DNA from: Thermoproteota archaeon
GTDB taxonomy: Archaea; Asgardarchaeota; Njordarchaeia; Njordarchaeales; Panguiarchaeaceae
Reading direction: 5' to 3'
Assembly: GCA_024720975.1 (NCBI GenBank)
Contig: JANJXX010000002.1
Location: 136,046 to 200,045, forward strand
Length of the DNA stretch: 64,000 bases
Shown: positions 1 through 64,000 of the stretch, one piece after another
How the letters are laid out: each line of letters starts with the position of its first letter
Position numbering within the stretch: position 1 is the first letter of the stretch
The notes under the pieces: model-generated
Seen by the model: only the letters and a program-made list of their open reading frames with translations
Databases searched by the model: none
What the model was told of the DNA's origin: nothing
Program-made: the position numbers and the translations under genes

Positions 1-2754
1 ATAGCAAAAGCGAAAAAATTACTCAAGATCATTAGAAAATTTAATATAGATGGTTGGAATTGGTTGGAAGATCTTACAAAAACGAGTGACTCCAAGAACA
101 GTAATGAAGAAACTAAACAATCAGAAAATAGCAAAAGTGCTGCAGACAAGAGATTCAGAGTAGAACCAAATTACGCATACATGAATGAAATCGTCATAGG
201 CCGGCCAATATTTGCTTCTCCTATGAAGCACGGTGGATTCAGATTAAGGTACGGAAGATCAAGAAATACCGGTTTAGCTGCAGTAGGTGTACATCCGGCT
301 ACGATGTACATTCTTGAAGAGTTCTTAGCCATATGCACGCAAATAAAGCCAGAAAGGCCAGGAAAAGGCGCTATAGTCACTCCAGTTGATTGCATAGAGC
401 CACCGGTCGTGTTACTTAAAGATGGCTCAGTCATTAAAGTTGAAACCATCGAGGAAGCACAAAAAATACGTGAATACATCGAAAAGATATTGTTCTTAGG
501 AGATATGCTCATAGGGATCGGAGAGTTCCTGGAAAATAATCACGTGATTCTGCCTTCGCCTATCGTTGATGATTGGTGGGAGAAAGAGCTATTAGAAAGA
601 CTTTCACAAATAAACGAAAGCGCAAAATTTTTAGAGTACAAGGAGAAATCTTTGAAGGATCCTGAATTCATGGCCAAACTATCAGAAAAATTAGCTATTC
701 CATGGCATCCTCGTTACACCTACTTCTGGAAAAATATATCAAAGGATGAATTAATTTACCTAGCCGAAAGAATTGCGAATTCACCAACTACTACAATTAA
801 CTTTGACGCATTGCTAAAAAAGATTCTAGAAAAACTTCTAGTAGAGCACAAGATTATTAATGGCAGCATCGTAATTAAGCCTGAGGATTTTGCTGCTCTT
901 AAGATAATAGCCGATAAGGTGCTCGATAACAAAGAAAAAATTAAACTAACATATATCAATGCGCTAGAGGTGTTGCAAGAAATAGGACTTAAGATCTACG
1001 ATAAGTACACCATTTTCATTGGAGCTCGGATGGGAAGACCCGAAAAGGCAAAGCGACGAGAAATGAAACCACTTGTGCATGTACTATTTCCTATCGGAGA
1101 GGCGGGAAAAACCACACGATCAGCGATACAAGCTATGGACAAAGAAAAGGTTTTCGAAATCGAAGCAAGTAGTATGTTCTGCAAAAAGTGCCGAAAGTTA
1201 ACGTTTTATCCATTTTGCCCATCTTGCAAATCACGTACAGTTCCTGTATTTGTATGCACAAACTGCAAACAAATATTCACGCAACCCACTAAAAAATGCA
1301 CGAAATGCAACAATCGAGTCTTGCCGTACACCAGATTCCAGGTAGATTTTAAGCAATTGCTAGCTGAGATTGAAGGGATACATGGAATAAAACCACCAAA
1401 AGATCTTAGATGTGTGATAGGCCTTATATCCAAAAGAAAAATGCCAGAATACTTAGCAAAAGGCATACTAAGAGCGAAGTATGATCTATCAGTTTTCCGA
1501 GACGGAACTATACGGTTTGATGCCACAGACGCTCCGTTAACACACTTTAAGCCGGTAGAAATTGGGGTTTCTGTAGAAAAATTAAGAGAATTAGGATATA
1601 CTCATGACATATACGGAAAGCCTCTAGAAGACTGTAACCAGATCCTGGAGTTGAAAGTTCAAGACATCATAATAAGCGAAACTGCTGCTGACTATCTCGT
1701 CAGAGTAGCACAATTCGTTGACGAACTTCTGGTAAAAGTCTATGGTCTCAAACCCTACTATAATGCTAAGGATAGATACAGCCTGCTGGGGCACCTAGTT
1801 ATTGGTCTCGCACCCCATACATCGGCGGGAATATTGGGCCGTATTGTAGGATTTACGAAAGCAAAATGCATCTTTGCCCATCCATATTGGCATGCAGCTA
1901 AAAGAAGAAACTGCGACGGTGATGAGGACTCAATAATGCTTCTACTCGATGCTCTTATTAACTTCTCGAAGGAGTACCTACCGAAAAGCCGGGGCGGAAA
2001 GATGGACGCTCCTCTCATAGTGACAGTAATATTAAACCCCTTGGAGGTTGATTCCGAAGTTTACAATCTGGACACAATGAGAGAAATACCGCTCGAATTT
2101 TATAGAAAATCACTTAATTATCCCGAGCCCTCTGAAATTGAAAGCATCATAAACAATGTTGAGAAGAGATTAAACACACCAGAGCAGTATGTAAATCTTC
2201 ATTTTTCAGTAGATACCTCCCAGATAGATCTAGGACCTATAACCACCGCCTATTCTAGAACTAGAAGCATATTAGATAAGCTTACAAAGCAAATAAATCT
2301 AATGAAGAAAATCGCCGCCGTAGATTATGCAGATTCCGTCGGAAGGATTCTAGACGGTCACATCCTCAGGGATATTTTTGGTAACTTAAGGTCGTTTGGT
2401 ACACAAACATTCAAGTGCACGAAATGCAGAAGGACTTACAGAAGAATGCCCATAACTGGCAAATGTCCCTCATGTGGAAATACTCTTCAGCTATCAGTAT
2501 ATATAAACATGATTCTGAAGTTCTTTAATACAGCTAACGAGATAGTCGACAACATGAGTGAAGAAGATTATAGATCGCAACAATTTAGCAGATTCCTAGC
2601 AACGGATTATAGAGTTTTACGCCCAGCTATAAAAGATTTGGCTGAGACATTAGCAAGTAATGATCTTGAAAACAATAATATTAGAAGGAACAAAAACGAA
2701 AATACTGCAGTAGTAAGGAAAATAAAGGTGAATCTATCAGACTTTTTCAGCTGA
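1..2754 (+). CDS. polC: DNA polymerase D large subunit DP2 (5'-truncated by window edge)
   Basis: Frame is open from base 1 (IAKAKKLL...GWNWLEDL). Motifs GGFRLRYGRSRNTG, RMGRPEKAK, catalytic KRRNCDGDED, Zn fingers, C-terminal PIP-box-like VNLSDFFS. No intein seen. Confidence 0.97.
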   Translation: MAKAKKLLKIIRKFNIDGWNWLEDLTKTSDSKNSNEETKQSENSKSAADKRFRVEPNYAYMNEIVIGRPIFASPMKHGGFRLRYGRSRNTGLAAVGVHPATMYILEEFLAICTQIKPERPGKGAIVTPVDCIEPPVVLLKDGSVIKVETIEEAQKIREYIEKILFLGDMLIGIGEFLENNHVILPSPIVDDWWEKELLERLSQINESAKFLEYKEKSLKDPEFMAKLSEKLAIPWHPRYTYFWKNISKDELIYLAERIANSPTTTINFDALLKKILEKLLVEHKIINGSIVIKPEDFAALKIIADKVLDNKEKIKLTYINALEVLQEIGLKIYDKYTIFIGARMGRPEKAKRREMKPLVHVLFPIGEAGKTTRSAIQAMDKEKVFEIEASSMFCKKCRKLTFYPFCPSCKSRTVPVFVCTNCKQIFTQPTKKCTKCNNRVLPYTRFQVDFKQLLAEIEGIHGIKPPKDLRCVIGLISKRKMPEYLAKGILRAKYDLSVFRDGTIRFDATDAPLTHFKPVEIGVSVEKLRELGYTHDIYGKPLEDCNQILELKVQDIIISETAADYLVRVAQFVDELLVKVYGLKPYYNAKDRYSLLGHLVIGLAPHTSAGILGRIVGFTKAKCIFAHPYWHAAKRRNCDGDEDSIMLLLDALINFSKEYLPKSRGGKMDAPLIVTVILNPLEVDSEVYNLDTMREIPLEFYRKSLNYPEPSEIESIINNVEKRLNTPEQYVNLHFSVDTSQIDLGPITTAYSRTRSILDKLTKQINLMKKIAAVDYADSVGRILDGHILRDIFGNLRSFGTQTFKCTKCRRTYRRMPITGKCPSCGNTLQLSVYINMILKFFNTANEIVDNMSEEDYRSQQFSRFLATDYRVLRPAIKDLAETLASNDLENNNIRRNKNENTAVVRKIKVNLSDFFS

Positions 2755-2826
2755 CTTTGAAAGCTGCTTCATTATTTTGCCATCGATCTGGTTTTTAACT
2801 AATTAGAAAAATAATGAAGTTGTTGT

Positions 2827-3816
2827 CTATTTCATGCCCGCGAGTTTAAGAAGATATTCCCAATCCCTGTCGACTTTTCTTTGAATTTCACTTATTATGT
2901 CATCTCTTCTAGTAGGTGTGAATAGATGACTAAAGCGTCCTTGTAACTTTAAGTACTCCTCCACAGGAACCTTTTTCTCCGGGTTTCGAGCGATTTCAAG
3001 AGATTTATCTGTTATCCTGTACTCCTTATTCTCAGGATCAAATTCCCAGAGCGGATGAAGGCATGTTTCCGTCGCTAACCTTGAGACGGTCATTGTTATT
3101 TTTGAACTATGATACCAACCCCTTGGACAAATTGATATCGCATGAATAAACGCGGGGCCATTATACTCAGCAGCGACTCTGACCTTCTTAACGAAGTCGA
3201 TCCAGAAGTATGGATTTGCTGTTGCAACGTACGCATTGCCGTGTGCAGCGATTATAAATCCGATTGGTTTTTTCCACTCCAATTTTCCAGGAATCACTAC
3301 TCCTGCGGGGGTTGTAGTAGTCTGAGCAAACTGCGGCGTTGAGGAACATCTCTGAATTCCAGTGTTCATGTATGCTTCATTATCATACAGAATGTAAACG
3401 AATTTGTGACCTCGCTCGACCGCACCACTTAGTGATTGTAGGCCGATATCATAAGTCCCACCATCACCACCAAAAACTAGGACTATAGGCAGATCATCTT
3501 TCCATACTGCCTTGGCTTTCAGAGCCTTGAATGCAGCTTCGATGCCCGAGGCAGTGGCAGCAGCATTTTCAAATGCATTGTGTATCCATGGTCGCTTCCA
3601 GGAGGTATATGGGTATATCGTACTTGCTACTTCAAGGCAGCCAGTAGCATTCACGATGACTACATTTTCAGGATTAGGTAATGCTTTTAATGCTAACTTT
3701 ACTATTACTGGAGCGGCACAACCTGCACACATTCTATGACCTGAGATGAAGTAGTCAGGTTTCTTAGCGAGTTCTATCGGTATCGGAGTCCACTTTAAAT
3801 CTTTCACTCCTACCAT
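2827..3816 (-). CDS. porB: Pyruvate/2-oxoacid:ferredoxin oxidoreductase beta subunit (TPP-binding)
   Basis: GHRMCAGC, ATGCLEV, GGDGGTYDIG...YDNEAYMNTGIQ, CPRGW. Confidence 0.95.
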   Translation of the reverse strand: MVGVKDLKWTPIPIELAKKPDYFISGHRMCAGCAAPVIVKLALKALPNPENVVIVNATGCLEVASTIYPYTSWKRPWIHNAFENAAATASGIEAAFKALKAKAVWKDDLPIVLVFGGDGGTYDIGLQSLSGAVERGHKFVYILYDNEAYMNTGIQRCSSTPQFAQTTTTPAGVVIPGKLEWKKPIGFIIAAHGNAYVATANPYFWIDFVKKVRVAAEYNGPAFIHAISICPRGWYHSSKITMTVSRLATETCLHPLWEFDPENKEYRITDKSLEIARNPEKKVPVEEYLKLQGRFSHLFTPTRRDDIISEIQRKVDRDWEYLLKLAGMK

Positions 3817-3829
3817 CTTACACCACCAT

Positions 3830-5077
3830 TCATTCTCTGACTCCGATGTATTTTTTAATGAACGGTTTCTCCTTACCTTCTTTTATTCGGATTAGTTCCT
3901 CAAAGGTTTTCTCAGCAAGCTCAGGTGTTAAGTCTCTTCCACCAAGACCGAATATATATGTGACTGTATTCTTAGGTCTATTTTTCGAATAGTACAAAGC
4001 TGATAGGACCTCAAGAGACAAGGGGCCCACCATAGCACCTGCATCTTGGGCTCTATCAAACACAGCAACGACTTCTTTATTCTCAAGTAACTTTTGAACC
4101 TCTTCCCACGGAAATGGTCTAAACATGCGCACTTTGAGTATACCTATCTTAGTCCCCCTCTCTCTATACTTTCGAGCAACCCATCTTAGCGTTCCTGCAG
4201 CGCTACCCATAACAACTGCAACTATATCAGCATCATCTACATTCCAGGGAACTAAACGACCATTTCCATATAGTCTTCCGCTTAACTCGTAATACTCTTT
4301 GTTGACTCTTTCGACGATCTCTGGGACTGCTTTCATCGCTTCAATTTGTTGTCTCTTAAACTCAAAGTAGTAGTCATAATAGCAGAATGGCCCGAAGGTT
4401 AAGGGTATCTTATTCCTAGGATTTAATGACAGTTCTACCTCCTCACCCATAAGCTTTATTCTGGCCACAGGTCTTACTTCTCCCACGAAATCTTTAACAA
4501 TTTTAGGATTTCCAAAGACTTTAAGATTCATCGCCGTATGCGATACTAAGAAGCCATCCAGACATACCATTGTTGGAAGGAGGACGTCAGGGTTCTCGGA
4601 AATTTTAAAAGCTTGAATTGTTGTGTCGTAGGCTTCTTGCGCGTCCTCAGTAAAAAGCATTATCCAGCCAGCATCGCGCTGACCCATGGCATCAGTATGA
4701 TCACAGTGTATGTTAATTGGTCCAGAAACAGCTCTATTAGCGACAGCCATCATAACAGGAAGTCTCATAGATGAAACTATGTAGAGAATTTCGTGCATGA
4801 GTTGAAGTCCATTGGCCGCTGTAGCAGTCGCCGTTCTCGCACCCGCAGCTGCTGCACCAACCATTGCAGAGATTGCGCTATGCTCGCTCTCAACATTTAT
4901 AAACTGCGTTCTAACTTCGCCATTTGCAACAAACTCTGCAAATTTCTCCACAATAAGTGTCTGGGGAGTTATAGGAAATGCCGCTACAACGTCCGGCTCT
5001 ACATGCTTCCAGGCCCATGCAACTGCAAAATCTCCGTTCAAGAGCATCTCTACTTGTTCTTCAACCATGAATATCAC
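3830..5077 (-). CDS. porA: Pyruvate/2-oxoacid:ferredoxin oxidoreductase alpha subunit
   Basis: AAFPITPQT, VESEHSA, NRAVSGPINIHCDH, GLGGRD. Start probably ATG at 5068. Confidence 0.95.
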   Translation of the reverse strand: MIFMVEEQVEMLLNGDFAVAWAWKHVEPDVVAAFPITPQTLIVEKFAEFVANGEVRTQFINVESEHSAISAMVGAAAAGARTATATAANGLQLMHEILYIVSSMRLPVMMAVANRAVSGPINIHCDHTDAMGQRDAGWIMLFTEDAQEAYDTTIQAFKISENPDVLLPTMVCLDGFLVSHTAMNLKVFGNPKIVKDFVGEVRPVARIKLMGEEVELSLNPRNKIPLTFGPFCYYDYYFEFKRQQIEAMKAVPEIVERVNKEYYELSGRLYGNGRLVPWNVDDADIVAVVMGSAAGTLRWVARKYRERGTKIGILKVRMFRPFPWEEVQKLLENKEVVAVFDRAQDAGAMVGPLSLEVLSALYYSKNRPKNTVTYIFGLGGRDLTPELAEKTFEELIRIKEGKEKPFIKKYIGVRE

Positions 5078-5376
5078 CTTTTCTCAAGCTCCATATTTAT
5101 TGCTTTTACCGGACAAACTTCAGCACAAATGCCACATCCTTTGCAAAATTCATAATCAACCTCAACCTTTTCAGGCCTGGAACCATCAGACGTCCAGTTG
5201 ATTTTTATTGACATCTCAGGACAATATATGTAGCAGAATAGACACTTTACGCACTTATTATGATTGATAATTGGTCTCTCACTGCGCCAATCTCCTGTCT
5301 TGTACTCTGTAGAGAACTTCCAGGGTATGCCAGCAATTGGAATCTCATGCCACTTTTTAAGCTCCCCACCACTCAC
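5074..5376 (-). CDS. porD: Pyruvate/2-oxoacid:ferredoxin oxidoreductase delta subunit (2x[4Fe-4S])
   Basis: TGDWR, CVKCLFCYIYCP and CKGCGICAEVCP. Confidence 0.95.
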   Translation of the reverse strand: MSGGELKKWHEIPIAGIPWKFSTEYKTGDWRSERPIINHNKCVKCLFCYIYCPEMSIKINWTSDGSRPEKVEVDYEFCKGCGICAEVCPVKAINMELEKR

Positions 5377-5972
5377 TCTCCTCTCACCTCTTTATATGCC
5401 CTTTCAACAGCATCGATATTACCCTTTACAATAGCCTCAGAATACCTACCACCTAAGACTTCTCTGACAGCATAGATTAAATCATTGAGAGATAAATACT
5501 TCACTCCTAGCTCCTCAAGAACTTTGATAACACTTCCTAGTATCGCCGTGTTCGCTATGGGTCTTTTTAGAGTTTCTAAGGCTATTCTGGTCCCATCCAC
5601 GGTATAGATCTTAACGCTTTCCGGAATCCCAAGCTTTTTCTTGAGTTCGGCTGGACTTTCGGAAGTATTAATCACAATAGCACCCTTATCCCTAATGAAA
5701 TCCTTTGCCATATGCGATAAAGTACCATCAACTACTGCAACAATCTCAGCCTGCGTTATTCCAGCGTGAATTTCAATCGGTTTATCGTGAATTCGAGCGT
5801 AAGCTTTCACGGGCGCACCCGAGCGCTCTGGGCCAAATTCTGGAAATGACTGCGCATACTTTCCAGCGCGCAAAGCCGCTTGAGCGATCAGTATACTACT
5901 TGTCCACGCACCCTGTCCACCACGGGCTAGAAATACGATCTCAAATGGCTTATCTTCCTGCATTTTGTACAA
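5373..5972 (-). CDS. porC: Pyruvate/2-oxoacid:ferredoxin oxidoreductase gamma subunit
   Basis: RGGQGA, FPEFGPERSGAPV, NTAILG; first gene of the por operon. Confidence 0.93.
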   Translation of the reverse strand: MYKMQEDKPFEIVFLARGGQGAWTSSILIAQAALRAGKYAQSFPEFGPERSGAPVKAYARIHDKPIEIHAGITQAEIVAVVDGTLSHMAKDFIRDKGAIVINTSESPAELKKKLGIPESVKIYTVDGTRIALETLKRPIANTAILGSVIKVLEELGVKYLSLNDLIYAVREVLGGRYSEAIVKGNIDAVERAYKEVRGE

Positions 5973-6203
5973 ACCTTTAGAACGTTCCAGTGAACTAAGA
6001 AAAAATTCGACTATTATTATCTAACAATATATAAAAGCCGCCTCAATGAGGGCCCATTAACCTTGCTTAGTATGTCAAGCATATTAAAGATTAGTGGCTT
6101 CTAACATTGCAAATGCGTCTAGGCATTTGGGGCTAAGAGGCTTGGCCTATCAACCGAAGAGAAGATACTATGCAGAACCGTTTGGTAATATTAATCTGAG
6201 AGA

Positions 6204-6286
6204 TGCGGGGGGCGGGATTCGAACCCGCGTAGGCATTCGCCACAGGGTCCTCAACCCTGCCCGTTTGACCACTCCGGAACCCCCGC
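6204..6286 (-). tRNA. tRNA-Leu(GAG)
   Basis: GCGGGGG acceptor stem, anticodon arm CAGGG-TTGAGGA-CCCTG, long variable arm, GGTTCGAATCC T-arm, A73; CCA not encoded. Confidence 0.95.
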
Positions 6287-6361
6287 ATGTCGTTAAAAGC
6301 TTGAGTAAGATTTATATCAAACCCAAGCTTAAATTTATGAAAGCATTAGTTATTTAAAATA

Positions 6362-8866
6362 GTGCACTTTCATGCATGTTGCTTCGCCTTTATCGAACTT
6401 CCCTCATACCACTCTAAGGGGTCCTGCTTGGTTTCTAAAAGTTTTGAGCTCATTAAATACCTGTTAGGGGACGACATTATAACTGAAATCGAACACGGCA
6501 CACACAGGAAAAAAATAGCTATGAAGCTCTTAGATAATTTACACCTTCTAAGGCTATTTCCACCTCTTAGGGATCTTCTTCCTGCTCTTGCAGCATCTCT
6601 CTTCGAGCCCCCTACTCATAGATTAACCCTCATAGAAAAATTTATAATAGAAAGAGGGCTACTCTCACGAGTATGGATTAAGGATACAGCCACCGAAGAA
6701 CTCCTTGGAAAGACCATTAAATTAATACAAGATCTTAGTCATGATACCCTGCTGAAGATATTGGCTGTGATCATGAAGAACTACGCTACAACAAGCGAAC
6801 TAGAATCGCGACTCGATCATCTTATTGATATGACTTTTACTCTGTATGCTCGCGCAGGGAAGTTCGATCTAACCGCACCCAAACTTTTTCCATCACCAAA
6901 ATTTTTATCAGAAATTACAAAGTGCAAAGAACTTGAGGCAAATCCTGATGAAATTATTAACGAGGCTATAAGGACTACATGCAGAATCCTGCCCAAGCGT
7001 CTGCTTAGTTATTTGGACTTTGCACTCAGAATCTTAACTGGTATAAGCTTGAGGGAGCTATCTTCAAATACTATATCTAAGTTACTCTTTAGTGAACGAT
7101 TGGAAGCCATAAAGATTGTATGCATCATCGCGATGCTATACGCCGGATCTTTTTCTCCTGATAGATTAAGAGAACAAATCAGGCTAAGCCTGTTAGAGTT
7201 TCTCATTCGGGAATACATTACATCCAACGACAACATGGTTCATGGCTGGCTAATCTCGTTACTGTTAACGGTGAGCGCATCTAGAGAAGAGCTACTTAAC
7301 CTTCTAACAATATATAAGCTCGCTTCAGTCCATGGAGGAAAAGTAATGCTAAGGCTTCTCGAAACATTATTCGAAAACTCTAATGCCTACCTAATTGCTT
7401 GCATGCTAATGCTCTTAACTGCACATCACAACGATGAACTAGAGGCCATAAGCTCACTTGCAATTTCAAGAAACAGTACTAGACTTAGGCTTATTAACAG
7501 CATACTCATTAAATCCGATCTTAAACCTCACGGATTGACTGCACCTATCCCCTGGGAGCTATATGGTTCCATCGATAAACTCCTTAGAAGTTGTAAATCA
7601 GCGATTACATATTACAAAAATTTATACATCCAGCCACCAAGAAACTTATTAAGACTTGACAAATTTCTAGAAAGTGCGAATAACATGATAAACCTCGAGC
7701 TTGAGGAGACAACCAACATAGAGGAACTCAAGCAGAAACTTGAACTTACGCTAGAAACTCTAAGTAGAGGTTATGCTTTCACTAGTGAAATGATAAGAAC
7801 CTTTGGAATGCTGCCAGGATTCTTCCAAACAATTAATGCTGTAAGGAACACCTGTAAAAAGCTTAGCGATAGGTGGGAATACACACTTACAAAGGACTAT
7901 CTAAATTTAGTCACCAAGCATCGAGATTTGTTCACGATATCATCTCTTGATGCTGTTCAAAGGGAACAGGAACCTATAATCTCCTTAATTATTGATGGCC
8001 TCCGCTTCGATGATCTAATTTTGCGGTTACTACCTAAGCTTAAAAAGCGCGGCTTTAGACTCATACAGGGGGGAGCGAAAATCTCTTTGCTACCATCAAT
8101 AACGACGGTATCAAGACGAGCTATAATATCTGGAGAACTTCCCCAGCTGCTAGCCTTCTCTAAAACATCCCTAAAGAGAGAAGACGAAATCCTACTGGGT
8201 AGATTCGGACAAAATATCGAGTCTTACTACGGACCAGTGGCAACTGTTTATAGCAAATTCTCAGAAAGAGAGTATCACTCAAACAAAGTGTTCATAGTAC
8301 TCAGTGAGCTCGAAAAATCTATGCACGGATCATCAGAAAAAATCCTAGCACATTTCGTGGATGAATATCTACATAGTATCGTTGAACTGATAATGTATCT
8401 AGTAACATCGATTACAAGAAAGCATAAAAAGATACGGATTCTTATATGTTCAGATCATGGTCTAAGCGCATTTGTGAAGTTTTATGACTTATCAATTTTC
8501 CTAGAAAAGCTAACAAACAAAAAACTCACTGATCCTTCATTGGAGCCGCTAATCAAGGAACGATTTGCCCTCATTCCATTAAGAAACCCGCAACAGATAT
8601 TAGAAGCCCAGCAAATTTACAGTTCCGAGGAAGAGTTTCGATACTCGTTTTGGTTATTACCTGCAGATAGTCTTGGCTTCAAGGAAATAGAGTTTTATCT
8701 GAAAGGAACGAAGACTCTAGCGAAAACTTGTCCCTCATCAAGAGTTGTAATAATATTTCCGAAGGGCGACAGGAAACTTATAAGTGGTAAGGGCGCCATA
8801 TATCACGGAGGTTTATCACCGGATGAAACATTTAGCGCCTATGCCTTACTCTCTTATGATGCTTAA
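6362..8866 (+). CDS. PglZ-domain (alkaline phosphatase superfamily) protein with long helical N-terminus
   Basis: C-terminal motifs IIDGLRFD, LLPSITTVSRRAI, CSDHG and YHGGLSPDE match the PglZ pattern. True start is likely downstream of 6362. Confidence 0.75.
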   Translation: MHFHACCFAFIELPSYHSKGSCLVSKSFELIKYLLGDDIITEIEHGTHRKKIAMKLLDNLHLLRLFPPLRDLLPALAASLFEPPTHRLTLIEKFIIERGLLSRVWIKDTATEELLGKTIKLIQDLSHDTLLKILAVIMKNYATTSELESRLDHLIDMTFTLYARAGKFDLTAPKLFPSPKFLSEITKCKELEANPDEIINEAIRTTCRILPKRLLSYLDFALRILTGISLRELSSNTISKLLFSERLEAIKIVCIIAMLYAGSFSPDRLREQIRLSLLEFLIREYITSNDNMVHGWLISLLLTVSASREELLNLLTIYKLASVHGGKVMLRLLETLFENSNAYLIACMLMLLTAHHNDELEAISSLAISRNSTRLRLINSILIKSDLKPHGLTAPIPWELYGSIDKLLRSCKSAITYYKNLYIQPPRNLLRLDKFLESANNMINLELEETTNIEELKQKLELTLETLSRGYAFTSEMIRTFGMLPGFFQTINAVRNTCKKLSDRWEYTLTKDYLNLVTKHRDLFTISSLDAVQREQEPIISLIIDGLRFDDLILRLLPKLKKRGFRLIQGGAKISLLPSITTVSRRAIISGELPQLLAFSKTSLKREDEILLGRFGQNIESYYGPVATVYSKFSEREYHSNKVFIVLSELEKSMHGSSEKILAHFVDEYLHSIVELIMYLVTSITRKHKKIRILICSDHGLSAFVKFYDLSIFLEKLTNKKLTDPSLEPLIKERFALIPLRNPQQILEAQQIYSSEEEFRYSFWLLPADSLGFKEIEFYLKGTKTLAKTCPSSRVVIIFPKGDRKLISGKGAIYHGGLSPDETFSAYALLSYDA

Positions 8867-9158
8867 ATCCGCCTTTGGGTTTCTCTTTTTCAGCACCCTC
8901 CGTTTTTACAGTCTTCTTGAGTTTTGATATCAGGGAGATTATATCTTTGAGAACATAGCGCGCACTTTCGCTAAGACCACTTTCAGCTGATACAAGAAGC
9001 TTTAGAGCAGCATCTATGACCTCTCCACCACATTTGTTACGTTTTACATAACCCTCAAGTGTATGAACACATCTATAGGCACTAATGGAGTCGCCGTCTC
9101 TTAATGCATTTATAATGTCCCCAGCAAGCCCAAGGACGAGCCTCTCCTCACATGTCAC
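8832..9158 (-). CDS. Hypothetical small helical protein with basic tail
   Basis: 4-bp GTGA overlap with the upstream Pop5 gene; no recognisable motif. Confidence 0.55.
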   Translation of the reverse strand: MTCEERLVLGLAGDIINALRDGDSISAYRCVHTLEGYVKRNKCGGEVIDAALKLLVSAESGLSESARYVLKDIISLISKLKKTVKTEGAEKEKPKGGFKHHKRVRHRR

Positions 9159-9523
9159 CTAGCAACACCATTAGCAGCTTTTAAGAATTCAATAAAGAGT
9201 TTCCGTGCGTTTAGTTCTTCCTTAAGCTTTCTGTATGTACCGGAACAGTACAAATCATTAAGAATAACCGGTGTTCCCTTGATTTCTCTGAGCAAACCTA
9301 AAGCCGTTCTGAGACGCCTCAAGTCTTCACTTAAGCACTTTATTATGACCAAGCCTCGCTGTTCATCAAAGTCCTCAATATTAAAGATAACATCATAAAA
9401 TGATCCAAATAGTTCGTATATCTTACGCTTAAGCTCCGCAACGAACTCATCCTTTGTTATGGTTCTGCTAGTTATAATCTCTAAAGCTAGCCATCTGTAC
9501 TTTCTCCTAATCAAAGAAAACAC
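9155..9523 (-). CDS. rnp2: RNase P protein component 2 (Pop5/Rpp14)
   Basis: RRKYRWLALEI, YELFGS, GLVIIKC, SGTYRKLKE. Confidence 0.88.
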   Translation of the reverse strand: MFSLIRRKYRWLALEIITSRTITKDEFVAELKRKIYELFGSFYDVIFNIEDFDEQRGLVIIKCLSEDLRRLRTALGLLREIKGTPVILNDLYCSGTYRKLKEELNARKLFIEFLKAANGVAR

Positions 9524-9591
9524 CTAACAGAGACTTATAATAATTACTAAACAAACAAGAAATTTGCAATTTTCGAGATGTAGATAATAAA

Positions 9592-10506
9592 TTACAGGCT
9601 AGTCATTAAACTGAGAGAAAGCGCGGCCAAGAGAGGAAAGAGTATGTTATCATTAATTGTTATGCGAGAAGCACCATTTATAAAATCAAGTATCGCCACT
9701 ATTAAAGACGCCGGTATGGCAATCCACCCCACGATGAGATAGCCAGCAAGAGAACCTGTGATGAAGTTCGCTAAGAATCCTTCCAAACTCCTATCGTTTA
9801 GTGCTATTCTTCTGCACTTCTTACCGATTATACATGCAGCCAAGTCAGCTAAAAATGCAATGGCTATTGCTGCAGCAACTATATCATCATGAGGAAAGAA
9901 TAACAACGCAACAAGATAAACTGCCGCTGCTGAATATAAATATGAAGCCAATTGATTAAGTTCTTTCTCCCTTAACAATACACCAAAAATCGCAGGTTTA
10001 TAATTGAGTCTCAAAAACTCAATAAAAGTAAACAGCATCAATAGCGCAAGCGCAACGGCAAACAACAAAAGACACAAAAAGCCCTCATCCCGCTTTGTAA
10101 TGAATATCCCAAATGTTGCATATGTACCATCAATGACAAAATTGTATATTTGACGGTAAAGATGTTTTGGAACAAATAATGCTAGGGCAATTAAATGAAA
10201 AGTCTTACGCTTAACTTCATCAATATATGTTTTATTATTTACTACTTTTATCTCGACGCGTCCTGTAGCAAATGTTATGAAAATAACTATAAGAATCACG
10301 ACTGGCAATATAAAGGCAGCAGCGATAGCTAGAAAATATTCCTCTGCCGGCGTGAATGGATTCATTCGAATAATATAAAGCAACCCCCACATCATGAGAC
10401 CTACCAGAAACGCTTCACTTTGAATGCTAGCATGCTTCTTTAGGGCTATGTAGCTTATAATCGCTGTCATTAGAACTTGAGCCAGTATTAGAAACACTAC
10501 TTGCAC
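9592..10506 (-). CDS. Dolichol/phytol kinase-like membrane protein (CTP-dependent, SEC59 family)
   Basis: Multiple TM segments; RKTFH, ADLAACIIGKK, RSLEG, DNILFP. Confidence 0.8.
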   Translation of the reverse strand: MQVVFLILAQVLMTAIISYIALKKHASIQSEAFLVGLMMWGLLYIIRMNPFTPAEEYFLAIAAAFILPVVILIVIFITFATGRVEIKVVNNKTYIDEVKRKTFHLIALALFVPKHLYRQIYNFVIDGTYATFGIFITKRDEGFLCLLLFAVALALLMLFTFIEFLRLNYKPAIFGVLLREKELNQLASYLYSAAAVYLVALLFFPHDDIVAAAIAIAFLADLAACIIGKKCRRIALNDRSLEGFLANFITGSLAGYLIVGWIAIPASLIVAILDFINGASRITINDNILFPLLAALSLSLMTSL

Positions 10507-10626
10507 CAGGTCAACAGTAGCGGCTAAAACTTATCCAAAGGTTTAAAAGTAAAGTCGGGGATTGCGTGATAAAGTCGAATTAGTAAATCTTAATCGTACA
10601 TAATAAAGGAATATAAAAACCCAATA

Positions 10627-10908
10627 CTATACAATACTTTTTATAGCCTCTACGATTCGCTTTCCCCTGTCTGTTATCCTTATTGTCCATGCATTAACTC
10701 TTGGAGTTATCTTCTTTACAGCAATTCTAACAAGACCAACTTCAGCCAGGAGTAAAACTGCCTTTCTCACTGCTTTATACTTTGAAAAGCCCAAGTGAAT
10801 CAATATGTCAGTGAGCTTCATTTCCCCGTATTTGTCTAGGAGGTATAGCACTAATACTGAAAATGGCGAAGAGAGTGCTTGTAGTATAAGCTCTAGACTC
10901 AAATACAA
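10627..10908 (-). CDS. Small winged-helix DNA-binding protein (ArsR/MarR/HxlR-like)
   Basis: wHTH pattern ending in LAEVGLV...ITDRGKRIVE. Confidence 0.75.
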   Translation of the reverse strand: MYLSLELILQALSSPFSVLVLYLLDKYGEMKLTDILIHLGFSKYKAVRKAVLLLAEVGLVRIAVKKITPRVNAWTIRITDRGKRIVEAIKSIV

Positions 10909-11063
10909 CCCCCAATAATCATAGAGTAAAAATAGTTAGAAAGACTTAAAAACGTAGAATACGAAACATGAGGCACTGCATTGACTCTAATAGATCCCAG
11001 AAAAACACAGAACTAAAGTCTCTTAATGTATACAATAAGACGATTTAATAATAGTCTGATACT

Positions 11064-11920
11064 GTGAATTTCACAAAAGGGTGTTTCAACCTATTACATT
11101 TAGCCAACAAAAATCATCAGTAAGCACCCTGTATAACAGACATCAACTTCACAAGTGCCACTTCCTGTGAACAAAACTTGTTAACTTTGCGAATCTATTG
11201 AACCTAGCTAGCATCGTTTCTCCAGTGGAAATGGGGGGTCTTGAAAAAACAGACTAGAATCAGACTTTCAGAGACAATATAATTGCTAGAGGCATATCTG
11301 AAAGGCTCAACAGTTTCTACAAGAACTCAGTGACCCAAGTGAATCCCTGTAGACCCCTGGTCTTCCTATATAGTTAATATCAACATATTTGTGAATCGTG
11401 CTGTTATACGTGAACTATACGCGAAGCATATCCTAGTTTCACATTCTCTAACTTCCAATAGTGAAGTTAACTATCCACCTAACAGCTTAGATTTTAGTTC
11501 CATGATTGAATGCTTCTTCTCTGTAGAAAGTCGTCTTTGGCGGGGCTTTTTGTTATTGGTGTTCGGATGTTATTGGGTGCTTCAATGGAATTTAAGGGGT
11601 CATCACATTCACTTGCGAAGATAGTTAGGTAAATAAGGATTCCTGTAAATTGCCCATGGTGGGAGAATGTCGTTGTATTTGTCCTCAGCTGGTGCCATAT
11701 GTAAGTCAAGTAGCAAAATTGTCTGATTAACTGCCGAAGTATGGCATTAATTGATTTAGGAGACTTTCACTCGAGGATAAATTACTGACTCCTATTTCCC
11801 TAAAGTATTATCTACACTGCTTGCTCATGGTTTTGATTCTGTGAAAGTTAGATAGCTTAGCATATCTATTCGTGTATTCGTTGCGTATAACGTTCGATAT
11901 ACACTTCACTTTAATTTCAC
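11064..11920. repeat. Dispersed array of GTGAA/TTCAC pentamers (14 copies)
   Basis: Copies start at 11064, 11070, 11148, 11167, 11339, 11391, 11410, 11438, 11461, 11608, 11766, 11841, 11905 and 11916, including the palindrome TGTGAAtTTCACA at 11063-11075. Confidence 0.6.
11221..11601. promoter_or_regulatory. ORB-like boxes (candidate replication origin)
   Basis: TCCAGTGGAAATGGGGGGTC (11221-11240, +), TATATAGGAAGACCAGGGGTC (11352-11372, -) and TTCAATGGAATTTAAGGGGTC (11581-11601, +). They resemble the archaeal ORB pattern TCCAnnGGAAAn(3-4)GGGGT and lie within a ~1 kb ORF-poor gap. Confidence 0.6.
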
Positions 11921-11928
11921 TGCATGAT

Positions 11929-11945
11929 GATTACCATTGGTAATC
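11929..11945. promoter_or_regulatory. Perfect inverted repeat GATTACCA-T-TGGTAATC, operator-like
   Basis: 8-bp arms with a 1-nt spacer, 13 nt upstream of the wHTH gene start at 11959. Confidence 0.4.
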
Positions 11946-11958
11946 TTGGTAGGACTAG

Positions 11959-12441
11959 ATGCCGACATTGAATATTAAAGTGAAAGTAGGAGATACTGAG
12001 GTAGAAGTTAAAGCAGATGGTACTTTGGATAAGGAAACTATTCATGCTATTAGGAGCATCTTAGCCCCTCTCGCGTCTAGAATTCCGTCTGCCGCTGCTG
12101 TTAGGGACAATGCTAGTCTGAATAATAACACTGATGACATTGCTGTAAATAGTCAGGATGCATTTGTGAGGAATGTTAACTTGTATGCCAAATTTAAGGA
12201 ACTAATGCTTAACGTGTTCAAGCTTGGACAGTGGTTTACGTCTATTGATGCTAAAGAAGTGTTCCATGATACTTATGGGATCCTTCTGAAGTCGTCAACT
12301 GTGACGACATATCTCCGTCGTATGGAGGATGAAGGGCTACTGACGTCTAAGAGACAAGGACGCCTATTGCAGTTTAGGATTTCAGCAGTTCCTCTCTATG
12401 CAACTCTTGCAGAATCGGAATTTAATGAACTTAAAGCTTAG
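11959..12441 (+). CDS. Winged-helix DNA-binding protein with N-terminal beta-hairpin domain
   Basis: N-terminal LNIKVKVGDTEVEV, low-complexity linker, C-terminal wHTH WFTSIDAKE...SSTVTTYLRRMEDEGLLTSKRQGR. Confidence 0.75.
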   Translation: MPTLNIKVKVGDTEVEVKADGTLDKETIHAIRSILAPLASRIPSAAAVRDNASLNNNTDDIAVNSQDAFVRNVNLYAKFKELMLNVFKLGQWFTSIDAKEVFHDTYGILLKSSTVTTYLRRMEDEGLLTSKRQGRLLQFRISAVPLYATLAESEFNELKA

Positions 12442-12448
12442 GTCTGGT

Positions 12449-14064
<1,616 letters not shown>

Positions 14065-14150
14065 TTATCTTAATTCTCCTTGAATTAACTAGCAGTAGTG
14101 TTAATTCTTGATCAATGATACACTACGTACGCATTGATCGGTGAAAGAAA

Positions 14151-15074
14151 GTGGAGGATGAGGTTAGAGAGCCCGCGGTTGCCGGTTTCTTTTATCCAGG
14201 AAGTGTGACGGAACTTATGAAATGTTTAGAGTGGTGTTTTAAACATGAGTTGGGTCCTCAGAGAACTCCAGGAGAAGTAGAACCATCAGGTAAGTATAGA
14301 ATAAAAAGTGCTATAGTTCCTCACGCAGGATATATATACTCTGGACCTTGTGCTGCTCATGTATATGTTACAATAAAAGAAGATCGTGTGCCAGAGACTA
14401 TAATTATACTAGGACCAAATCACACAGGATATGGTGCGCCAGTTAGTGTATTCCCCAGGGGCATTTGGCGCACGCCACTCGGAGATACGAAGGTGGATGA
14501 CACAATAGCAGAAAAGTTGGCTTCAATGGAACCTTTCAAAGCTGATAAGCTTGCGCATCTTGAAGAACACTCAATAGAGGTTCAAATACCATTCTTGCAA
14601 TATGTGCTTAATAAGGAATTCAAGATTGTTCCAATTGTCTTAATGGACCAAAGGCTTCGCACTGCAAGAGAAGTAGCGGGAGCCATTTATGATTTGATGC
14701 AAGAAGTTGATAAAGACATCATAGTGCTTGCTAGTAGTGATATGAGTCACTATGTATCTCAAAAGTCTGCATATGAGAAGGATTTGAAGGCTCTCGAATA
14801 CGTTATAAATCTAGATATCGAGGGCTTTTACGATGTTGTCGAGCAGGATAATATAACAATCTGTGGTGTTGGGCCCATAGCAGTTGCTGCACTTGTTGCA
14901 AAGTCATTTGGTATTCAAGGTGCGCTCCTTAAATATTACACTAGTGGTGACATTTCTGGGGATAAAACCGCGGTTGTTGGTTATGCGTCGTTAGTGTTTG
15001 GAGAGAATCCACCTAGAACTGAGAGATCAAGAGTCAGAAGAGAAAAAATAAAGGAGGCTCCATTGGTGGCGTGA
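14151..15074 (+). CDS. MEMO1 family protein (AmmeMemoRadiSam protein B)
   Basis: REPAVAGFFYP, PHAGYIYSG, GPNHTG, EHSIEVQIPFLQ, ASSDMSHY, CGVGP. Confidence 0.93.
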   Translation: MEDEVREPAVAGFFYPGSVTELMKCLEWCFKHELGPQRTPGEVEPSGKYRIKSAIVPHAGYIYSGPCAAHVYVTIKEDRVPETIIILGPNHTGYGAPVSVFPRGIWRTPLGDTKVDDTIAEKLASMEPFKADKLAHLEEHSIEVQIPFLQYVLNKEFKIVPIVLMDQRLRTAREVAGAIYDLMQEVDKDIIVLASSDMSHYVSQKSAYEKDLKALEYVINLDIEGFYDVVEQDNITICGVGPIAVAALVAKSFGIQGALLKYYTSGDISGDKTAVVGYASLVFGENPPRTERSRVRREKIKEAPLVA

Positions 15075-15110
15075 TAGCTCTTAATATATGAGATTTTAAG
15101 GAAGCACCAG

Positions 15111-15515
15111 GTGAGCGCAATGGGCTTTGGTTTGGAGCTGGAAATAAGGAATGTTAAACTTAAGGTGCCAACTGAGCAAAAAGGAGGAATTTCAAGATTG
15201 ACATCATCGCCATTTCCATTTGCTGAGATATTAGTATCTGACGACAAACTCAAGGCGCGGCTTCTTGCGAGGTTCTCCAACCTGGAGGGCTCTGTACCCT
15301 CACTAGATTCTATACTCAGAGCGTTGCAATCCGTGGTTGATTTTGCGGTACCAGTGTTCATACGGGTAGGTCAGTTCTATGAGTTAAAAATTGATCTCGA
15401 TAAGAAATTAGTTACCGCGACAGGACTTGCCGATGGAAGAACAAAGACATTTAAACTTGAAGATGTTAGGAGATTTAATCTCGGGGAAATTTGGCGTAGG
15501 ATTTATGAGTTCTAG
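15111..15515 (+). CDS. Hypothetical protein
   Basis: ORF fills the gap; SD-like GGTGA before ATG at 15120. Confidence 0.6.
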   Translation: MSAMGFGLELEIRNVKLKVPTEQKGGISRLTSSPFPFAEILVSDDKLKARLLARFSNLEGSVPSLDSILRALQSVVDFAVPVFIRVGQFYELKIDLDKKLVTATGLADGRTKTFKLEDVRRFNLGEIWRRIYEF

Positions 15516-17320
15516 TCTCGTGTGTAATAGTACTCTCCCCTAGCTTTTTGTTCTATATCCAATCTTGAGCCTATCTTGTTAATTCTTGGCCTATATGTCT
15601 CGGGGTCTCTTCTGAATGTTATTCCTAAGTATTTTAAAAAGGTATTCATGCCCTCGCGAAGGCTTAGTGGTTTCGAAGCTTGGCCTCTAATTCCTGGTTG
15701 TCCGTCGAATACGATTATACGATCGCTGAAGTAATCTAGTAAGAGTATATCGTGTTCAACAACCACGATACAACACTGCTTTCTTTGGGCTAACTCCCTT
15801 ATCGCTTTGGCTACCAGAAATCTATCCTCGGCTGATATATATGCCCCAGGCTCGTCAAGTACGTATATTTCGGCATCTCGTGCCAACGTTGTTGCAATAG
15901 CTACTCTTTGTAGTTCGCCTCCAGATAACTCATCTAGTCTTCGGTCTAGGATGTATTCTAGATCGAAAGGATTGATAACGAAGTTTTTAAACCATGGATC
16001 GCTCATAGCTCTTGGATTGACTGATCTAATCTTTTCGTTAACCGTCATCCAATACTCATCCCCAAGAAACTCCTGGAGATATTGAGGTTTGTACGACATT
16101 ATAATGCCGCCTGGTGGTTCATAATTGCCCTCATCGGGTCTGATAATTCCTACTAGTAACTTCAGGAATGTTGTTTTTCCGATAGCATTAGGACCAGCAA
16201 TACCAATAACTTCCCCCTTGGTTAGTTGTCCGCTCTCAACAATGAGCTCAAAGTCACCTAGTTTTTTCTTCATAGCTGGGTAACTAAGTATAATTTCCTG
16301 TCCGATTTCGGGTCTTTCAAATACAGCCTGATGAAACTTTATGGGTGTATCACGGAAGAGATAGTTCTCAGCGGGATCGTATCCATTTAAGAATACATTT
16401 ATACCTTCTCTAGCACTTTTAGGCTTTGAAACTATTCCAAAAGCTCCGGGAGTACCATAGTACAGGCAGACTTTGTCACTCATGTAGTCAAGCATTGCTA
16501 AGTCATGTTCGGCTACTACAACGGTCTTTTTTTGTTCAGACGATAAGTTATATATTATGTTTGCAATTCGAAGTCTTTCTCGAATATCTAGATATGACGA
16601 TGGCTCGTCAAATAGATATACGTCAGCATTTTTTTCAAGTGCTATTGCAATAGCTAATTTCTGGAGTTCCCCTCCGGCCAGCTCTGTAGTTTTCCTGTTT
16701 AGAACTTTATTGAGGAGTAATTCTTCAACGATGATATCCATAATACCGCGTTCGTCATGTTTTTCCAGTATATTACGCACTGAGTCTTTAACTACGTGTG
16801 GTATTGCGTCAACTTGTTGAGGTTTGTAAACAATTCTAAGTCGCTTATTGGCCAGCGCCTCGAAATAGTTCTGCAATGTAGTACCTCGAAATCTTTCGAG
16901 AATTTCGTCCCAATCTAATGACTGCTCATATTTTCCAAAATTGGGTCTAAGCAGGCCCGCTAGTATCTTCAGAGAGGTGGATTTTCCAGTACCATTTTGT
17001 CCGACTAGTCCTGTAACTTCGCCTTCGCTTATCAAAGGTAATCTATACAACTCAAATTGGTTTGGACCATACCTGAAGATAAGATCTTTTTCTAGAGGGG
17101 CTGGTACGCGAGCGATTTTAATTGCTCGAAAATTACAGGCTCTAACGCACAAACCGCAACCAATGCATAGGCTTTCGTCTATTATAGGAAAGCCATTTTC
17201 GTCCGTGTTAAAGACTTTCTGACCCGAACGCTGTGGTGGACAAATTTTCATACAGTTATATGGGCATCTCTTAGGATTGCACCTGTCATGGTCTATGATT
17301 ACCACTCGCTTTTCTTTCAA
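15512..17320 (-). CDS. rli1: Ribosome recycling ATPase ABCE1/Rli1
   Basis: N-terminal Fe-S cysteines (CNPKRC, CIGCGLCVRAC), two ABC cassettes (GQNGTGKS, GPNAIGKT, LSGGELQ), ITFRRD...RPRINK. Confidence 0.96.
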   Translation of the reverse strand: MKEKRVVIIDHDRCNPKRCPYNCMKICPPQRSGQKVFNTDENGFPIIDESLCIGCGLCVRACNFRAIKIARVPAPLEKDLIFRYGPNQFELYRLPLISEGEVTGLVGQNGTGKSTSLKILAGLLRPNFGKYEQSLDWDEILERFRGTTLQNYFEALANKRLRIVYKPQQVDAIPHVVKDSVRNILEKHDERGIMDIIVEELLLNKVLNRKTTELAGGELQKLAIAIALEKNADVYLFDEPSSYLDIRERLRIANIIYNLSSEQKKTVVVAEHDLAMLDYMSDKVCLYYGTPGAFGIVSKPKSAREGINVFLNGYDPAENYLFRDTPIKFHQAVFERPEIGQEIILSYPAMKKKLGDFELIVESGQLTKGEVIGIAGPNAIGKTTFLKLLVGIIRPDEGNYEPPGGIIMSYKPQYLQEFLGDEYWMTVNEKIRSVNPRAMSDPWFKNFVINPFDLEYILDRRLDELSGGELQRVAIATTLARDAEIYVLDEPGAYISAEDRFLVAKAIRELAQRKQCCIVVVEHDILLLDYFSDRIIVFDGQPGIRGQASKPLSLREGMNTFLKYLGITFRRDPETYRPRINKIGSRLDIEQKARGEYYYTRD

Positions 17321-17346
17321 AATACTCGCACCAGGAATGCGATACT

Positions 17347-18144
17347 ATGATTCTACGCAATATATTGACCTATTGTGGGATTAAAAGATCAGGTGAGTGT
17401 CATTTGCGCACGATCGTAATTCTGGGTCCAGCCGGGTCTGGAAAGTCTGTCTTGGCGGGTGCCATAACTCATATGCTGCAGGATATGGGTATGGATGCAC
17501 TGATACTCAACCTAGACCCAGCGGCAATCACATACCCTTATGATGAACCTGACATTGACATTAGGAAGTATGTAAGAACTGAGCGCGTCATTAGGAAATT
17601 TAATTTGGGGCCAAATGGTGGCTTGATTGCGTCGATAGATATTGCGGCTAAGTTTAGTCGTCGGATAAAGCGAGAGATTATAGAGAATGGACCTGAGTAT
17701 TTGGTGGTGGATACACCTGGCCAACTAGAGATTTTTGTTTTTCGTAATGCTGGAATAATTCTTCTTAGAGAGGCAATCTTAAGTATTCCAGATAATAAGT
17801 CGTTAGCGGTATTTCTGTTCGATCCTTTTCTATGCTCAGATTTAAATTCGATGTTATCTCTGCTTCTACTTGCTGCGAGTGTTTCGTTAAGGATTCAGAT
17901 GCAGATTCTGGGGGCTTTGACAAAGATTGATATTATTCCAGAGGCAGAAACAAAGAGAATCTGGAACTTGCTAAGCGATCCAAGGCAAATACTACTGCAA
18001 ATGCAAGAGAGTAATGTAACCTCACCCATCAGGAAGATAAATCCTTACGCAATAAAGCTAGATGTATGGCCAGTCTCAGGGATTTCAGGGGAGGGATTAA
18101 AAGAATTCTTAACAAAAATAGAGGATCTTCTCGGGGAAGATTAG
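17347..18144 (+). CDS. GPN-loop GTPase
   Basis: GPAGSGKS, NLDPA, LGPNGG, DTPGQLE, TKID. Start probably TTG at 17404. Confidence 0.93.
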   Translation: MILRNILTYCGIKRSGECHLRTIVILGPAGSGKSVLAGAITHMLQDMGMDALILNLDPAAITYPYDEPDIDIRKYVRTERVIRKFNLGPNGGLIASIDIAAKFSRRIKREIIENGPEYLVVDTPGQLEIFVFRNAGIILLREAILSIPDNKSLAVFLFDPFLCSDLNSMLSLLLLAASVSLRIQMQILGALTKIDIIPEAETKRIWNLLSDPRQILLQMQESNVTSPIRKINPYAIKLDVWPVSGISGEGLKEFLTKIEDLLGED

Positions 18145-19679
18145 GGAGTCAAAAACTCCTCCTCAATTGCTTCTTTGGCAATTTCGTATAACTCATTTGC
18201 ATAGTCTAGGCCATGTGTTTCTAGCCAGGTCTTGTACTCCTCAGCTTTCTTGATTGCCCACTCATATAATTCGCGTGAGATTATACCCTGCTCGAGGTAC
18301 TTCTCCAATTTTTTCCTGTCGATTATAGTAATATTGTTCTCGTAGGTTCTTACGACATCAATTTCTAAGTCTATATATCGTATTGAGTGTGGATAGATCT
18401 CTATCGGAGTGTTTATATTGACGTATATTCCTTTAAGCTCAAGATTCATTGAATAGTATGCCGTCAGAAGCTTTGTGTCTCCCTCCCTGGCCACAGTGAT
18501 TCCGAAGTCACCAGACTCTCTTGGTGCGTTAATTCCATCATAGTAGCTACCTGAAGAGAAGCGTCTAAACATTATATATTCGAGGCCGTCATCTGTGTTT
18601 TGAGCTTTAATAATTTTTGCGGGGCCTAGAATAATCCTCTTCATCGTTGGCTTTATGTGATGTATTGATATCACATCTCCTTTCTTTGGTAGTATATTTT
18701 TCCTTATGAAATCGACAGCCAATCTTGAGAGCTCTTCGAAATTAAGACTTTTATAGTTGCATCCGAGCTCCTCTATAAAATCTATTAGCAAGCTGGGTGC
18801 TTTTCCTAGAGTCTTAATCCAGTGGTGTCCTTTGACAGTTGGAGTGACTTCTGATCGGATCTTATCAAGCGTCATTTTCGAATTTTGGGGAAAAATTACT
18901 GTGAGTATGTTTATGCCTTCTCGTATTTGAGTGAAGGCAGGAATTTTCTCTAAACTCTTCTGGAACTCCTCAGCATATTTATGAAGACTTTTGAGCTCGT
19001 CACTTATTGCATCGAGAGACGCTTGCATAGCTGAGGTTCTGAAGATTATTCCCCAGCCGGGCGGCCTTAGAATGTTGCCTATATCGAGAAGTTCGACTTT
19101 TCGGGGGCCTTTAATCTTCCTAGATGCCTTAATTATTTCCTTTTGCAGCAAAACAACAAACTCGCCGGGTATTGAGATAAATTCCGTGAGGAGAATTCTT
19201 TTACTTTTCTGATCGTAGCCCTTTACCTCAACGACAACGAGGTCCCCTTCCTTATATTGTTGTCGGGCTTCCTCGCTTGGTAGGAATCCCTCTTGGTTTA
19301 TTGAGAATCGTACAATATAACCATCTTTAAGTTTCTGTGTTACTACTCCCCTCCAGATGCTATTCTTTGCATAAGGTTCCTGATAGGCAATGACGTCGCT
19401 GAAATTTTTAAATAGGATCTCTTTAAGCGTGGGTGTAAGGCGCTCCAAACTTTCGATTGATGCTCGGGACCCTTTTGCTTGGATATCTATGTGAGGACTC
19501 AGGTATTGTAAGCTGTCAAACTTGAATCTTTCGCAGACCTTAGGACTTGGCTGTGTTATTTCGAAGCCATGTTCCAAAAAAAGTTTAGTTAATGCAGTTG
19601 AGTAGGGACCGCGAATCCTTACCCGGATTTTGCTTGTATCAGTTGGAATGTCAAACAACCACTTTCCCAAGACAAACAC
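18141..19679 (-). CDS. fau-1: Ribonuclease FAU-1 family (S1 + DUF402)
   Basis: VRIRGPYSTALTKL, TPTVKGHH, YVNINTPIEIYP..IRYIDLEIDVV. Confidence 0.88.
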   Translation of the reverse strand: MFVLGKWLFDIPTDTSKIRVRIRGPYSTALTKLFLEHGFEITQPSPKVCERFKFDSLQYLSPHIDIQAKGSRASIESLERLTPTLKEILFKNFSDVIAYQEPYAKNSIWRGVVTQKLKDGYIVRFSINQEGFLPSEEARQQYKEGDLVVVEVKGYDQKSKRILLTEFISIPGEFVVLLQKEIIKASRKIKGPRKVELLDIGNILRPPGWGIIFRTSAMQASLDAISDELKSLHKYAEEFQKSLEKIPAFTQIREGINILTVIFPQNSKMTLDKIRSEVTPTVKGHHWIKTLGKAPSLLIDFIEELGCNYKSLNFEELSRLAVDFIRKNILPKKGDVISIHHIKPTMKRIILGPAKIIKAQNTDDGLEYIMFRRFSSGSYYDGINAPRESGDFGITVAREGDTKLLTAYYSMNLELKGIYVNINTPIEIYPHSIRYIDLEIDVVRTYENNITIIDRKKLEKYLEQGIISRELYEWAIKKAEEYKTWLETHGLDYANELYEIAKEAIEEEFLTP

Positions 19680-19718
19680 CTTGATATTCTTTCTGCGATG
19701 AACTCAGCATTGGACAGT

Positions 19719-20387
19719 TTAGGTGTAGGTCTCGATGTATGAGAGTTTGATATGCTTATTTATTTCGTCTGGACTTAGCCTCTGGAATCCTTCCTCACGG
19801 GATATTATTACAAGGTCTACGCCATCTCCACTAAAAACATCGCGGAGTATAGCTGATCTCAAAGCGGTTAGTACCAGTTTAATTGCATCATCGCGTGTTA
19901 AATCATCTCTGAATCCATCCTCTAGTACTCCAAGGGCTATGGGAGAACCGCTACCAGTGGCAATGAATTTTTCTTCTTGCATGCTGCCGGCGTGGTCTAG
20001 GAAAACTATATGCGGTCCAGTTGCGTCAACGCCTGCAACTATGAAGTGATTTACGAAGGGGATCAGTCTCTTAAAGTAGGAATGCATCACATTGGATAAT
20101 AGGTTAACCAGTTCTAAGACAGTTGGATCTCTTTCAACATTAAGTTTGAAAGTTTGAGCGCGAGTTTGTAACCATCGAACTAGGACCTGAGCATCCGCAA
20201 CAGCGCCTGATATCGTCATTGCTATGTAGTTAGTAATTTTATGAATTTTCACAGCTCTCTTGGAGGCGATTAAATAGCCAGCAGACGCGCGCCGATCAGC
20301 ACCAAGAATTACTCCCTCCTTAAATACCAAACCTACAGTTGTCGTACCGTGGATGAGTTTGTTTTTCATTTCGTTGTCGAATGCCAC
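19719..20387 (-). CDS. psmB: 20S proteasome beta subunit
   Basis: Propeptide followed by HG/TTTVGL, ADRRAS, ATGSGS, RDVFSGDG. Confidence 0.95.
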   Translation of the reverse strand: MAFDNEMKNKLIHGTTTVGLVFKEGVILGADRRASAGYLIASKRAVKIHKITNYIAMTISGAVADAQVLVRWLQTRAQTFKLNVERDPTVLELVNLLSNVMHSYFKRLIPFVNHFIVAGVDATGPHIVFLDHAGSMQEEKFIATGSGSPIALGVLEDGFRDDLTRDDAIKLVLTALRSAILRDVFSGDGVDLVIISREEGFQRLSPDEINKHIKLSYIETYT

Positions 20388-20404
20388 GAATATGCACCTA
20401 TTTT

Positions 20405-21217
20405 TTAACTGTGTTCCTCCTCTTCGGACTCCTCTTTTTCTTCACTTACTGAGATTCTTTCCTTCCATTCTTCGAAGATTTTTTTGGCTTCTTCATAGAG
20501 CTTTGCTATGCTTGGATGGTCTGCTGTTACGATTGTTGCGGGACTGTCCCTCTTAACGTATCCTACCTCAATCTCAATCGGTGGTGATGCTGTACCAAGA
20601 GCTATTAGTATAGCTGCAATGGCGTACTTTACTGCATCATCGAATGTTAATTGCTCAGGAGAGTTCATCTTGAGAATTTCCTCTAAAAATTTCTCTCCCT
20701 TCTTTGCGTTTAGTCCTATAACGCCTGCGCGCCATGACACTGTCGAGCCTCCAGGATCGCTGAAGAGCAAGCGGGGACCAGAAATATCAACGCCTCCCAG
20801 TATTATTGACACGCCTAGTGGCCTAAGGCCGGCGTATAAGGTTGCTTGGTGCATAATAGAGCTTATGTATCTTGCAACAACATAAACATCCGGCTTTTCG
20901 CTGCCATATACAAATCGTAGAGATGCCGCATACTCTCGTGCATTTTCCACTAGGAACATTCCATCTGAACTGTAACCAGCGAATGTTGCAATAATGTTGT
21001 CATCGACCTGGAAAACTTTCCTATTTGGCATAAGTAGAACAGACATTTTCCTTTTTCCTGTGATTATTACACCATCGTTGAATAGTAGACCACAACTGGG
21101 GGTTCCCGCTTCAGCCGCTTTTCGTGCATATAATACTTGCAGGATTCTTCCTCTGGGATCGAAGAGTGTTGCCGATCTATCATAGGCTGTTGCCATTCTT
21201 TCTGGTGGGAAAAACAT
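20405..21217 (-). CDS. psmA: 20S proteasome alpha subunit (divergent)
   Basis: YDRSATLFDPRGRILQVLYA, KVFQVDD, RPLGVS, DPGG; acidic tail. Confidence 0.92.
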   Translation of the reverse strand: MFFPPERMATAYDRSATLFDPRGRILQVLYARKAAEAGTPSCGLLFNDGVIITGKRKMSVLLMPNRKVFQVDDNIIATFAGYSSDGMFLVENAREYAASLRFVYGSEKPDVYVVARYISSIMHQATLYAGLRPLGVSIILGGVDISGPRLLFSDPGGSTVSWRAGVIGLNAKKGEKFLEEILKMNSPEQLTFDDAVKYAIAAILIALGTASPPIEIEVGYVKRDSPATIVTADHPSIAKLYEEAKKIFEEWKERISVSEEKEESEEEEHS

Positions 21218-21570
21218 TTAATACGCACCTCATTTACCAAATATTCATACGCGCAATCTTTTATACTTTATGTTCTCAATCAGTTGAATTGCACTAAATT
21301 GTCTTTCTTGTATTATAGCTGATTTAAACTAGAGGAAATTCTCCATTCTTGGTACAGCATTCAAATATGTGTTTAAGATAACACAATGTTAGAATTTTAC
21401 AGCAATTAACTTGGAGTCTATCTAGCAGTCTCGGCGCATCTAATCTAGTCGAAGTTTTACGGCTGAGTTAAGATACTAGTCATCCTAAAGCAAAATGCTC
21501 ATTGTTAAGTATAATGCCATAATGATCCCCTCAAATTACGTGATAAAAGGATGTCACAAGGAGTACTTTT

Positions 21571-22848
21571 ATGTCTAGAGTAGCAATCTTTGTAAGTGGC
21601 TGCTCAATGAATCAGGCCCTGGGGGAAATTATTAAGTCTCTATATCGCGATATGCTCGTTGATAGCATACAAGAGGCTGATGTGATTATCCTTAACTTGT
21701 GTGCAGTGAAAAAACCAACTGAAGATAGGGGCATATCTCTTGCACGCAAGCTAATTAGGTCGCAAAAGAAAGTTATAATTACAGGATGTCTTGCAGAATC
21801 TGATCCAATTCGCATTAGTAAGTTAGTAAGAGGAGCGCATTTAATAAGTCTTCAGCATCTGCTTGAATTGCCGCCGGAGGAGTTTATATGCAGAATCAAG
21901 GAGGCAGAGAAACCTATAATAAGTACTGGTCTGAGACTTAACATATGCTACCCATCAAAACGTATCCTTAGGAATCCCTTGGTGGGCATAGTTCCCATAG
22001 CGTTCGGGTGTACTAATTACTGTACGTATTGCTTAGACAAGCGAATATGGGGCTCCACAAAGAGTATACCTCCTCACATGCTGATTGACGAAGTAAGGAA
22101 TCTACTTAGAAAAGGCGTTAGGGAGATCAGAATAACAGCGCATGACGTGGCAGCTTATGGGATTGATATAGGCACAAATCTAGTAGAGTTGTTAGAGAAC
22201 ATCCTAAAGTTTGAAGATGAGTTTATGATACGCATCGGAATGGCATCACCGAATACCTTTAGCCAAATTGCTGATGATCTTCTTTCGCTCATGAAAGATG
22301 AGGAGCGAATATATAAGTTTATCCACATACCCGTCCAGTCGGGTTCCGATAGAATCCTAAGGCTTATGAATAGACCATATACAATCGAAGAATACGTAGA
22401 GCTCTTCATGAAAATTAGAAAATTTTTAGGCTCAGAATCTACAATAGCAACCGACGTAATAGTAGCATTTCCAACAGAAAGCGAAGATGATCATAAGGCA
22501 ACGATACGCCTTCTCGAAGAACTTAAGCCTGATATTACAAATCTCTCTCGCTATGGAGATAGGCCAGGTTGTATGTCGTCAAAAATTAAACCTAAGATCC
22601 ACAGTGCGGTAGCAAAGCGGCGATCTATTGAGTTGTTTCAAGTTATCAGGAGAATCTCGATGGAACAAAATAAGAAATTTATAGGCAGAACTCTAAGGGT
22701 GTTATTTTTAGAAAGGCGTGGTGCCTTTCTTGGCAGAGCCTTCAATAATAGGATAGTATATGTGCAAGACATTGTTGATCTAGGAAACTTCTATTCAGCA
22801 AAAATCACAAGAGCCACTTGGAAATCGCTATATGGACGCGTCGAGTAA
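21571..22848 (+). CDS. tRNA methylthiotransferase (MiaB-like/e-MtaB), radical SAM + TRAM
   Basis: GCSMN, LCAVK, GCLAE, CTNYCTYC, HIPVQSGSD, TDVIVAFPTE. Confidence 0.9.
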   Translation: MSRVAIFVSGCSMNQALGEIIKSLYRDMLVDSIQEADVIILNLCAVKKPTEDRGISLARKLIRSQKKVIITGCLAESDPIRISKLVRGAHLISLQHLLELPPEEFICRIKEAEKPIISTGLRLNICYPSKRILRNPLVGIVPIAFGCTNYCTYCLDKRIWGSTKSIPPHMLIDEVRNLLRKGVREIRITAHDVAAYGIDIGTNLVELLENILKFEDEFMIRIGMASPNTFSQIADDLLSLMKDEERIYKFIHIPVQSGSDRILRLMNRPYTIEEYVELFMKIRKFLGSESTIATDVIVAFPTESEDDHKATIRLLEELKPDITNLSRYGDRPGCMSSKIKPKIHSAVAKRRSIELFQVIRRISMEQNKKFIGRTLRVLFLERRGAFLGRAFNNRIVYVQDIVDLGNFYSAKITRATWKSLYGRVE

Positions 22849-22914
22849 TTTCACTGGTGTGGTTTTTAAATTAGAGCTGAGTTTTATCCCTGTCATTAAT
22901 ATAGGATTCTAGAG

Positions 22915-24855
22915 TTAGTCTTCTGGCACCAGAAGCCATGGAATTTCGCAAATGCTGTCTACGAAAAATAGCTTTGTTGGTATGCCTGTAGATAAATCTA
23001 TTTTCAGTTTGCCCACTAAGCATAGTTCCTTGCCGAGAAGTTTCTGCAAAAGGAGTTGAGTATCGATCGTATTGGAGGTAATCCCAAGTTTTTTCAGCTC
23101 TGATATGGGTACTATTCCAGTTTTCTCAGAGAAACCATCATCAATAGTTATTGAAGCAACATTTTTTTCATCAACATACCCAGAATGGCCCATCTCACAA
23201 ATTTGCTTAGCTGGATTAATTATTAAGCCACCACACTTTTTGCAAAACTGCATCTTTCCGATCCACTCGATTCCTGTTACTGTTCCAATAATGCGAGATT
23301 GCTTGCCGAGGCTTAGATCATCGAGTGTCTTAACTCTCTCTACTTGATTACTAGAAGGTGCTCTTGCATATTCAAATTCTCTTGCGATTACATCAAATTG
23401 TGTGGATGGTGTTGATAGCAATACCAACGTGTCTTCATCCCCTTTAGATCGCTCAACACGCACGTTTGTTATCTTCACCAGTGCATTTAAATAGTCCTTA
23501 GCATGTTTGAAGTTCTCTGAGTCCCATACCAGCATCTTCAATGTCTTAGTTCCATCTGTTAATTTTAAAACCCCATAAAGTTTTCTGCTCTTAACTTCCT
23601 CAGCGCCAACAATTTTGCATATTACGTTTACGTAGGTATTTTGACTAATTGCATGAAAGCTTGTAACTACTGGTCGAGCTACAAGCAGTTTTGGCGTACC
23701 TTCGTCACTGGCAATCTCCAGGTAGCCACTGCTCCTATGTACATGTATTTTTAGTTGATCGCCGGAGAACTCCAGCATACCGAATATTGTTAATCTATCC
23801 TCAGCTCGTATCCTAGCTAGATCTTCCAAAAAATTCTCATTCCAGACAAGTACCCTTACTCTAGTGCCGTCTTGCAAATTACCAACGAGAATAGCATATC
23901 TACCAGTTTGGCCATTTTTCTCATATGTACCGAATCTAGGAGGGCTTCTTATAACTAGAGAGTACTTCCACCAACCGCGATCTCCAACTACTTCCGGAGG
24001 AACAAATTCAGGGTCCCTTCTATTAAATACCGTAAGATTTCTAGCAATAATGCGCCGAGTATTTTCAAATTTGCGAGTGAACAAACAGTGGGCTTCGATT
24101 ATATCTCCAGGCTTTGCATGTATTTTTGTGAATTCGTCGGTTGCATTACCATAGAGTGTGCAGCGCACCTTAGTTTTACAAAAATCATTTAAACTCCCAA
24201 GTAGGATTTTTTTACCTTGTTTTGGGTGTTTTTCCTCGGCTTCACCCATGTATATAGCTATCACATGTAGATAACTTCTGTCGGCTATATCTTTTCTAAG
24301 AATATCTTGTATGTCATAGAGTCTTATCGCTGGGAGTTTGTAGTTGAGTAACTCTTCTGCAGCTCTAGCATCAATAAGATGTATTGAGCTATATTTGCTG
24401 ACAATAAGCCTCGGCTGGCCGTTTGGCAATATTCCTGAACACTTTACATTCTCTAGGATTATAGCTGAACCTATATGTATACTAGGCAATAGATTCACGT
24501 CGGGAAAGCTTTTTAGAATATACGCCTGAGCCGTCCCGGAATCATCGGTTAGTAGGATTAATGCCAGGCGTGAACCTTGCATGAAAAATCTTATCGATTC
24601 TACGATACCCAGAACAGAAATTCCGCGTGCTCCACTTTTTATGTGTTTTATTTTATTAAGGGTTCGGCGAATCTTCAGCAGCTTAATTAAATCCGCTACT
24701 CTATCTGCTAGATTGTATTGGGATATAATTTCAAGTATAGCGATATCATCATCAACGCGATACCTACTTTTTATCTCTTCAATAAGGCTCTTTATTTCAT
24801 CTCTTCTTTTTCCTAGAATGATACTCAGTTGATCAAGTATCTTTTCAATTAACAT
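22915..24855 (-). CDS. Replication protein A-like multi-OB-fold ssDNA-binding protein
   Basis: Repeated L.D.TG/DGT...lvW OB-fold patterns, C-terminal CKKC...CEMGH zinc site and IDDG. Confidence 0.75.
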   Translation of the reverse strand: MLIEKILDQLSIILGKRRDEIKSLIEEIKSRYRVDDDIAILEIISQYNLADRVADLIKLLKIRRTLNKIKHIKSGARGISVLGIVESIRFFMQGSRLALILLTDDSGTAQAYILKSFPDVNLLPSIHIGSAIILENVKCSGILPNGQPRLIVSKYSSIHLIDARAAEELLNYKLPAIRLYDIQDILRKDIADRSYLHVIAIYMGEAEEKHPKQGKKILLGSLNDFCKTKVRCTLYGNATDEFTKIHAKPGDIIEAHCLFTRKFENTRRIIARNLTVFNRRDPEFVPPEVVGDRGWWKYSLVIRSPPRFGTYEKNGQTGRYAILVGNLQDGTRVRVLVWNENFLEDLARIRAEDRLTIFGMLEFSGDQLKIHVHRSSGYLEIASDEGTPKLLVARPVVTSFHAISQNTYVNVICKIVGAEEVKSRKLYGVLKLTDGTKTLKMLVWDSENFKHAKDYLNALVKITNVRVERSKGDEDTLVLLSTPSTQFDVIAREFEYARAPSSNQVERVKTLDDLSLGKQSRIIGTVTGIEWIGKMQFCKKCGGLIINPAKQICEMGHSGYVDEKNVASITIDDGFSEKTGIVPISELKKLGITSNTIDTQLLLQKLLGKELCLVGKLKIDLSTGIPTKLFFVDSICEIPWLLVPED

Positions 24856-25518
24856 TTGATTAACCTTATCTCGGTGGTAGTTATGAGTGATAGCTCATTT
24901 GAGGAGTCATTGGAACACACTGATCTTAATGTAAAGTGTCCCTTATGTGGATTATCATCGCTTAGGATCTTTTATAGATCAGTGGATGTGCCTTACATAG
25001 GAGCAATGCTTGTATCTACAATTATCTGTAACAATTGTGGATTTAAGGTATCAGATTTTTGGATGATATTCGAGGAGGGCAAGTACGAAGATTATCAAAG
25101 TGTTAGGGTGACGCAATCAACGATGGGGGATTTGGTCTGTGCAAGTACCGGCTCAAAGATCATCATACCTGAGATTGACACTGAAATTCAAGTAATCACT
25201 TTTGATGCTCAACACATAACAACGATAGAGGGAGTTCTTCGAGAGCTCAAGACTTATGTTGAGGCGATGCTTGATACGGCGGAGGATAAAACCAAAGCTA
25301 AAAAAATACTCGACGTGCTAAACGAGGAATTGGAAAATCCATCTGGTAGACTTACTTTGATGTTAAGTGATCCTAAAAAGCACAGTGCTGTTATACCAAG
25401 AGAATATTGGGTTAGGCGCGTCGAGCAGGAGAGAAAATTCCCCAAGAGCTTTCTAGATGCTGTTGCTGGGAGTATCATTGAAAAATGGAAGAGTGTACTA
25501 AAAAATTTCAACCCTTAA
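24856..25518 (+). CDS. ZPR1-type zinc finger protein
   Basis: CPLCG...VPYIG...CNNCGFK, IPEI, ITTIEGVL, DP..HS. Start probably ATG at 24883. Confidence 0.88.
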   Translation: MINLISVVVMSDSSFEESLEHTDLNVKCPLCGLSSLRIFYRSVDVPYIGAMLVSTIICNNCGFKVSDFWMIFEEGKYEDYQSVRVTQSTMGDLVCASTGSKIIIPEIDTEIQVITFDAQHITTIEGVLRELKTYVEAMLDTAEDKTKAKKILDVLNEELENPSGRLTLMLSDPKKHSAVIPREYWVRRVEQERKFPKSFLDAVAGSIIEKWKSVLKNFNP

Positions 25519-26317
25519 TAAGAGTTTGTCTAGTTTTTTCCAGGCGAATTACGTCAGTGAGAATTATTACTAGCGTAAATAGAGTAATAATCAGGAGGAG
25601 TTGAGCATATATATTATTTTGAAATATCATGATCCCTTGACTTAATGCAAAGTATGCTACTGCGAAAAACATCAGCGATAATAACAAAGCTACGTAGAAA
25701 GCTTTCGGTGCATCTACTGTACGTATAAAAAGCTCATGTGTGAGTTTGGAAAGTGATCTTCTGGCATTTAAGATGAGCTTAGTAAGTTGCTCGGTTTCAC
25801 TTGAGGGTATTCTTCTTGCAATTTGACTCATTTGGTCTTCCATACGATCGATGTGCTCTCTGTGTTCTTCAGTAATCTTAATGTAGATTCTCGATATAAA
25901 AGCTCCAGAGTAGAATATTATAGTCGCCAGTATGAAGAGGATTAGCGTTGAAAACGCTAAGGGTTCTACGTATGGTGCTAAGTTTGATGCAGTAATTCGC
26001 TTAGTAACCAATAATACGTACCCAAAAGATGCAAATATTAAAATCCAACTCAGAAATAGACGGGTCACGTATATTATAAACTGTCGTAGGCCGAAAATTA
26101 TGAGTCCAGTGAAGAGTATCCCCATAGAAAGCGCCACGAAGGTTGCTTTTTCCACTGTTTGAATCCACTGAGGATTTATTACTTCGAAGGCTTCTAACCA
26201 TATTAGGACTCCGGCGCATACTTGTGATATCAGAGCAAATAATGCAAATACGTGAGCAGCGCCAGATGTTCTAAATTTTCCGAGTGCCTTAGAAACTCGT
26301 GATGGCATCCTAGGCAC
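25508..26317 (-). CDS. Hypothetical membrane protein (about 6 TM segments with a cytoplasmic helical insert)
   Basis: Hydrophobic segments; no family motif recognised. Confidence 0.7.
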   Translation of the reverse strand: MPRMPSRVSKALGKFRTSGAAHVFALFALISQVCAGVLIWLEAFEVINPQWIQTVEKATFVALSMGILFTGLIIFGLRQFIIYVTRLFLSWILIFASFGYVLLVTKRITASNLAPYVEPLAFSTLILFILATIIFYSGAFISRIYIKITEEHREHIDRMEDQMSQIARRIPSSETEQLTKLILNARRSLSKLTHELFIRTVDAPKAFYVALLLSLMFFAVAYFALSQGIMIFQNNIYAQLLLIITLFTLVIILTDVIRLEKTRQTLIKG

Positions 26318-26557
26318 CTATTTAGTATCAAACAGAAAGATGTACTATAATTAGAATTAAAGGGAAGAATCAGAAAGCATAAACGGTTATAGGTGAACTA
26401 AGGTTAAAATTGAGCACAGAGAAGTTGTTCATCGGTTCCCTCGGATGCGTGGACTTTATAACTACATAATTCCCGTGGTAATTAGGAGGAGTTATTCTCT
26501 ATGAGCTGCTGGGCACATAGATGATCCCAAGAGGGCTTAATTAGCTGAGCAGTTCTG

Positions 26558-29224
26558 TTAGTGTTGTTCAAAAGCACCTTGATTCTGCGAACCCGCCTGG
26601 TCAACTAAACTCTTCATTCGCTCATACATTGCAATAATGAAGCGCTCTCTGTCTTCCATAGTAAGTACGTCACTTAACACCGCTAAGACGATCCCTTGTG
26701 CAAAGGGGCTTAATATTCGCGGATTCTTCTCAACAATTTTTACTTCTATTTCTCCAGTCTTCACCTTACTTAAAATTTCCTCTGCACCTCTAGCATCCAT
26801 GTAATCATCGAGGATTTCTCGGTAGGTCTCCTTTATTACAGGAAAATCATCTGGTAACAGTGGCACTAAGGCATTGACTCTTATCCTTTGTTTTTTCACG
26901 GAAATATTTGTTCCCCTGTAGTTTCTTAGTATCATAAACGATCTATTAGCAACATGTCTAAATCTGTTGGCGAACAGTTCAGTGTTCTTTATCGCTTTAC
27001 GTAATGTGTTTGCGAAGTCACGGCTAAGGCTTTCAGCTAAAATTTTTCTAGGGTCTGGTTCGAATAAAGGAGGAAAAACGAGGTCAAAGCCGTTATCCGT
27101 TACGCCTATTCCAACATTACAGCCATGGATTTCTGAGGAGATATAAGCAAAGAAACGGGATAGAGCGTCACAAATGCGTCTTCCATATCTAGCGTGGAAG
27201 ATCATGTGATGTCTTCCACTTTCGTCAACCCATGTTTCGATAAGAATCCTCCTGTGATTAGGTATGCAACCTGTGACTTCTATTTGATCTTTAAAGTAAC
27301 GTAATATGTTATTGGCGATTTTCTCATCGGCGCCATATTCATCTATTAGCATTTTCACAACTTCATTTTCACCTGAGTTGTTAAGCAACCTTTCTACGCG
27401 CTCTTGAAATTCACCCATCTCTATGGATAGATCAAACGATCTAGGCAGTTGCTCACCAATCCATGAAGGAACTGTAGGATTTTCCTCCTTGGCTTCAGTA
27501 ACGACTATGGTGTCTGTCTTTATGGACGTAACCTTATACTTCCGGCCAGCCAAAACGAAGATATCATCAATGATAAGACGTTCAGCAAAAGGTTCGCTCA
27601 GATGTCCTACGCGAACGAAGCGACCATTTTTCTTAAGGAGTACTTGATATTTAGTTTCATCAGGTATTGTTCCTTGATTTAAATAAAATATTACTCTAGA
27701 GCCGCGTTTTCTTCCGAAAGTTTTCTCCTGGTCATCTAGCCACAGTTTACGATAGACCTTCTGATACTCCAAGTCAACATGCTTTCCAGCCAGGTAGTTA
27801 AGAACGGCTATGAAATCTTCAAATGGTAGTTCATGAAAATTGTAAGAGCCTCTAACGACTTTATAGGCCTCATCTACATTCCACCGCTTTTCGATGCTCA
27901 TAGCCACAAGTTGCTGGGCCAATACATCAAGACAGTTCTTAGGTATAGAGACTCTATCCAATTTTCCTTTATATGCGCATGCGCTTAAAACGAGTAACTC
28001 GATTAAATCATCCTCATCAAGAGCCACAAATATACCTCTTGAAATCTTGTGTATTGCATGTCCAGCGCGACCTATGCGTTGCAATCCTTTTATAACAGAT
28101 TTCGGCGACCCAATCTGTACTACAAGATCAACGTAACCTATATCTATGCCTAATTCAAGTGAGGTTGACGTGACCACAGCACGTAATTTGCCATCCTTCA
28201 ATGAATTCTCCACGTCTAGTCGAATCTCCCTTCCTAGTGAGGAATGATGAACCCCAATTTTGGATTCCCAGCGCTTTCCCATGATCTTCTTAAGCTTATA
28301 GGCTAAAGCCTCTGCGCCAGCTCTGGTGTTCGTGAATATTATCGTCGTTCGGTGTCTCTTAACGAGATCTTTTAGAATTTCATACATTTTCTGTGAAGCA
28401 GCTTCCTTATGTTTGAGATCATCGGTAGGGCATATAACTTTTAAATCTAGTTGCTTGATGTTTAGAACTTGGATGATGTCGCAGGGTCTTGGGAAACCAT
28501 TCTCATCGAAGCCAACAAGCCATTTGGCGATTTCCGTTACAGGGGCCTGAGTGGCAGATAAACCAATCCTAGTAAAGTCCCCCGCGAAGTGCTGTAAACG
28601 CTCTAGTGATAACGAGAGGTGTGCCCCGCGTTTGCTATCTGATAATTCATGAACTTCGTCGACAATGACCCACGAGACGTCATATAATAAATACCTAAAT
28701 TTAGGAGCAATCATCATATTTGCCAAACTTTCAGGAGTTGTAATGATTATATGAGGTGGATACTTTAGCATTTTAGAGCGATGATGACTAGGAGTATCCC
28801 CGTGGCGTATAAGTATTCTTATTTCAGGTAGTTCATAACCCAGCTTTTCAGCGGTTTTTCTTATACCTTGCATAGGTATCTGAAGGTTTTTATGGATATC
28901 ATTGCTCAAGGCGCGTAATGGGGATATATAGATGCAATATACCTTGTCATCAAGTTTATTATCCTCAGCTAACCGAAATAACTCATCTAGAATTCCTAAG
29001 AATGCAGCAAGAGTCTTACCTGAACCCGTTGGCGAGAATATCAAGGTTGAGCGTCGTGCTTTAATTCTAGGAATAGCATATTTTTGAGGCTCCAGAAACT
29101 TGCCAAATGTTGTTCTAAACCACTCTTGAGTATATGTTCTCAATAATTTAAAAACTTCTTCATCCCTCGGGGGAGGATCCTTCACAATGTTAATTCGTCC
29201 GAGGATCTCAGTCACAAATTCCAC
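26558..29224 (-). CDS. lhr: Lhr-core ATP-dependent helicase
   Basis: SPTGSGKT, SPLRALSND, TTPES, DEVH, GLSAT, HHSSL, SLELGIDIG, QRIGRAGH, PSWIGE. Confidence 0.94.
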   Translation of the reverse strand: MEFVTEILGRINIVKDPPPRDEEVFKLLRTYTQEWFRTTFGKFLEPQKYAIPRIKARRSTLIFSPTGSGKTLAAFLGILDELFRLAEDNKLDDKVYCIYISPLRALSNDIHKNLQIPMQGIRKTAEKLGYELPEIRILIRHGDTPSHHRSKMLKYPPHIIITTPESLANMMIAPKFRYLLYDVSWVIVDEVHELSDSKRGAHLSLSLERLQHFAGDFTRIGLSATQAPVTEIAKWLVGFDENGFPRPCDIIQVLNIKQLDLKVICPTDDLKHKEAASQKMYEILKDLVKRHRTTIIFTNTRAGAEALAYKLKKIMGKRWESKIGVHHSSLGREIRLDVENSLKDGKLRAVVTSTSLELGIDIGYVDLVVQIGSPKSVIKGLQRIGRAGHAIHKISRGIFVALDEDDLIELLVLSACAYKGKLDRVSIPKNCLDVLAQQLVAMSIEKRWNVDEAYKVVRGSYNFHELPFEDFIAVLNYLAGKHVDLEYQKVYRKLWLDDQEKTFGRKRGSRVIFYLNQGTIPDETKYQVLLKKNGRFVRVGHLSEPFAERLIIDDIFVLAGRKYKVTSIKTDTIVVTEAKEENPTVPSWIGEQLPRSFDLSIEMGEFQERVERLLNNSGENEVVKMLIDEYGADEKIANNILRYFKDQIEVTGCIPNHRRILIETWVDESGRHHMIFHARYGRRICDALSRFFAYISSEIHGCNVGIGVTDNGFDLVFPPLFEPDPRKILAESLSRDFANTLRKAIKNTELFANRFRHVANRSFMILRNYRGTNISVKKQRIRVNALVPLLPDDFPVIKETYREILDDYMDARGAEEILSKVKTGEIEVKIVEKNPRILSPFAQGIVLAVLSDVLTMEDRERFIIAMYERMKSLVDQAGSQNQGAFEQH

Positions 29225-29443
29225 CCGATGTTATGTGAGTCTATCATGTAATGATTTGTTTTAAAGCTTTGGCACTCAGCAAGAGTAAATCCAAAGTAGA
29301 GTGAGAAATTTCAACATGGTGGGGACATATAAAACCTTCCAGTATTCCGATTTGAAAAATTGATGTCTCACTAGTAAGCTTAGCTGAACGATAGGTATAG
29401 AAAGAGAAAAAAGATCCAAGAAAGCAGCTAATATGTAATGTTC

Positions 29444-31321
29444 TTATTCTTCGTAAAGTAGCTTCAAATCCTTGACTCTAGCTTCGGGTGATCGAGCTTT
29501 AACTTCATAGGTAATTGTCTTTCTCTCGCCTGGTTTGAGGCTGATTTCCCATCGACAGAGCACAGCTCCCTCAGGGGTAACTTCTATCGACTTGGGCTTG
29601 GGATTGGCCGACCGCTCATCAAACTCAAAGGTTGTTGGGACTCTATCTGTAATTACATGTATTGGGATTGAAATTTGGGACTCGTTGGTCAATGATAGCA
29701 TTACTTTAAATCGACCTTCCTCGAGTGGTTCAACGTCTTTCTCGACTGTAATTAAGCGTCTAGCTAAGATTCCGGTAAGTTTAGGTGGTTCTTTGACAGA
29801 TATTAATCGTGCTTTTGCACCAGGTATCATTGTTATTTCTGCAGATGATCCGAACTCATAAACTTTATCCTCTTTAGGATCGATTGAAGTTGTTGTGTAT
29901 CTTATCCAGATTTTCTCGCCGGGGTTTAAGGGTTCGTCGAAGTAATAACTTATGTTCGAGATTTTAATAACTAGAGTATTTTGCTCCTCTGGTAAAGATC
30001 CCTCGGGCTCGATCTTGATTTCTATAAGTTCTGGAGGTAATCTCGTCTCACCACGCTTCGAAATGAATACTTGAACGTTGCCTGGAGTGGGTGGTGCGAT
30101 ATCCTCTGGGATTATGTCGCGTACAATTATTTCATCTATTCCTGCAGATCCTAAGTTTTCAATTACAGTTTCGCTTTCAATTTTTTCCTCGGCGTGAGCT
30201 GCTATTTGATTCTCAGCAAGTCCAGCGTAGTATTCTTCATGCTTAACTGAGATTTTCCTGGAGATTTCGCCCCAAACGACCGGAATCTTGATGTCACCAA
30301 TTTCTCCTCTGGCTTTGATTGAGTATCTTACGATTGGATGTATTTCGTAGTGAAACTCTTGAACGACTTTTGGTTTCGCAGGATTTCTTATTGTTACTGG
30401 ACCGAGGGTAGCAGTTTGACCAGGTTCGACTCTCACCGGGGCTAGTTTAACGATGTCGAAGATTCGGATTCCGGGCGCTCGCCGTTCAATTGATCCCTTT
30501 ATTTTGTGTCCTCCCTCGGCTTCAGTTAGTACTTCTCCCTCGCGAATTTCGATAGTTGCGCCGACACTAATTGGAGCATGGGATGCATTTGTTATTACCA
30601 TTGATATATCCCATATGCCGGGAGTTTCTTTCCTTTCTTCGGACAAAATTCGTTCTGTTACTTTCGGAAGTCCGGTTAATTTGCCGAATCTAAGCCCACT
30701 TAGTGTTGTTCCTTCGCAGGTCCACTCATAGGTTATTTTTCCGGTGTTAAAGGCCTCAATGTCTTCTGGGTGCATCTTTAAGTTTACGGGCAACTCAACT
30801 TTTTCTCCAGCGTTAATTTTTGCGTCCCTCCAAACAATTGCATCTTCCATAGTGATATATTCACCGGAGGGGGGTGTGACTTCAGTAGGAGCTTTAAACT
30901 GCTTATGTAGTTCTTTCTTAACAGTCAGAAGAGCGGGAGCATCAAGCTCATTCGTAGCTCCTAGAGTGGACTGGATTTCTATAGGTTCGCACCTCAGAGC
31001 AAATGGTGATGGAATTTCAGGCGGAAACGTTAAGTTCTCTATTACAGAAAGTCCCAATTTCTCTGTAGTTATATTGTATTCAATGGTTTTTGTGTCTCCA
31101 TCGCGAATGGATCCCAAGAAAAGCTCCTTCTCAATGTTAACATTTTCAGTATTTTGTAGTGTAAGTTGCAGGTCTGAGATTGCACCTCCTGTTAGATTTC
31201 TTATGATTATCTTTCCTTTGCTAGTTACTTCAGGATTTTTTAGGCCATAGCCAGCTTTTACTTCCTGTTCTTCTATGAATTCTATAATGAGTCCTTTTTC
31301 CTCTGCAGCCATCAGCAACAC
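29444..31321 (-). CDS. Acidic cytoplasmic protein of tandem beta-sandwich (Ig/DUF11-like) modules
   Basis: Repeated I.N....I....D.IP and W...L.PGE...I.Y patterns; no signal peptide or TM. Start probably ATG at 31312. Confidence 0.7.
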   Translation of the reverse strand: MLLMAAEEKGLIIEFIEEQEVKAGYGLKNPEVTSKGKIIIRNLTGGAISDLQLTLQNTENVNIEKELFLGSIRDGDTKTIEYNITTEKLGLSVIENLTFPPEIPSPFALRCEPIEIQSTLGATNELDAPALLTVKKELHKQFKAPTEVTPPSGEYITMEDAIVWRDAKINAGEKVELPVNLKMHPEDIEAFNTGKITYEWTCEGTTLSGLRFGKLTGLPKVTERILSEERKETPGIWDISMVITNASHAPISVGATIEIREGEVLTEAEGGHKIKGSIERRAPGIRIFDIVKLAPVRVEPGQTATLGPVTIRNPAKPKVVQEFHYEIHPIVRYSIKARGEIGDIKIPVVWGEISRKISVKHEEYYAGLAENQIAAHAEEKIESETVIENLGSAGIDEIIVRDIIPEDIAPPTPGNVQVFISKRGETRLPPELIEIKIEPEGSLPEEQNTLVIKISNISYYFDEPLNPGEKIWIRYTTTSIDPKEDKVYEFGSSAEITMIPGAKARLISVKEPPKLTGILARRLITVEKDVEPLEEGRFKVMLSLTNESQISIPIHVITDRVPTTFEFDERSANPKPKSIEVTPEGAVLCRWEISLKPGERKTITYEVKARSPEARVKDLKLLYEE

Positions 31322-31469
31322 CTAGCGTTTGTTTTTCCATAAAATCGCATATATACTAAAAACTTAGTCGCATTGTAACCAAACATTATAATGTTAACTA
31401 GCTTATAAATTAGTAGGTGAGCTTGATTGTTTGATTACTAAGCTGAGCACTGATAGGTAACAAAAACCA

Positions 31470-32027
31470 TCAGAAGGAGCGCTTAATGAACGCGCTTCGT
31501 ATCTCGTTAAGGTACCTATCTAATGCTAAAGGATTTACTGTTATGGGATTTAGAGGATTTCCACAAATGGGACAACAGTAGCCATATGTCTCAACTTCTC
31601 TTTCTAAGAATAGAATTTTATCTTGCTTGCAATAATGTAGAATGGATTCGATTTCGCAAACCTCTGCTAAGCTATGTAAAAGAGCAATAATACTTGAAAT
31701 AAGTCCACTCACTGTGCGATCAATCTGAACGGGCTCTGTACCGAAAATTACCTCAACATATTGGCGCCGGTCTCGCATTTGCAGTGGTTTTTCACCAACT
31801 ATATACAATAATCCACCATTTGTTAAGGCAGAGACAACTGCACGGGCATTTAAAACCGGAAGTCCAGTGTAGATGGTAGATGAACTCTCAGATAAACTAC
31901 CTCTTGATAGGAGAACAGCAGCTATAGCCTTGCCAAAACTACCAGCTTTGAGCTCCGCTAATGTAAGGAAAAACCTTCTCAATCTATTTATTCTGCGAAG
32001 TATACTGGCTTGTTGAGATGAATCCAA
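31470..32027 (-). CDS. tfe: Transcription factor E alpha-like (wHTH + Zn ribbon), divergent
   Basis: N-terminal wHTH; YCKQD...YGYCCPICGNPL zinc ribbon typical of TFE. Confidence 0.6.
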   Translation of the reverse strand: MDSSQQASILRRINRLRRFFLTLAELKAGSFGKAIAAVLLSRGSLSESSSTIYTGLPVLNARAVVSALTNGGLLYIVGEKPLQMRDRRQYVEVIFGTEPVQIDRTVSGLISSIIALLHSLAEVCEIESILHYCKQDKILFLEREVETYGYCCPICGNPLNPITVNPLALDRYLNEIRSAFIKRSF

Positions 32028-32040
32028 AACTATCGCCGAG

Positions 32041-32370
32041 CTACGATTTTTGCCGTTCTATTTGGCAAACAACAAAGTGAACTGTTTTGGATATGGGTCG
32101 TGTCTCCCCAATATAAACTATGTCACCTACCTTTGCATTTATACAGGGCGGGTTATGGGCCTTGATTTTACTGAATCGCTTTTCGTACCTCTTGTATTTT
32201 TGGTCATATTTCACATAATCTACGCGGACAGTAACTGTTCGTTGCATTTTATCGCTTATCACGACTCCCTTTAAGATGCGCCCCCGAACTCGAATGGATC
32301 CATGAAATGGACATGTAGGATCGTCACAGACTTTATCAGGGCTCTGGAAAAGGCCAGCCAAATATATCAC
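32041..32370 (-). CDS. rps17: 30S ribosomal protein uS17
   Basis: CDDPTCPFHG.IRVRG, KYKRYEKR, AHNPPC, ETRPISKT. Confidence 0.96.
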   Translation of the reverse strand: MIYLAGLFQSPDKVCDDPTCPFHGSIRVRGRILKGVVISDKMQRTVTVRVDYVKYDQKYKRYEKRFSKIKAHNPPCINAKVGDIVYIGETRPISKTVHFVVCQIERQKS

Positions 32371-32513
32371 CAGAGAGGACTTTATAATATTAGCTCGCTA
32401 TTTAGGATTTTATTAAGTCAAAGTCTTTTTGTTTATAATTCACTTTTAATTGAGGGTTGTCGTAATTCGGAGAATATAGACAGAATTTTTTAGATCCCAA
32501 TATTCAGTAGTAT

Positions 32514-34001
32514 ATGGAGTTCACCTACGAATCAGTTTCCCGGATATTATATCTCCAAGCGATGAACTTAAAAACATCAGAGGTAATATACATGGCCGGA
32601 TATGGACTAGAATACAGAACTGTAAGAAGCATTGAAGGCACTCTTATAGTGCTTGAAAAAACAAAACCTGTCGGTTATAATGAGCTAGTTGAAGTAGTCC
32701 TTCCGGATGGTACTGAGTACTATGGTTCAGTAATAGATACTTCAATGGACTATGTACTAATTCAAGTATTTGGTAGGAAAGAAGGTCTTGAACGTGGTCT
32801 GAAAGTTAGATTGACTGGCGAGCCCATATCGATTCCGCTATCCGAAGATGTGCTAGGTCGGGTTCTAACTGGATCCTTTAAGCCGCGAGACCATCTTCCC
32901 CCAATAATCGGAGACGAAAAAAGAGAGATCTTTTACTCAGTGATAAACCCAGCTGCTCGTGCTCCTCCAGAGGAATTTATACAAACCGGCATCTCAATAA
33001 TAGACGCCTGTCTAGCATTGGTACGTGGGCAAAAATTACCGATATTTACATTATCTGGACTACCACATAATATGCTTCTAGCACAGATAGCAAGGCAAGC
33101 TACGATTTTGAAGAAAGGTGCTGAGGCCCGAGAGGATTTTGCAGTGGTTTTCTGTGCTATGGGATTGCGGCATGAGGAATATGAGTTCTTCCGCCAAACT
33201 TTTGAAAAAACCGGCGCGCTGCATCGTTCTGTGATGATTCTCAATCTGGCGGATGAGCCTGAGATAGAGCGTATTATAGCACCAAGAGTTGCGCTAACCG
33301 TTGCTGAATACCTGGCTTTCGACCTCGATTATCACGTTCTTGTAATACTTGGAGATATGCTAAGTTATGCAGAAATTTTGAGGGTTTTATCCACCGCCCG
33401 TAGGGAGATACCGGCTAGAAAAGGATACCCTGGATATCTGTACACAGATTTGGCTACGATTTACGAAAGATGTGGAAAAATAAAGGGCATGAAAGGGAGT
33501 GTAACGTTGATGCCATACCTAACAATGCCGGGGGGCGATATAACACATCCCGTAGTCGATTTAAGTGGTTATATCACAGAGGGTCAAATAATTCTATCGA
33601 ATGAGCTTCACATGAGAGGAATTTATCCGCCAGTGGACTTATTAAACTCGCTTTCTAGGTTGGCTAAGGATGGTATCGGTAAGGGTAAAACGAGAGAGGA
33701 TCATAAATATATTGCGGAGCAGCTATATGCATCATATGCCGCCGGGATTGAAGCCAGGGAATTAGCTAAGATAATCGGTGAGCGTGCTTTAAGCGAAAGA
33801 GAACGAAAATATCTAGAATTCACAAACATGTTTGAGCGAAAATTTATTAGTCAAGGTTATTTAGAGAACCGCAGTATCGAGCAGACACTAGAACTAGCTT
33901 GGGACTTGCTAGCCACTCTCCCGGAGGGAGAGTTAACCAGAATACCACCACGTATCATACATGAGTATCATCCCAAATACAGATCAAAAAAAGTCACTTA
34001 G
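32514..34001 (+). CDS. atpB: A/V-type ATP synthase subunit B
   Basis: [55 protein letters not shown]. Start probably ATG at 32592. Confidence 0.95.
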
Positions 34002-34161
34002 GCGCGATCACAGTGGGGAATCTCTGAAGTACACTTTGGGTCCTACTTACTTAAGCTACCATTAAGTATCTTAAAACATCGTACTACTATAATATCTATG
34101 GTTCGTTTGGCTAATTCTCGAAAAACTCCAATGTGCTTATAAATAACAAGGAAGAACTAAA

Positions 34162-36102
34162 ATGACAGAGGAAGGCGCACTTACAGCGAAGGAAATAATA
34201 GGATATAGTGAAAGACTCCTGAATGCAGTTAAGTCGGAGTTGCCACCTCAGGCGCAGGTTTCAGATGTCAGGTTTGAGGGTCCATTCATCGTCGTGTACT
34301 GCAAGAATCCGGAGATATTAATATACTACGACGAGTTGGTAAAAAACATAGCTAGGAAGTATAAACTGCGCGTCATCATACGGACGGATGAGAGTGTAAG
34401 GAAACCTGAGATAGAAGCCGAGGAGGTAATATACAAAATCATACCCTCAGATGCGGGAATAAGTCTAAAGCCATTCTTTAATCCTCTAACGGGGCAAGTA
34501 TTTATCAAAGCAAAAAAACCGGGTTTAGCGATTGGTAAAGATGGATCTTTAAGGAAGCGTATTCTATTGGAGACTGGTTGGGAACCTGTAATAAAAAGAC
34601 TTCCTCCAGTGAATTCGAGTATAGTCGATTATGTGCAAGAATTTGATAGAATATACTACTCGTACATATCGAAGTTCCTTCAGAAAGTCGGCGAGAGGAT
34701 ATACAGAACTTACGTTCTTAAGAAAAACAAAGTTAGAGTCACAGTGCTTGGATCGGGTCTTGAGGTAGGTGGAAATGCGTTCTTGATTGAAACAAAGGAG
34801 AGCAAAGTATTAATTGATGCGGGTATGAGACTTTCAAGTGAGGAATTTTTCCCTTACTTTGATTTCCTCGACAGTACCTTAATTGATGATCTCGATGCAG
34901 TAGTTGTGACGCACGCTCACCTGGATCATGTTGGTTTAGTTCCCTACCTTTATAAGTATGGCTATCGTGGTCCTGTTTATTGTACGGAACCAACGCGATA
35001 TTTATCTGTACTGATTTTGAGGGATTATGTTAAAACAGCAGTTAGTCAGGGCCTCCTTACACCGTACAGTATGTCAGATATAGATGAGTTCATAAAACAT
35101 TGCATTACTTTGGATTACGACAAGGTCTATGATATTGCACCTGATATGCGGTTAACGCTGTATAACGCTGGTCACATATTAGGAAGTGCTTTAGTTCATC
35201 TACACATAGCAGAGGGAATTCATAACATAGTTTTTGCTTCAGACTTTAGATTCTCCAACACAAGGTTACTAGACGCGGCTACTAATGTATTTCCAAGAGT
35301 CGAAACTATTTTTATGGAGGCTACATATGGTGGAGAGAAGGACATACATCCTCCCAGGCACGTGGCCGAGAATCAACTAGTAGGCTTAATTAAACACGCC
35401 ATAAGGAATAGGAGTAAGATATTAATCCCTAGTTTTGCTGTGGGTCGAGCACAGGAGCTCATGATTACTCTATGGCATATCTTCGTCGAACTTAAGCTCG
35501 TAGAGCCAATAGATGTCTACATCGCTGGTATGATAAGTGAAGCAACCAATGTACACTTGGCGTGTCCATCATTTCTTTCTCGCAGAATTCAACATATGAT
35601 CTTGTCTAAGGATTCTAATCCATTTTTAGCAGAGTTCTTTATTCCTGTCGACTCTCCTGAAAGCATACCTGAAATTGCAAACCGACCACAACCCGCGATA
35701 ATAATATCAACAAATGGAATGATTCAGGGTGGCCCTATTCTCGATTTCCTTAGATACATGTCAGAGGATCCTAACAACATGCTAGTCTTTGTGAGTTACC
35801 AGGCTCCAGGGACACTCGGTAGACAGATTCAAAGAGGAGCCCAGATAGTCCGCCTCGTTTCCGCTGAAGGTACAAGGGAGTTGCATATAAAAATGGCGGT
35901 GCATAGCATAAAGGGATTTTCTGGTCACAGTGACCATTCTGAGCTAATTAAGTTTGTGAGTGAGATGCAGCCTAATAAGCCCAAGCGAGTAGTCCTAATT
36001 CATGGCGATCCTCCTAAAATATACGAATTAGCTAAAAAGCTCTCTACACTTAAGTTTGAGGTACTCACCCCTGGAAATGGTGATGCAATCTCTTTAGTTT
36101 GA
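34162..36102 (+). CDS. Beta-CASP ribonuclease aCPSF1 (transcription termination factor FttA)
   Basis: N-terminal KH domains (KPGLAIGKDG), THAHLDH, AGHILGSA, FSGHSD, HG. Confidence 0.93.
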   Translation: MTEEGALTAKEIIGYSERLLNAVKSELPPQAQVSDVRFEGPFIVVYCKNPEILIYYDELVKNIARKYKLRVIIRTDESVRKPEIEAEEVIYKIIPSDAGISLKPFFNPLTGQVFIKAKKPGLAIGKDGSLRKRILLETGWEPVIKRLPPVNSSIVDYVQEFDRIYYSYISKFLQKVGERIYRTYVLKKNKVRVTVLGSGLEVGGNAFLIETKESKVLIDAGMRLSSEEFFPYFDFLDSTLIDDLDAVVVTHAHLDHVGLVPYLYKYGYRGPVYCTEPTRYLSVLILRDYVKTAVSQGLLTPYSMSDIDEFIKHCITLDYDKVYDIAPDMRLTLYNAGHILGSALVHLHIAEGIHNIVFASDFRFSNTRLLDAATNVFPRVETIFMEATYGGEKDIHPPRHVAENQLVGLIKHAIRNRSKILIPSFAVGRAQELMITLWHIFVELKLVEPIDVYIAGMISEATNVHLACPSFLSRRIQHMILSKDSNPFLAEFFIPVDSPESIPEIANRPQPAIIISTNGMIQGGPILDFLRYMSEDPNNMLVFVSYQAPGTLGRQIQRGAQIVRLVSAEGTRELHIKMAVHSIKGFSGHSDHSELIKFVSEMQPNKPKRVVLIHGDPPKIYELAKKLSTLKFEVLTPGNGDAISLV

Positions 36103-36108
36103 ATTATG

Positions 36109-37446
36109 CTAAAAGTAGACGGGCGACTCTTGATAAACTATTTCCCCGGTAATGTTTTTTCCCATGAGGTCCTTTACTTCAGCCTCTGGAATGTCTTGAG
36201 CCAATAGCCATCCAAGCTTTATATACGCCACGTGAGGTAGCATGTTTCTACCGGATACAACACCCAAAGTTTTTAATTTTCGTCCGGTTTCATAAACATC
36301 TAGATATACTCCTCCTAATAAGCATTGTGTCGTCATAACGACTATGATACCATTTTCAATAGCACGTTGAATTGATTCAAACATATATTCTGGCACGTGT
36401 CCGAGACCTGTTCCAACAAGCACTAAACCTCGATAATTCCTGTCAGTAAATGAATCTATAATATCTTGTGGCATCCCGGGATATATAAAAATAATAGCAG
36501 TCTTAGGTTCGAAAACTGCCTTTAATTCAGATTCAATCTCTGTCGTCTTTTTATGGTGAGGGTAAAGTATGTCAACTTTTTGCTCCCTAATATCAACTCT
36601 CGCGATGGGTGGTATACCAATACTCCTAAAAGCGTCTCTGCGTGTGCTATGAAGCTTTATGCATCTAACACCCCTATGGGCGAAGAAGCATGTGTCGTCT
36701 GGAGTTCCGTGCATTAAAATAACTGGCTCACCTACATCAGATTTAGTTGCGAATATAGAACTAGCTATTAGATTGGTCGGGGCATCGGATGCCGGTCTAT
36801 CAGAACTTCGCATAGCCCCAGTAAGCACAACTGGGCCCTTTAGGTTTCTCAGCATGAATGCCAACGCGGCTGCTGAGTAATGTAGTGTATCAGTTCCATG
36901 GGTTATTATTACGGATTTTGCACCAGAAAGAAGCTCTCTGTATGTTGTCTTTGCAATTTCTATCCAGTGCTTGGGGGTCATATTCTCGCTAAATATGTTG
37001 AAAAGCATTGTAAGTCTTGGCTTGATTATACTGAAAAGTTCAGGTATGGCGTTTGAAAGCTCTTCGGCCGAGAATGCTGGCGCTACAGCGCCTGTGGTAT
37101 ATTCTATTCTGGATGCAATTGTTCCCCCGCAGTGGATTATAGAGACTTCTGGCAAGTCTTCTCGTGCGGTAACTAGCATTTTGGGAAGTGTGTATTTGGG
37201 AGTAATCGTTGCAATTTTCTTGATAGATTTTATTCTATCAACTTTCACTGCCAGATTGTAACCATTAGGAAGTTTTAGATAAATAACGTCCTCTCTTACC
37301 GGACCTGGTAATATAATAGCCTCAAACGCGGTAGTTCCTATAGATACGACTACCTTATCCCAGATGCTAACCCCTTCTCTCTCAAGGAGTTCCTTGGCTT
37401 TTCCCGCATACATATCGAGGGCTCCTCGCAAATTCATAAACTGCAT
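36109..37446 (-). CDS. gatD: Glu-tRNA(Gln) amidotransferase subunit D
   Basis: KLPNGYN, GGTIASRIEYTTGAV, HGTDT, RSSDRPASD, HSTRRDAF, GLGH. Confidence 0.94.
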   Translation of the reverse strand: MQFMNLRGALDMYAGKAKELLEREGVSIWDKVVVSIGTTAFEAIILPGPVREDVIYLKLPNGYNLAVKVDRIKSIKKIATITPKYTLPKMLVTAREDLPEVSIIHCGGTIASRIEYTTGAVAPAFSAEELSNAIPELFSIIKPRLTMLFNIFSENMTPKHWIEIAKTTYRELLSGAKSVIITHGTDTLHYSAAALAFMLRNLKGPVVLTGAMRSSDRPASDAPTNLIASSIFATKSDVGEPVILMHGTPDDTCFFAHRGVRCIKLHSTRRDAFRSIGIPPIARVDIREQKVDILYPHHKKTTEIESELKAVFEPKTAIIFIYPGMPQDIIDSFTDRNYRGLVLVGTGLGHVPEYMFESIQRAIENGIIVVMTTQCLLGGVYLDVYETGRKLKTLGVVSGRNMLPHVAYIKLGWLLAQDIPEAEVKDLMGKNITGEIVYQESPVYF

Positions 37447-37567
37447 TTTAAAATAAGTTAAGCGATAAAATTACAATACTACTATTATCTAGTCATTTCA
37501 ATGAATGCCTATTTAGGCTTTTTTTGGCTCTTTTAAGTGAAAGACAAACAACTATGGGGGACAATTC

Positions 37568-39016
37568 TTGAGCACAAAATCAATTGAGAGAAAAAGTGTT
37601 CCGCTCTTTATGATATTATTAGTGCTGTCTCTGGCATATTTCGTCTCAACAGCTTTTCTGTTTCATGTAAGTAATGTGAAAGACGCTGAATACTACTCTG
37701 CAGAATGGTTCCTAGAAAACTCTCATGCGATAATACCCACGTTTCCACTCCTTAACATTACTCCACCTAATTACACGCTCCAATTTTCATTCGAGGTTGT
37801 TGGTGACGCCAGAACTTACGGCTGGAGATTTATTATCCTCAGTGAATATGCCACAGGGAAGGGGTGGGTTGTAGGTAATCTTAGCCAGGAGCCTTATCTA
37901 ATGAATACCACGGAGCATTTCTTTCTGGTGAGGTTACTCCCGCTTCCTATAGAAGTGCTTCGAAGCTTTCCTCTAGTAACGCTATGGGATGTTATGCACC
38001 AACGTCCAATTATATCATCATTTTCACCATACATTTCAACAGTTAGCCACTTTGAATGTTACCTAGGGATATTGAAGCCAGATGATATCGTAACCGTGGA
38101 CGTCTCAAGCCCAGAAGAGGGTCTAATAGGCTTCCGGTATTTAGCACACTTCACTCCTACGAACTTTCATGATATGCCTAGTTCTTTTTCCAAAGTTAAT
38201 GAAACAAAGACCGAGGCGCAAAGAAATAGTGCTATTCGTGATTATTTAAAAATTCCCTCAGACTACTTTTCAATGTATCCTAAAGTACTAGAGTTAGTTG
38301 AAAATGTATCACTGCCGCCCGAAAGATCTGTTTATGATCAGCTAACAAGTACTTTAGCTTACATTTTTGCAAACTTTGAGTTAAGGGAGAGTATTAACGT
38401 GGTGCGTGATCCTGTAGCAGATTTTATTGAAAATGGTGGAGGGCCACCCACTGGATTTGTTAATGTCACAGCATTTATACTCAGAGCACTTGGCATACCG
38501 ACTCGTATAGTAATTGGTTTTATTGGTGGGGGCTATTCTAAATCCACAAATACTACGACATACTCACTAGAGAATTTGGCAGCATGGATAGAAATATGGG
38601 ATAAGAACATTGGCTGGATCCCAATTTGGGTTTATCCACTTATGTTCAAGGTGTCTAATATTCTGGCTCCCATAACAGCCCAGGTACAGGCACCCAGAAC
38701 CATAGAGAACTATCCAGCGGCACGTATCAATGAGTCTATAACAATTAATGTAAGTCTGGAGGGGAATTTCAGTACTTTTGAGAATACACAGGCTGAAATA
38801 TATGATCTAAACGCGTCTTTAAGGATCGGTAGCGTAGTCATTCGAAAAATTGGCGAAGGTAAGTATGGGTTCTCGTTTGATTTCAGTTACGATGCAGTTT
38901 ACAGTGGCTCTGGGATGAATGTTGTTTACGGCAGACATGTTATCGTTGTGAGAATGCATTCAGTGTATCTATTCCTAGAACTTGTTTTGCTCAGAATGAC
39001 TACCATCAGCTCGTGA
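37568..39016 (+). CDS. Membrane-anchored transglutaminase-like domain protein, catalytic triad apparently lost
   Basis: N-terminal TM; DPVADF..GGG...ILRALGIPTRIVIGF...AAWIEIW....GWIP. Confidence 0.75.
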   Translation: MSTKSIERKSVPLFMILLVLSLAYFVSTAFLFHVSNVKDAEYYSAEWFLENSHAIIPTFPLLNITPPNYTLQFSFEVVGDARTYGWRFIILSEYATGKGWVVGNLSQEPYLMNTTEHFFLVRLLPLPIEVLRSFPLVTLWDVMHQRPIISSFSPYISTVSHFECYLGILKPDDIVTVDVSSPEEGLIGFRYLAHFTPTNFHDMPSSFSKVNETKTEAQRNSAIRDYLKIPSDYFSMYPKVLELVENVSLPPERSVYDQLTSTLAYIFANFELRESINVVRDPVADFIENGGGPPTGFVNVTAFILRALGIPTRIVIGFIGGGYSKSTNTTTYSLENLAAWIEIWDKNIGWIPIWVYPLMFKVSNILAPITAQVQAPRTIENYPAARINESITINVSLEGNFSTFENTQAEIYDLNASLRIGSVVIRKIGEGKYGFSFDFSYDAVYSGSGMNVVYGRHVIVVRMHSVYLFLELVLLRMTTISS

Positions 39017-40684
39017 GCGTCTTTTCAATGCTGCCTGGATGAGTCCAACGAACAAAGGATGCGGTTTCAAAGGTCTCGAGCTATACTCTGGATGGTATTG
39101 AACACCTATGTAAAACTGATGATCCTTAAGCTCAAAAGCGGCGATATTGCCCTCGGCATCAATTGCACTTACAATGTAGCCATGATTGGCAAATATTTTA
39201 ACGAAATCCCAGACTATATGATAACGGTGTCGAAACCTTTCCCTAGTCTTGTTTGACCCATACAATTCATAAAGCTTGGTATTTTCGATTATTTTAATTT
39301 CGATTCCCCCAAGACGCATTGTACCTCCTAAGTTAGTCACTGATCTTTGCTCTGGAAGTATATCTACTACGGGATATGGGGTTTCTGGGTCTATCTCAGT
39401 GGAATTTGCTCTTTCTAAGCCAACAATATACCGCGCAAAGGCTGCTGTAGCAAGTTGCGCACCAAAACAGATCCCTAGAAATGGTGTGCCAGTTCTTAGT
39501 GCATAATATGCGGCCCTGATCATCCCCTCGGAGCCTCTTTTCCCGAAACCAGGCGTGAGAATTATAGCGTCATAGGCTTGGAGATGTTGAATTCCCTCTC
39601 TTTCGATAGCTTCTGAATCGATAATAGCTATTTCAGGTCTCACTTGATAGTAGGCACTAGCATGTCTTAGTGCCTCTAGTATTGATATATATGTATCCTT
39701 AGTTAGTGTATACTTACCAACAAGTGCTATGTTAACCACTTCTCTCGGGCTTTTAAGTGCGTGTATGAAGGATGACCACTTATTTATAAGCTCTGTATCC
39801 AATGATCGCTTGTCTAGGCCAAGGATATTAAATATGTATTCGTGAATTTTCTGTTGCATCAGCGTGAATATTAACTCATAGATAATAGCAACATTAGGTG
39901 CTACGAAAACGCCATTAATGGGAACATTAGAATATAGCGAAAGCTTTCGTTTGGCTTCTAATGGTAAATTGTTTTCATCTACGCGTGCTACTATAGCATC
40001 GCACGTGAGCCCGGACTCTAGAAGTAGCCGAAAACTATGCTGGGCGGGCTTAGTTTTGAATTCGCCAGTATTTTTTAGAAAAGGAACCCAAACAATATGA
40101 ACAATCATGACAGCTTTGGGAGGTAACTCATACTTAAGTTGTCGGATTGCTTCCAAGAAGACGCTTGCTTCATAATCGCCAACAGTACCTCCTATTTCTA
40201 CGATCGTTACTTCATGTTTACTAGCTATCTCTAATATTCTTCTCTTTATTTCTTCAGTAACGTGTGGAATCAGCTGAACAGTCCTTCCGAGATATTTCCC
40301 AGAGCGCTCTCTTAAGATAACTGAAAGATATACCTGTCCGCTTGTGATATTATGGGATGGGTGCAAATTTTGATGCAAAAATCGTTCATAAGTCCCAAAA
40401 TCTTGGTCAACCTCGCAGATTCTATATGATAAATCACGAGCAGGTCTGAAATCCCAAATTTGATCAAGTACGTAGACCTCTCCATGTTCGTGTGGGTTCA
40501 TTAGACCAGCGTCGAGGTTAATGTAGGGATCTACTTTTGCGATTGTTGTGTTGAAACCGCAGATTTTAAGTATCGTTGCTATGCTTGCTGCTATAGTTCC
40601 TTTGCCGATACCAGATAGTGAACCCGTTATGAATATCAGCTTCAAAAGTAACCACCAAACAGGCATTCGTAGCATAACGTACAA
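38975..40684 (-). CDS. pyrG: CTP synthase
   Basis: SGIGKG, DPYINLDAG, EIGGTVGD, KTKPAQ, GICFG, MRLG, RHRY, QYHPE. Start probably TTG near 40625. Confidence 0.96.
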   Translation of the reverse strand: MYVMLRMPVWWLLLKLIFITGSLSGIGKGTIAASIATILKICGFNTTIAKVDPYINLDAGLMNPHEHGEVYVLDQIWDFRPARDLSYRICEVDQDFGTYERFLHQNLHPSHNITSGQVYLSVILRERSGKYLGRTVQLIPHVTEEIKRRILEIASKHEVTIVEIGGTVGDYEASVFLEAIRQLKYELPPKAVMIVHIVWVPFLKNTGEFKTKPAQHSFRLLLESGLTCDAIVARVDENNLPLEAKRKLSLYSNVPINGVFVAPNVAIIYELIFTLMQQKIHEYIFNILGLDKRSLDTELINKWSSFIHALKSPREVVNIALVGKYTLTKDTYISILEALRHASAYYQVRPEIAIIDSEAIEREGIQHLQAYDAIILTPGFGKRGSEGMIRAAYYALRTGTPFLGICFGAQLATAAFARYIVGLERANSTEIDPETPYPVVDILPEQRSVTNLGGTMRLGGIEIKIIENTKLYELYGSNKTRERFRHRYHIVWDFVKIFANHGYIVSAIDAEGNIAAFELKDHQFYIGVQYHPEYSSRPLKPHPLFVGLIQAALKRRSRADGSHSEQNKF

Positions 40685-40774
40685 TGATACGAAAGTAGAT
40701 TGATGTAGATGCTTAAAGGTATCACTATTATCCGTATGTTAGTCGTGTCCATTTTACTGTTGGAGTTAAACAAT

Positions 40775-40985
40775 GGGGCCCCCAGCGCAGACTCTCCCCT
40801 TCAACCAGTCTCTCCCAGAGCGCCGCTGGCTCGCTTAGCGCAGCTCCCTTCCGGGCCGAAGCGCGTTCGCGCGCCCTAGAGAGAGCGATGACAAACCTCC
40901 CATCCTTCGACGGGAGGCTTGCCATAACCCGCGGCCCCTGGGAACTGATCTTCATCGGGTCGAGTGCTGCAGTGGGGGTCTCCCC
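40775..40985 (-). ncRNA. ffs: SRP (7S) RNA, ~210 nt, S-domain plus helix 5
   Basis: GC-rich island. Helix 8 motif GGCCC-GGAA-GGGAGC, helix 6 GCAAGCCTCCCGTC-GAAG-GATGGGAGGTTTGT, and a long helix 5 closed by CCCCCA/TGGGGG. Confidence 0.88.
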
Positions 40986-41265
40986 TCTCGCACCATCTCT
41001 TTTGGATCTAGTGGCTTGTTTGTAACATGATTATGATGTCCAAATCTACCAGATATTTTTAATCTGAGTATTATTAATCATCCCTTAAGCGTTATATATC
41101 TCCGATGCTTTTTAAGCTTCCAACTTAATTTTGGCAACTGAAACTATTAGGATCATACGCATAGATAATATCGTGTGTTTTTATAAGGGAACAATAAGTT
41201 GATGCGATTTATTCTGCAGATTATAGAAAAACTCTACCAGTACAAACTTTAGCAGAAGACGACAG

Positions 41266-41787
41266 GTGGCTTCTATGCTAAAGTTTGATCACCATAAAAG
41301 TATGGCCAAGATCAATGTCTTGTTTCAGCCCATTATTGAGGATATAGATAAGATTGAGAAGTGTTCCAAAGACTTCTTGGTGGAGTTAGATTTGGGAAAT
41401 TTTAAGGAAGATGTAATAACTCAACTTACGGAGAACATTTTTGAGTTGGAAGATATGTATGACGAACTGATGGATGCTCTAAGCACCATACTGCAGGATA
41501 TACCATTGGAATCGAGGACTGCAAAAGAGGCTCTTAGTGCTCTTGAAAAGGTTAAGGACATATTCGAAGATGTCAGGTTGAGAATTGATAACTTAAAGGG
41601 TTTTATTAAGCCAGACATAACGCATAATAATACTCTATTGCAAGAGGTAATAAAAGATGTAAACAAGTCTATAATCGAGCTCAAGAGCGCGCTTACTAAT
41701 GATGTATCGAAACATGTAAAGAGTATCATGAATGAGTACATGAAATTTGAAAGTTTTCTCTCATCTGATGCTGAAATTGAGAGGTGA
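41266..41787 (+). CDS. Hypothetical acidic alpha-helical bundle protein
   Basis: Amphipathic helices; SD GGTGG before ATG at 41275. Confidence 0.65.
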   Translation: MASMLKFDHHKSMAKINVLFQPIIEDIDKIEKCSKDFLVELDLGNFKEDVITQLTENIFELEDMYDELMDALSTILQDIPLESRTAKEALSALEKVKDIFEDVRLRIDNLKGFIKPDITHNNTLLQEVIKDVNKSIIELKSALTNDVSKHVKSIMNEYMKFESFLSSDAEIER

Positions 41788-41864
41788 AAACTAAGTCTAG
41801 GGATTTTTAACCCTTTTTTCACTCATTATTTGAATTAATAGAGTATAGTAAATAGAGAAGGAGT

Positions 41865-41938
41865 GCGCCGGTAGTCTAGCGGTAGGATGCCGGCCTGCCA
41901 AGTCGGTGACGCGGGTTCGAGTCCCGCCCGGCGCACCA
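41865..41938 (+). tRNA. tRNA-Gly(GCC), CCA encoded
   Basis: GCGCCGG/CCGGCGC acceptor stem; CCGGC-CTGCCAA-GTCGG. Confidence 0.96.
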
Positions 41939-41970
41939 CTGCTAAACAAATAACTTATCTTAACAGCTAG

Positions 41971-42043
41971 GGGCCGGTTGCCTAGAGGTTATGGCGTCCC
42001 GTTGACGACGGGGAGGTCGGCGGTTCGAATCCGCCCCGGCCCA
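41971..42043 (+). tRNA. tRNA-Val(GAC)
   Basis: GGGCCGG/CCGGCCC; TCCCG-TTGACGA-CGGGG. Confidence 0.94.
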
Positions 42044-42053
42044 TTAAATGGAT

Positions 42054-42156
42054 GCGGGGGTTCCGGAGTTGGCTAAACGGGCGGGACATAGCGATTGCTA
42101 CCCGACTCAAGATCCCGTGGCGTATGCCTACGCGGGTTCGAATCCCGCCCCCCGCA
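42054..42156 (+). tRNA. tRNA-Leu(CAA) with 19-nt non-canonical intron (32/33; 42088-42106)
   Basis: Body is close to the tRNA-Leu(GAG) copy. Removing ATAGCGATTGCTACCCGAC restores CGGGA-CTCAAGA-TCCCG. Central helix CGGG/CCCG with bulges ACA and ACT. Confidence 0.9.
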
Positions 42157-42177
42157 TTCATAACAACTCTTTCTGCC

Positions 42178-42969
42178 TTACTTATTCCGGGGTTGAATTA
42201 CCATTTGTGCTACTAGTGAGAGAAAATCAATGCATTTTTCAATAGACTCAAGCAGAATAACTTCTACTCCATAAATGTCTTGTAAGATTTCGTGTATGTT
42301 CCTATACAAATCCTTGTTTATTCTGTTAGGTCTTGGTAAGAGGTAAGCTGGTAGTTCGCTTCTCAACACTAGGTATGTTAGGATGAAGCTTTTTTCAAGA
42401 CTTTCCGACGAGAAATTTGTATCTACTATTTTAGGTTTTAGGTTAATTACTTTTCTGATAGCTTGAGATGGAGTGCTTTTTGTCATAGACATTTCTTCTA
42501 AAACTAATTCTGAAAATCTCAGAAGCTGATTGTTTATTTTCACTAAGTAGTGTAGCTTATACGGGAGCACTTCCTTTAAGTACGAATTGATTGTCAGTGG
42601 AGATATTGTGTCCCTAGTTTTCAAGTAGCTAAAGAAATATTTGCAGAAATTCAAAAAATTATCGATACATGGATAAATTATGCTAGCCCTCACTTCTAAA
42701 TGCTCATATTTAACGTCCAGACTCCACAGGAAGGAAGTTCTATCAAATTCTAGCCAAACTTCGTAATCTTTGTGCTCGAAGTTAATAGCCTCGAAACTAT
42801 TGTAATTTTGATTTTCATCGTGCTTAACAATATCCTCAAAAAGAAGGGAAGCAAGAAGTGGCACAGAGGGATTTATAATCTCCCTTTTTGTAAAACTTTC
42901 TGACTGGACATCTATTACTCCTATTAGTGCTAGGAGGGGGCAAATATAATCTGGAACAGCCACCTTCAA
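42178..42969 (-). CDS. Hypothetical protein
   Basis: 263-aa ORF convergent on the tRNA cluster; no clear motif. Confidence 0.6.
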   Translation of the reverse strand: MKVAVPDYICPLLALIGVIDVQSESFTKREIINPSVPLLASLLFEDIVKHDENQNYNSFEAINFEHKDYEVWLEFDRTSFLWSLDVKYEHLEVRASIIYPCIDNFLNFCKYFFSYLKTRDTISPLTINSYLKEVLPYKLHYLVKINNQLLRFSELVLEEMSMTKSTPSQAIRKVINLKPKIVDTNFSSESLEKSFILTYLVLRSELPAYLLPRPNRINKDLYRNIHEILQDIYGVEVILLESIEKCIDFLSLVAQMVIQPRNK

Positions 42970-43047
42970 TGGCCCTCTTTGATGACCTCCTAAATATTTT
43001 GAATCTGCCTAGAAACTCTCTATCATTTTGGTTAAAATATTGCACTG

Positions 43048-43476
43048 GTGAGTTTTTTGCCAAGACGAAAAGGTAAGGAAGGATTAACTTGCAAAAACTG
43101 CGGTTCAAAATTTCGGTCTCAGAAAGAAGTGAAGATTATTAAAATCTGGCACACATTTTCGCCGTTTCCAGATAAAGATGGTAATATTGCAATTAATGTT
43201 TTTGCCACTTGGGAATGTCCGATATGTGGAGCACGAGGCAGAGACAAGATCAGCTCGATAAAAGGCGGCTTTGAGTATAAGGGAAAGAATTACACAGAGA
43301 TCCTTGCAAAGATCATATATGAGTTAAAAGAGACTACGGTAGAAGAACTTTCCAAAAGGCTTAATATGTCAGAGGAAACAATTTCTAAGGCGTTGAAATA
43401 TCTGATAGCTGAGGGGCAGATTAGAGCTAAGTTAGATGGGAAAAAAGTTATAGCTTCCTCTGGACAGGAGGCTTGA
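43048..43476 (+). CDS. Cren7-like zinc-ribbon domain fused to C-terminal winged helix (PCI-like)
   Basis: CKNCG...KIWHTFSPFPDKDGNIAINVFATWECPICG, then TVEELSKRLNMSEETISKALKYLIAEGQIRAKLD. Confidence 0.6.
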   Translation: MSFLPRRKGKEGLTCKNCGSKFRSQKEVKIIKIWHTFSPFPDKDGNIAINVFATWECPICGARGRDKISSIKGGFEYKGKNYTEILAKIIYELKETTVEELSKRLNMSEETISKALKYLIAEGQIRAKLDGKKVIASSGQEA

Positions 43477-45133
43477 TTTCGCCTTCCTCGCCTTCTTCTC
43501 CCTCTTTTCCTTTCTCCTTTTCTTTTTCTGGTTTTGGCTTACTGGCTATTATTTCATCAACTCTAAGAAGCGTTGTTGCAGTTTCGATAGCTGTTGTTAT
43601 GATGTTGGCCACTACACGGTAAGGATCCAGAAGTCCCTCTTTTCTTACATCAACAATCTTTCCATTGATAGCATCGAAGCCCCACTTGCCTGGTTCCTCT
43701 AATGTTTTTGCCCGCAGCTTGCCCAGAGTTTCAATGACGTCTTCTCCAGAATTTTCGATGATAGCCTTTGGTATTGATTCTAAGGCTTCAACAAATGCTC
43801 TAGCAACTTCTTTCTCTTTACCAGAAAGTTCTTCAGTTTTGTCTACCCAGTCTTGCAATTTAGTTGCTAATGTCATTATTGTGGCACCTGCTCCGCCAAC
43901 AACTTTCTTATCTTCAAGTACATCCTTGAGTACATTTATAGCATCTTGGAGCGCTCTTTCCGCTTCATCTGTAATGTGTTTACTTGCTCCTCTAACTATA
44001 ATCGTAGTTGCTCCAGGGTACGCAGGTTCTTCAATGAAGACCATATGATCCTCTCCAACTTTCTTTTCATAGACTATTCCTGCCTTGCCGATGTCCTCTT
44101 CCTTAATATCCTCAATATTGCTGACAATTTTTGCCCCCGTAGCTCTACTTATCAAACGCATATCCTTTCTTCTTACTCGCCTTACAGCCATGATTCCATG
44201 TCTAGCTAGAATGTCTTGGGCAGCTTCGCTTATACCTCTCTGACAGAAAAGTACATCGACCTTAAGGTCTATAAGCTTCTGTATCATCTGGTGTATCATT
44301 GCTTTCTCTTTGTTTCTTAACTCTTCTAGAGCTTCCACACTTTCGACTGTTATATTACTGGTAACATCTGCTTTTTCAATCTCTATGTTCTGATCAACAA
44401 GAGCAATTCTCGCATTCCTCTTTATTTTCGGCATTTCAGGGTGAACAATTTTCTTATCGATAGCCACACCTTTGACAAGTATAGTGTCACGCAGAGTTTT
44501 TCCCTCTTTTTGTATTATGTTAATGAGCTCGGGATCCAGGTAGTTTCTTTCAGGATCATATGCTGTCATAGCTGCCTCATAGGCCAGTTCAGCGAAGAAT
44601 CTTCTCTCTGTCTCCGGAAGTTTGGAGTTAAGAGCACTTATTGCGGTGTTAATTAGCACTTCTTTGTCTTTTTCTATGTCAACAGTGTAAACCAATTCGT
44701 CGAGAAACTCGAGAAGTTTCTGGCGTATCTTTTTAAGTGCATTTGTTATGATAATCGGGTGAATGCCACGTTCAACAAGCTTGTCAGCTCTAGCTAAGAA
44801 CTCTCCTGTTAATACCACAACACTGGTCGTTCCATCACCAGCAGTGTAATCTTGTGATTTGGCAGCTTGTACAATCAACTTTGCTGCGGGATGTGCAACA
44901 TCAAGCTCGTCTACTATCGTTGCGCCGTCATTAGTAATAACTATGTCACCTATAGAATCAACGAGGAGTTTGTTCATACCGCGCGGACCCAGAGTAGTTC
45001 GTACGATATCTGCCAATGTTAATGCAGCTGTGACATTGTTGTGCAATACTTGCTTACCTCTTTCACGTGTGGTGTCCTCTTTAAGAACCAACACAGGAAT
45101 GGCACCGGCTGTAGGAGCTGCCATGGAGCTCAC
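43448..45133 (-). CDS. ths: Thermosome (group II chaperonin) subunit
   Basis: TLGPRGM.K, ITNDGATI, GDGTTS, EAERALQDA, IENSG, LLRVDEII. Confidence 0.96.
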   Translation of the reverse strand: MSSMAAPTAGAIPVLVLKEDTTRERGKQVLHNNVTAALTLADIVRTTLGPRGMNKLLVDSIGDIVITNDGATIVDELDVAHPAAKLIVQAAKSQDYTAGDGTTSVVVLTGEFLARADKLVERGIHPIIITNALKKIRQKLLEFLDELVYTVDIEKDKEVLINTAISALNSKLPETERRFFAELAYEAAMTAYDPERNYLDPELINIIQKEGKTLRDTILVKGVAIDKKIVHPEMPKIKRNARIALVDQNIEIEKADVTSNITVESVEALEELRNKEKAMIHQMIQKLIDLKVDVLFCQRGISEAAQDILARHGIMAVRRVRRKDMRLISRATGAKIVSNIEDIKEEDIGKAGIVYEKKVGEDHMVFIEEPAYPGATTIIVRGASKHITDEAERALQDAINVLKDVLEDKKVVGGAGATIMTLATKLQDWVDKTEELSGKEKEVARAFVEALESIPKAIIENSGEDVIETLGKLRAKTLEEPGKWGFDAINGKIVDVRKEGLLDPYRVVANIITTAIETATTLLRVDEIIASKPKPEKEKEKGKEGEEGEEGEIKPPVQRKL

Positions 45134-45385
45134 CTCGTGATAGTATATTATATATCTAGCTATTCCAGCAAAGTTATCACTGTTTTTCGTGATTTTTAAA
45201 CTGATCTATTTATGAACGTCGGGAGAATGACTAGGTCTTCTAAGTAGCGATTAGCTATGTACCAGGCAGCTAAGATTATATCGCCTGAGAATTAATCCTT
45301 TCTTAATGGAGTGAAACACTAGATCATATAAAGGCGACAAGATTGAGATTTACTTTCCTTTTTGAGGAAGGGAGGATGTGCATAC

Positions 45386-45479
45386 TGGCGCCGGGGGGCG
45401 GACTCGAACCGCCGACCTCCCGGTGTCTACTCGATTGCATCACTAACAGCCGGACGCTCTACCACTGAGCTACCCCGGC
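45386..45479 (-). tRNA. tRNA-Asn(GTT) with 19-nt intron at 37/38 (45425-45443), CCA encoded
   Basis: GCCGGGG acceptor; TCCGG-CTGTTA[intron]A-CCGGG; BHB central helix CTGT/GTAG. Confidence 0.92.
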
Positions 45480-45717
45480 TCATTTTAGTTAGTTGCTCTT
45501 CTTGCATTTGTTAGCGTAGCTGCAGAAAATACCTACTAATAAATTTCTGCTTTAAAAAAACTTAGAAATAAATCACTGCCGAGGATTTATTTTCTTTTCC
45601 TTGTTGTTTATCACATCGTAGGTGCATGCAATTTAATTCATCAAGCTTATTTTGCTTTTGCTTTAAATTTGGACATTGTCGTAAAATTTTGCCAAGCAGG
45701 ACCTTAGGGTTTTTAAA

Positions 45718-46485
45718 ATGCTGATGAAAGAAGAAACGAGCAAAATAAAAGTCCGTGGAACATCAACAAAGGCCAGAGTCCTAAAGCAGTTGATGATGAA
45801 GTTTTTGCTCAACGAATGGCTCAAAAAGAAGCTTTCTGAGGAAGCGCCCCTTGCCGGATTTGTCTCTGCTGATGTGCAAGTCGGTCCAATTGGATATAAG
45901 ATCGTAATAGAGTGCAAGAATCCACGTGTTCTAGTAGCCAGAAGGGGTATAAGAAAACGAAAGCTAATTGAGGATATCAAAGAGGCCTTCGGAATAGAGG
46001 TCGCTAGACTAGATGTAGTGCAATTGAAAACACCTCCTGAGCTTAATGCACAAATAGTTGCGGAAGCAATCGCAAGAGCTATTGAGAGAGGAGCAAACCC
46101 GCGAAGAGTAGCATACTTCTATATCCAACAAGCCTTGGAGAAAGGAGCTCTAGGCGTAGAAATTAGAGTACAGGGAAGGCTCCGAAGAAAAAGATCTCAG
46201 AAAATGCGTTTCGCATCGGGAAAAATCCTGTATACGGGTGATATAGCAGAAAAGTTCGTATCAAAAGGATACGCACGATTTCAACTGAGAACTGGCACCG
46301 TTGGCGTGCAAGTCAGGATTGTGCTTCCAGAATCTCTTGAAAATCTTGTAGACAATATCAAAATAGCTCACCCAGAGGTAAGTAAGGATATAGTTCAAGA
46401 GCTAGAGGAAACAATAAGAGCTAACTATGAAGAAGTACTCGCAAAAGTGGGTGAGAAAGCAGCCGGTGAAGGCGAGTCAAATTGA
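45718..46485 (+). CDS. rps3: 30S ribosomal protein uS3
   Basis: KH domain, PELNAQIVAE, GALGVEIRVQGRL, GTVGVQVRI. Confidence 0.93.
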   Translation: MLMKEETSKIKVRGTSTKARVLKQLMMKFLLNEWLKKKLSEEAPLAGFVSADVQVGPIGYKIVIECKNPRVLVARRGIRKRKLIEDIKEAFGIEVARLDVVQLKTPPELNAQIVAEAIARAIERGANPRRVAYFYIQQALEKGALGVEIRVQGRLRRKRSQKMRFASGKILYTGDIAEKFVSKGYARFQLRTGTVGVQVRIVLPESLENLVDNIKIAHPEVSKDIVQELEETIRANYEEVLAKVGEKAAGEGESN

Positions 46486-46676
46486 GGGCAAGAGAAATCC
46501 GAAAAATGACAAGAGAAGAGAGATTTAAGCAATTAAAGGCGCTCAGAATTAAATTAGTAACGCTTAAAACGCGGCTCAAGCGAGGGGGGGTCTCTAACAC
46601 ATCAGAACTAAGAAATGTAAAAAGGGATATAGCTAGAATTCTTACAGTCATGAGAGAACTCGGTGAAGTGCAATAG
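46482..46676 (+). CDS. rpl29: 50S ribosomal protein uL29
   Basis: REIRKMT.EER...LRNVKRDIARILTV. Confidence 0.94.
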   Translation: MRAREIRKMTREERFKQLKALRIKLVTLKTRLKRGGVSNTSELRNVKRDIARILTVMRELGEVQ

Positions 46677-46951
46677 TAAAAAGATATCCCAAGAGAAGTT
46701 TTTTACCATTCATAGGCTGTGAACTAAAAGTTCTGGCATCAAAAAATGCCTCACTAGAGGGCATTACTGGGAATATCCTGGTGGAGACCAGAAATACCTT
46801 CATAATAGCATCGAGTGGAAAAATAAAAGTCATTCCTAAAAAAGGTTCGACGTTTTTGATTAAGATGGGGAATTCGAGTTTAGTAGTAACGGGAGATTTT
46901 CTACAGTCACGATACACAAAGCTGCGCAAACTGCACAGGAAGTATTATTAG
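46673..46951 (+). CDS. rnp1: RNase P protein component 1 (Rpp29/Pop4); absent from the ORF track, probable ATA start
   Basis: Manual translation IVKRYPKRSFLPFIGCELKVLASKNASLEGITGNILVETRNTFIIASSGKIKVIPKKGSTF... (92 aa); conserved position after rpl29. Confidence 0.88.
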   Translation: MVKRYPKRSFLPFIGCELKVLASKNASLEGITGNILVETRNTFIIASSGKIKVIPKKGSTFLIKMGNSSLVVTGDFLQSRYTKLRKLHRKYY

Positions 46952-46956
46952 GTTAG

Positions 46957-48174
46957 GTGTTATCTTTGATACGTATTGGCCTCCTTGGAAAACCCAATTC
47001 AGGGAAATCAACATTCTTCTCAGCAGCGACAGGGAGAGATGTAAAGATAGCTGACTATCCTTTTACCACGATAAATCCAAACGTAGGTATAGCATATGCA
47101 TCCATTGACTGTGTCTGCAAGGAATTCGGCGTCAAGGACACGCCTCGAAATTCAGTATGTATCAATGGCATACGTTTCATTCCAGTAGAATTATGGGACG
47201 TTGCTGGACTGGTTCCAGGGGCATGGCAGGGGAGGGGTCTTGGGAACCAGTTTTTGGATGACCTTAGACAAGCCGATGTATTGATTCATGTTGTTGATGC
47301 TTCTGGAAGGTATGATGCTGAGGGCAAAGATCTAGGAAGACCAGGTATACATGATCCCATAGAAGATATAAGATTCCTCGAACAGGAAATACAAAGATGG
47401 TTTTGGCAGATCCTTAAAAGAAACTGGGATAAATTTGCACGGAAAGTTGAAGTTGAGAAGAAAGACCTGGCGTCAAGTTTAGCAACATTACTATCAGGTC
47501 TAAACATAAGCAAAGAGCATGTGGAGAAAGCTATACAGTTATTATCCCTCAATGCCGAAAAACCCTCAACATGGTCAGATGATGATTTATTAAAATTCGC
47601 TGGTGTGTTGCGGGAAGTGTCGAAACCGATAGTTATTGTCGCCAATAAATTAGATGTCCCTGCATCAGAGGAAAATCTTAAAAGATTGCAGGAGTTAAAT
47701 ATAGACGTAGTGCCGGCTTCAGCTTTAGCTGAGTTAATTTTAGTCAAGCTATCTGAGAGGGGTGTAATAAAGTACATTAGAGGGGGTTCATCTTTTGAAG
47801 TAGTAAACCCAAATCAGATTTCGGACAGAGAAAGGAAACTATTAGAGAAGATACAAGAATTCCTAGATAAATGGGGCTCTACAGGAATCCAAAAGGCGAT
47901 GAACCATGCAGTCTTTAATGTAAAGAAGATGATAGCAGTTTATCCAGTCGAAGACGAAAATAAGCTAACTGATAGGAAAGGTAATATACTACCCGACGTC
48001 TTTCTGGTACCAAAAGGAACAACAGCATTGAATCTCGCAGAGAAAATACATAGTGACTTAGCTAAGAACTTTATCTATGCGCTTGATGTCAGAACTAAAA
48101 CCAAGTTGCCAGCAGACTACGAACTCAAACACAGGGATGTTATTAAGATTTACGCAGCAGCAAAGAAGAAATAG
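46957..48174 (+). CDS. ychF: YchF/OLA1-family (Obg-like) NTPase
   Basis: GKPNSGKST, YPFTTINPNVG, DVAGLVPGA..GRGLGNQFL, NKLD, C-terminal TGS domain. Confidence 0.93.
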   Translation: MLSLIRIGLLGKPNSGKSTFFSAATGRDVKIADYPFTTINPNVGIAYASIDCVCKEFGVKDTPRNSVCINGIRFIPVELWDVAGLVPGAWQGRGLGNQFLDDLRQADVLIHVVDASGRYDAEGKDLGRPGIHDPIEDIRFLEQEIQRWFWQILKRNWDKFARKVEVEKKDLASSLATLLSGLNISKEHVEKAIQLLSLNAEKPSTWSDDDLLKFAGVLREVSKPIVIVANKLDVPASEENLKRLQELNIDVVPASALAELILVKLSERGVIKYIRGGSSFEVVNPNQISDRERKLLEKIQEFLDKWGSTGIQKAMNHAVFNVKKMIAVYPVEDENKLTDRKGNILPDVFLVPKGTTALNLAEKIHSDLAKNFIYALDVRTKTKLPADYELKHRDVIKIYAAAKKK

Positions 48175-48271
48175 CATGACAAGCCTTATCCTATGGTCAT
48201 TGGAAGAAAAGTTTAAAAGTCAGCAAACTAGAGATACAGTTAGATTATAGTTAGACTGCGTATGGTAGAGG

Positions 48272-48365
48272 GCCGGGGTTCACGAGTTGGAACGTGGCGT
48301 GCCTGGAGACATGTCGGAAAGCACGTGGCGTTTGCGCCTCGCGGGTTCGAGTCCCGCCCCCGGCA
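48272..48365 (+). tRNA. tRNA-Ser(GGA) with 11-nt intron at 37/38 (48309-48319)
   Basis: GCCGGGG/CCCCGGC; CGTGC-CTGGAG[ACATGTCGGAA]A-GCACG; long variable arm. Confidence 0.88.
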
Positions 48366-48689
48366 TATTTCTGCATCCCTTGATCTTAAATACACAACCT
48401 CTGATGATATGATGATATAAATGTAGTTTCTTCGTTCTGAGCTAATGGTAGCACTTACTACATCTTGTTGCAATTCTTATTGCAATCTGATAGCTTAATC
48501 TTTCAAATTTTAACTCTATCGGCTTACTGTAGCAGTTCAATTTTCTAGGGAAAAGCCTCTGTCTTAACCTTCCGCTAGACTTTCAGGTTCATGATAAAGT
48601 GTTTGCCTTATTAAGAATCTGGCTGGTTTATTAGTAGTAAATGAAAATCGTTGCTACCTCTAGGGATTGCATCTTAGGGGGCGCAAATA

Positions 48690-50702
48690 TTGGTCTTAGA
48701 AGAGTTCAGAGACATTAGGTTGTCATCCCTCGATGTCGCAAAGCTGGTAAAAGATTACAAGGATTTGCTTCTGAGTGCATTCGTTGCTAATGTATATCAA
48801 GCTGCCGATGTCTTTTGTTTAAAGTTGCATAATGTTCCTGGAAAAAGGTTTTTACTGTTGCATCCTCAGTATAGATTCAATCTTACTAATAAAGTTCTAG
48901 AGTGGCGAATAACGCCACTTGTTAGTGTTCTTCGTAAGCATCTCAGGAACAAAAGAATACGATCGTTGAGTCAATACTTTTTCGATAGAGTCATAAAGAT
49001 AGAGTTTGACGAAGGCTTAGAGTTAGTTTGTGAAATGATTCCAAGGGGAGTTTTGGTCCTCCTTAAAGATGGTGTAATTCTGGCGGCATCGCAATACGCA
49101 AAGATGAAAGATAGGGAGATTCAAATTGGAGTATATTACAAATATCCTCCAGAACCACCTAGTAACCCCGCAGAGGTCCCGGTAGATGAATTAAATAAGC
49201 GGTTCATGGAGCAGTTACCTTTGCTGAAGAACCTTATGAAGCTAGGTATAGGACCTAAATATGCGCTTGAACTATGCAAGAGATTGGGGCTAGACTGTAC
49301 GAAAGCACTTCAAGATTTCCATCAGATTCCTGAGATTAAGGAAAGATTAACGGAGTTATTCTTGGAAATTCTCAACTCGAAGAAGGGCTTTGTATACTTG
49401 AAAGAGGAAACTCCAGTTTTCTTCTCGCCCATTCCTCTAAGCTTTACAGAGGGTTACAAAGTTCTTGAATTTGATGCCTTTGATGAAGCTATTGACTTCT
49501 ACTTTAGTCATGACATAATCAGACGGGCAATAGAAGAAGCATATGGGAAAGTCTATGAGAAAAGAAAAAAACTTCAGCACATAATTAAGTATCAGAAGGA
49601 AGCAATTTCTAAGCTCGAAGCGAAGATCAATAAACTTAAAGAGGTTATAGAAACAGTGTACGAAAACTATTTACTTGTTGACTCAACTCTTCAGGCAATA
49701 CAAAAAGCTAAAGACTTAGATCACTTAGACTGGGATGAAATTCGTGATAGGATCGCACGCGGAAAGGCTATTGGAATAAAACCAGCAATGATTATCGAGG
49801 ATATCCAGAATGACGGAACAGTGATATTTAAAATAGATAGGATTTCTTTTTCCGCAAACTATAGAGATACTGTTAATAGCCTTACCAGTAAGCTTTACCA
49901 GCGAATAAAAAAGCTTGAGGAAAAGCTAATGGGGGCTAAGGAAGCGCTCGAAAAATCCATGCTTGAGCTCCAAAATTTAGATATGGAGTTAAAAGGAATA
50001 GAATCTAAGGCGGCGTGCGTAATACAAGAGCCAAAATATGAATGGTATCACGGCTTTAGGTGGTTTAGAACCTCAAAAAATGCTCTTTTGGTAATTGCTG
50101 GAAAGGATGCACAGACAAATGAGACGTTACTTAAGAAGTACCGAGAAGAAAATGACTTGATACTACATGCAGAAGTTCCAGGAGGTGCTGTAGTACTGGT
50201 GAAAGAGGGAAAGAACCGCGCTGCTAAAGAAGACCTGGAAGAAGCAGCAATATACGCGGCTTCATACTCTAAGGCTTGGAGGGAAGGACTTGCAGCTGTA
50301 GATGTGTTTTATACGTCGGCAGACCTTATAAGTCTAACTCCTCCATCTGGAACATACCTGAAGAAGGGTTCATTTATCGTTCTCAAGAAGGAAATAATTA
50401 AGAATGTTAAGTTAGAGCTTGCAATAGGCATAAAGCTAATTAAGAGTAGAGATATCATATCAATATCAGTGCAGTCCTCCCCATTATCAGCTGCTACGTC
50501 CCTCGATTGCTACTGTATAATCAGACCCGGAAAATTAGACAAGAGTGCTGTAGTCAGGTCTATCCATAAATATCTCGTAAACAGAATTGTCAAAGAAACA
50601 CCATACTGTGATGAACGAAAAATCTCCAAAGTTGTAAAGATCGAAAAAATATCGGAACTAGTACCAGGATCATCCGAAATTGAGTTTCCGCAGCAACGCT
50701 AA
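48690..50702 (+). CDS. rqcH: Ribosome quality control protein Rqc2/RqcH (NEMF family)
   Basis: LRKHL..., FDRVI, coiled coil, WYHGFRWF, AGKDAQTNE, HAEVPG, YSKAW, PPSGTYLKKGSF. Confidence 0.92.
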   Translation: MVLEEFRDIRLSSLDVAKLVKDYKDLLLSAFVANVYQAADVFCLKLHNVPGKRFLLLHPQYRFNLTNKVLEWRITPLVSVLRKHLRNKRIRSLSQYFFDRVIKIEFDEGLELVCEMIPRGVLVLLKDGVILAASQYAKMKDREIQIGVYYKYPPEPPSNPAEVPVDELNKRFMEQLPLLKNLMKLGIGPKYALELCKRLGLDCTKALQDFHQIPEIKERLTELFLEILNSKKGFVYLKEETPVFFSPIPLSFTEGYKVLEFDAFDEAIDFYFSHDIIRRAIEEAYGKVYEKRKKLQHIIKYQKEAISKLEAKINKLKEVIETVYENYLLVDSTLQAIQKAKDLDHLDWDEIRDRIARGKAIGIKPAMIIEDIQNDGTVIFKIDRISFSANYRDTVNSLTSKLYQRIKKLEEKLMGAKEALEKSMLELQNLDMELKGIESKAACVIQEPKYEWYHGFRWFRTSKNALLVIAGKDAQTNETLLKKYREENDLILHAEVPGGAVVLVKEGKNRAAKEDLEEAAIYAASYSKAWREGLAAVDVFYTSADLISLTPPSGTYLKKGSFIVLKKEIIKNVKLELAIGIKLIKSRDIISISVQSSPLSAATSLDCYCIIRPGKLDKSAVVRSIHKYLVNRIVKETPYCDERKISKVVKIEKISELVPGSSEIEFPQQR

Positions 50703-50929
50703 TACCTTAACTATCAGTCTATAGTCAAACTCCGTCGTACTTTTAAGAGGATAGAACTAGCTCGTCTTCCATGTATGGTAATCTGACCTATCAAACTAGT
50801 GTTTTAAAGGCTAGACGCTAGATCAAACAAGGCATATAGACTTTTTTAAGTAGCAAGTAGTTTATTAGTTTTTATTATGGTGGGTTTAAGGTACGTGGTG
50901 GCCATTCTTAACTATAATTACTAACTAAC

Positions 50930-51002
50930 GGAGCCGGTAGCGCAGCGGTAGCGCGCGGGACTGTGGATCCCGAAGTCGCGGGTTCAAATCCCGCCCGGCT
51001 CC
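50930..51002 (+). tRNA. tRNA-His(GTG) with encoded G-1
   Basis: G-GAGCCGG/CCGGCTC-C; CGGGA-CTGTGGA-TCCCG. Confidence 0.95.
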
Positions 51003-51150
51003 CCTCAACTGATTCTCCAAAGTACAAGCTAAAAATTCACGAAAGTCTTAGCCCTAATTGTAGTCCATTAAAAAAGGCATATTCTACCCCTTCAGTTGTG
51101 TTAATCAGAATGCTTTAGTGGCAATTCTGCCATTTGGTGAATTAACCTGA

Positions 51151-51459
51151 GTGGTTCTAATGAGTAGTCCTGATAAGAAAGCTTTTGGTATGGCTCCTTT
51201 GACAGCGCTGTTCTCTCTAAAAGTATTGCTTGGGGTTGCTTTAGGGTTATTTCTGGGATTAATTGGCTATCTACCGAATAGTCCTGTTGAAAGTTTAATA
51301 GTGTTAATAAGCCTTTTTGGGATCCCAGTGTACTTAGCCTTATTCTTCAAATTAAAGTACAACGTTAGAGAGAGCTTAATTAAACTTATTTTACTCTACG
51401 GAACTTTAGGTTACTTTGCGTGCGTTCTCTCATTTTGGGCTCTTGTTTTAAATTTGTGA
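51151..51459 (+). CDS. Small 3-TM protein, EMC6/Rab5ip-like
   Basis: KVLLGVALGLFLGLIG TM1 and C-terminal GTLGYF...FWALVLNL resemble EMC6-family patterns. Confidence 0.5.
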   Translation: MVLMSSPDKKAFGMAPLTALFSLKVLLGVALGLFLGLIGYLPNSPVESLIVLISLFGIPVYLALFFKLKYNVRESLIKLILLYGTLGYFACVLSFWALVLNL

Positions 51460-51508
51460 ATTTGTTGAAAGAAACAAATTAACACACGGCGTTTGCATGG
51501 TGTGCTAG

Positions 51509-52327
51509 GTGCTCTGTAGGGATATAATGCATTCCCCTCTGCTGATAGATAGGGACGAAAACATAGCAAAGGTCGTTGAACTACTTCATAAAAGAAAAGA
51601 AACTCATGCAATTGTGATAGATAAGGGAAGAGTTGTAGGTGTAGTATCTGTAAAGGATGTGCTTAAAACGATTCTTGATAGACTTCGATGGGGCTCACAA
51701 AGAGTTGGCAAACTTTACGTATCAGCTATAATGACGGAAAACCCTATATACGTAGATCCTGAAACTTCTGTGGTTGCTGCAGCAAGAGTGATGATTAATA
51801 ATGGCATAAGTTCGGTGCTAGTGGCTAAAGATCTAAGTAATGTAGAGTCCGTGGGAATACTTACTAAACGAGATATACTTATAAACTTCGAAAATCTCTA
51901 TGGCTCAAAGATCGCAGTCAGCGATGTAATGACAGGAAACCCCATTTTTGTAAATCCAGGTACGACTATAAAACACGCTGAGTGGATTCTTCGGGAAAAT
52001 AAGATATCAACTCTACCAGTCTTAGAGGAAGGTAAGCTTGTAGGATATTTGGATGCTAGAATCCTCGCATTAGAAATAGCATGGTCTTACCTTAAGGGCG
52101 ATATAAAACATACTAGAACCTTTATCGAAAATACAACAGTAGCTGACGTGATGGCGCCTCCGCACTTTATACAAAAAGATAGTAGTATACTTTCAGTAGT
52201 AGACTTACTAGTACGAAAAAATGTGAAGGGCACACCGGTACTTGAGAGCGAACGCTTAGAGTCAAAGCTTGTTGGGGTAGTCACCGAGACAGATATCGTT
52301 GGCTTACTCGTAAAAAGTTCGAAGTAG
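51509..52327 (+). CDS. Tandem CBS-domain protein (4 CBS)
   Basis: Repeated IM..P...V / VVGVVS..D / GILTKRD / VGVVTETD. Confidence 0.9.
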   Translation: MLCRDIMHSPLLIDRDENIAKVVELLHKRKETHAIVIDKGRVVGVVSVKDVLKTILDRLRWGSQRVGKLYVSAIMTENPIYVDPETSVVAAARVMINNGISSVLVAKDLSNVESVGILTKRDILINFENLYGSKIAVSDVMTGNPIFVNPGTTIKHAEWILRENKISTLPVLEEGKLVGYLDARILALEIAWSYLKGDIKHTRTFIENTTVADVMAPPHFIQKDSSILSVVDLLVRKNVKGTPVLESERLESKLVGVVTETDIVGLLVKSSK

Positions 52328-52444
52328 CTTCACACTTCTTGACAGTTATTTTCTTTTAAAATAATGCAAATGCTATTGTCTTAGAGAAATGCGATTTATT
52401 GCACTGAATATTCGTAAAATGTCTATAAAGTCAATGATCACCAG

Positions 52445-52630
52445 GTGAAAAATTTGAGCTCGAAAATACGCCTGCAAGACCCCATTGCCACAGAAGTTGT
52501 AGTAAATCGCGTACTAGGATATAAAGTATGTAGACGCTGTAATTCCAGAAACTCAATTGTTGCAACACAATGTCGTCGCTGTAAATCTAAGCAATTAAGA
52601 TTGAAGAAAATAAAAGTAGGCAAGAAGTAG
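52445..52630 (+). CDS. rpl40e: 50S ribosomal protein eL40
   Basis: [10 protein letters not shown]...[15 protein letters not shown]; no ubiquitin fusion. Confidence 0.92.
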
Positions 52631-52639
52631 GCGAGTCCT

Positions 52640-53041
52640 ATGAGTGTATATCATAAGCCAACTAAAAGAAAACCCTCTGGTGGAAAGAAAAGACCTACAA
52701 TGAAACATAAGAAAAAGTGTCATATTGGGCGCCCGCCGACATATACGGAAATAGCGCCTTACGACGAACGAAAAGTGATAAGAACGAAGGGAGGTGGGGT
52801 GAAAGTTCGTCTATACAAGGTTGCGTACGCAAATGTGCTAATAAAGTCCCAGAATACGTACAAGAAAGCTAAGGTACTTCGAGTTGTAGAGAATAAAGCA
52901 AATCGTGAGTTTAAGCGACGTAATATTATCTGCAAAGGTGCTATAATAGAAACCGAGATAGGTAACGCTATAGTCACATCTAGGCCTGGGCAGGATGGTG
53001 TCATAAACGCGATTCTAATCGAGAAAGGAGATGAAAAATGA
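52640..53041 (+). CDS. rps8e: 30S ribosomal protein eS8
   Basis: RKPSGGK, RTKGG, RRNIICKGAIIET, VTSRPGQDGVINA. Confidence 0.96.
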   Translation: MSVYHKPTKRKPSGGKKRPTMKHKKKCHIGRPPTYTEIAPYDERKVIRTKGGGVKVRLYKVAYANVLIKSQNTYKKAKVLRVVENKANREFKRRNIICKGAIIETEIGNAIVTSRPGQDGVINAILIEKGDEK

Positions 53042-53325
53042 GTAAGCTTGACTTCAGACAGATTAAGGGAGTCATTGTAAACTATAGAATCGGCTCTAAG
53101 GGTAGAAATACTCGGTGGCGACAAGTAATAATAAAGTTCGATCTGCCTTCAAACATTAAAATCGACGAACTTATAGGAAAAAAAGTTGAAGTACACTGGC
53201 GGGGTAAAGTTTTCAAAGGTAAACTCTATCGAAAACATGGCAAGTATTCGCTAAGAGCACTATTTGAAAAGTCTCTGCCTGGTCAAGTACTCTTGGGCCA
53301 ATACGATATTGTAGTCAAAGAATAG
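53038..53325 (+). CDS. rpl35ae: 50S ribosomal protein eL33 (L35Ae)
   Basis: KGVIVNYR.G, LIGKKV, GKLYRKHG, RALFEKSLPGQ. Confidence 0.9.
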   Translation: MSKLDFRQIKGVIVNYRIGSKGRNTRWRQVIIKFDLPSNIKIDELIGKKVEVHWRGKVFKGKLYRKHGKYSLRALFEKSLPGQVLLGQYDIVVKE

Positions 53326-53463
53326 TGATTATGAATTCATACAGTGTTCCTGAAAATGTATCCTCCAATTAATTAAAGTTGTATCTTTGTTGCAAAGAAG
53401 AAAGTCATAAGGCTTTATTAATAAAATAGATGATTTAAGAGTGTTTTCAATAGTTTCCTTACG

Positions 53464-54057
53464 GTGACCATATTGAGTACTCAACTGTTAAGAATAAAAA
53501 TGGTGCTCATCGGAGAGGGTGCTGTAGGCAAAACATCTATTGCAAGAGCTTACCTTGGACAGGCCTTTACCAGTGGTTATAAAGCTACCATTGGTGCTGA
53601 CTTCTACGTGAAGAGAGATGTTATCGAGGATGCAGTAATGGGAAAAGTCAATTGCGAATTTTTAATATGGGATCTGGCAGGACAAGTTCAATTCACACAA
53701 GTGAGGCCTCTATATTATAGAGGTGCTAGAGCGGCAATAGCCGTATTTGATATCACCAGAAAGGAAACATTCTATGCTCTCCCAAGTTGGATACACGAAT
53801 TTTGGAAAAATGCAGGTGGAGTATGGCCGCTCATTCTAGTCGGTAATAAAGCTGATTTAAGAGGACAACGTGAATGCGTACCACAATCTGTGGGTATGCT
53901 CTACGCGCAAAAACTATCGCAGATAATTGGTGTCGAGGTACCCTACGTTGAAACGTCCGCGCTGACAGGATATAATATTCGTGACGCTTTTCATAAGTTA
54001 GTTCTCGTTCTGCTTGCCTACTATAGAAAGAAGTTTCTGCAAAGAATGCAGAAATAA
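53464..54057 (+). CDS. Rab-like small GTPase (Ras superfamily)
   Basis: G1 GEGAVGKT, G2 ATIGADF, G3 WDLAGQ, YYRGA, G4 GNKAD, G5 ETSA. Confidence 0.93.
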   Translation: MTILSTQLLRIKMVLIGEGAVGKTSIARAYLGQAFTSGYKATIGADFYVKRDVIEDAVMGKVNCEFLIWDLAGQVQFTQVRPLYYRGARAAIAVFDITRKETFYALPSWIHEFWKNAGGVWPLILVGNKADLRGQRECVPQSVGMLYAQKLSQIIGVEVPYVETSALTGYNIRDAFHKLVLVLLAYYRKKFLQRMQK

Positions 54058-54397
54058 GAGAATGTTTCCTCCTGAAAATTCTTTCTAAATATTTATTAGC
54101 TCTCTTGGTAATTCTAAAAAGCCGAATGCTTACAAGTTGCAAGATATCTCCGAAATCACAGTTGTGCTTGCATGTTACTAAGATAAGCTTTAAGACGCTT
54201 GATAATCCATTTTTCGTTAGGTAAACTTTTATATAAAGCAAACGCAAATTAGGTCTTTTGGAAATTGTATTAGCATCGATTTGTTAATTTCCTTAGTCAA
54301 TGAAAATTTTGAATAGAAAATCTAGTATGGGAATAGTTTTAGTGTCAATATTTAAAACAAGCAACCAATTGAGTGAAGATGTGCTGTGGTGTAAGTT

Positions 54398-55819
54398 TTG
54401 AAAATACGCCTAACCAATGTCGCCGGTGTATACCTACTCATATCATTCTTTGGCTTTTATCTGTCGTTTTCGCTGTACCAACTTAGATATTTGTTATCAT
54501 TTTTAGCCTCTATAGGGATAAACGTAGGAGTCCTGTTTCCTAACATAGACGGAGCAATTTCGCTTGCACCCTGGCTGCTTGTTTTCTCAGGAATTTTGCT
54601 GTCAGCCTTTATTCTATCATATCTGCGTTTTAGTATGATAGCACGCTTTGCGTTATTAAGATTAGAAGCTAAGCGTGAAATATCAAGCGACAAAATCTTC
54701 CAGGGGGAGATGACGTCAGTCTGTGTTAAAATCCGCAATCCAACATTCTTTGATCTAGATAGGATCCTCATAGTGGATGTTGTTCCAGACACATTCGATA
54801 TCACCTTTGGAGAAAATTATGCTGACACTTTCATCCGAGCCGGTGGTCAAGCAGAGATGGCTTATGTGTTGAGAGCTGCCTCCAGAGGTGTCCATTTAAT
54901 TGGCCCATTAAACATCTTATTGAGGGATAAAATGCATTTTTTTGTTTCGTCTATTGAAATACCAATAATGTCCGAGGTAAGGGTCTTTCCGTCATATAGT
55001 GATATAAGGAGACTGGAAATAGCGCAAAAAAGCATGGGCGGATTTTTGCCGGGACAGCATACGATACTTAAAATAAAAGGAGCAGGGTACGATTTCCACC
55101 AACTACGTCAGTTTGATCATTCTGATCCGATAAAATTAATAGACTGGAAAGCATTTGCTAGGTTAGGTAAGTTGCTCGTTAGGGAATACTTGGGGGAGCG
55201 AATTATCAAACTTTACATCATTATCGATACAAGTTACACTATGGGTTATGGCTATAGACGCCTTACAAAGCTTGATTTTGCAACTAGAGCGGGTGCTCTA
55301 ATAGCATATCTAGCCAAGAGACTCCAGGACTTTTTTGGTGTGATGTTATTTAGCTCGACAGTCCACAATTTTGTTAAAGCAGCCCGTGGAAGAGGGCACT
55401 TTATGCGTGTTCTATCAGTACTAGCTGAGGCCGAACCAGAAGGCATAGCAAACCTTCCTGGAGCGATTAGATACCTCATTAGTCATGAACCCAGAAGCTG
55501 CTTTCTAATAATAATATCTGATCTTGAAAGTGATATTGGTGCCATTGTAGAGGGAGTCAAAATTGCGTTAGCTAATAAACTGAAGCCTACGATTATAGTT
55601 CCAATGTCGCCCTTTTTTGAGATACCTTCTCCAGGAAGCAGCTTTAAGCAAATGTTTCGAGACGCTGTTATGATTGAATATCTACGGCGAATAAATGCCA
55701 TCGCATCTAAGATAACCCAATATGGTGTAAAAGTTGCTCCAGTTTCGCCTCAGAACATTGTTTCGGTAGTTTTAGATAGTTACATTCGCGCGAAGCATCG
55801 ATTCATAGGTGCCATATGA
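54398..55819 (+). CDS. DUF58 (vWA-like) membrane-anchored protein
   Basis: 2 TM segments, Ig-like region, GAGYDFHQLRQF...IDWKAFAR...VREY, IDTSYTM, IISD. Confidence 0.88.
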   Translation: MKIRLTNVAGVYLLISFFGFYLSFSLYQLRYLLSFLASIGINVGVLFPNIDGAISLAPWLLVFSGILLSAFILSYLRFSMIARFALLRLEAKREISSDKIFQGEMTSVCVKIRNPTFFDLDRILIVDVVPDTFDITFGENYADTFIRAGGQAEMAYVLRAASRGVHLIGPLNILLRDKMHFFVSSIEIPIMSEVRVFPSYSDIRRLEIAQKSMGGFLPGQHTILKIKGAGYDFHQLRQFDHSDPIKLIDWKAFARLGKLLVREYLGERIIKLYIIIDTSYTMGYGYRRLTKLDFATRAGALIAYLAKRLQDFFGVMLFSSTVHNFVKAARGRGHFMRVLSVLAEAEPEGIANLPGAIRYLISHEPRSCFLIIISDLESDIGAIVEGVKIALANKLKPTIIVPMSPFFEIPSPGSSFKQMFRDAVMIEYLRRINAIASKITQYGVKVAPVSPQNIVSVVLDSYIRAKHRFIGAI

Positions 55820-56972
55820 ATTGCGTGAGTACTTAAAATTAATCGAAAAAACAAGAAGCTCCCTACTCTTTAAATATGTGTTATTCAAATGTCTCCTTGT
55901 GACATTTGTAATCTTATACTTCCTGTACATTTTTCAGATAATAGAATTTAGCATCTTATCAAAAGGACTTACAGCTCTACAATACGCAAAATTTGGGCTT
56001 ATATTGTTTGTATTCTCAGTGGTTTACATATTTATCTTATTCGCAGCGACTTTATCTAATGTTTACGACTATGAAATGATTCTCTTTACGTCGATTCTGA
56101 TCATGAGTACAATTCTTAAAGCTAACGCAGCGGATCTAAGTGAATTCTTCATGGGAGTATCTATTGGCATAAATCTAAAGGAATTGTTATTGATGATACT
56201 TGGACTCACTCTGTGGCTTTCCGTGTTATTCAGTATTAGTTTCATTGCAAAAGAACGAATTTCATATTTCATGTGGTCTCTCGTATTGATACTGATAAGC
56301 CTCATAAGTCTAAATGCGCTTGGGCATGCTAACATTGCCATCCCTGAGTGGCCTCCAGAGTCTCTAGCAGAACTTTTATCAAATCGTGTTTTAGTGATGT
56401 CGCTGCTAACTCTAGTTGATATTGAGATTTGTAGCAATCTTGCATTTATATCAACAATAACCAGTGAGAATATCAGGAAACTCGACCGAATATACAAAGC
56501 ATTGCATGAAATTTTTGCCGGTAAGACATTATCAGAGACCTCTTTGGACCGCAAAGAAATTATTGATACAGCGTCCAAATTAAAGTTTAGTCCTCTTGCA
56601 TTGATAATGCTGAGAGGTCAAAGTGGTATATATGCTCTAGAAGAGACGAGTGGGGAAGTGCTGAGTAAAGTCGCGGGCTTTCTCAAGTCCAGGAGTGCTC
56701 AAGACACCGATTTTATTAAAGCTGCCCTAGGACTCAAAGTAATTCCGCAATTTAGATTTGTGCTGCTATCAATAACTTCGAGTCTACTTCTGAAATTACC
56801 TCTCGCAGTGCTCTCAACGCTACTAGCGTACTACTTAGCAGCCGTACTAAGCAACTTATATCCAGAAGTAGTTGAGGTACGCACGCCGATGTTTTCGTTA
56901 GTTGTATTCTTGTTATTTGTACTAATATTTTATTTGTTAGGACTGGCGGTAACTAGAAGAATTACTAAATAG
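55809..56972 (+). CDS. Polytopic membrane protein
   Basis: Many TM segments; overlaps the DUF58 stop codon. Confidence 0.7.
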   Translation: MPYELREYLKLIEKTRSSLLFKYVLFKCLLVTFVILYFLYIFQIIEFSILSKGLTALQYAKFGLILFVFSVVYIFILFAATLSNVYDYEMILFTSILIMSTILKANAADLSEFFMGVSIGINLKELLLMILGLTLWLSVLFSISFIAKERISYFMWSLVLILISLISLNALGHANIAIPEWPPESLAELLSNRVLVMSLLTLVDIEICSNLAFISTITSENIRKLDRIYKALHEIFAGKTLSETSLDRKEIIDTASKLKFSPLALIMLRGQSGIYALEETSGEVLSKVAGFLKSRSAQDTDFIKAALGLKVIPQFRFVLLSITSSLLLKLPLAVLSTLLAYYLAAVLSNLYPEVVEVRTPMFSLVVFLLFVLIFYLLGLAVTRRITK

Positions 56973-57127
56973 ATTTCGTTAATGTATCTCAACTAGAGAT
57001 TTCTTTATATCGCCTTCAATTAACTAATAATTACAGCATAGGAAAGAGATTTTAGTATACATAGATGTTACTGAAAGAGTTCTAGCATATTGCAGTTAAA
57101 TGAAAAGCATATGATTAATTTAAGCTT

Positions 57128-59254
57128 GTGGTTGCGATGAATGTAAGCACAAATTTACTCGGTGTTGCATTATCCGAAGAGGAGATAATCACAGAATTTA
57201 AAAATTTCCTACTGAACTTCTCTACAATTGACGAGAAAGGCAAGCCAAGTTTTCCCTATCTTAATGTATTAGAGGCCATCTTTGACAGGCAGGTAAGAAG
57301 TATTAGTATATCCTATTCTGACTTAGTATTATTCAGTCCGCGATTGGCCAAGCTCCTTCTAGAGAGTCCTAGAGAGTCTCTAAAGATATTCGCGAAAGCT
57401 CTGCAGGAAGTGATAAAAGAACTCCATCCGGAGATCCCAGAGAAAATTTTAAGGACTTTTAGAATACGCATAAAAAATGTCGGTGGAGAAGTTCCTATTC
57501 GCGCTCTTTTCCTCAGTAGCTATGTTGGTAGAATTGTCGAATTTAGAGCATTAGTTGTTAGGGCAACGCAAGTCAAACAGTTCCTTAGAAGAGCATTATA
57601 TTTGTGCGATGTTTGCGGAAGGATGTTTCCATTCGAATCGCAGGAATTTTACACGAAGCCCAGAGCTTGTATATATCCAGATTGTAATAATAATAACCCC
57701 ACAAAGATAAGGCTCATGCCCGATGGACAAGAATTCGAAGAGTATCAAGAGTTAGTCGTGCAAGAACTTCCCGAGGAATTACCAGCTGGTAAGCTCCCTG
57801 AATCTTGCACCTTGATACTATATGGTGATCTTGTAGATAAAGTCAGGCCAGGTGATAGGATTAAAGTTACTGGTATTATCCTGACTGAACCTGAACGCAA
57901 ATTAATTGAAGGAAAAAGGCCATTATATAAAACATATGTTGAAGCCGTTCACTTAGAAAAAACTGAGACAGAAGAGGAGGAACTTAAATTAACGGAGGAA
58001 GAACTACAAGAAATCCTTGCCCTGAAGAATGATCCGGATCTGGAGAAAAAAATTTACGAAAGTATAGCTCCATCAATCCATGGTCTAAACTTTGTGAAGA
58101 AAGCGATAGCCGCCCAACTTTTCGGTGGAGTTCCGAAGGTCTATCCCGATGGTACACGGGTAAGGGGCGATATTCATATACTCCTGATAGGTGATCCAGG
58201 TACAGCAAAGTCACAACTCCTCAAATATGTTTCGATCCTGGCACCAAGGGCTATTTACACATCTGGCAAAGGTGCCTCAGCAGCTGGTTTAACAGCAGCT
58301 GTCGTAAAAACCGAGGATGGCTGGGCTTTAGAGGCAGGAGTTATGGTCCTAGCAGACAGGGGCGTAGCATGTATTGATGAATTCGATAAAATGCGAGAAG
58401 AGGATAGAAGAGCAATCCATGAAGCACTTGAACAACAAACGGTTTCAATAGCAAAAGCGGGTATAGTCGCTACCCTAAACGCGCGTACAAGTGTATTAGC
58501 TGCGGCAAATCCAAAATATGGTAGGTATTACCCCAATAGGGGACTTAAAGATAACATTGATCTTCCGCCACCAATTCTTTCAAGATTCGATTTAATATTC
58601 GTTATCAAAGATATGCCTAGTGAAGAGTACGATAAGGCACTGGCGGAGCACATTCTTAACATACACGGTAAATACAAAAGTCCTATTCCTCCAATCCCAC
58701 CAAAACTCTTCAAGAAATTGATTCTATATGCGCGAGAACACATAACTCCAAAATTGTCCAGAGAAGCCATGGAGAAATTGAAGGAGTTCTACCTAGAGAT
58801 GAGAAAGAGTGCTGGTAGGTTCCAGTCAGATAGCCTAGAAATGCACCCTGTACCTATAACTCCCAGACACTTAGAAGCACTTGTTAGACTAGCTGAAGCG
58901 CATGCTAGAATGCTTCTAAAAGAGGTAGCTGACGAGAAAGACGCTGACTTCGCCATTCATTTAATGGCAGAGAGTCTCAAACAAGTAGCGTACGATGTTG
59001 AATCCGGGGTTCTAGATGTTAGTGCAATTTACACTGGGGAAACCTTCAGCCAGAGATCCAGGTACATGATAGTTCTAGATACCATTAGAAAATTACAGAA
59101 TGAGTTCAGCGATGGGATACCAATAAATGAAATAATTCAAAGATGTGAGGCAAAAGGCATCCCAAGAGAGTTCGTGCTACAGGTTATACAAAAAGAAAAA
59201 ATGCGCGGGGAACTTTACGAGAAGAAGCCAGGTCACATTTTATTTGTTACATAG
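57128..59254 (+). CDS. mcm: Replicative helicase MCM
   Basis: Zn finger CDVC..C...C, QELPE, GDPGTAKSQ, IDEFDKM, SRFD, ITPRHLE; no intein. Confidence 0.97.
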   Translation: MVAMNVSTNLLGVALSEEEIITEFKNFLLNFSTIDEKGKPSFPYLNVLEAIFDRQVRSISISYSDLVLFSPRLAKLLLESPRESLKIFAKALQEVIKELHPEIPEKILRTFRIRIKNVGGEVPIRALFLSSYVGRIVEFRALVVRATQVKQFLRRALYLCDVCGRMFPFESQEFYTKPRACIYPDCNNNNPTKIRLMPDGQEFEEYQELVVQELPEELPAGKLPESCTLILYGDLVDKVRPGDRIKVTGIILTEPERKLIEGKRPLYKTYVEAVHLEKTETEEEELKLTEEELQEILALKNDPDLEKKIYESIAPSIHGLNFVKKAIAAQLFGGVPKVYPDGTRVRGDIHILLIGDPGTAKSQLLKYVSILAPRAIYTSGKGASAAGLTAAVVKTEDGWALEAGVMVLADRGVACIDEFDKMREEDRRAIHEALEQQTVSIAKAGIVATLNARTSVLAAANPKYGRYYPNRGLKDNIDLPPPILSRFDLIFVIKDMPSEEYDKALAEHILNIHGKYKSPIPPIPPKLFKKLILYAREHITPKLSREAMEKLKEFYLEMRKSAGRFQSDSLEMHPVPITPRHLEALVRLAEAHARMLLKEVADEKDADFAIHLMAESLKQVAYDVESGVLDVSAIYTGETFSQRSRYMIVLDTIRKLQNEFSDGIPINEIIQRCEAKGIPREFVLQVIQKEKMRGELYEKKPGHILFVT

Positions 59255-59427
59255 TTAACTACGTAGAAAAAAGCTCCTTCAAGTACTGTACCAAGTGAGT
59301 AGGTTAACCTAAGCTTCCATTATTATCATTTGTTTGCAGGTAAGTGAATAGGAAAATAATAATAAAAATTTCCTCTGATATTTTAGTATTAATCGGTTAG
59401 ACTGTATTCTCCGTATACTACTAATGG

Positions 59428-61326
59428 GTGCAGCTTTTGAGCGGCAAAGAGGAAAATAGTGCAGAGGAGGAATCTGAAGTTGATCAAGAACTTGAAGCAC
59501 TCGCAGAAGAAGTCATGAGAAAATACCTCGGAAGTGTAAGAGCTGATATACGCTCAAGGGCAATCGAATCGGATTTTGAGGAAATTGTCGCGGAAAAAAT
59601 AGAGATTCCTGAGGACATTCAAAGGGTATTAGAGGAAGTTCCTGCCGAGCGAATCTCACCTGCAGAAACAATGCGCGAACGAATAAATGAGACAATAGAG
59701 AAGTTAAACGAGCTAATAAAAAGCTCGAGAGAAAATCTAAAAGGGGTGATAGTGGAGCAATATACAAGAGTTCGAAAACACGTACGTGAAGTTGGCAGTA
59801 TGGTAGCACTTGCTGTTGTCAGCAAGATAGGTGCTCTACACTTAAGGCATAAGATTCAAGCAATATACAAAGATATAATTGAGAACGAACTAAAGACTAG
59901 AGAAAATCAGATAATTAAGGATACTCTAACTCCTCTAGAGTTATTCTTTAGGAACTTTATCCAGCATGTCAGTGAATTGTCAGAACATATATTAGGACTC
60001 AGAGAAGCATATGAAAAATGGTTAGTTGAATATGGAACTGTTCTCCGTGACTTCATAGAAGAAGAGAGCGGAGCAAGTGAGATCGAAGAGCTGCTGCAGA
60101 AAAACCAACAGCTCAAGAGCCAATTAGCAGGGCTTGAAAAAGACCTAGAGAAGTGTAGCTCAGAAAATCTGGAGCTAAGAATGAAAATAAACGAACTCGA
60201 GAGGCACTTAAGAGAAAAAACCGAAGAGTTAGCAGCGCAATTAAGAGCTGAATACGATAGCAAAATTGAAGGATATACTAAAGAAATAATGCATCTTCAA
60301 CAAAAACTCGCGGACAAGGAGAAGGAAATTAATGACTTAGTAAACAAGATGAGAGCATTAGAAAAAGAATTTCTAAAAATGCCAGGCCTTGAAGAACTAA
60401 AGAAAATATATGAGCAGCGTTTAGAGGAGAAAGATAAACTCATAGAACAGCTTAAATCAGAGCTTGATGCGCGTGTAGGGTCTAGAGAACTAGTAGACAA
60501 ATACAAGGAAGTCTACTCAAAGTACATTAGCCTATCCGAGGAAAATAGGCTGCTAAAAGGTGAAATAGAGGGCCTCAAAAAAGAGAACGATAAATTAAGA
60601 ACAGAAATCTCAAAACTAAAGGATAAGCTCTCGGAAGCTGCCAGCTTAGAGGAAATTCGCAGAGTCTACGAACAAAAATTATCGGAGAAAGAAACGGAAA
60701 TAACCGCATTAAAGAATAAGATTGTTGAACTTCAAGAATCTCTGGCAACCCTTGAGGGTCTTAGGAAAGAGTTTGAAGCAATAAAGGACCTAGTTGGAAA
60801 ACCAACCACAACGGTGTCGCCTGAAGTACCTATGGAAGGATATAAGCGGATACTAGAGGACCTCAAAAATGAAATCATAAGTCTTAGGGAGCAACTGGTA
60901 GAGCGCCAAAGGAAGGCAGCTGAATTGGAAGCAAAAGTCAAAGTATATGAGGATCAAATAAACTTACTGCAAGAACAGTTAATGGCATATAAGAGAGGCA
61001 TTTCGATATCAGACCAAGAGTTCACAGAACTGAAGAGGGAAAATCTAGCATTAAAAGAGCGTTTGCGTGTATTGGAAGAAAGGAGCAATGAACTTTCGCG
61101 CAATCTGGAGGCGGCTAGACGCGAACCCGAGGAACTTAAAAAAGTCTTGTCCGAAACTCCACTAGGACGGATATACCTCCAACTACGAACTCTTAGACGC
61201 GCTTCGATAGAATTCTTAGCGCGCGCTCTTGGAATGCCCCGTCCTGCAATTCTCAGAGAACTCCAAGTATTAGCTAAGATGGGCCTGGTAAAACTCACAG
61301 AAAATCAAGCAATATACCAGGGATAA
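59428..61326 (+). CDS. Long coiled-coil protein with C-terminal winged helix
   Basis: About 350 aa of heptad repeats; C-terminal PLGRIYLQL...SIEFLARALGM....LRELQVLAKMGLV; no Walker motifs. Confidence 0.75.
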   Translation: MQLLSGKEENSAEEESEVDQELEALAEEVMRKYLGSVRADIRSRAIESDFEEIVAEKIEIPEDIQRVLEEVPAERISPAETMRERINETIEKLNELIKSSRENLKGVIVEQYTRVRKHVREVGSMVALAVVSKIGALHLRHKIQAIYKDIIENELKTRENQIIKDTLTPLELFFRNFIQHVSELSEHILGLREAYEKWLVEYGTVLRDFIEEESGASEIEELLQKNQQLKSQLAGLEKDLEKCSSENLELRMKINELERHLREKTEELAAQLRAEYDSKIEGYTKEIMHLQQKLADKEKEINDLVNKMRALEKEFLKMPGLEELKKIYEQRLEEKDKLIEQLKSELDARVGSRELVDKYKEVYSKYISLSEENRLLKGEIEGLKKENDKLRTEISKLKDKLSEAASLEEIRRVYEQKLSEKETEITALKNKIVELQESLATLEGLRKEFEAIKDLVGKPTTTVSPEVPMEGYKRILEDLKNEIISLREQLVERQRKAAELEAKVKVYEDQINLLQEQLMAYKRGISISDQEFTELKRENLALKERLRVLEERSNELSRNLEAARREPEELKKVLSETPLGRIYLQLRTLRRASIEFLARALGMPRPAILRELQVLAKMGLVKLTENQAIYQG

Positions 61327-61527
61327 TGCAGCGTCGGTACAGGTGCGTCTATAGAATCCTAAAAGTTTTTTCTATGGAGTCATTAACCAACAGAGTGACT
61401 CTCCAAAACAACGGTTACTATCCTTCGAGTCTTTGAGTTATAAGCCACTACAGCATTTTAAAAAATTACCACGATTAAATAAAACTCTAGTAGAGTGCGT
61501 TGATGGATGATTTAGAGATTGAGTTAG

Positions 61528-62394
61528 ATGATCATAAAAACTAGGTGCGTAATACTCTGTATCTGGATACTACTAATACTTACTTTACCAGTACAAGATT
61601 ATAGGGTTAAAAGTGTAGAGCTGCAGTACCTAGGTGAATTCTTTAGAGGGGATGTCATTAAAATTACGGGACGGCTTTTAGTTATTGATAACAATACAGA
61701 AATTCCTATCTTCAATGCCGTAATTGAATTATTCGCTAATCTATCAGATGGAAAAACACTCTTCCTAGGATCAAATAAGACAAACGTCGATGGCCTCTTT
61801 TTGTTTAGCATCCGCATAGATCATAGATTCCCGACGGGCGAGGTGATATTCACTGCGTATTATCCCGGAGACGCACTCTTGGGATATGACTCCGTAAGGA
61901 TGTATTATAGGGCAATAATCAAACACCAGTCTTTAAACAATTTGGACTATGAAATAGGTCTCTTCATAGGAATACTCCTGCTAATCATGATGACACTTGG
62001 AACTATAATGGTCACGCTAAGGATCTCTAGACATGAGCAAAAAGCAGAAACTACCGCGGTCTGGATCGAAACATTGGATAATATGATAACTAGAGCCTCT
62101 AAAAAAGATTTTGGGTTTGTATTGTTATCCGGAAGCCTATTAGATTCATTATGTAAACGCTTTGGTAAGATCCCCCGACTCGACATGACTATCCAAGAAA
62201 AGTTAATGTTAATAAGGGAGCATCTATCAGAGAACGGTTTTAACATATTAAAGAACGTCGTTTCTCTTTATGAAATTCAACTTTTTGGTGGGCCCTACGC
62301 GAGAAATATCTTGATGACAACTCTTGACTACGCACTTTGGGCACATCTACTGAAAGTCCTGCGGGAAGAACTAGGTTATAAACAGGGTCGGTGA
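61528..62394 (+). CDS. Secreted Ig-like domain + TM + cytoplasmic helical (DUF4129-like) protein
   Basis: Signal-like N-terminus, ITGRL...TNVDG.F, YYPGD, TM segment, YE..LFGG. Confidence 0.6.
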   Translation: MIIKTRCVILCIWILLILTLPVQDYRVKSVELQYLGEFFRGDVIKITGRLLVIDNNTEIPIFNAVIELFANLSDGKTLFLGSNKTNVDGLFLFSIRIDHRFPTGEVIFTAYYPGDALLGYDSVRMYYRAIIKHQSLNNLDYEIGLFIGILLLIMMTLGTIMVTLRISRHEQKAETTAVWIETLDNMITRASKKDFGFVLLSGSLLDSLCKRFGKIPRLDMTIQEKLMLIREHLSENGFNILKNVVSLYEIQLFGGPYARNILMTTLDYALWAHLLKVLREELGYKQGR

Positions 62395-62395
62395 A

Positions 62396-63859
62396 ATGTC
62401 TAGTGGGCTTGGTATGCTTGCGAAATTTTCCCTTTGGGCCTTTATGATATTAATGGCTTCATCAATAGGTCTAGCGATCTTAGCCTCGAGTATGAATTAC
62501 GTATCAACGCCATACTCTTTAATATCAACAGCTAAAAATGGGCTCTCAGAACTGCGTAAAATTTTGAGAGATAATGGATTTGAAACATCAGTCATTATAA
62601 GTGATCCTGAGGCAGCTATGAATCTAAACGAACCCCTAGTTTACGTGATAATCGGCCCCACTTTAGATTACGACATGCAATCTCTAATAACATTGTTATA
62701 CCTCCTTCAAAATGGATCTAGCCTAATGATAGTCGACGACTTTGGGAGAGCTAACTCTATAATAGATGCATTTTTCAGTTTACTAAATCCAAATGAAATG
62801 TTCCAATTTATTTTTGGACACAAACCAGCTGATGCTAACGTCACAAAACTGAGATTGTATATTAACACATCCGTTGTTGTTTTGGATGCAAGCAGCTACT
62901 GGAAAAATCCCGCAAATATTATCGTGGAAGATTTTGACAGAAGTCTTGGGATATTTTCGCCGAATGTGCAGCGAATTCTGGCCAGGTTTGCATCTACCTT
63001 CTTTATTGATGTGGAACTATCATACATCAATGGCAGCAAGAAAAGATACAACGTTCCAATTCCAAGTGAACTAGGAATAATGCGAACTACCCAATACAGT
63101 TGGCTTGAAACAGATTTGAAGAGTATTATAGAAGGTACAGCAAGACCTGACTATACTGAATTCGGAGGGGTACCATTTACCATTGGATTAACTTTCACAA
63201 TAGGAGGCAGTAGAATAATGATAATATCAGATCCTGATATATTCACAAATGAAGCCTTCGAAATCTCCCAAAAAAGTGGATTTGATAATAGGGCATTCGC
63301 CCTCGATGTTTTCCGCTGGTTAAGCGATGGAAAGAGAAGAATTGTACTATTCGATGAATCTCGAAAAGGAATCACGCCAGAAAACCCGTTATTTGGAATA
63401 GCTGTTTCTGTGAAAGCAATCTCATTCATTTCTAGGTATTGGATCATTGCACCACTAATACCTCTAATTTTTACTCTCTTCTTTGCTGCCTATATTCCAC
63501 GGCAATTTAAGGAAGAAGTAAAGATTTTCAAAGTGACGAGGAAGAGAGAAGGAATTCCTCCATACTATGGTAGGTATCTCTGGTATATGTATAAAGGTGG
63601 TCTCGAGGAAGCATTCAAGATTATCGTGGGTGACCTCAAGCAAGCTATAAAACTCAAGACCGGCACAACTGAAACCGAATGGGATAGAATACTTGAACAT
63701 CTAAAGAGAGTAAGACCAGATCTTTCAAATTTAACTGATCAACTAGGGGAAATAACGAAGATATGGGATCTGATGATGAAAGGCAAAAGGGTTAAACTAA
63801 GAATAACAGACTACACTAAAATGTTTGAGTTAATAAAGCAAATTAGGAGTAAACTATAG
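62396..63859 (+). CDS. DUF4350-like membrane-anchored protein
   Basis: N-terminal TM, NGLSEL, GSSLMIVDDFG.AN, IISDPDIFTN, DNRAF, VLFDES, second TM. Confidence 0.75.
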   Translation: MSSGLGMLAKFSLWAFMILMASSIGLAILASSMNYVSTPYSLISTAKNGLSELRKILRDNGFETSVIISDPEAAMNLNEPLVYVIIGPTLDYDMQSLITLLYLLQNGSSLMIVDDFGRANSIIDAFFSLLNPNEMFQFIFGHKPADANVTKLRLYINTSVVVLDASSYWKNPANIIVEDFDRSLGIFSPNVQRILARFASTFFIDVELSYINGSKKRYNVPIPSELGIMRTTQYSWLETDLKSIIEGTARPDYTEFGGVPFTIGLTFTIGGSRIMIISDPDIFTNEAFEISQKSGFDNRAFALDVFRWLSDGKRRIVLFDESRKGITPENPLFGIAVSVKAISFISRYWIIAPLIPLIFTLFFAAYIPRQFKEEVKIFKVTRKREGIPPYYGRYLWYMYKGGLEEAFKIIVGDLKQAIKLKTGTTETEWDRILEHLKRVRPDLSNLTDQLGEITKIWDLMMKGKRVKLRITDYTKMFELIKQIRSKL

Positions 63860-64000
63860 TGCTTCACGTAGGATGCGCTCCAGGCTCTCTTTATCAATTT
63901 TTTCGGTTGTGCTCAACCTCTTAGAAATATCGCGTAAAAGTGCTCGTACTCTTGCATAGTCGGCCTCTTCTGAGACTTGCGCTACTATGAAATTAATCTT
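63854..64000 (-). CDS. C-terminal fragment of a gene entering from beyond the window (possibly longin/roadblock-like)
   Basis: Open frame KINFIVAQVSEEADYARVRALLRDISKRLSTTEKIDKESLERILREAL*. Confidence 0.5.
   Translation of the reverse strand, partial: KINFIVAQVSEEADYARVRALLRDISKRLSTTEKIDKESLERILREAL

Follow-up and report, generated by a model that had tools for sequence, protein, structure and literature searches.

A candidate ORB-type replication origin without an adjoining cdc6 gene in a Njordarchaeales genome, and the winged-helix family linked to it

Described archaeal origins and the Njordarchaeales locus

The orc1/cdc6 gene adjoins the archaeal origin ‘in most cases’ (PMC4010727). The oriC1 of Sulfolobus/Saccharolobus comprises ORB1-3, with a 130-bp ORB3-DUE-ORB2 core, Orc1-1, and the ucm motif bound by UBP, a saddle-shaped, strand-swapped dimer with DNA-binding beta-hairpins (PMC12141716). 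At Sulfolobus oriC3, the initiator is WhiP, a Cdt1-related winged-helix protein (PMC4010727, PMC3607249), and the haloarchaeal oriC1 is accompanied by the divergent oapABC cluster (PMC7002104), of which OapA is the vesicle GTPase ArvA (PMC10927574). ORBs go unmentioned in a survey of Asgard replication machinery published in 2025, as does any winged-helix partner (PMC12680538). Our literature search found no experimental study of an Asgard replication origin among the searchable papers, and no paper on the combination of ORBs, a 160-aa winged-helix family, and a TTCAC(A) word that we describe here.

The locus lies in a 64,000-nt stretch of DNA (the window) from a hot-spring member of the Njordarchaeales (Asgard), whose assembly amounts to 1.36 Mb. 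Its center is a gene-free gap between two small genes:

10627..10908, - strand: 93-aa small wHTH-like gene with weak HTH matches only, an incidental neighbor
10909..11958, no strand: proposed oriC region, the largest gap of the window, with no ORF conserved in G003 and no Rfam match at E<=1
11959..12441, + strand: 160-aa gene of the origin-linked winged-helix family, by its architecture, distribution, and ORB linkage

An earlier note on this DNA had singled out the gap as the largest non-coding one of the window, and ORF calling bears this out (a crude ranking, with ORFs of >=90 aa); a seemingly larger gap at 37447-38974 is occupied by a 482-aa ORF. Judging from the sequence, the gap is very probably an Orc1/Cdc6-dependent chromosomal origin of this genome, of the oriC1 type that is widespread in archaea, and perhaps its only one. 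Like Sulfolobus oriC1, it holds classic ORBs, with an inverted pair about 130 bp apart, and an additional non-ORB word; the Sulfolobus word is essential, and its reader is a protein other than the initiator. Unlike in Sulfolobus, no orc1 gene is adjacent and the spacer is not AT-rich; further, where oriC1 has one 11-bp motif, the gap has a 14-copy word array, for which the candidate reader is not a UBP dimer but a wHTH protein whose gene adjoins the origin. The locus shares with oriC3 a winged-helix gene as neighbor instead of orc1; however, oriC3 depends on WhiP and lacks any ORB or mini-ORB (PMC4010727), whereas canonical ORBs are found here and Orc1 would act in trans.

ORB boxes and the strand-composition switch

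Within the gap, the following elements bear on initiation:

11161..11185, + strand: conserved block TTCCTGTGAACAAAACTTGTTAA, an island of identity with G003, resembling an ORB dyad without the G-run and containing one TGTGAA
11220..11240, + strand: ORB-a, CTCCAGTGGAAATGGGGGGTC, a canonical ORB and the best match of the assembly (24.7 bits)
11241..11351, no strand: spacer of 111 bp separating the inverted ORB-a and ORB-b, where unwinding would be expected; the a-b offset is common with G006, G010, and G013
11352..11366, extended to 11372, - strand: ORB-b, GGAAGACCAGGGGTC, degenerate, with GGAA-N6-GGGGTC kept and the left dyad half lost
11484..11521, no strand: strand-composition switch point, with the amino/keto maximum at 11484 and the GC-skew minimum at 11521
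11580..11601, + strand: ORB-c, CTTCAATGGAATTTAAGGGGTC, the third-best match of the assembly (12.7 bits), conserved in G003

The three GGAA..GGGGTC boxes of the earlier note are correctly placed, the first two being inverted and 111 bp apart (about 110 in the note), with the G-runs pointing toward each other, and their density is far beyond chance: GGAA-N2-10-GGGGTC occurs at seven sites in the whole assembly, counting both strands, and three of these fall within 382 nt here (Poisson P ~1.5e-9). When the 2.7 million positions of the assembly were scanned with a weight matrix built solely from 21 ORBs of other genomes, ORB-a ranked first and ORB-c third, while ORB-b, at a score of -6.1 and rank 723, fits the full matrix poorly. 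The 21-mer of ORB-a is present as a single copy in each of three congeneric genomes, G000, G001, and G003, with one mismatch to the G003 box, and is absent from the reversed control. The published archaeal consensus (PMC4153887 Table 2) has the same TCCAGTGGAAA core and the same terminal GGGGT; against that consensus, the ORB-a spacer before the G-run is one base shorter, and ORB-b and ORB-c are degenerate.

The arrangement of the boxes recurs in relatives. ORB-b is partly conserved in G003, and at its offset a canonical inverted ORB is found in G006 and G010 (20-21.5 bits) and, at 8.9 bits, in G013. The inverted pair is common to G003, G006, G010, and G013, the last three of which also have a third ORB, on the + strand, at a place similar to that of ORB-c. 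The resulting layout (+,-,+), with offsets of ~130 and 230-270 nt, is found in two families of Njordarchaeales. We propose that Orc1/Cdc6, encoded on another contig, would bind all three boxes and that the inverted ORB-a/ORB-b pair would bracket the site of MCM loading and duplex opening. Unwinding is accordingly placed, by inference from this layout, in the spacer, which has no AT-rich element (62.2% A+T vs a gap mean of 62.7%); the AT-richest 40-mers of the gap (80%) start at 10913 and 11014, to the left of ORB-a. An AT-rich DUE between ORBs is usual, not obligatory (PMC4010727).

The shift in composition that had been seen by eye near 11500 is also recovered by calculation. Along the 200-kb contig C19, cumulative G-C descends to -3152 at window position 11521, the global minimum of the contig, and rises thereafter. 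From the left to the right of the gap, the third-codon-position skew passes from -0.010 to +0.121 in + strand genes and from -0.067 to +0.097 in - strand genes, and the intergenic skew is -0.040 on the left vs +0.054 on the right. The flip lies 20 kb ahead of the gene-orientation minimum of the contig, and cumulative skew is essentially monotonic on the four largest other contigs (C11, C23, C25, and C27). The departure of forks in both directions from the gap would have left this switch at 11.5 kb as its trace. The closed relative G014 has a skew extreme of opposite sign at its ORB locus, where it follows gene orientation; hence, the polarity of skew is not uniform across the phylum.

These observations also bear on an operator function, in which the boxes would be Orc1-responsive elements controlling transcription of the 160-aa gene, and possibly of the 93-aa gene as well, with the true origin elsewhere or in unassembled DNA. 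Strong solitary ORBs without cdc6, a gene of the 160-aa family, or a word array do occur in other Asgard genomes and may be regulatory; Methanosarcinales-type metagenome contigs have one ORB ~300 nt upstream of a homolog of the 160-aa family; and no AT-rich DUE was seen in the gap. Nevertheless, we regard operators as very unlikely, given that the sole skew switch of the six largest contigs falls inside the gap independently of gene strand, that other Asgard genomes have, as the ortholog of this locus, an ORB cluster next to cdc6, and that three ORBs in an inverted layout stand here rather than a single operator. An ORB-type origin without an adjoining cdc6, as the earlier note had supposed, is well supported as a prediction because the ORBs are unique in the genome, coincide with the skew switch, and are conserved in relatives. 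The assembly is 81% complete in 29 contigs; therefore, the missing sequence could hold a second origin or a cdc6 flanked by ORBs.

As for other contents of the gap, a non-coding RNA was considered and rejected: there is no Rfam match at E<=1 in 10000-13000, and the only Rfam matches of the whole window are tRNAs. In the alignment with G003, conservation takes the form of short islands with indels, neither RNA-like nor ORF-like. Near-identical strains in four hot-spring metagenomes differ by five base changes in the gap and none in the three boxes, too few to weigh.

Displaced orc1/cdc6 and the winged-helix family

The genome has two orc1/cdc6 genes. The main ortholog, on C11, has 42-45% identity to the origin-adjacent cdc6 of other Asgard genomes and is flanked by RNase P RNA and tRNA genes, with no ORBs; the paralog on C19 is the nearest to the gap, ~54 kb off. 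We rejected an origin beside either of them, as RNase P RNA and tRNA genes follow the C11 copy, and the genes on either side stand close against the C19 copy. In every Njordarchaeales genome searched, the main orc1/cdc6 is on another contig and ORB-less, and in other Asgard lineages the same locus adjoins orc1/cdc6. The comparison shows that the ancestral Asgard order was ORBs, the 160-aa-family gene, an ORB, and then orc1/cdc6, and that in Njordarchaeales orc1/cdc6 moved off while the 160-aa gene and a dense TTCAC(A) array remained at the origin.

The two genes flanking the gap differ in their ties to it, and the synteny with ORBs expected of both holds for one. The 93-aa gene is found only in Njordarchaeales, adjoins pyrB in G001 and G004, and in the sister family (f3) lies on a different contig from the ORB locus; it is an incidental neighbor without a special tie to the origin. 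The 160-aa gene has a phylum-wide link to origins. Its unnamed, mostly single-copy family was found in 250 of 332 Asgard genomes, representing 61 of the 78 genera, and in the 93 genomes where both a strict ORB 19-mer and the family gene could be placed, the two lie within 1 kb of each other in 66 and within 6 kb in 89. This linkage has been kept in at least 15 families, despite many rearrangements and the parting of cdc6 from the locus. The closed genome G014 has only two ORBs, beside the family gene and cdc6, with the skew extreme 3 kb away; in the same-genus G001, G002, and G004, the ORB is 4.3 kb off or not found beside the 160-aa gene. Members with the same three-part build are also encoded in Methanosarcinales (e.g., Methanosalsum zhilinae WP_013898779.1). 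Look-alikes in the ESM Atlas labeled Bathyarchaeota or Nitrososphaerota are leads only, and some Njordarchaeota MAGs are mislabeled Nitrososphaerota.

The protein has an N-terminal beta-hairpin and helix, a disordered linker, a PadR/ArsR-like wHTH, and a C-terminal helix. The AF2 model contains a single wHTH domain, with pLDDT >94 over residues 75-141. Residues 72-160 superpose on PDB 3elk with a VIA Z of 10.6 (rmsd 4.2, 87 aligned), the Z values to PadR-like and RosR chains being 10.6, 9.9, and 9.6; Foldseek gives E 2.5e-3, with the PadR-like centromere binder AspA at rank 44, and a profile search of PDB sequences links the family to YgaV (E 1.2e-5). No Pfam family exceeds its cut-off, the best match being Penicillinase_R at 21.1 bits (cut-off 22.6), which is also weakly matched by 13 of 25 family members. 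The fold of residues 72-160 is that of the PadR, ArsR-SmtB, and BlaI-MecI-CopY regulators (PDB 3elk, 6ez1, 3cuo, 1okr); unlike these, the 160-aa protein has a family-specific N-terminal beta-hairpin-helix domain, a disordered linker, and a fixed position at the origin. The profile search of PDB sequences returned no known counterpart of the N-terminal domain, and no fused longer forms of the family were found, which is weak evidence. UBP is absent from the matches listed in that profile search and in the fold searches with the 160-aa protein, and, as judged from the model, homology between the two is unlikely.

The earlier note had considered the two winged-helix proteins as initiators akin to WhiP. 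That no initiator gene adjoins the gap would fit such a role, as would the proximity of the 160-aa gene to ORBs across genomes. It is nonetheless highly improbable: the boxes are canonical ORBs of the Orc1 type, the genome encodes Orc1/Cdc6 orthologs, neither neighbor nor any of 25 members of the 160-aa family has a Cdt1/WhiP-family Pfam match, the wHTH domain is single, and in most Asgard lineages the family gene adjoins cdc6 rather than substituting for it. We retain Orc1/Cdc6 as the predicted initiator.

The TTCAC(A) array and its candidate reader

A second kind of repeated element spans much of the gap:

11063..11920, no strand: array of 14 TTCAC/GTGAA words, 7 of the 14 extending to TTCACA/TGTGAA
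11063-11075: 13-bp palindrome TGTGAAtTTCACA, within the array
11893..11920, + strand: promoter-proximal conserved block containing a TATA-like TTTAAT and a pair of TTCAC words 11 nt apart

The 14 TTCAC words compare with 1.9 expected and make the gap the hot spot of the genome for this word, only 0.015% of 1050-nt windows of the assembly reaching this number. By eye, G003 has the word at the aligned position for about half of the sites. The block at 11893-11920, nearly identical in G003 and ~45 nt upstream of the ATG, is the putative promoter of the 160-aa gene. The word accompanies the 160-aa family across the Asgard phylum, TTCAC ranking first among pentamers next to the gene at 35 loci from other genera. 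Just upstream of Methanosarcinales-type homologs, the word often shows a peak that falls short of the 4-SD criterion, and CAA/CAG words from the Q/P-rich linker dominate the ranking at these loci. Nine solitary ORBs are without an array. The closed genome G024, which has no family match, has an ORB near cdc6 and no array, and is the one clean case of ‘no family gene, no array’, the other no-match genomes being without an ORB near cdc6.

We propose that the 160-aa protein, as a dimer, would read the TTCAC(A) words through its recognition helix, STxSTYL.R, which is nearly invariant across the phylum, and would assist the origin as an accessory factor while also regulating its own promoter, a role similar to that of UBP at ucm. 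For the protein of this locus, we put the likelihood of such a function only slightly short of even. More tentatively, the family as a whole may be an undescribed accessory factor that has been with ORB origins since before the Asgard radiation, reading TTCAC(A) arrays that surround the ORBs and cooperating with Orc1; the shared step could be, for instance, helicase loading or release, or the timing of firing.

Alternatively, the origin could be real and the 160-aa protein an ordinary transcription factor encoded beside it, with Orc1 recognizing the array words as degenerate half-ORBs or another protein binding them. The wHTH is of a generic PadR/ArsR/BlaI-like fold, and TTCAC is one base different from the ORB half-site TTCCAC, which would allow Orc1 itself to be the reader; in G037 and G065, the array accompanies an ORB 5 kb from the family gene, away from the promoter of the latter. 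The haloarchaeal oapABC genes provide a precedent for origin synteny unrelated to replication (PMC10927574): like the 160-aa gene, they are non-initiator genes that a large clade has retained next to its main origin. They differ in encoding unrelated proteins (a small GTPase, DUF2073, and DUF2072) and act in vesicle formation, which advises caution in inferring function from origin synteny. Against an ordinary factor stand the persistence of the linkage through rearrangement and the parting of cdc6 from the locus, the near-invariance of both recognition helix and DNA word across the phylum, and the lack of arrays at ORBs with no family gene nearby. On balance, an ordinary factor appears unlikely, though it retains appreciable weight.

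A further alternative is a centromere-like or nucleoid-organizing protein that coats the array for segregation or folding. Origin-proximal partition sites are common in bacteria, 14 short words are spread across ~850 bp here, and the fold class includes the centromere binder AspA; however, the array is short relative to known spreading sites and the N-terminal domain has no known counterpart by the profile search, and we consider this role quite unlikely. The accessory factor remains the function that we propose for the 160-aa protein.

The locus provides a precise, testable map of an origin, consisting of the three boxes, the switch point, and the array of words, and it illustrates that an initiator gene can depart from its origin while a second small gene remains. 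The pairing of an ORB with a gene of the 160-aa family is a practical marker for Asgard origins, given that GC skew can be misleading, as in G014. Binding of the 160-aa protein to the 13-bp palindrome, if found, could reveal a new origin factor. Asgard archaea are the closest known prokaryotic relatives of eukaryotes; if the proposed reading of the array is true, initiation in the lineage nearest eukaryotes would use a two-protein origin code.

Origin recognition boxes and strand asymmetry in the gap

The source assembly (G000; 1.36 Mb in 29 contigs, 81% complete, 40% G+C) carries canonical, unique origin recognition boxes (ORBs) in a conserved layout at a strand switch, with the initiator gene in trans. 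They lie in a stretch of 1050 bp without a credible ORF, which, as the earlier note had proposed, is the largest gap of its kind in the window (10909-11958), and all three boxes that it had described were recovered where it had placed them.

Features of the proposed origin (window coordinates)
10627-10908, minus strand: 93-aa ORF
11063-11075: palindrome TGTGAAtTTCACA, formed by one TTCACA/TGTGAA copy pair
11220-11240, plus strand: ORB-a, CTCCAGTGGAAATGGGGGGTC
11352-11372 (plus-strand coordinates), read on the minus strand: ORB-b
11580-11601, plus strand: ORB-c
11959-12441, plus strand: 160-aa ORF

ORB-a and ORB-b form an inverted pair with G-runs face to face, and the spacing of ~110 bp first estimated for them proved to be 111 bp. 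The TCCAGTGGAAA core and GGGGT tail of ORB-a agree with the published archaeal ORB consensus, CTTCCAGTGGAAACGAAAGGGGT (PMC4153887 Table 2). The pattern GGAA-N2-10-GGGGTC occurs seven times on both strands of the assembly, three of them in the gap (Poisson P ~1.5e-9). When 2.7 million positions were scored genome-wide with a weight matrix built from 21 ORBs of other genomes only, ORB-a ranked first (24.7 bits; second place, 15.0 bits) and ORB-c third; ORB-b scored poorly (rank 723) because the left half of its dyad has been lost. The ORB-a 21-mer is found once each in G000 and its relatives G001 and G003, and a reversed-pattern control gave zero matches. No AT-rich duplex-unwinding element was found at the proposed origin. 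Orc1 would bind these ORBs, with MCM predicted to be loaded between ORB-a and ORB-b.

Along the 200-kb contig C19, which contains the window at 136046-200045, cumulative G-C falls steadily to -3152 at position 147566 (window 11521) and rises thereafter, placing the inflection inside a gap that makes up 0.5% of the contig; with the amino/keto disparity peaking at window 11484, this bears out the compositional shift previously perceived near 11500. Gene orientation does not account for this switch. Plus-strand skew changes from 0.068 left of the gap to 0.121 right of it in plus-strand genes, from -0.124 to -0.050 in minus-strand genes and from -0.040 to +0.054 in intergenic DNA; at third codon positions it passes from -0.010 to +0.121 (plus-strand genes) and from -0.067 to +0.097 (minus-strand genes). 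Further, the minimum of the gene-orientation curve lies ~20 kb beyond the skew flip. Skew is essentially monotonic in the four largest other contigs (C11, C23, C25 and C27, up to 410 kb), the simplest reading of which is long replichores with one origin; C24 and C26 show weak extremes only.

The assembly has two orc1/cdc6 genes. The one on contig C11 is 42-45% identical to the ORB-adjacent cdc6 of other families in the phylum, and the sole gap adjoining it, just downstream (L001:939-1360), holds the archaeal RNase P RNA (137.6 bits) and a tRNA. The second paralog sits tightly between its neighbours ~54 kb from the proposed origin. The genome belongs to Candidatus Njordarchaeota, an Asgard lineage. 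The main orc1/cdc6 ortholog never shares a contig with the ORB locus in the 13 genomes of this order that gave a match, and its retrieved flanks contain no ORB.

Elsewhere in the window, an 834-aa protein (6362-8866, plus strand) gives a weak PglZ-domain match (E 3.3e-6), and in G001, G003 and G004 its gene is syntenic with pop5 and the genes for a 108-aa protein and a 304-aa membrane protein, the last matched only partially in G004. ARAGORN calls a 94-nt 'tRNA-Stop (tta)' at 45386-45479 (minus strand), which Rfam reads as a normal tRNA, and a 94-nt tRNA with a four-base anticodon at 48272-48365 (plus strand); both are probably intron-containing tRNAs that it misread.

Conservation and rearrangement within the order

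Neighbouring proteins in G003 are 53-75% identical to those of G000, and the alignment of the gap itself is reduced to short islands, namely the three ORBs and blocks at 11161-11185 and, promoter-proximally, 11893-11916. Three genomes of a second family (G006, G010 and G013) have the same (+,-,+) layout upstream of the 160-aa gene, their ORBs being offset by about 130 and 230-270 nt. Within the genus the ORB region is rearranged: in G001, 4.3 kb with a VapBC pair, glyA and thyX separate the ORB from the 160-aa gene, and a search for the ORB in G002 and G004 found none. The G001 pair (L034:3903-4600), a VapC/PIN toxin with an AbrB-type antitoxin, adjoins the single ORB of that genome, and a membrane gene also lies in the interval.

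The earlier note had cast both flanking genes as possible initiators, origin regulators or partition factors. This gained no support for the 93-aa gene, which shows faint HTH similarity only, is confined to the order, adjoins pyrB in G001 and G004 and, in the sister family, does not share a contig with the ORBs; we regard it as an incidental neighbour.

Linkage of the 160-aa family and the TTCAC(A) word to origins

ORB clusters throughout the phylum are linked to a single gene family and a single DNA word. With a profile of 25 homologs of the 160-aa protein (alignment A1), members of the family were detected in 250 of 332 genomes, representing 61 of 78 genera, mostly with one gene each. In the 16-kb flanks of a first set of 20 loci, the order in distant families is ORB(s), family gene, ORB, cdc6. 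A second set of 20 loci, from other genomes outside the matrix training, has an ORB of at least 20 bits within ~1.1 kb of the family gene in 12 cases, and cdc6 in the fetched flank, adjacent to ~4.5 kb off, likewise in 12. In an independent search, a strict ORB 19-mer gives 0-3 matches per genome and zero in every reversed control; among the 93 genomes with both strict-ORB and family-gene positions listed, its distance to the family gene is at most 1 kb in 66 and at most 6 kb in 89 (120 of 138 matches).

In the closed genome G014 (1.42 Mb), the sole two ORBs above 15 bits adjoin cdc6 and the family gene; 3 kb from this pair lies the extreme of the detrended skew, and genes diverge from that region. 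The skew is opposite in sign to that of G000 and tracks gene orientation; therefore, sign alone is unfit for placing Asgard origins. The extreme at the ORB pair (G014:C1:622647-626157) is a maximum, not a minimum, and the coding strand there is C-rich at third positions. For Ca. Odinarchaeum, the published potential origin was placed by skew alone, at a local minimum (PMC9246712); should G014 be that organism, its ORB locus would make a better candidate. Solitary strong ORBs (30-37 bits; L304-L311 and L313, e.g., G118:C21:168446 and G048:C1:287378) have no cdc6, family gene or TTCAC array nearby; those of one family share the tail GGGGAG(G/T)GGG. Such ORBs could represent promoters under Orc1 control or dormant origins.

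The gap holds 14 copies of TTCAC/GTGAA (1.9 expected), a count matched by only 0.015% of equal-sized assembly windows, and seven of TTCACA/TGTGAA (0.49 expected). All 512 pentamers were ranked by the number of loci, among 35 from other genera, at which their densest window falls no more than 400 nt from the family gene; GTGAA came first (17 loci), ahead of the overlapping TCACA (15) and ATTCA (9), with all others at five or fewer. No array was found at nine solitary ORBs elsewhere in such genomes, nor at the cdc6-side ORB of one closed genome lacking the family. In G037 and G065 the array accompanies the ORB 5 kb from the family gene; hence it belongs to the origin and not simply to the promoter of that gene.

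The 160-aa family and its possible role

No Pfam or NCBIfam model scores above its cut-off for the family. In the AlphaFold model (pLDDT 75.5), a disordered linker (residues 46-70) connects a beta-hairpin and helix (4-40) to a winged helix modelled with very high confidence (75-141), after which comes a C-terminal helix. Its fold is of PadR/ArsR/BlaI-like type (VIA Z 10.6 against 3elk; profile E 1.2e-5 against YgaV), and the recognition-helix motif STxSTYL.R and a WF.S motif are near-invariant in A1. Among the 25 A1 members, a single one gives a weak match (E 3.7e-4) to PF21100, the model of the MCM C-terminal winged helix.

Some 400 family clusters were found in a set of 1.84 billion representatives, and 294 of them matched with E no higher than 1e-10. 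Named members from Methanosalsum zhilinae ('CopY family', 333 aa), Methanohalobium and ANME-2c combine the same N-terminal domain and winged helix with a long Q/P-rich linker between them; in the Methanosarcinales proteins P0082, P0091, P0102, P0125 and P0148 these low-complexity linkers span 100-200 residues between the two conserved domains. Of 49 long loci on metagenome contigs with such homologs, 20 have an ORB scoring over 15 bits some 300 nt upstream, and in one cdc6 adjoins the homolog.

A literature search found no paper on Asgard ORBs or this family. Origin synteny can mislead, as in the case of haloarchaeal oapABC (PMC7002104, PMC10927574), and the linkage of the 160-aa gene could do so too. 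It is quite possible, if a little short of an even call, that the 160-aa protein, as a putative dimer, recognises TTCAC(A) and modulates the activity of the origin. A precedent for such a role is UBP, which acts at the ucm element of Sulfolobus oriC1, is required for origin activity and contacts MCM (PMC12141716).

What the first reader, a model, noticed from the sequence alone, without database searches (positions are those of the whole stretch)
40768..40990. Alu-less SRP RNA whose ends form a relaxed bulge-helix-bulge: possible circular SRP RNA
Seen: the GC-rich structured region is only ~210 nt and folds as helices 5/6/8, with no recognisable Alu domain in the AT-richer flanks. The ends pair as 5'-GGGG-AGA-CCCCCA...TGGGGG-CCCC-ATT-3'. 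That gives a 4-bp helix with 3-nt segments 3' of each strand (BHB geometry), although the outer helix is weak. Established: archaeal SRP RNAs are typically ~300 nt with an Alu domain, and Thermoproteus makes circular SRP RNA through BHB cleavage by the splicing endonuclease (there from a permuted gene). Inference: EndA excises and circularises a non-permuted minimal SRP RNA, predicted junction ...GGGGGCCCCAT/ACCCCCA...
Basis: partly seen in the sequence, partly recalled or inferred. Interest (0 to 1): 0.75.

Follow-up and report, generated by a model that had tools for sequence, protein, structure and literature searches.

The report
Alu-less SRP RNA with splice-type ends
This heat-loving Asgard (Njord-group) archaeon has an unusually short signal-recognition-particle RNA lacking the whole Alu domain, and its ends keep the cut-site shape of the tRNA-splicing enzyme, so it is probably cut out and closed into a ring, though no RNA data could be checked.

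Summary
Window 40772-40985 (minus strand) is a real archaeal SRP RNA S-domain: RF01857 scores 64.7 bits, below the cut-off only because helices 1-4 are missing. No Alu part was found in the flanks or elsewhere in the genome. Four congeners and four distinct metagenome loci share the 207-221-nt form.

The terminal 4-bp helix with 3-nt segments is not a deletion scar. The same motif sits just outside helix 1 of the full-length, Alu-containing SRP RNAs of the sister families.

Across 15 Njord-class sequences:
- All 60 central-helix cells pair, and every position covaries.
- The 5' bulge is always 3 nt.
- A covarying pair closes the 3' bulge at exactly +4 in 13 of 15 (permutation P<5e-5). This window is one of the two exceptions.
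- There is no longer outer helix.

A second Asgard class carries a full canonical BHB around non-permuted SRP RNA genes.

The genome has two EndA paralogues, RtcB, and a permuted 5S gene that needs the mirror-image one-flank motif.

I rate it a new variant of a known kind.

The parts
40772..40985 (-). SRP RNA gene as encoded, from the central 4-bp helix to the 3' 3-nt segment (214 nt); S-domain only, with no helices 1-4.
   Evidence: Rfam RF01857 64.7 bits, E 4e-14, Alu part deleted. Fold z -6.6. Consensus fold of 10 homologues has 78 pairs, 27 with compensatory changes.
40773..40979 (-). Predicted excised and ligated product, 207 nt. The junction forms a 7-nt loop capping helix 5.
   Evidence: Inference from BHB cut positions (after the 2nd nucleotide of each 3-nt segment). 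The length was computed. The same rule restores the 5S loop C junction in this genome.
40982..40985 (-). 5' strand of the central 4-bp helix (GGGG).
   Evidence: Pairs with 40775-40778. All four positions covary in 15 sequences, 60/60 cells paired.
40979..40981 (-). 5' 3-nt bulge (AGA), closed by the central helix and helix 5. Predicted cut between 40980 and 40979.
   Evidence: The bulge is always 3 nt: AAA in 13 of 15, AGA here, AAT once.
40775..40778 (-). 3' strand of the central 4-bp helix (CCCC), contiguous with the end of helix 5.
40772..40774 (-). 3' 3-nt segment (ATT). It is open in this window. Predicted cut between 40773 and 40772.
   Evidence: In 13 of 15 relatives a covarying pair (-1 with +4) closes it. 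Here that position is A/G.
40888..40925 (-). Helix 6 with a GNAR-type tetraloop (GAAG at 40905-40908), the SRP19 site.
   Evidence: SRP19 gene present in the genome.
40872..40887 (-). Extra 5-bp hairpin between helices 6 and 8.
   Evidence: Consensus fold; pair 116/134 switches GC to AU in 4 sequences.
40832..40871 (-). Helix 8 with the GGAA tetraloop (40849-40852) and the conserved 3' loop strand, the SRP54 site.
   Evidence: SRP54 M-domain gene present in the genome.
12449..13093 (-). Gene for the catalytic-type splicing endonuclease EndA (214 aa), the proposed processing enzyme.
   Evidence: PF01974 95 bits plus PF02778. A second, divergent paralogue lies on the same contig outside the window.

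Best explanation
The locus encodes the cell's only detectable SRP RNA. It is a minimal form that keeps helices 5, 6 and 8 plus a small extra hairpin, and has lost helix 1, the Alu domain (helices 2-4) and the proximal part of helix 5.

Its primary transcript ends in a splice-type motif of the HBh' class: a 4-bp helix and a closed 3-nt bulge on the 5' strand leading into helix 5, with an open 3-nt segment on the 3' strand.

Proposed mechanism:
1. [quoted passage not shown]
2. RtcB joins the 2',3'-cyclic phosphate and 5'-OH ends.
3. The product is a 207-nt covalently closed SRP RNA whose helix 5 is capped by a 7-nt loop.
4. Closure replaces the end-protecting role of helix 1.

Shown: the RNA identity, the Alu loss, the conserved and covarying geometry, and the presence of the enzymes.

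Inferred: cleavage, ligation, and that the ring is the working form.
For: 1. Identity and Alu loss.

2. The motif is not a deletion scar. Six full-length SRP RNAs of the sister families carry the same 4-bp helix, 3-nt bulge and 3-nt 3' segment flush against the ends of the Rfam model, so outside helix 1.

3. Covariation across 15 sequences:
- Central helix 60/60 cells paired, with GC, AU and GU types at positions 1-4. Only 0-4 sequences pair fully in slid registers.
- The pair -1 with +4 forms in 13 of 15 with five pair types, against 5-7 of 15 for every other register. None of 20,000 permutations reached this. This fixes the 3' bulge at exactly 3 nt.

4. A full canonical BHB with a 6-12-bp covarying outer helix brackets non-permuted SRP RNA genes in another Asgard class.

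5. The machinery is present:
- Two divergent EndA paralogues. A 2026 preprint takes two paralogues as consistent with the (alpha-beta)2 architecture and cites broad-specificity EndAs that cleave relaxed motifs (10.64898/2026.10.13.758758).
- RtcB.

6. The genome's permuted 5S gene has the mirror-image one-flank motif (15-bp outer helix, no inner helix). It can only regain loop C if both sites are cut and joined.

7. RNase P RNA in this genome ends in a plain 16-bp helix. A 4-bp bulged end is therefore not this organism's usual way to close a linear stable RNA.
Against:
- Leader and trailer do not pair better than shuffles in the Njord class, whereas they do in the canonical-BHB lineage.
- This window lacks even the single closing pair (A/G), so its 3' site is fully open.
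- Crude TATA spacing suggests a leader of only a few nucleotides, and in this window no clear TATA box is seen at the usual distance.
- The fourth family of the class (G007) has a different terminus.
- Cleavage could be followed by re-opening, as happens for 16S and 23S rRNA.
Confidence: 0.52

Rival explanations
1. Linear mature RNA. The 4-bp helix with its 3-nt bulge is kept in the finished SRP RNA as a short terminal clamp or protein-binding kink, and no endonuclease acts on it.
For: There is no outer helix. The leader appears very short. The related G007 terminus looks like a 4-bp stem plus an asymmetric internal loop rather than a cut site. Most Asgard SRP RNAs have plain helix-1 ends.
Against: It does not explain why the 3-nt spacing on both strands and the closing pair at exactly +4 covary. 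It does not explain why a hot-environment organism would close a stable RNA with 4 bp when its RNase P RNA uses 16 bp. It does not explain why another Asgard class has the same layout with a textbook BHB.
Confidence: 0.25
2. The endonuclease trims the ends without a lasting ring. The motif is cut, at one or both sites, but the product stays linear or is re-opened after a transient circle, as for archaeal 16S and 23S rRNA.
For: The same structural evidence as the main reading. Re-linearisation of BHB-derived circles is the textbook rRNA pathway (PMC12918454).
Against: After removal of the 5' GGGG strand, a linear product would end in an unpaired 3' tail next to helix 5. That is a poor end for a thermophile. 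In Thermoproteus the BHB-derived SRP RNA ring is the stable bound form (PMC4731332).
Confidence: 0.18
3. The terminal motif is a scar of the Alu deletion. The 4-bp helix would be a helix-1 remnant and the 3-nt bulge what is left of helices 2-4.
For: In canonical archaeal SRP RNA the 5' strand runs helix 1, Alu domain, helix 5, while the 3' strand is continuous. A deletion would therefore leave this shape (model structure).
Against: Full-length relatives have an intact helix 1 and Alu domain and still carry the motif outside helix 1.
Confidence: 0.03

Closest known systems
Permuted, circular SRP RNA of Thermoproteus tenax and T. uzoniensis (Plagens et al. 2015, PMC4731332)
   Same: An SRP RNA whose leader and trailer form a BHB-type motif cut by a heterotetramer-type splicing endonuclease and joined by RtcB. 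The ring replaces helix-1 ends in a thermophile.
   Different: There the gene is permuted, the junction lies in helix 8, the Alu domain is kept, and circularisation was shown by RNA-seq, Northern blot and in vitro cleavage. Here the gene is collinear, the junction caps helix 5, the Alu domain is absent, the motif is the one-flank HBh' class, and nothing has been shown at RNA level.
BHB excision and circularisation of archaeal pre-16S and pre-23S rRNA, and of tRNA introns
   Same: A collinear RNA is bracketed by a 3-4-3 motif formed by its flanks, then cut by EndA and ligated by RtcB.
   Different: rRNA processing stems have long outer helices, and the circles are usually re-opened. Here the outer helix is 0-1 bp (up to 5 bp in one metagenome locus) and the substrate is SRP RNA.
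Canonical archaeal 7S SRP RNA (Rfam RF01857)
   Same: Helices 5, 6 and 8, the GNAR loop of helix 6, the GGAA loop and conserved 3' loop strand of helix 8; SRP19 and SRP54 genes are present.
   Different: It lacks helices 1-4 (about 100 nt shorter) and falls below the family's gathering score. It has an extra hairpin between helices 6 and 8.
Bacterial 4.5S RNA (Alu-less SRP RNA)
   Same: A small SRP RNA without an Alu domain.
   Different: 4.5S RNA is essentially helix 8 with part of helix 5 and has no helix 6 or SRP19. This RNA keeps the archaeal helix 6 and a long helix 5.
Low-level circular junctions of SRP/7S RNA in Sulfolobus, Halobacterium and Thermococcus (PMC3326292; preprint 10.64898/2026.03.23.713588)
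   Same: Circular forms of SRP RNA sequence exist in archaea with collinear genes.
   Different: Those are minor species or segments, and the passages I read do not describe a conserved BHB at their termini.

Membership tests
Archaeal SRP RNA (RF01857) | Helix 8 with GGAA tetraloop and conserved loop strands (SRP54 site) | tested here: met
   Aligned with high posterior probability; invariant across 10 homologues.
Archaeal SRP RNA (RF01857) | Helix 6 with GNAR tetraloop (SRP19 site) | tested here: met
   GAAG loop on a covarying stem; SRP19 gene present.
Archaeal SRP RNA (RF01857) | Alu domain (helices 2-4) and helix 1 | tested here: not met
   These model positions are deleted. No separate match in the genome at E<=10. 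Congeners match only model positions about 82-292.
Archaeal SRP RNA (RF01857) | Score at or above Rfam gathering threshold (96.5 bits) | tested here: not met
   64.7 bits. The shortfall is explained by the missing domain.
BHB substrate of the archaeal splicing endonuclease | Central helix of exactly 4 bp | tested here: met
   GGGG with CCCC in this window. 60/60 cells paired and all positions covarying across 15 sequences.
BHB substrate of the archaeal splicing endonuclease | 3-nt bulge 3' of the central helix on the 5' strand, closed by a flanking helix (h') | tested here: met
   AGA followed by helix 5. The inner helix pairs 15/15 at each of the first six positions.
BHB substrate of the archaeal splicing endonuclease | Second 3-nt bulge on the 3' strand, closed by an outer helix (h) | tested here: not met
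   In this window -1/+4 is A/G, and leader and trailer pair no better than shuffles. In 13 of 15 relatives a single covarying pair closes it. The motif therefore belongs to the one-flank HBh' class, which the 2026 preprint scores as canonical.
BHB substrate of the archaeal splicing endonuclease | Cleavage by EndA and ligation by RtcB (junction reads) | not testable with these tools
The enzymes are encoded.
Permuted SRP RNA gene (Thermoproteus type) | Gene order permuted so that the termini lie inside the S-domain | tested here: not met
   The Rfam alignment is collinear.
Bacterial-type 4.5S RNA | Helix 8 hairpin only, no helix 6 | tested here: not met
   Helix 6 is present and covaries.

The most novel reading that the evidence does not exclude
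In Njordarchaeia and at least one other Asgard class, the SRP RNA of a normal, non-permuted gene is matured by the tRNA-splicing machinery into a covalently closed ring that is the working form. In this genus, ring closure made helix 1 and the whole Alu domain dispensable. The result would be a 207-221-nt circular minimal SRP RNA, the first Alu-less archaeal SRP.
Probability: 0.42. Interest if true: 0.82.

Novelty: new variant of a known kind. Interest (0 to 1): 0.7.

Why it matters
Reviews I read describe archaeal SRP RNAs as about 300 nt with an Alu domain, noting only erosion of that domain in some groups (PMC2905702). A complete loss in Asgard archaea, the closest relatives of eukaryotes, bears on what the protein-free archaeal Alu domain is for.

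BHB-driven circular SRP RNA is known only from the permuted genes of two Thermoproteus species. A conserved, covarying splice-type motif around collinear SRP RNA genes in two Asgard classes, beside permuted 5S genes, would make the splicing endonuclease and RtcB a general maturation route for stable RNAs in these lineages.

It also explains why standard annotation misses this SRP RNA, which scores below the Rfam cut-off.

The claim can be tested directly with existing hot-spring metatranscriptomes.

Tried and rejected

- Alu-deletion scar hypothesis: I held this first. It was rejected by the full-length relatives.

- A longer or offset outer helix: the duplex energy of 40-nt leader against 40-nt trailer was no better than shuffles in the Njord class, except in one genome (G002, z -3), where I did not check whether the pairing lies in the right register.

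- A general end motif of stable RNAs in this genome: rejected. RNase P RNA has a plain 16-bp P1, and the apparent hit there is a register artefact of a G-run.

- BHB in the 16S processing stem as an in-genome comparison: none found. The stem is a perfect 25-bp helix.

- My 17-nt DNA pattern for the collection scans was too unspecific. Most of the 119 and 90 hits were chance, and only 8 metagenome loci passed a second filter.

- Archaeal TATA spacing as a proxy for the transcription start: too noisy in AT-rich flanks to carry weight.

It was redone with coordinates only.

- The MAFFT alignment A2 shifts this window's 5' end by 2 columns. Terminal-motif counts were therefore made on coordinate-anchored extracts in Python rather than with the count of structure pairs.

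Full report
**What is there**

The GC-rich island at 40768-40990 lies in a 25-45% GC background. Read on the minus strand, it matches the archaeal SRP RNA model RF01857 at 64.7 bits, E 4e-14. That is below the gathering score of 96.5, so the default Rfam run missed it. Helices 5, 6 and 8 align with high posterior probability. Model helices 2-4 are deleted, and the outermost model pairs are forced into AT-rich flank with mismatches. It is the only SRP match in the 1.36-Mb, 81%-complete assembly even at E<=10. The same kind of search can pick up an isolated Alu fragment in another genome (G032). The fold is much more stable than shuffles (z -6.6). SRP19 and an SRP54 M-domain gene are present. 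A 75-aa ORF at 40728-40955 is a by-product of the GC-rich RNA gene.

**Who else has it**

Record titles show that the genus belongs to Candidatus Njordarchaeota, an Asgard group known from hot-spring and hydrothermal MAGs.
- All four congeners match the model only from about position 82-89 to 286-292.
- A metagenome scan added four further distinct loci plus near-duplicates.
- From central helix to 3' segment these RNAs are 214-228 nt.
- A consensus fold of ten of them gives helix 5, helix 6 with a GNAR loop, helix 8 with GGAA, and an extra 5-bp hairpin between helices 6 and 8. Of 78 pairs, 27 show compensatory changes.
- Two sister families of the same class (which holds 14 species genomes in all) have full-length, 330-350-nt SRP RNAs above the Rfam cut-off.
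- A fourth family (G007, 0.9 Mb) has an even smaller, roughly 150-nt form.

Alu loss is therefore real, heritable and lineage-specific. I found no paper describing an Alu-less archaeal SRP RNA or Asgard SRP RNA processing. The 2010 review notes only erosion of the small domain in some groups.

**The termini**

My first reading was that the 4-bp helix plus 3-nt bulge was a scar, because in the canonical RNA the 5' strand runs helix 1, Alu, helix 5, while the 3' strand is continuous. One search refuted this. In all six full-length relatives the same element lies flush outside the ends of the Rfam model, so outside an intact helix 1 (offsets -7/+4 or -8/+5 in five; -20/-1 in G013, whose Rfam match starts inside the RNA). 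The element is a 4-bp purine/pyrimidine helix, then a 3-nt A-rich bulge, then the inner helix, and on the other strand the inner helix, the 4 nt, and a 3-nt A-rich segment.

I extracted 15 Njord-class sequences by coordinates and counted pairs:
- The central helix pairs in 60 of 60 cells. It shows GC, AU and GU at position 1, and GC and AU at positions 2, 3 and 4.
- Sliding the partner by 1-3 nt leaves 0-4 fully paired sequences.
- The 5' bulge is always 3 nt (AAA 13 times, AGA here, AAT once).
- The 3' segment starts with A in 14 of 15.
- The nucleotide before the helix pairs with the fourth nucleotide after it in 13 of 15, using five pair types. Every other register gives 5-7 of 15, except one unexplained off-register cell (-3 with +7) at 11 of 15. 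None of 20,000 partner permutations reached 13.

This is the exact 3-4-3 bulge-helix-bulge geometry, closed on the outside by a single selected base pair. Beyond that pair there is nothing: positions -2 and -3 pair at chance level, and leader-trailer duplex energies equal those of shuffles. This window and G002 lack even that pair.

**Independent support**

1. In another Asgard class, SRP RNA genes of normal order and length (304-312-nt predicted product) are bracketed by a textbook BHB with a 6-12-bp outer helix that covaries between genera. I tabulated this for 12 genomes of families f7 and f24. Two other families of that class lack it. I found it independently.

2. The genome encodes a strong EndA (214 aa, in this window) and a divergent second paralogue with a weak Sen15-like match. 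It also encodes RtcB. A 2026 preprint reports two paralogues, consistent with the (alpha-beta)2 form, in 44 of 60 Asgard genomes. It scores hBHBh', hBH and HBh' as canonical classes and cites broad-specificity EndAs that cleave relaxed motifs.

3. The genome's 5S gene is permuted.
- I read its motif as a 15-bp outer helix, a 4-bp central helix and bulges AAG and AAA, with no inner helix.
- Cutting after the second bulge nucleotide gives a 129-nt product whose junction restores the loop C sequence I recall from a Sulfolobus 5S rRNA (from memory, not checked with a tool).
- This is the mirror image of the SRP motif: one closed bulge and one open.
- The 5S RNA cannot be functional unless both sites are cut and joined.
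- Earlier notes say hot-spring reads show that ring (e1-5477629). I could not check this.

4. By my reading of the sequence, the tRNA-Asn intron at 45389-45479 has an inner helix of one pair only.

5. RNase P RNA ends in a plain 16-bp helix. The motif is therefore specific to SRP RNA and 5S, and a 4-bp bulged end is not this organism's usual closure for a linear RNA.

**Mechanism and odds**

I think the transcript is cut in both 3-nt segments by the two-subunit endonuclease and closed by RtcB. That would give a 207-nt ring (40979 to 40773) in which helix 5 is capped by a 7-nt loop made of the CCCC strand and three bulge nucleotides. My estimates:
- EndA acts on this motif in the class: about 0.7.
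- EndA acts on it in this window, which lacks the closing pair: about 0.6.
- A lasting ring is the main form: about 0.5.

The rivals are an unprocessed linear RNA that keeps the short clamp (0.25) and cutting without a lasting ring (0.18). The scar idea is dead.

Loss of helix 1 and the Alu domain while the motif was kept needed separate deletions on both strands. That argues the motif is under selection and that end protection no longer depends on helix 1.

**Limits**

- No RNA-level data were available.
- The 15 sequences are related, although the pair types switch several times within and between families.
- TATA-based start-site estimates are weak.

Noticed in passing
L021 about 1488-1825 (G037); L029 (G016); L047 (G072); L052 (G091): Full-length, non-permuted SRP RNA genes in another Asgard class are bracketed by a canonical 3-4-3 BHB with a covarying 6-12-bp outer helix. 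The predicted rings are 304-312 nt.
   Followed up: partly
window 40872-40887 (-); alignment A2 columns 115-135: An extra 5-bp hairpin lies between helices 6 and 8, with a GC-to-AU compensatory change in 4 of 10 sequences. A similar small hairpin appears in single-sequence folds of the full-length relatives. Archaeal SRP RNAs are said to lack a helix 7.
   Followed up: partly
L030:1554-1706 (G007, 0.9-Mb genome of the same class): A roughly 150-nt GC-rich minimal SRP RNA. Its ends form a 4-bp stem and an asymmetric GAUG/GA internal loop (k-turn-like), not the BHB geometry.
   Followed up: partly
L067:1523-1688 (G000 contig 27): A permuted 5S rRNA gene with a 15-bp outer helix, a 4-bp central helix, bulges AAG and AAA, and no inner helix. 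The predicted ring is 129 nt and restores loop C.
   Followed up: partly
L069 (G000 contig 11, 16S rRNA flanks): The 16S processing stem is a perfect 25-bp helix with no detectable bulge-helix-bulge. How this 16S is excised is unclear.
   Followed up: no
window 41028-41101 (+): A weak C/D-box-like match (Rfam sn2317, 20.9 bits, E 0.38) lies divergent from and just upstream of the SRP RNA gene. Plagens et al. also noted C/D box genes beside the permuted SRP RNA gene.
   Followed up: no
window 45389-45479 (-): A tRNA with anticodon GUU (Asn) and a 19-nt intron at 37/38. Its BHB has two GU pairs in the central helix and only one inner closing pair. ARAGORN miscalls it a stop-anticodon tRNA.
   Followed up: partly
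window 38975-40684 (-): CTP synthase (pyrG), identified from its N-terminal motif read by eye, lies directly downstream of the SRP RNA on the same strand. The same neighbour is seen in congeners G003 and G004.
   Followed up: no
window 48272-48365 (+): ARAGORN reports a 94-nt tRNA of unclear identity with a 4-base anticodon call. It is probably another intron-containing tRNA. Rfam did not report it at gathering score.
   Followed up: no
G000 contig 25, 4028-4237 (+): A second, weak SRP54 M-domain-like match (20.7 bits) lies in a 526-aa frame with one in-frame TAG.
   Followed up: no
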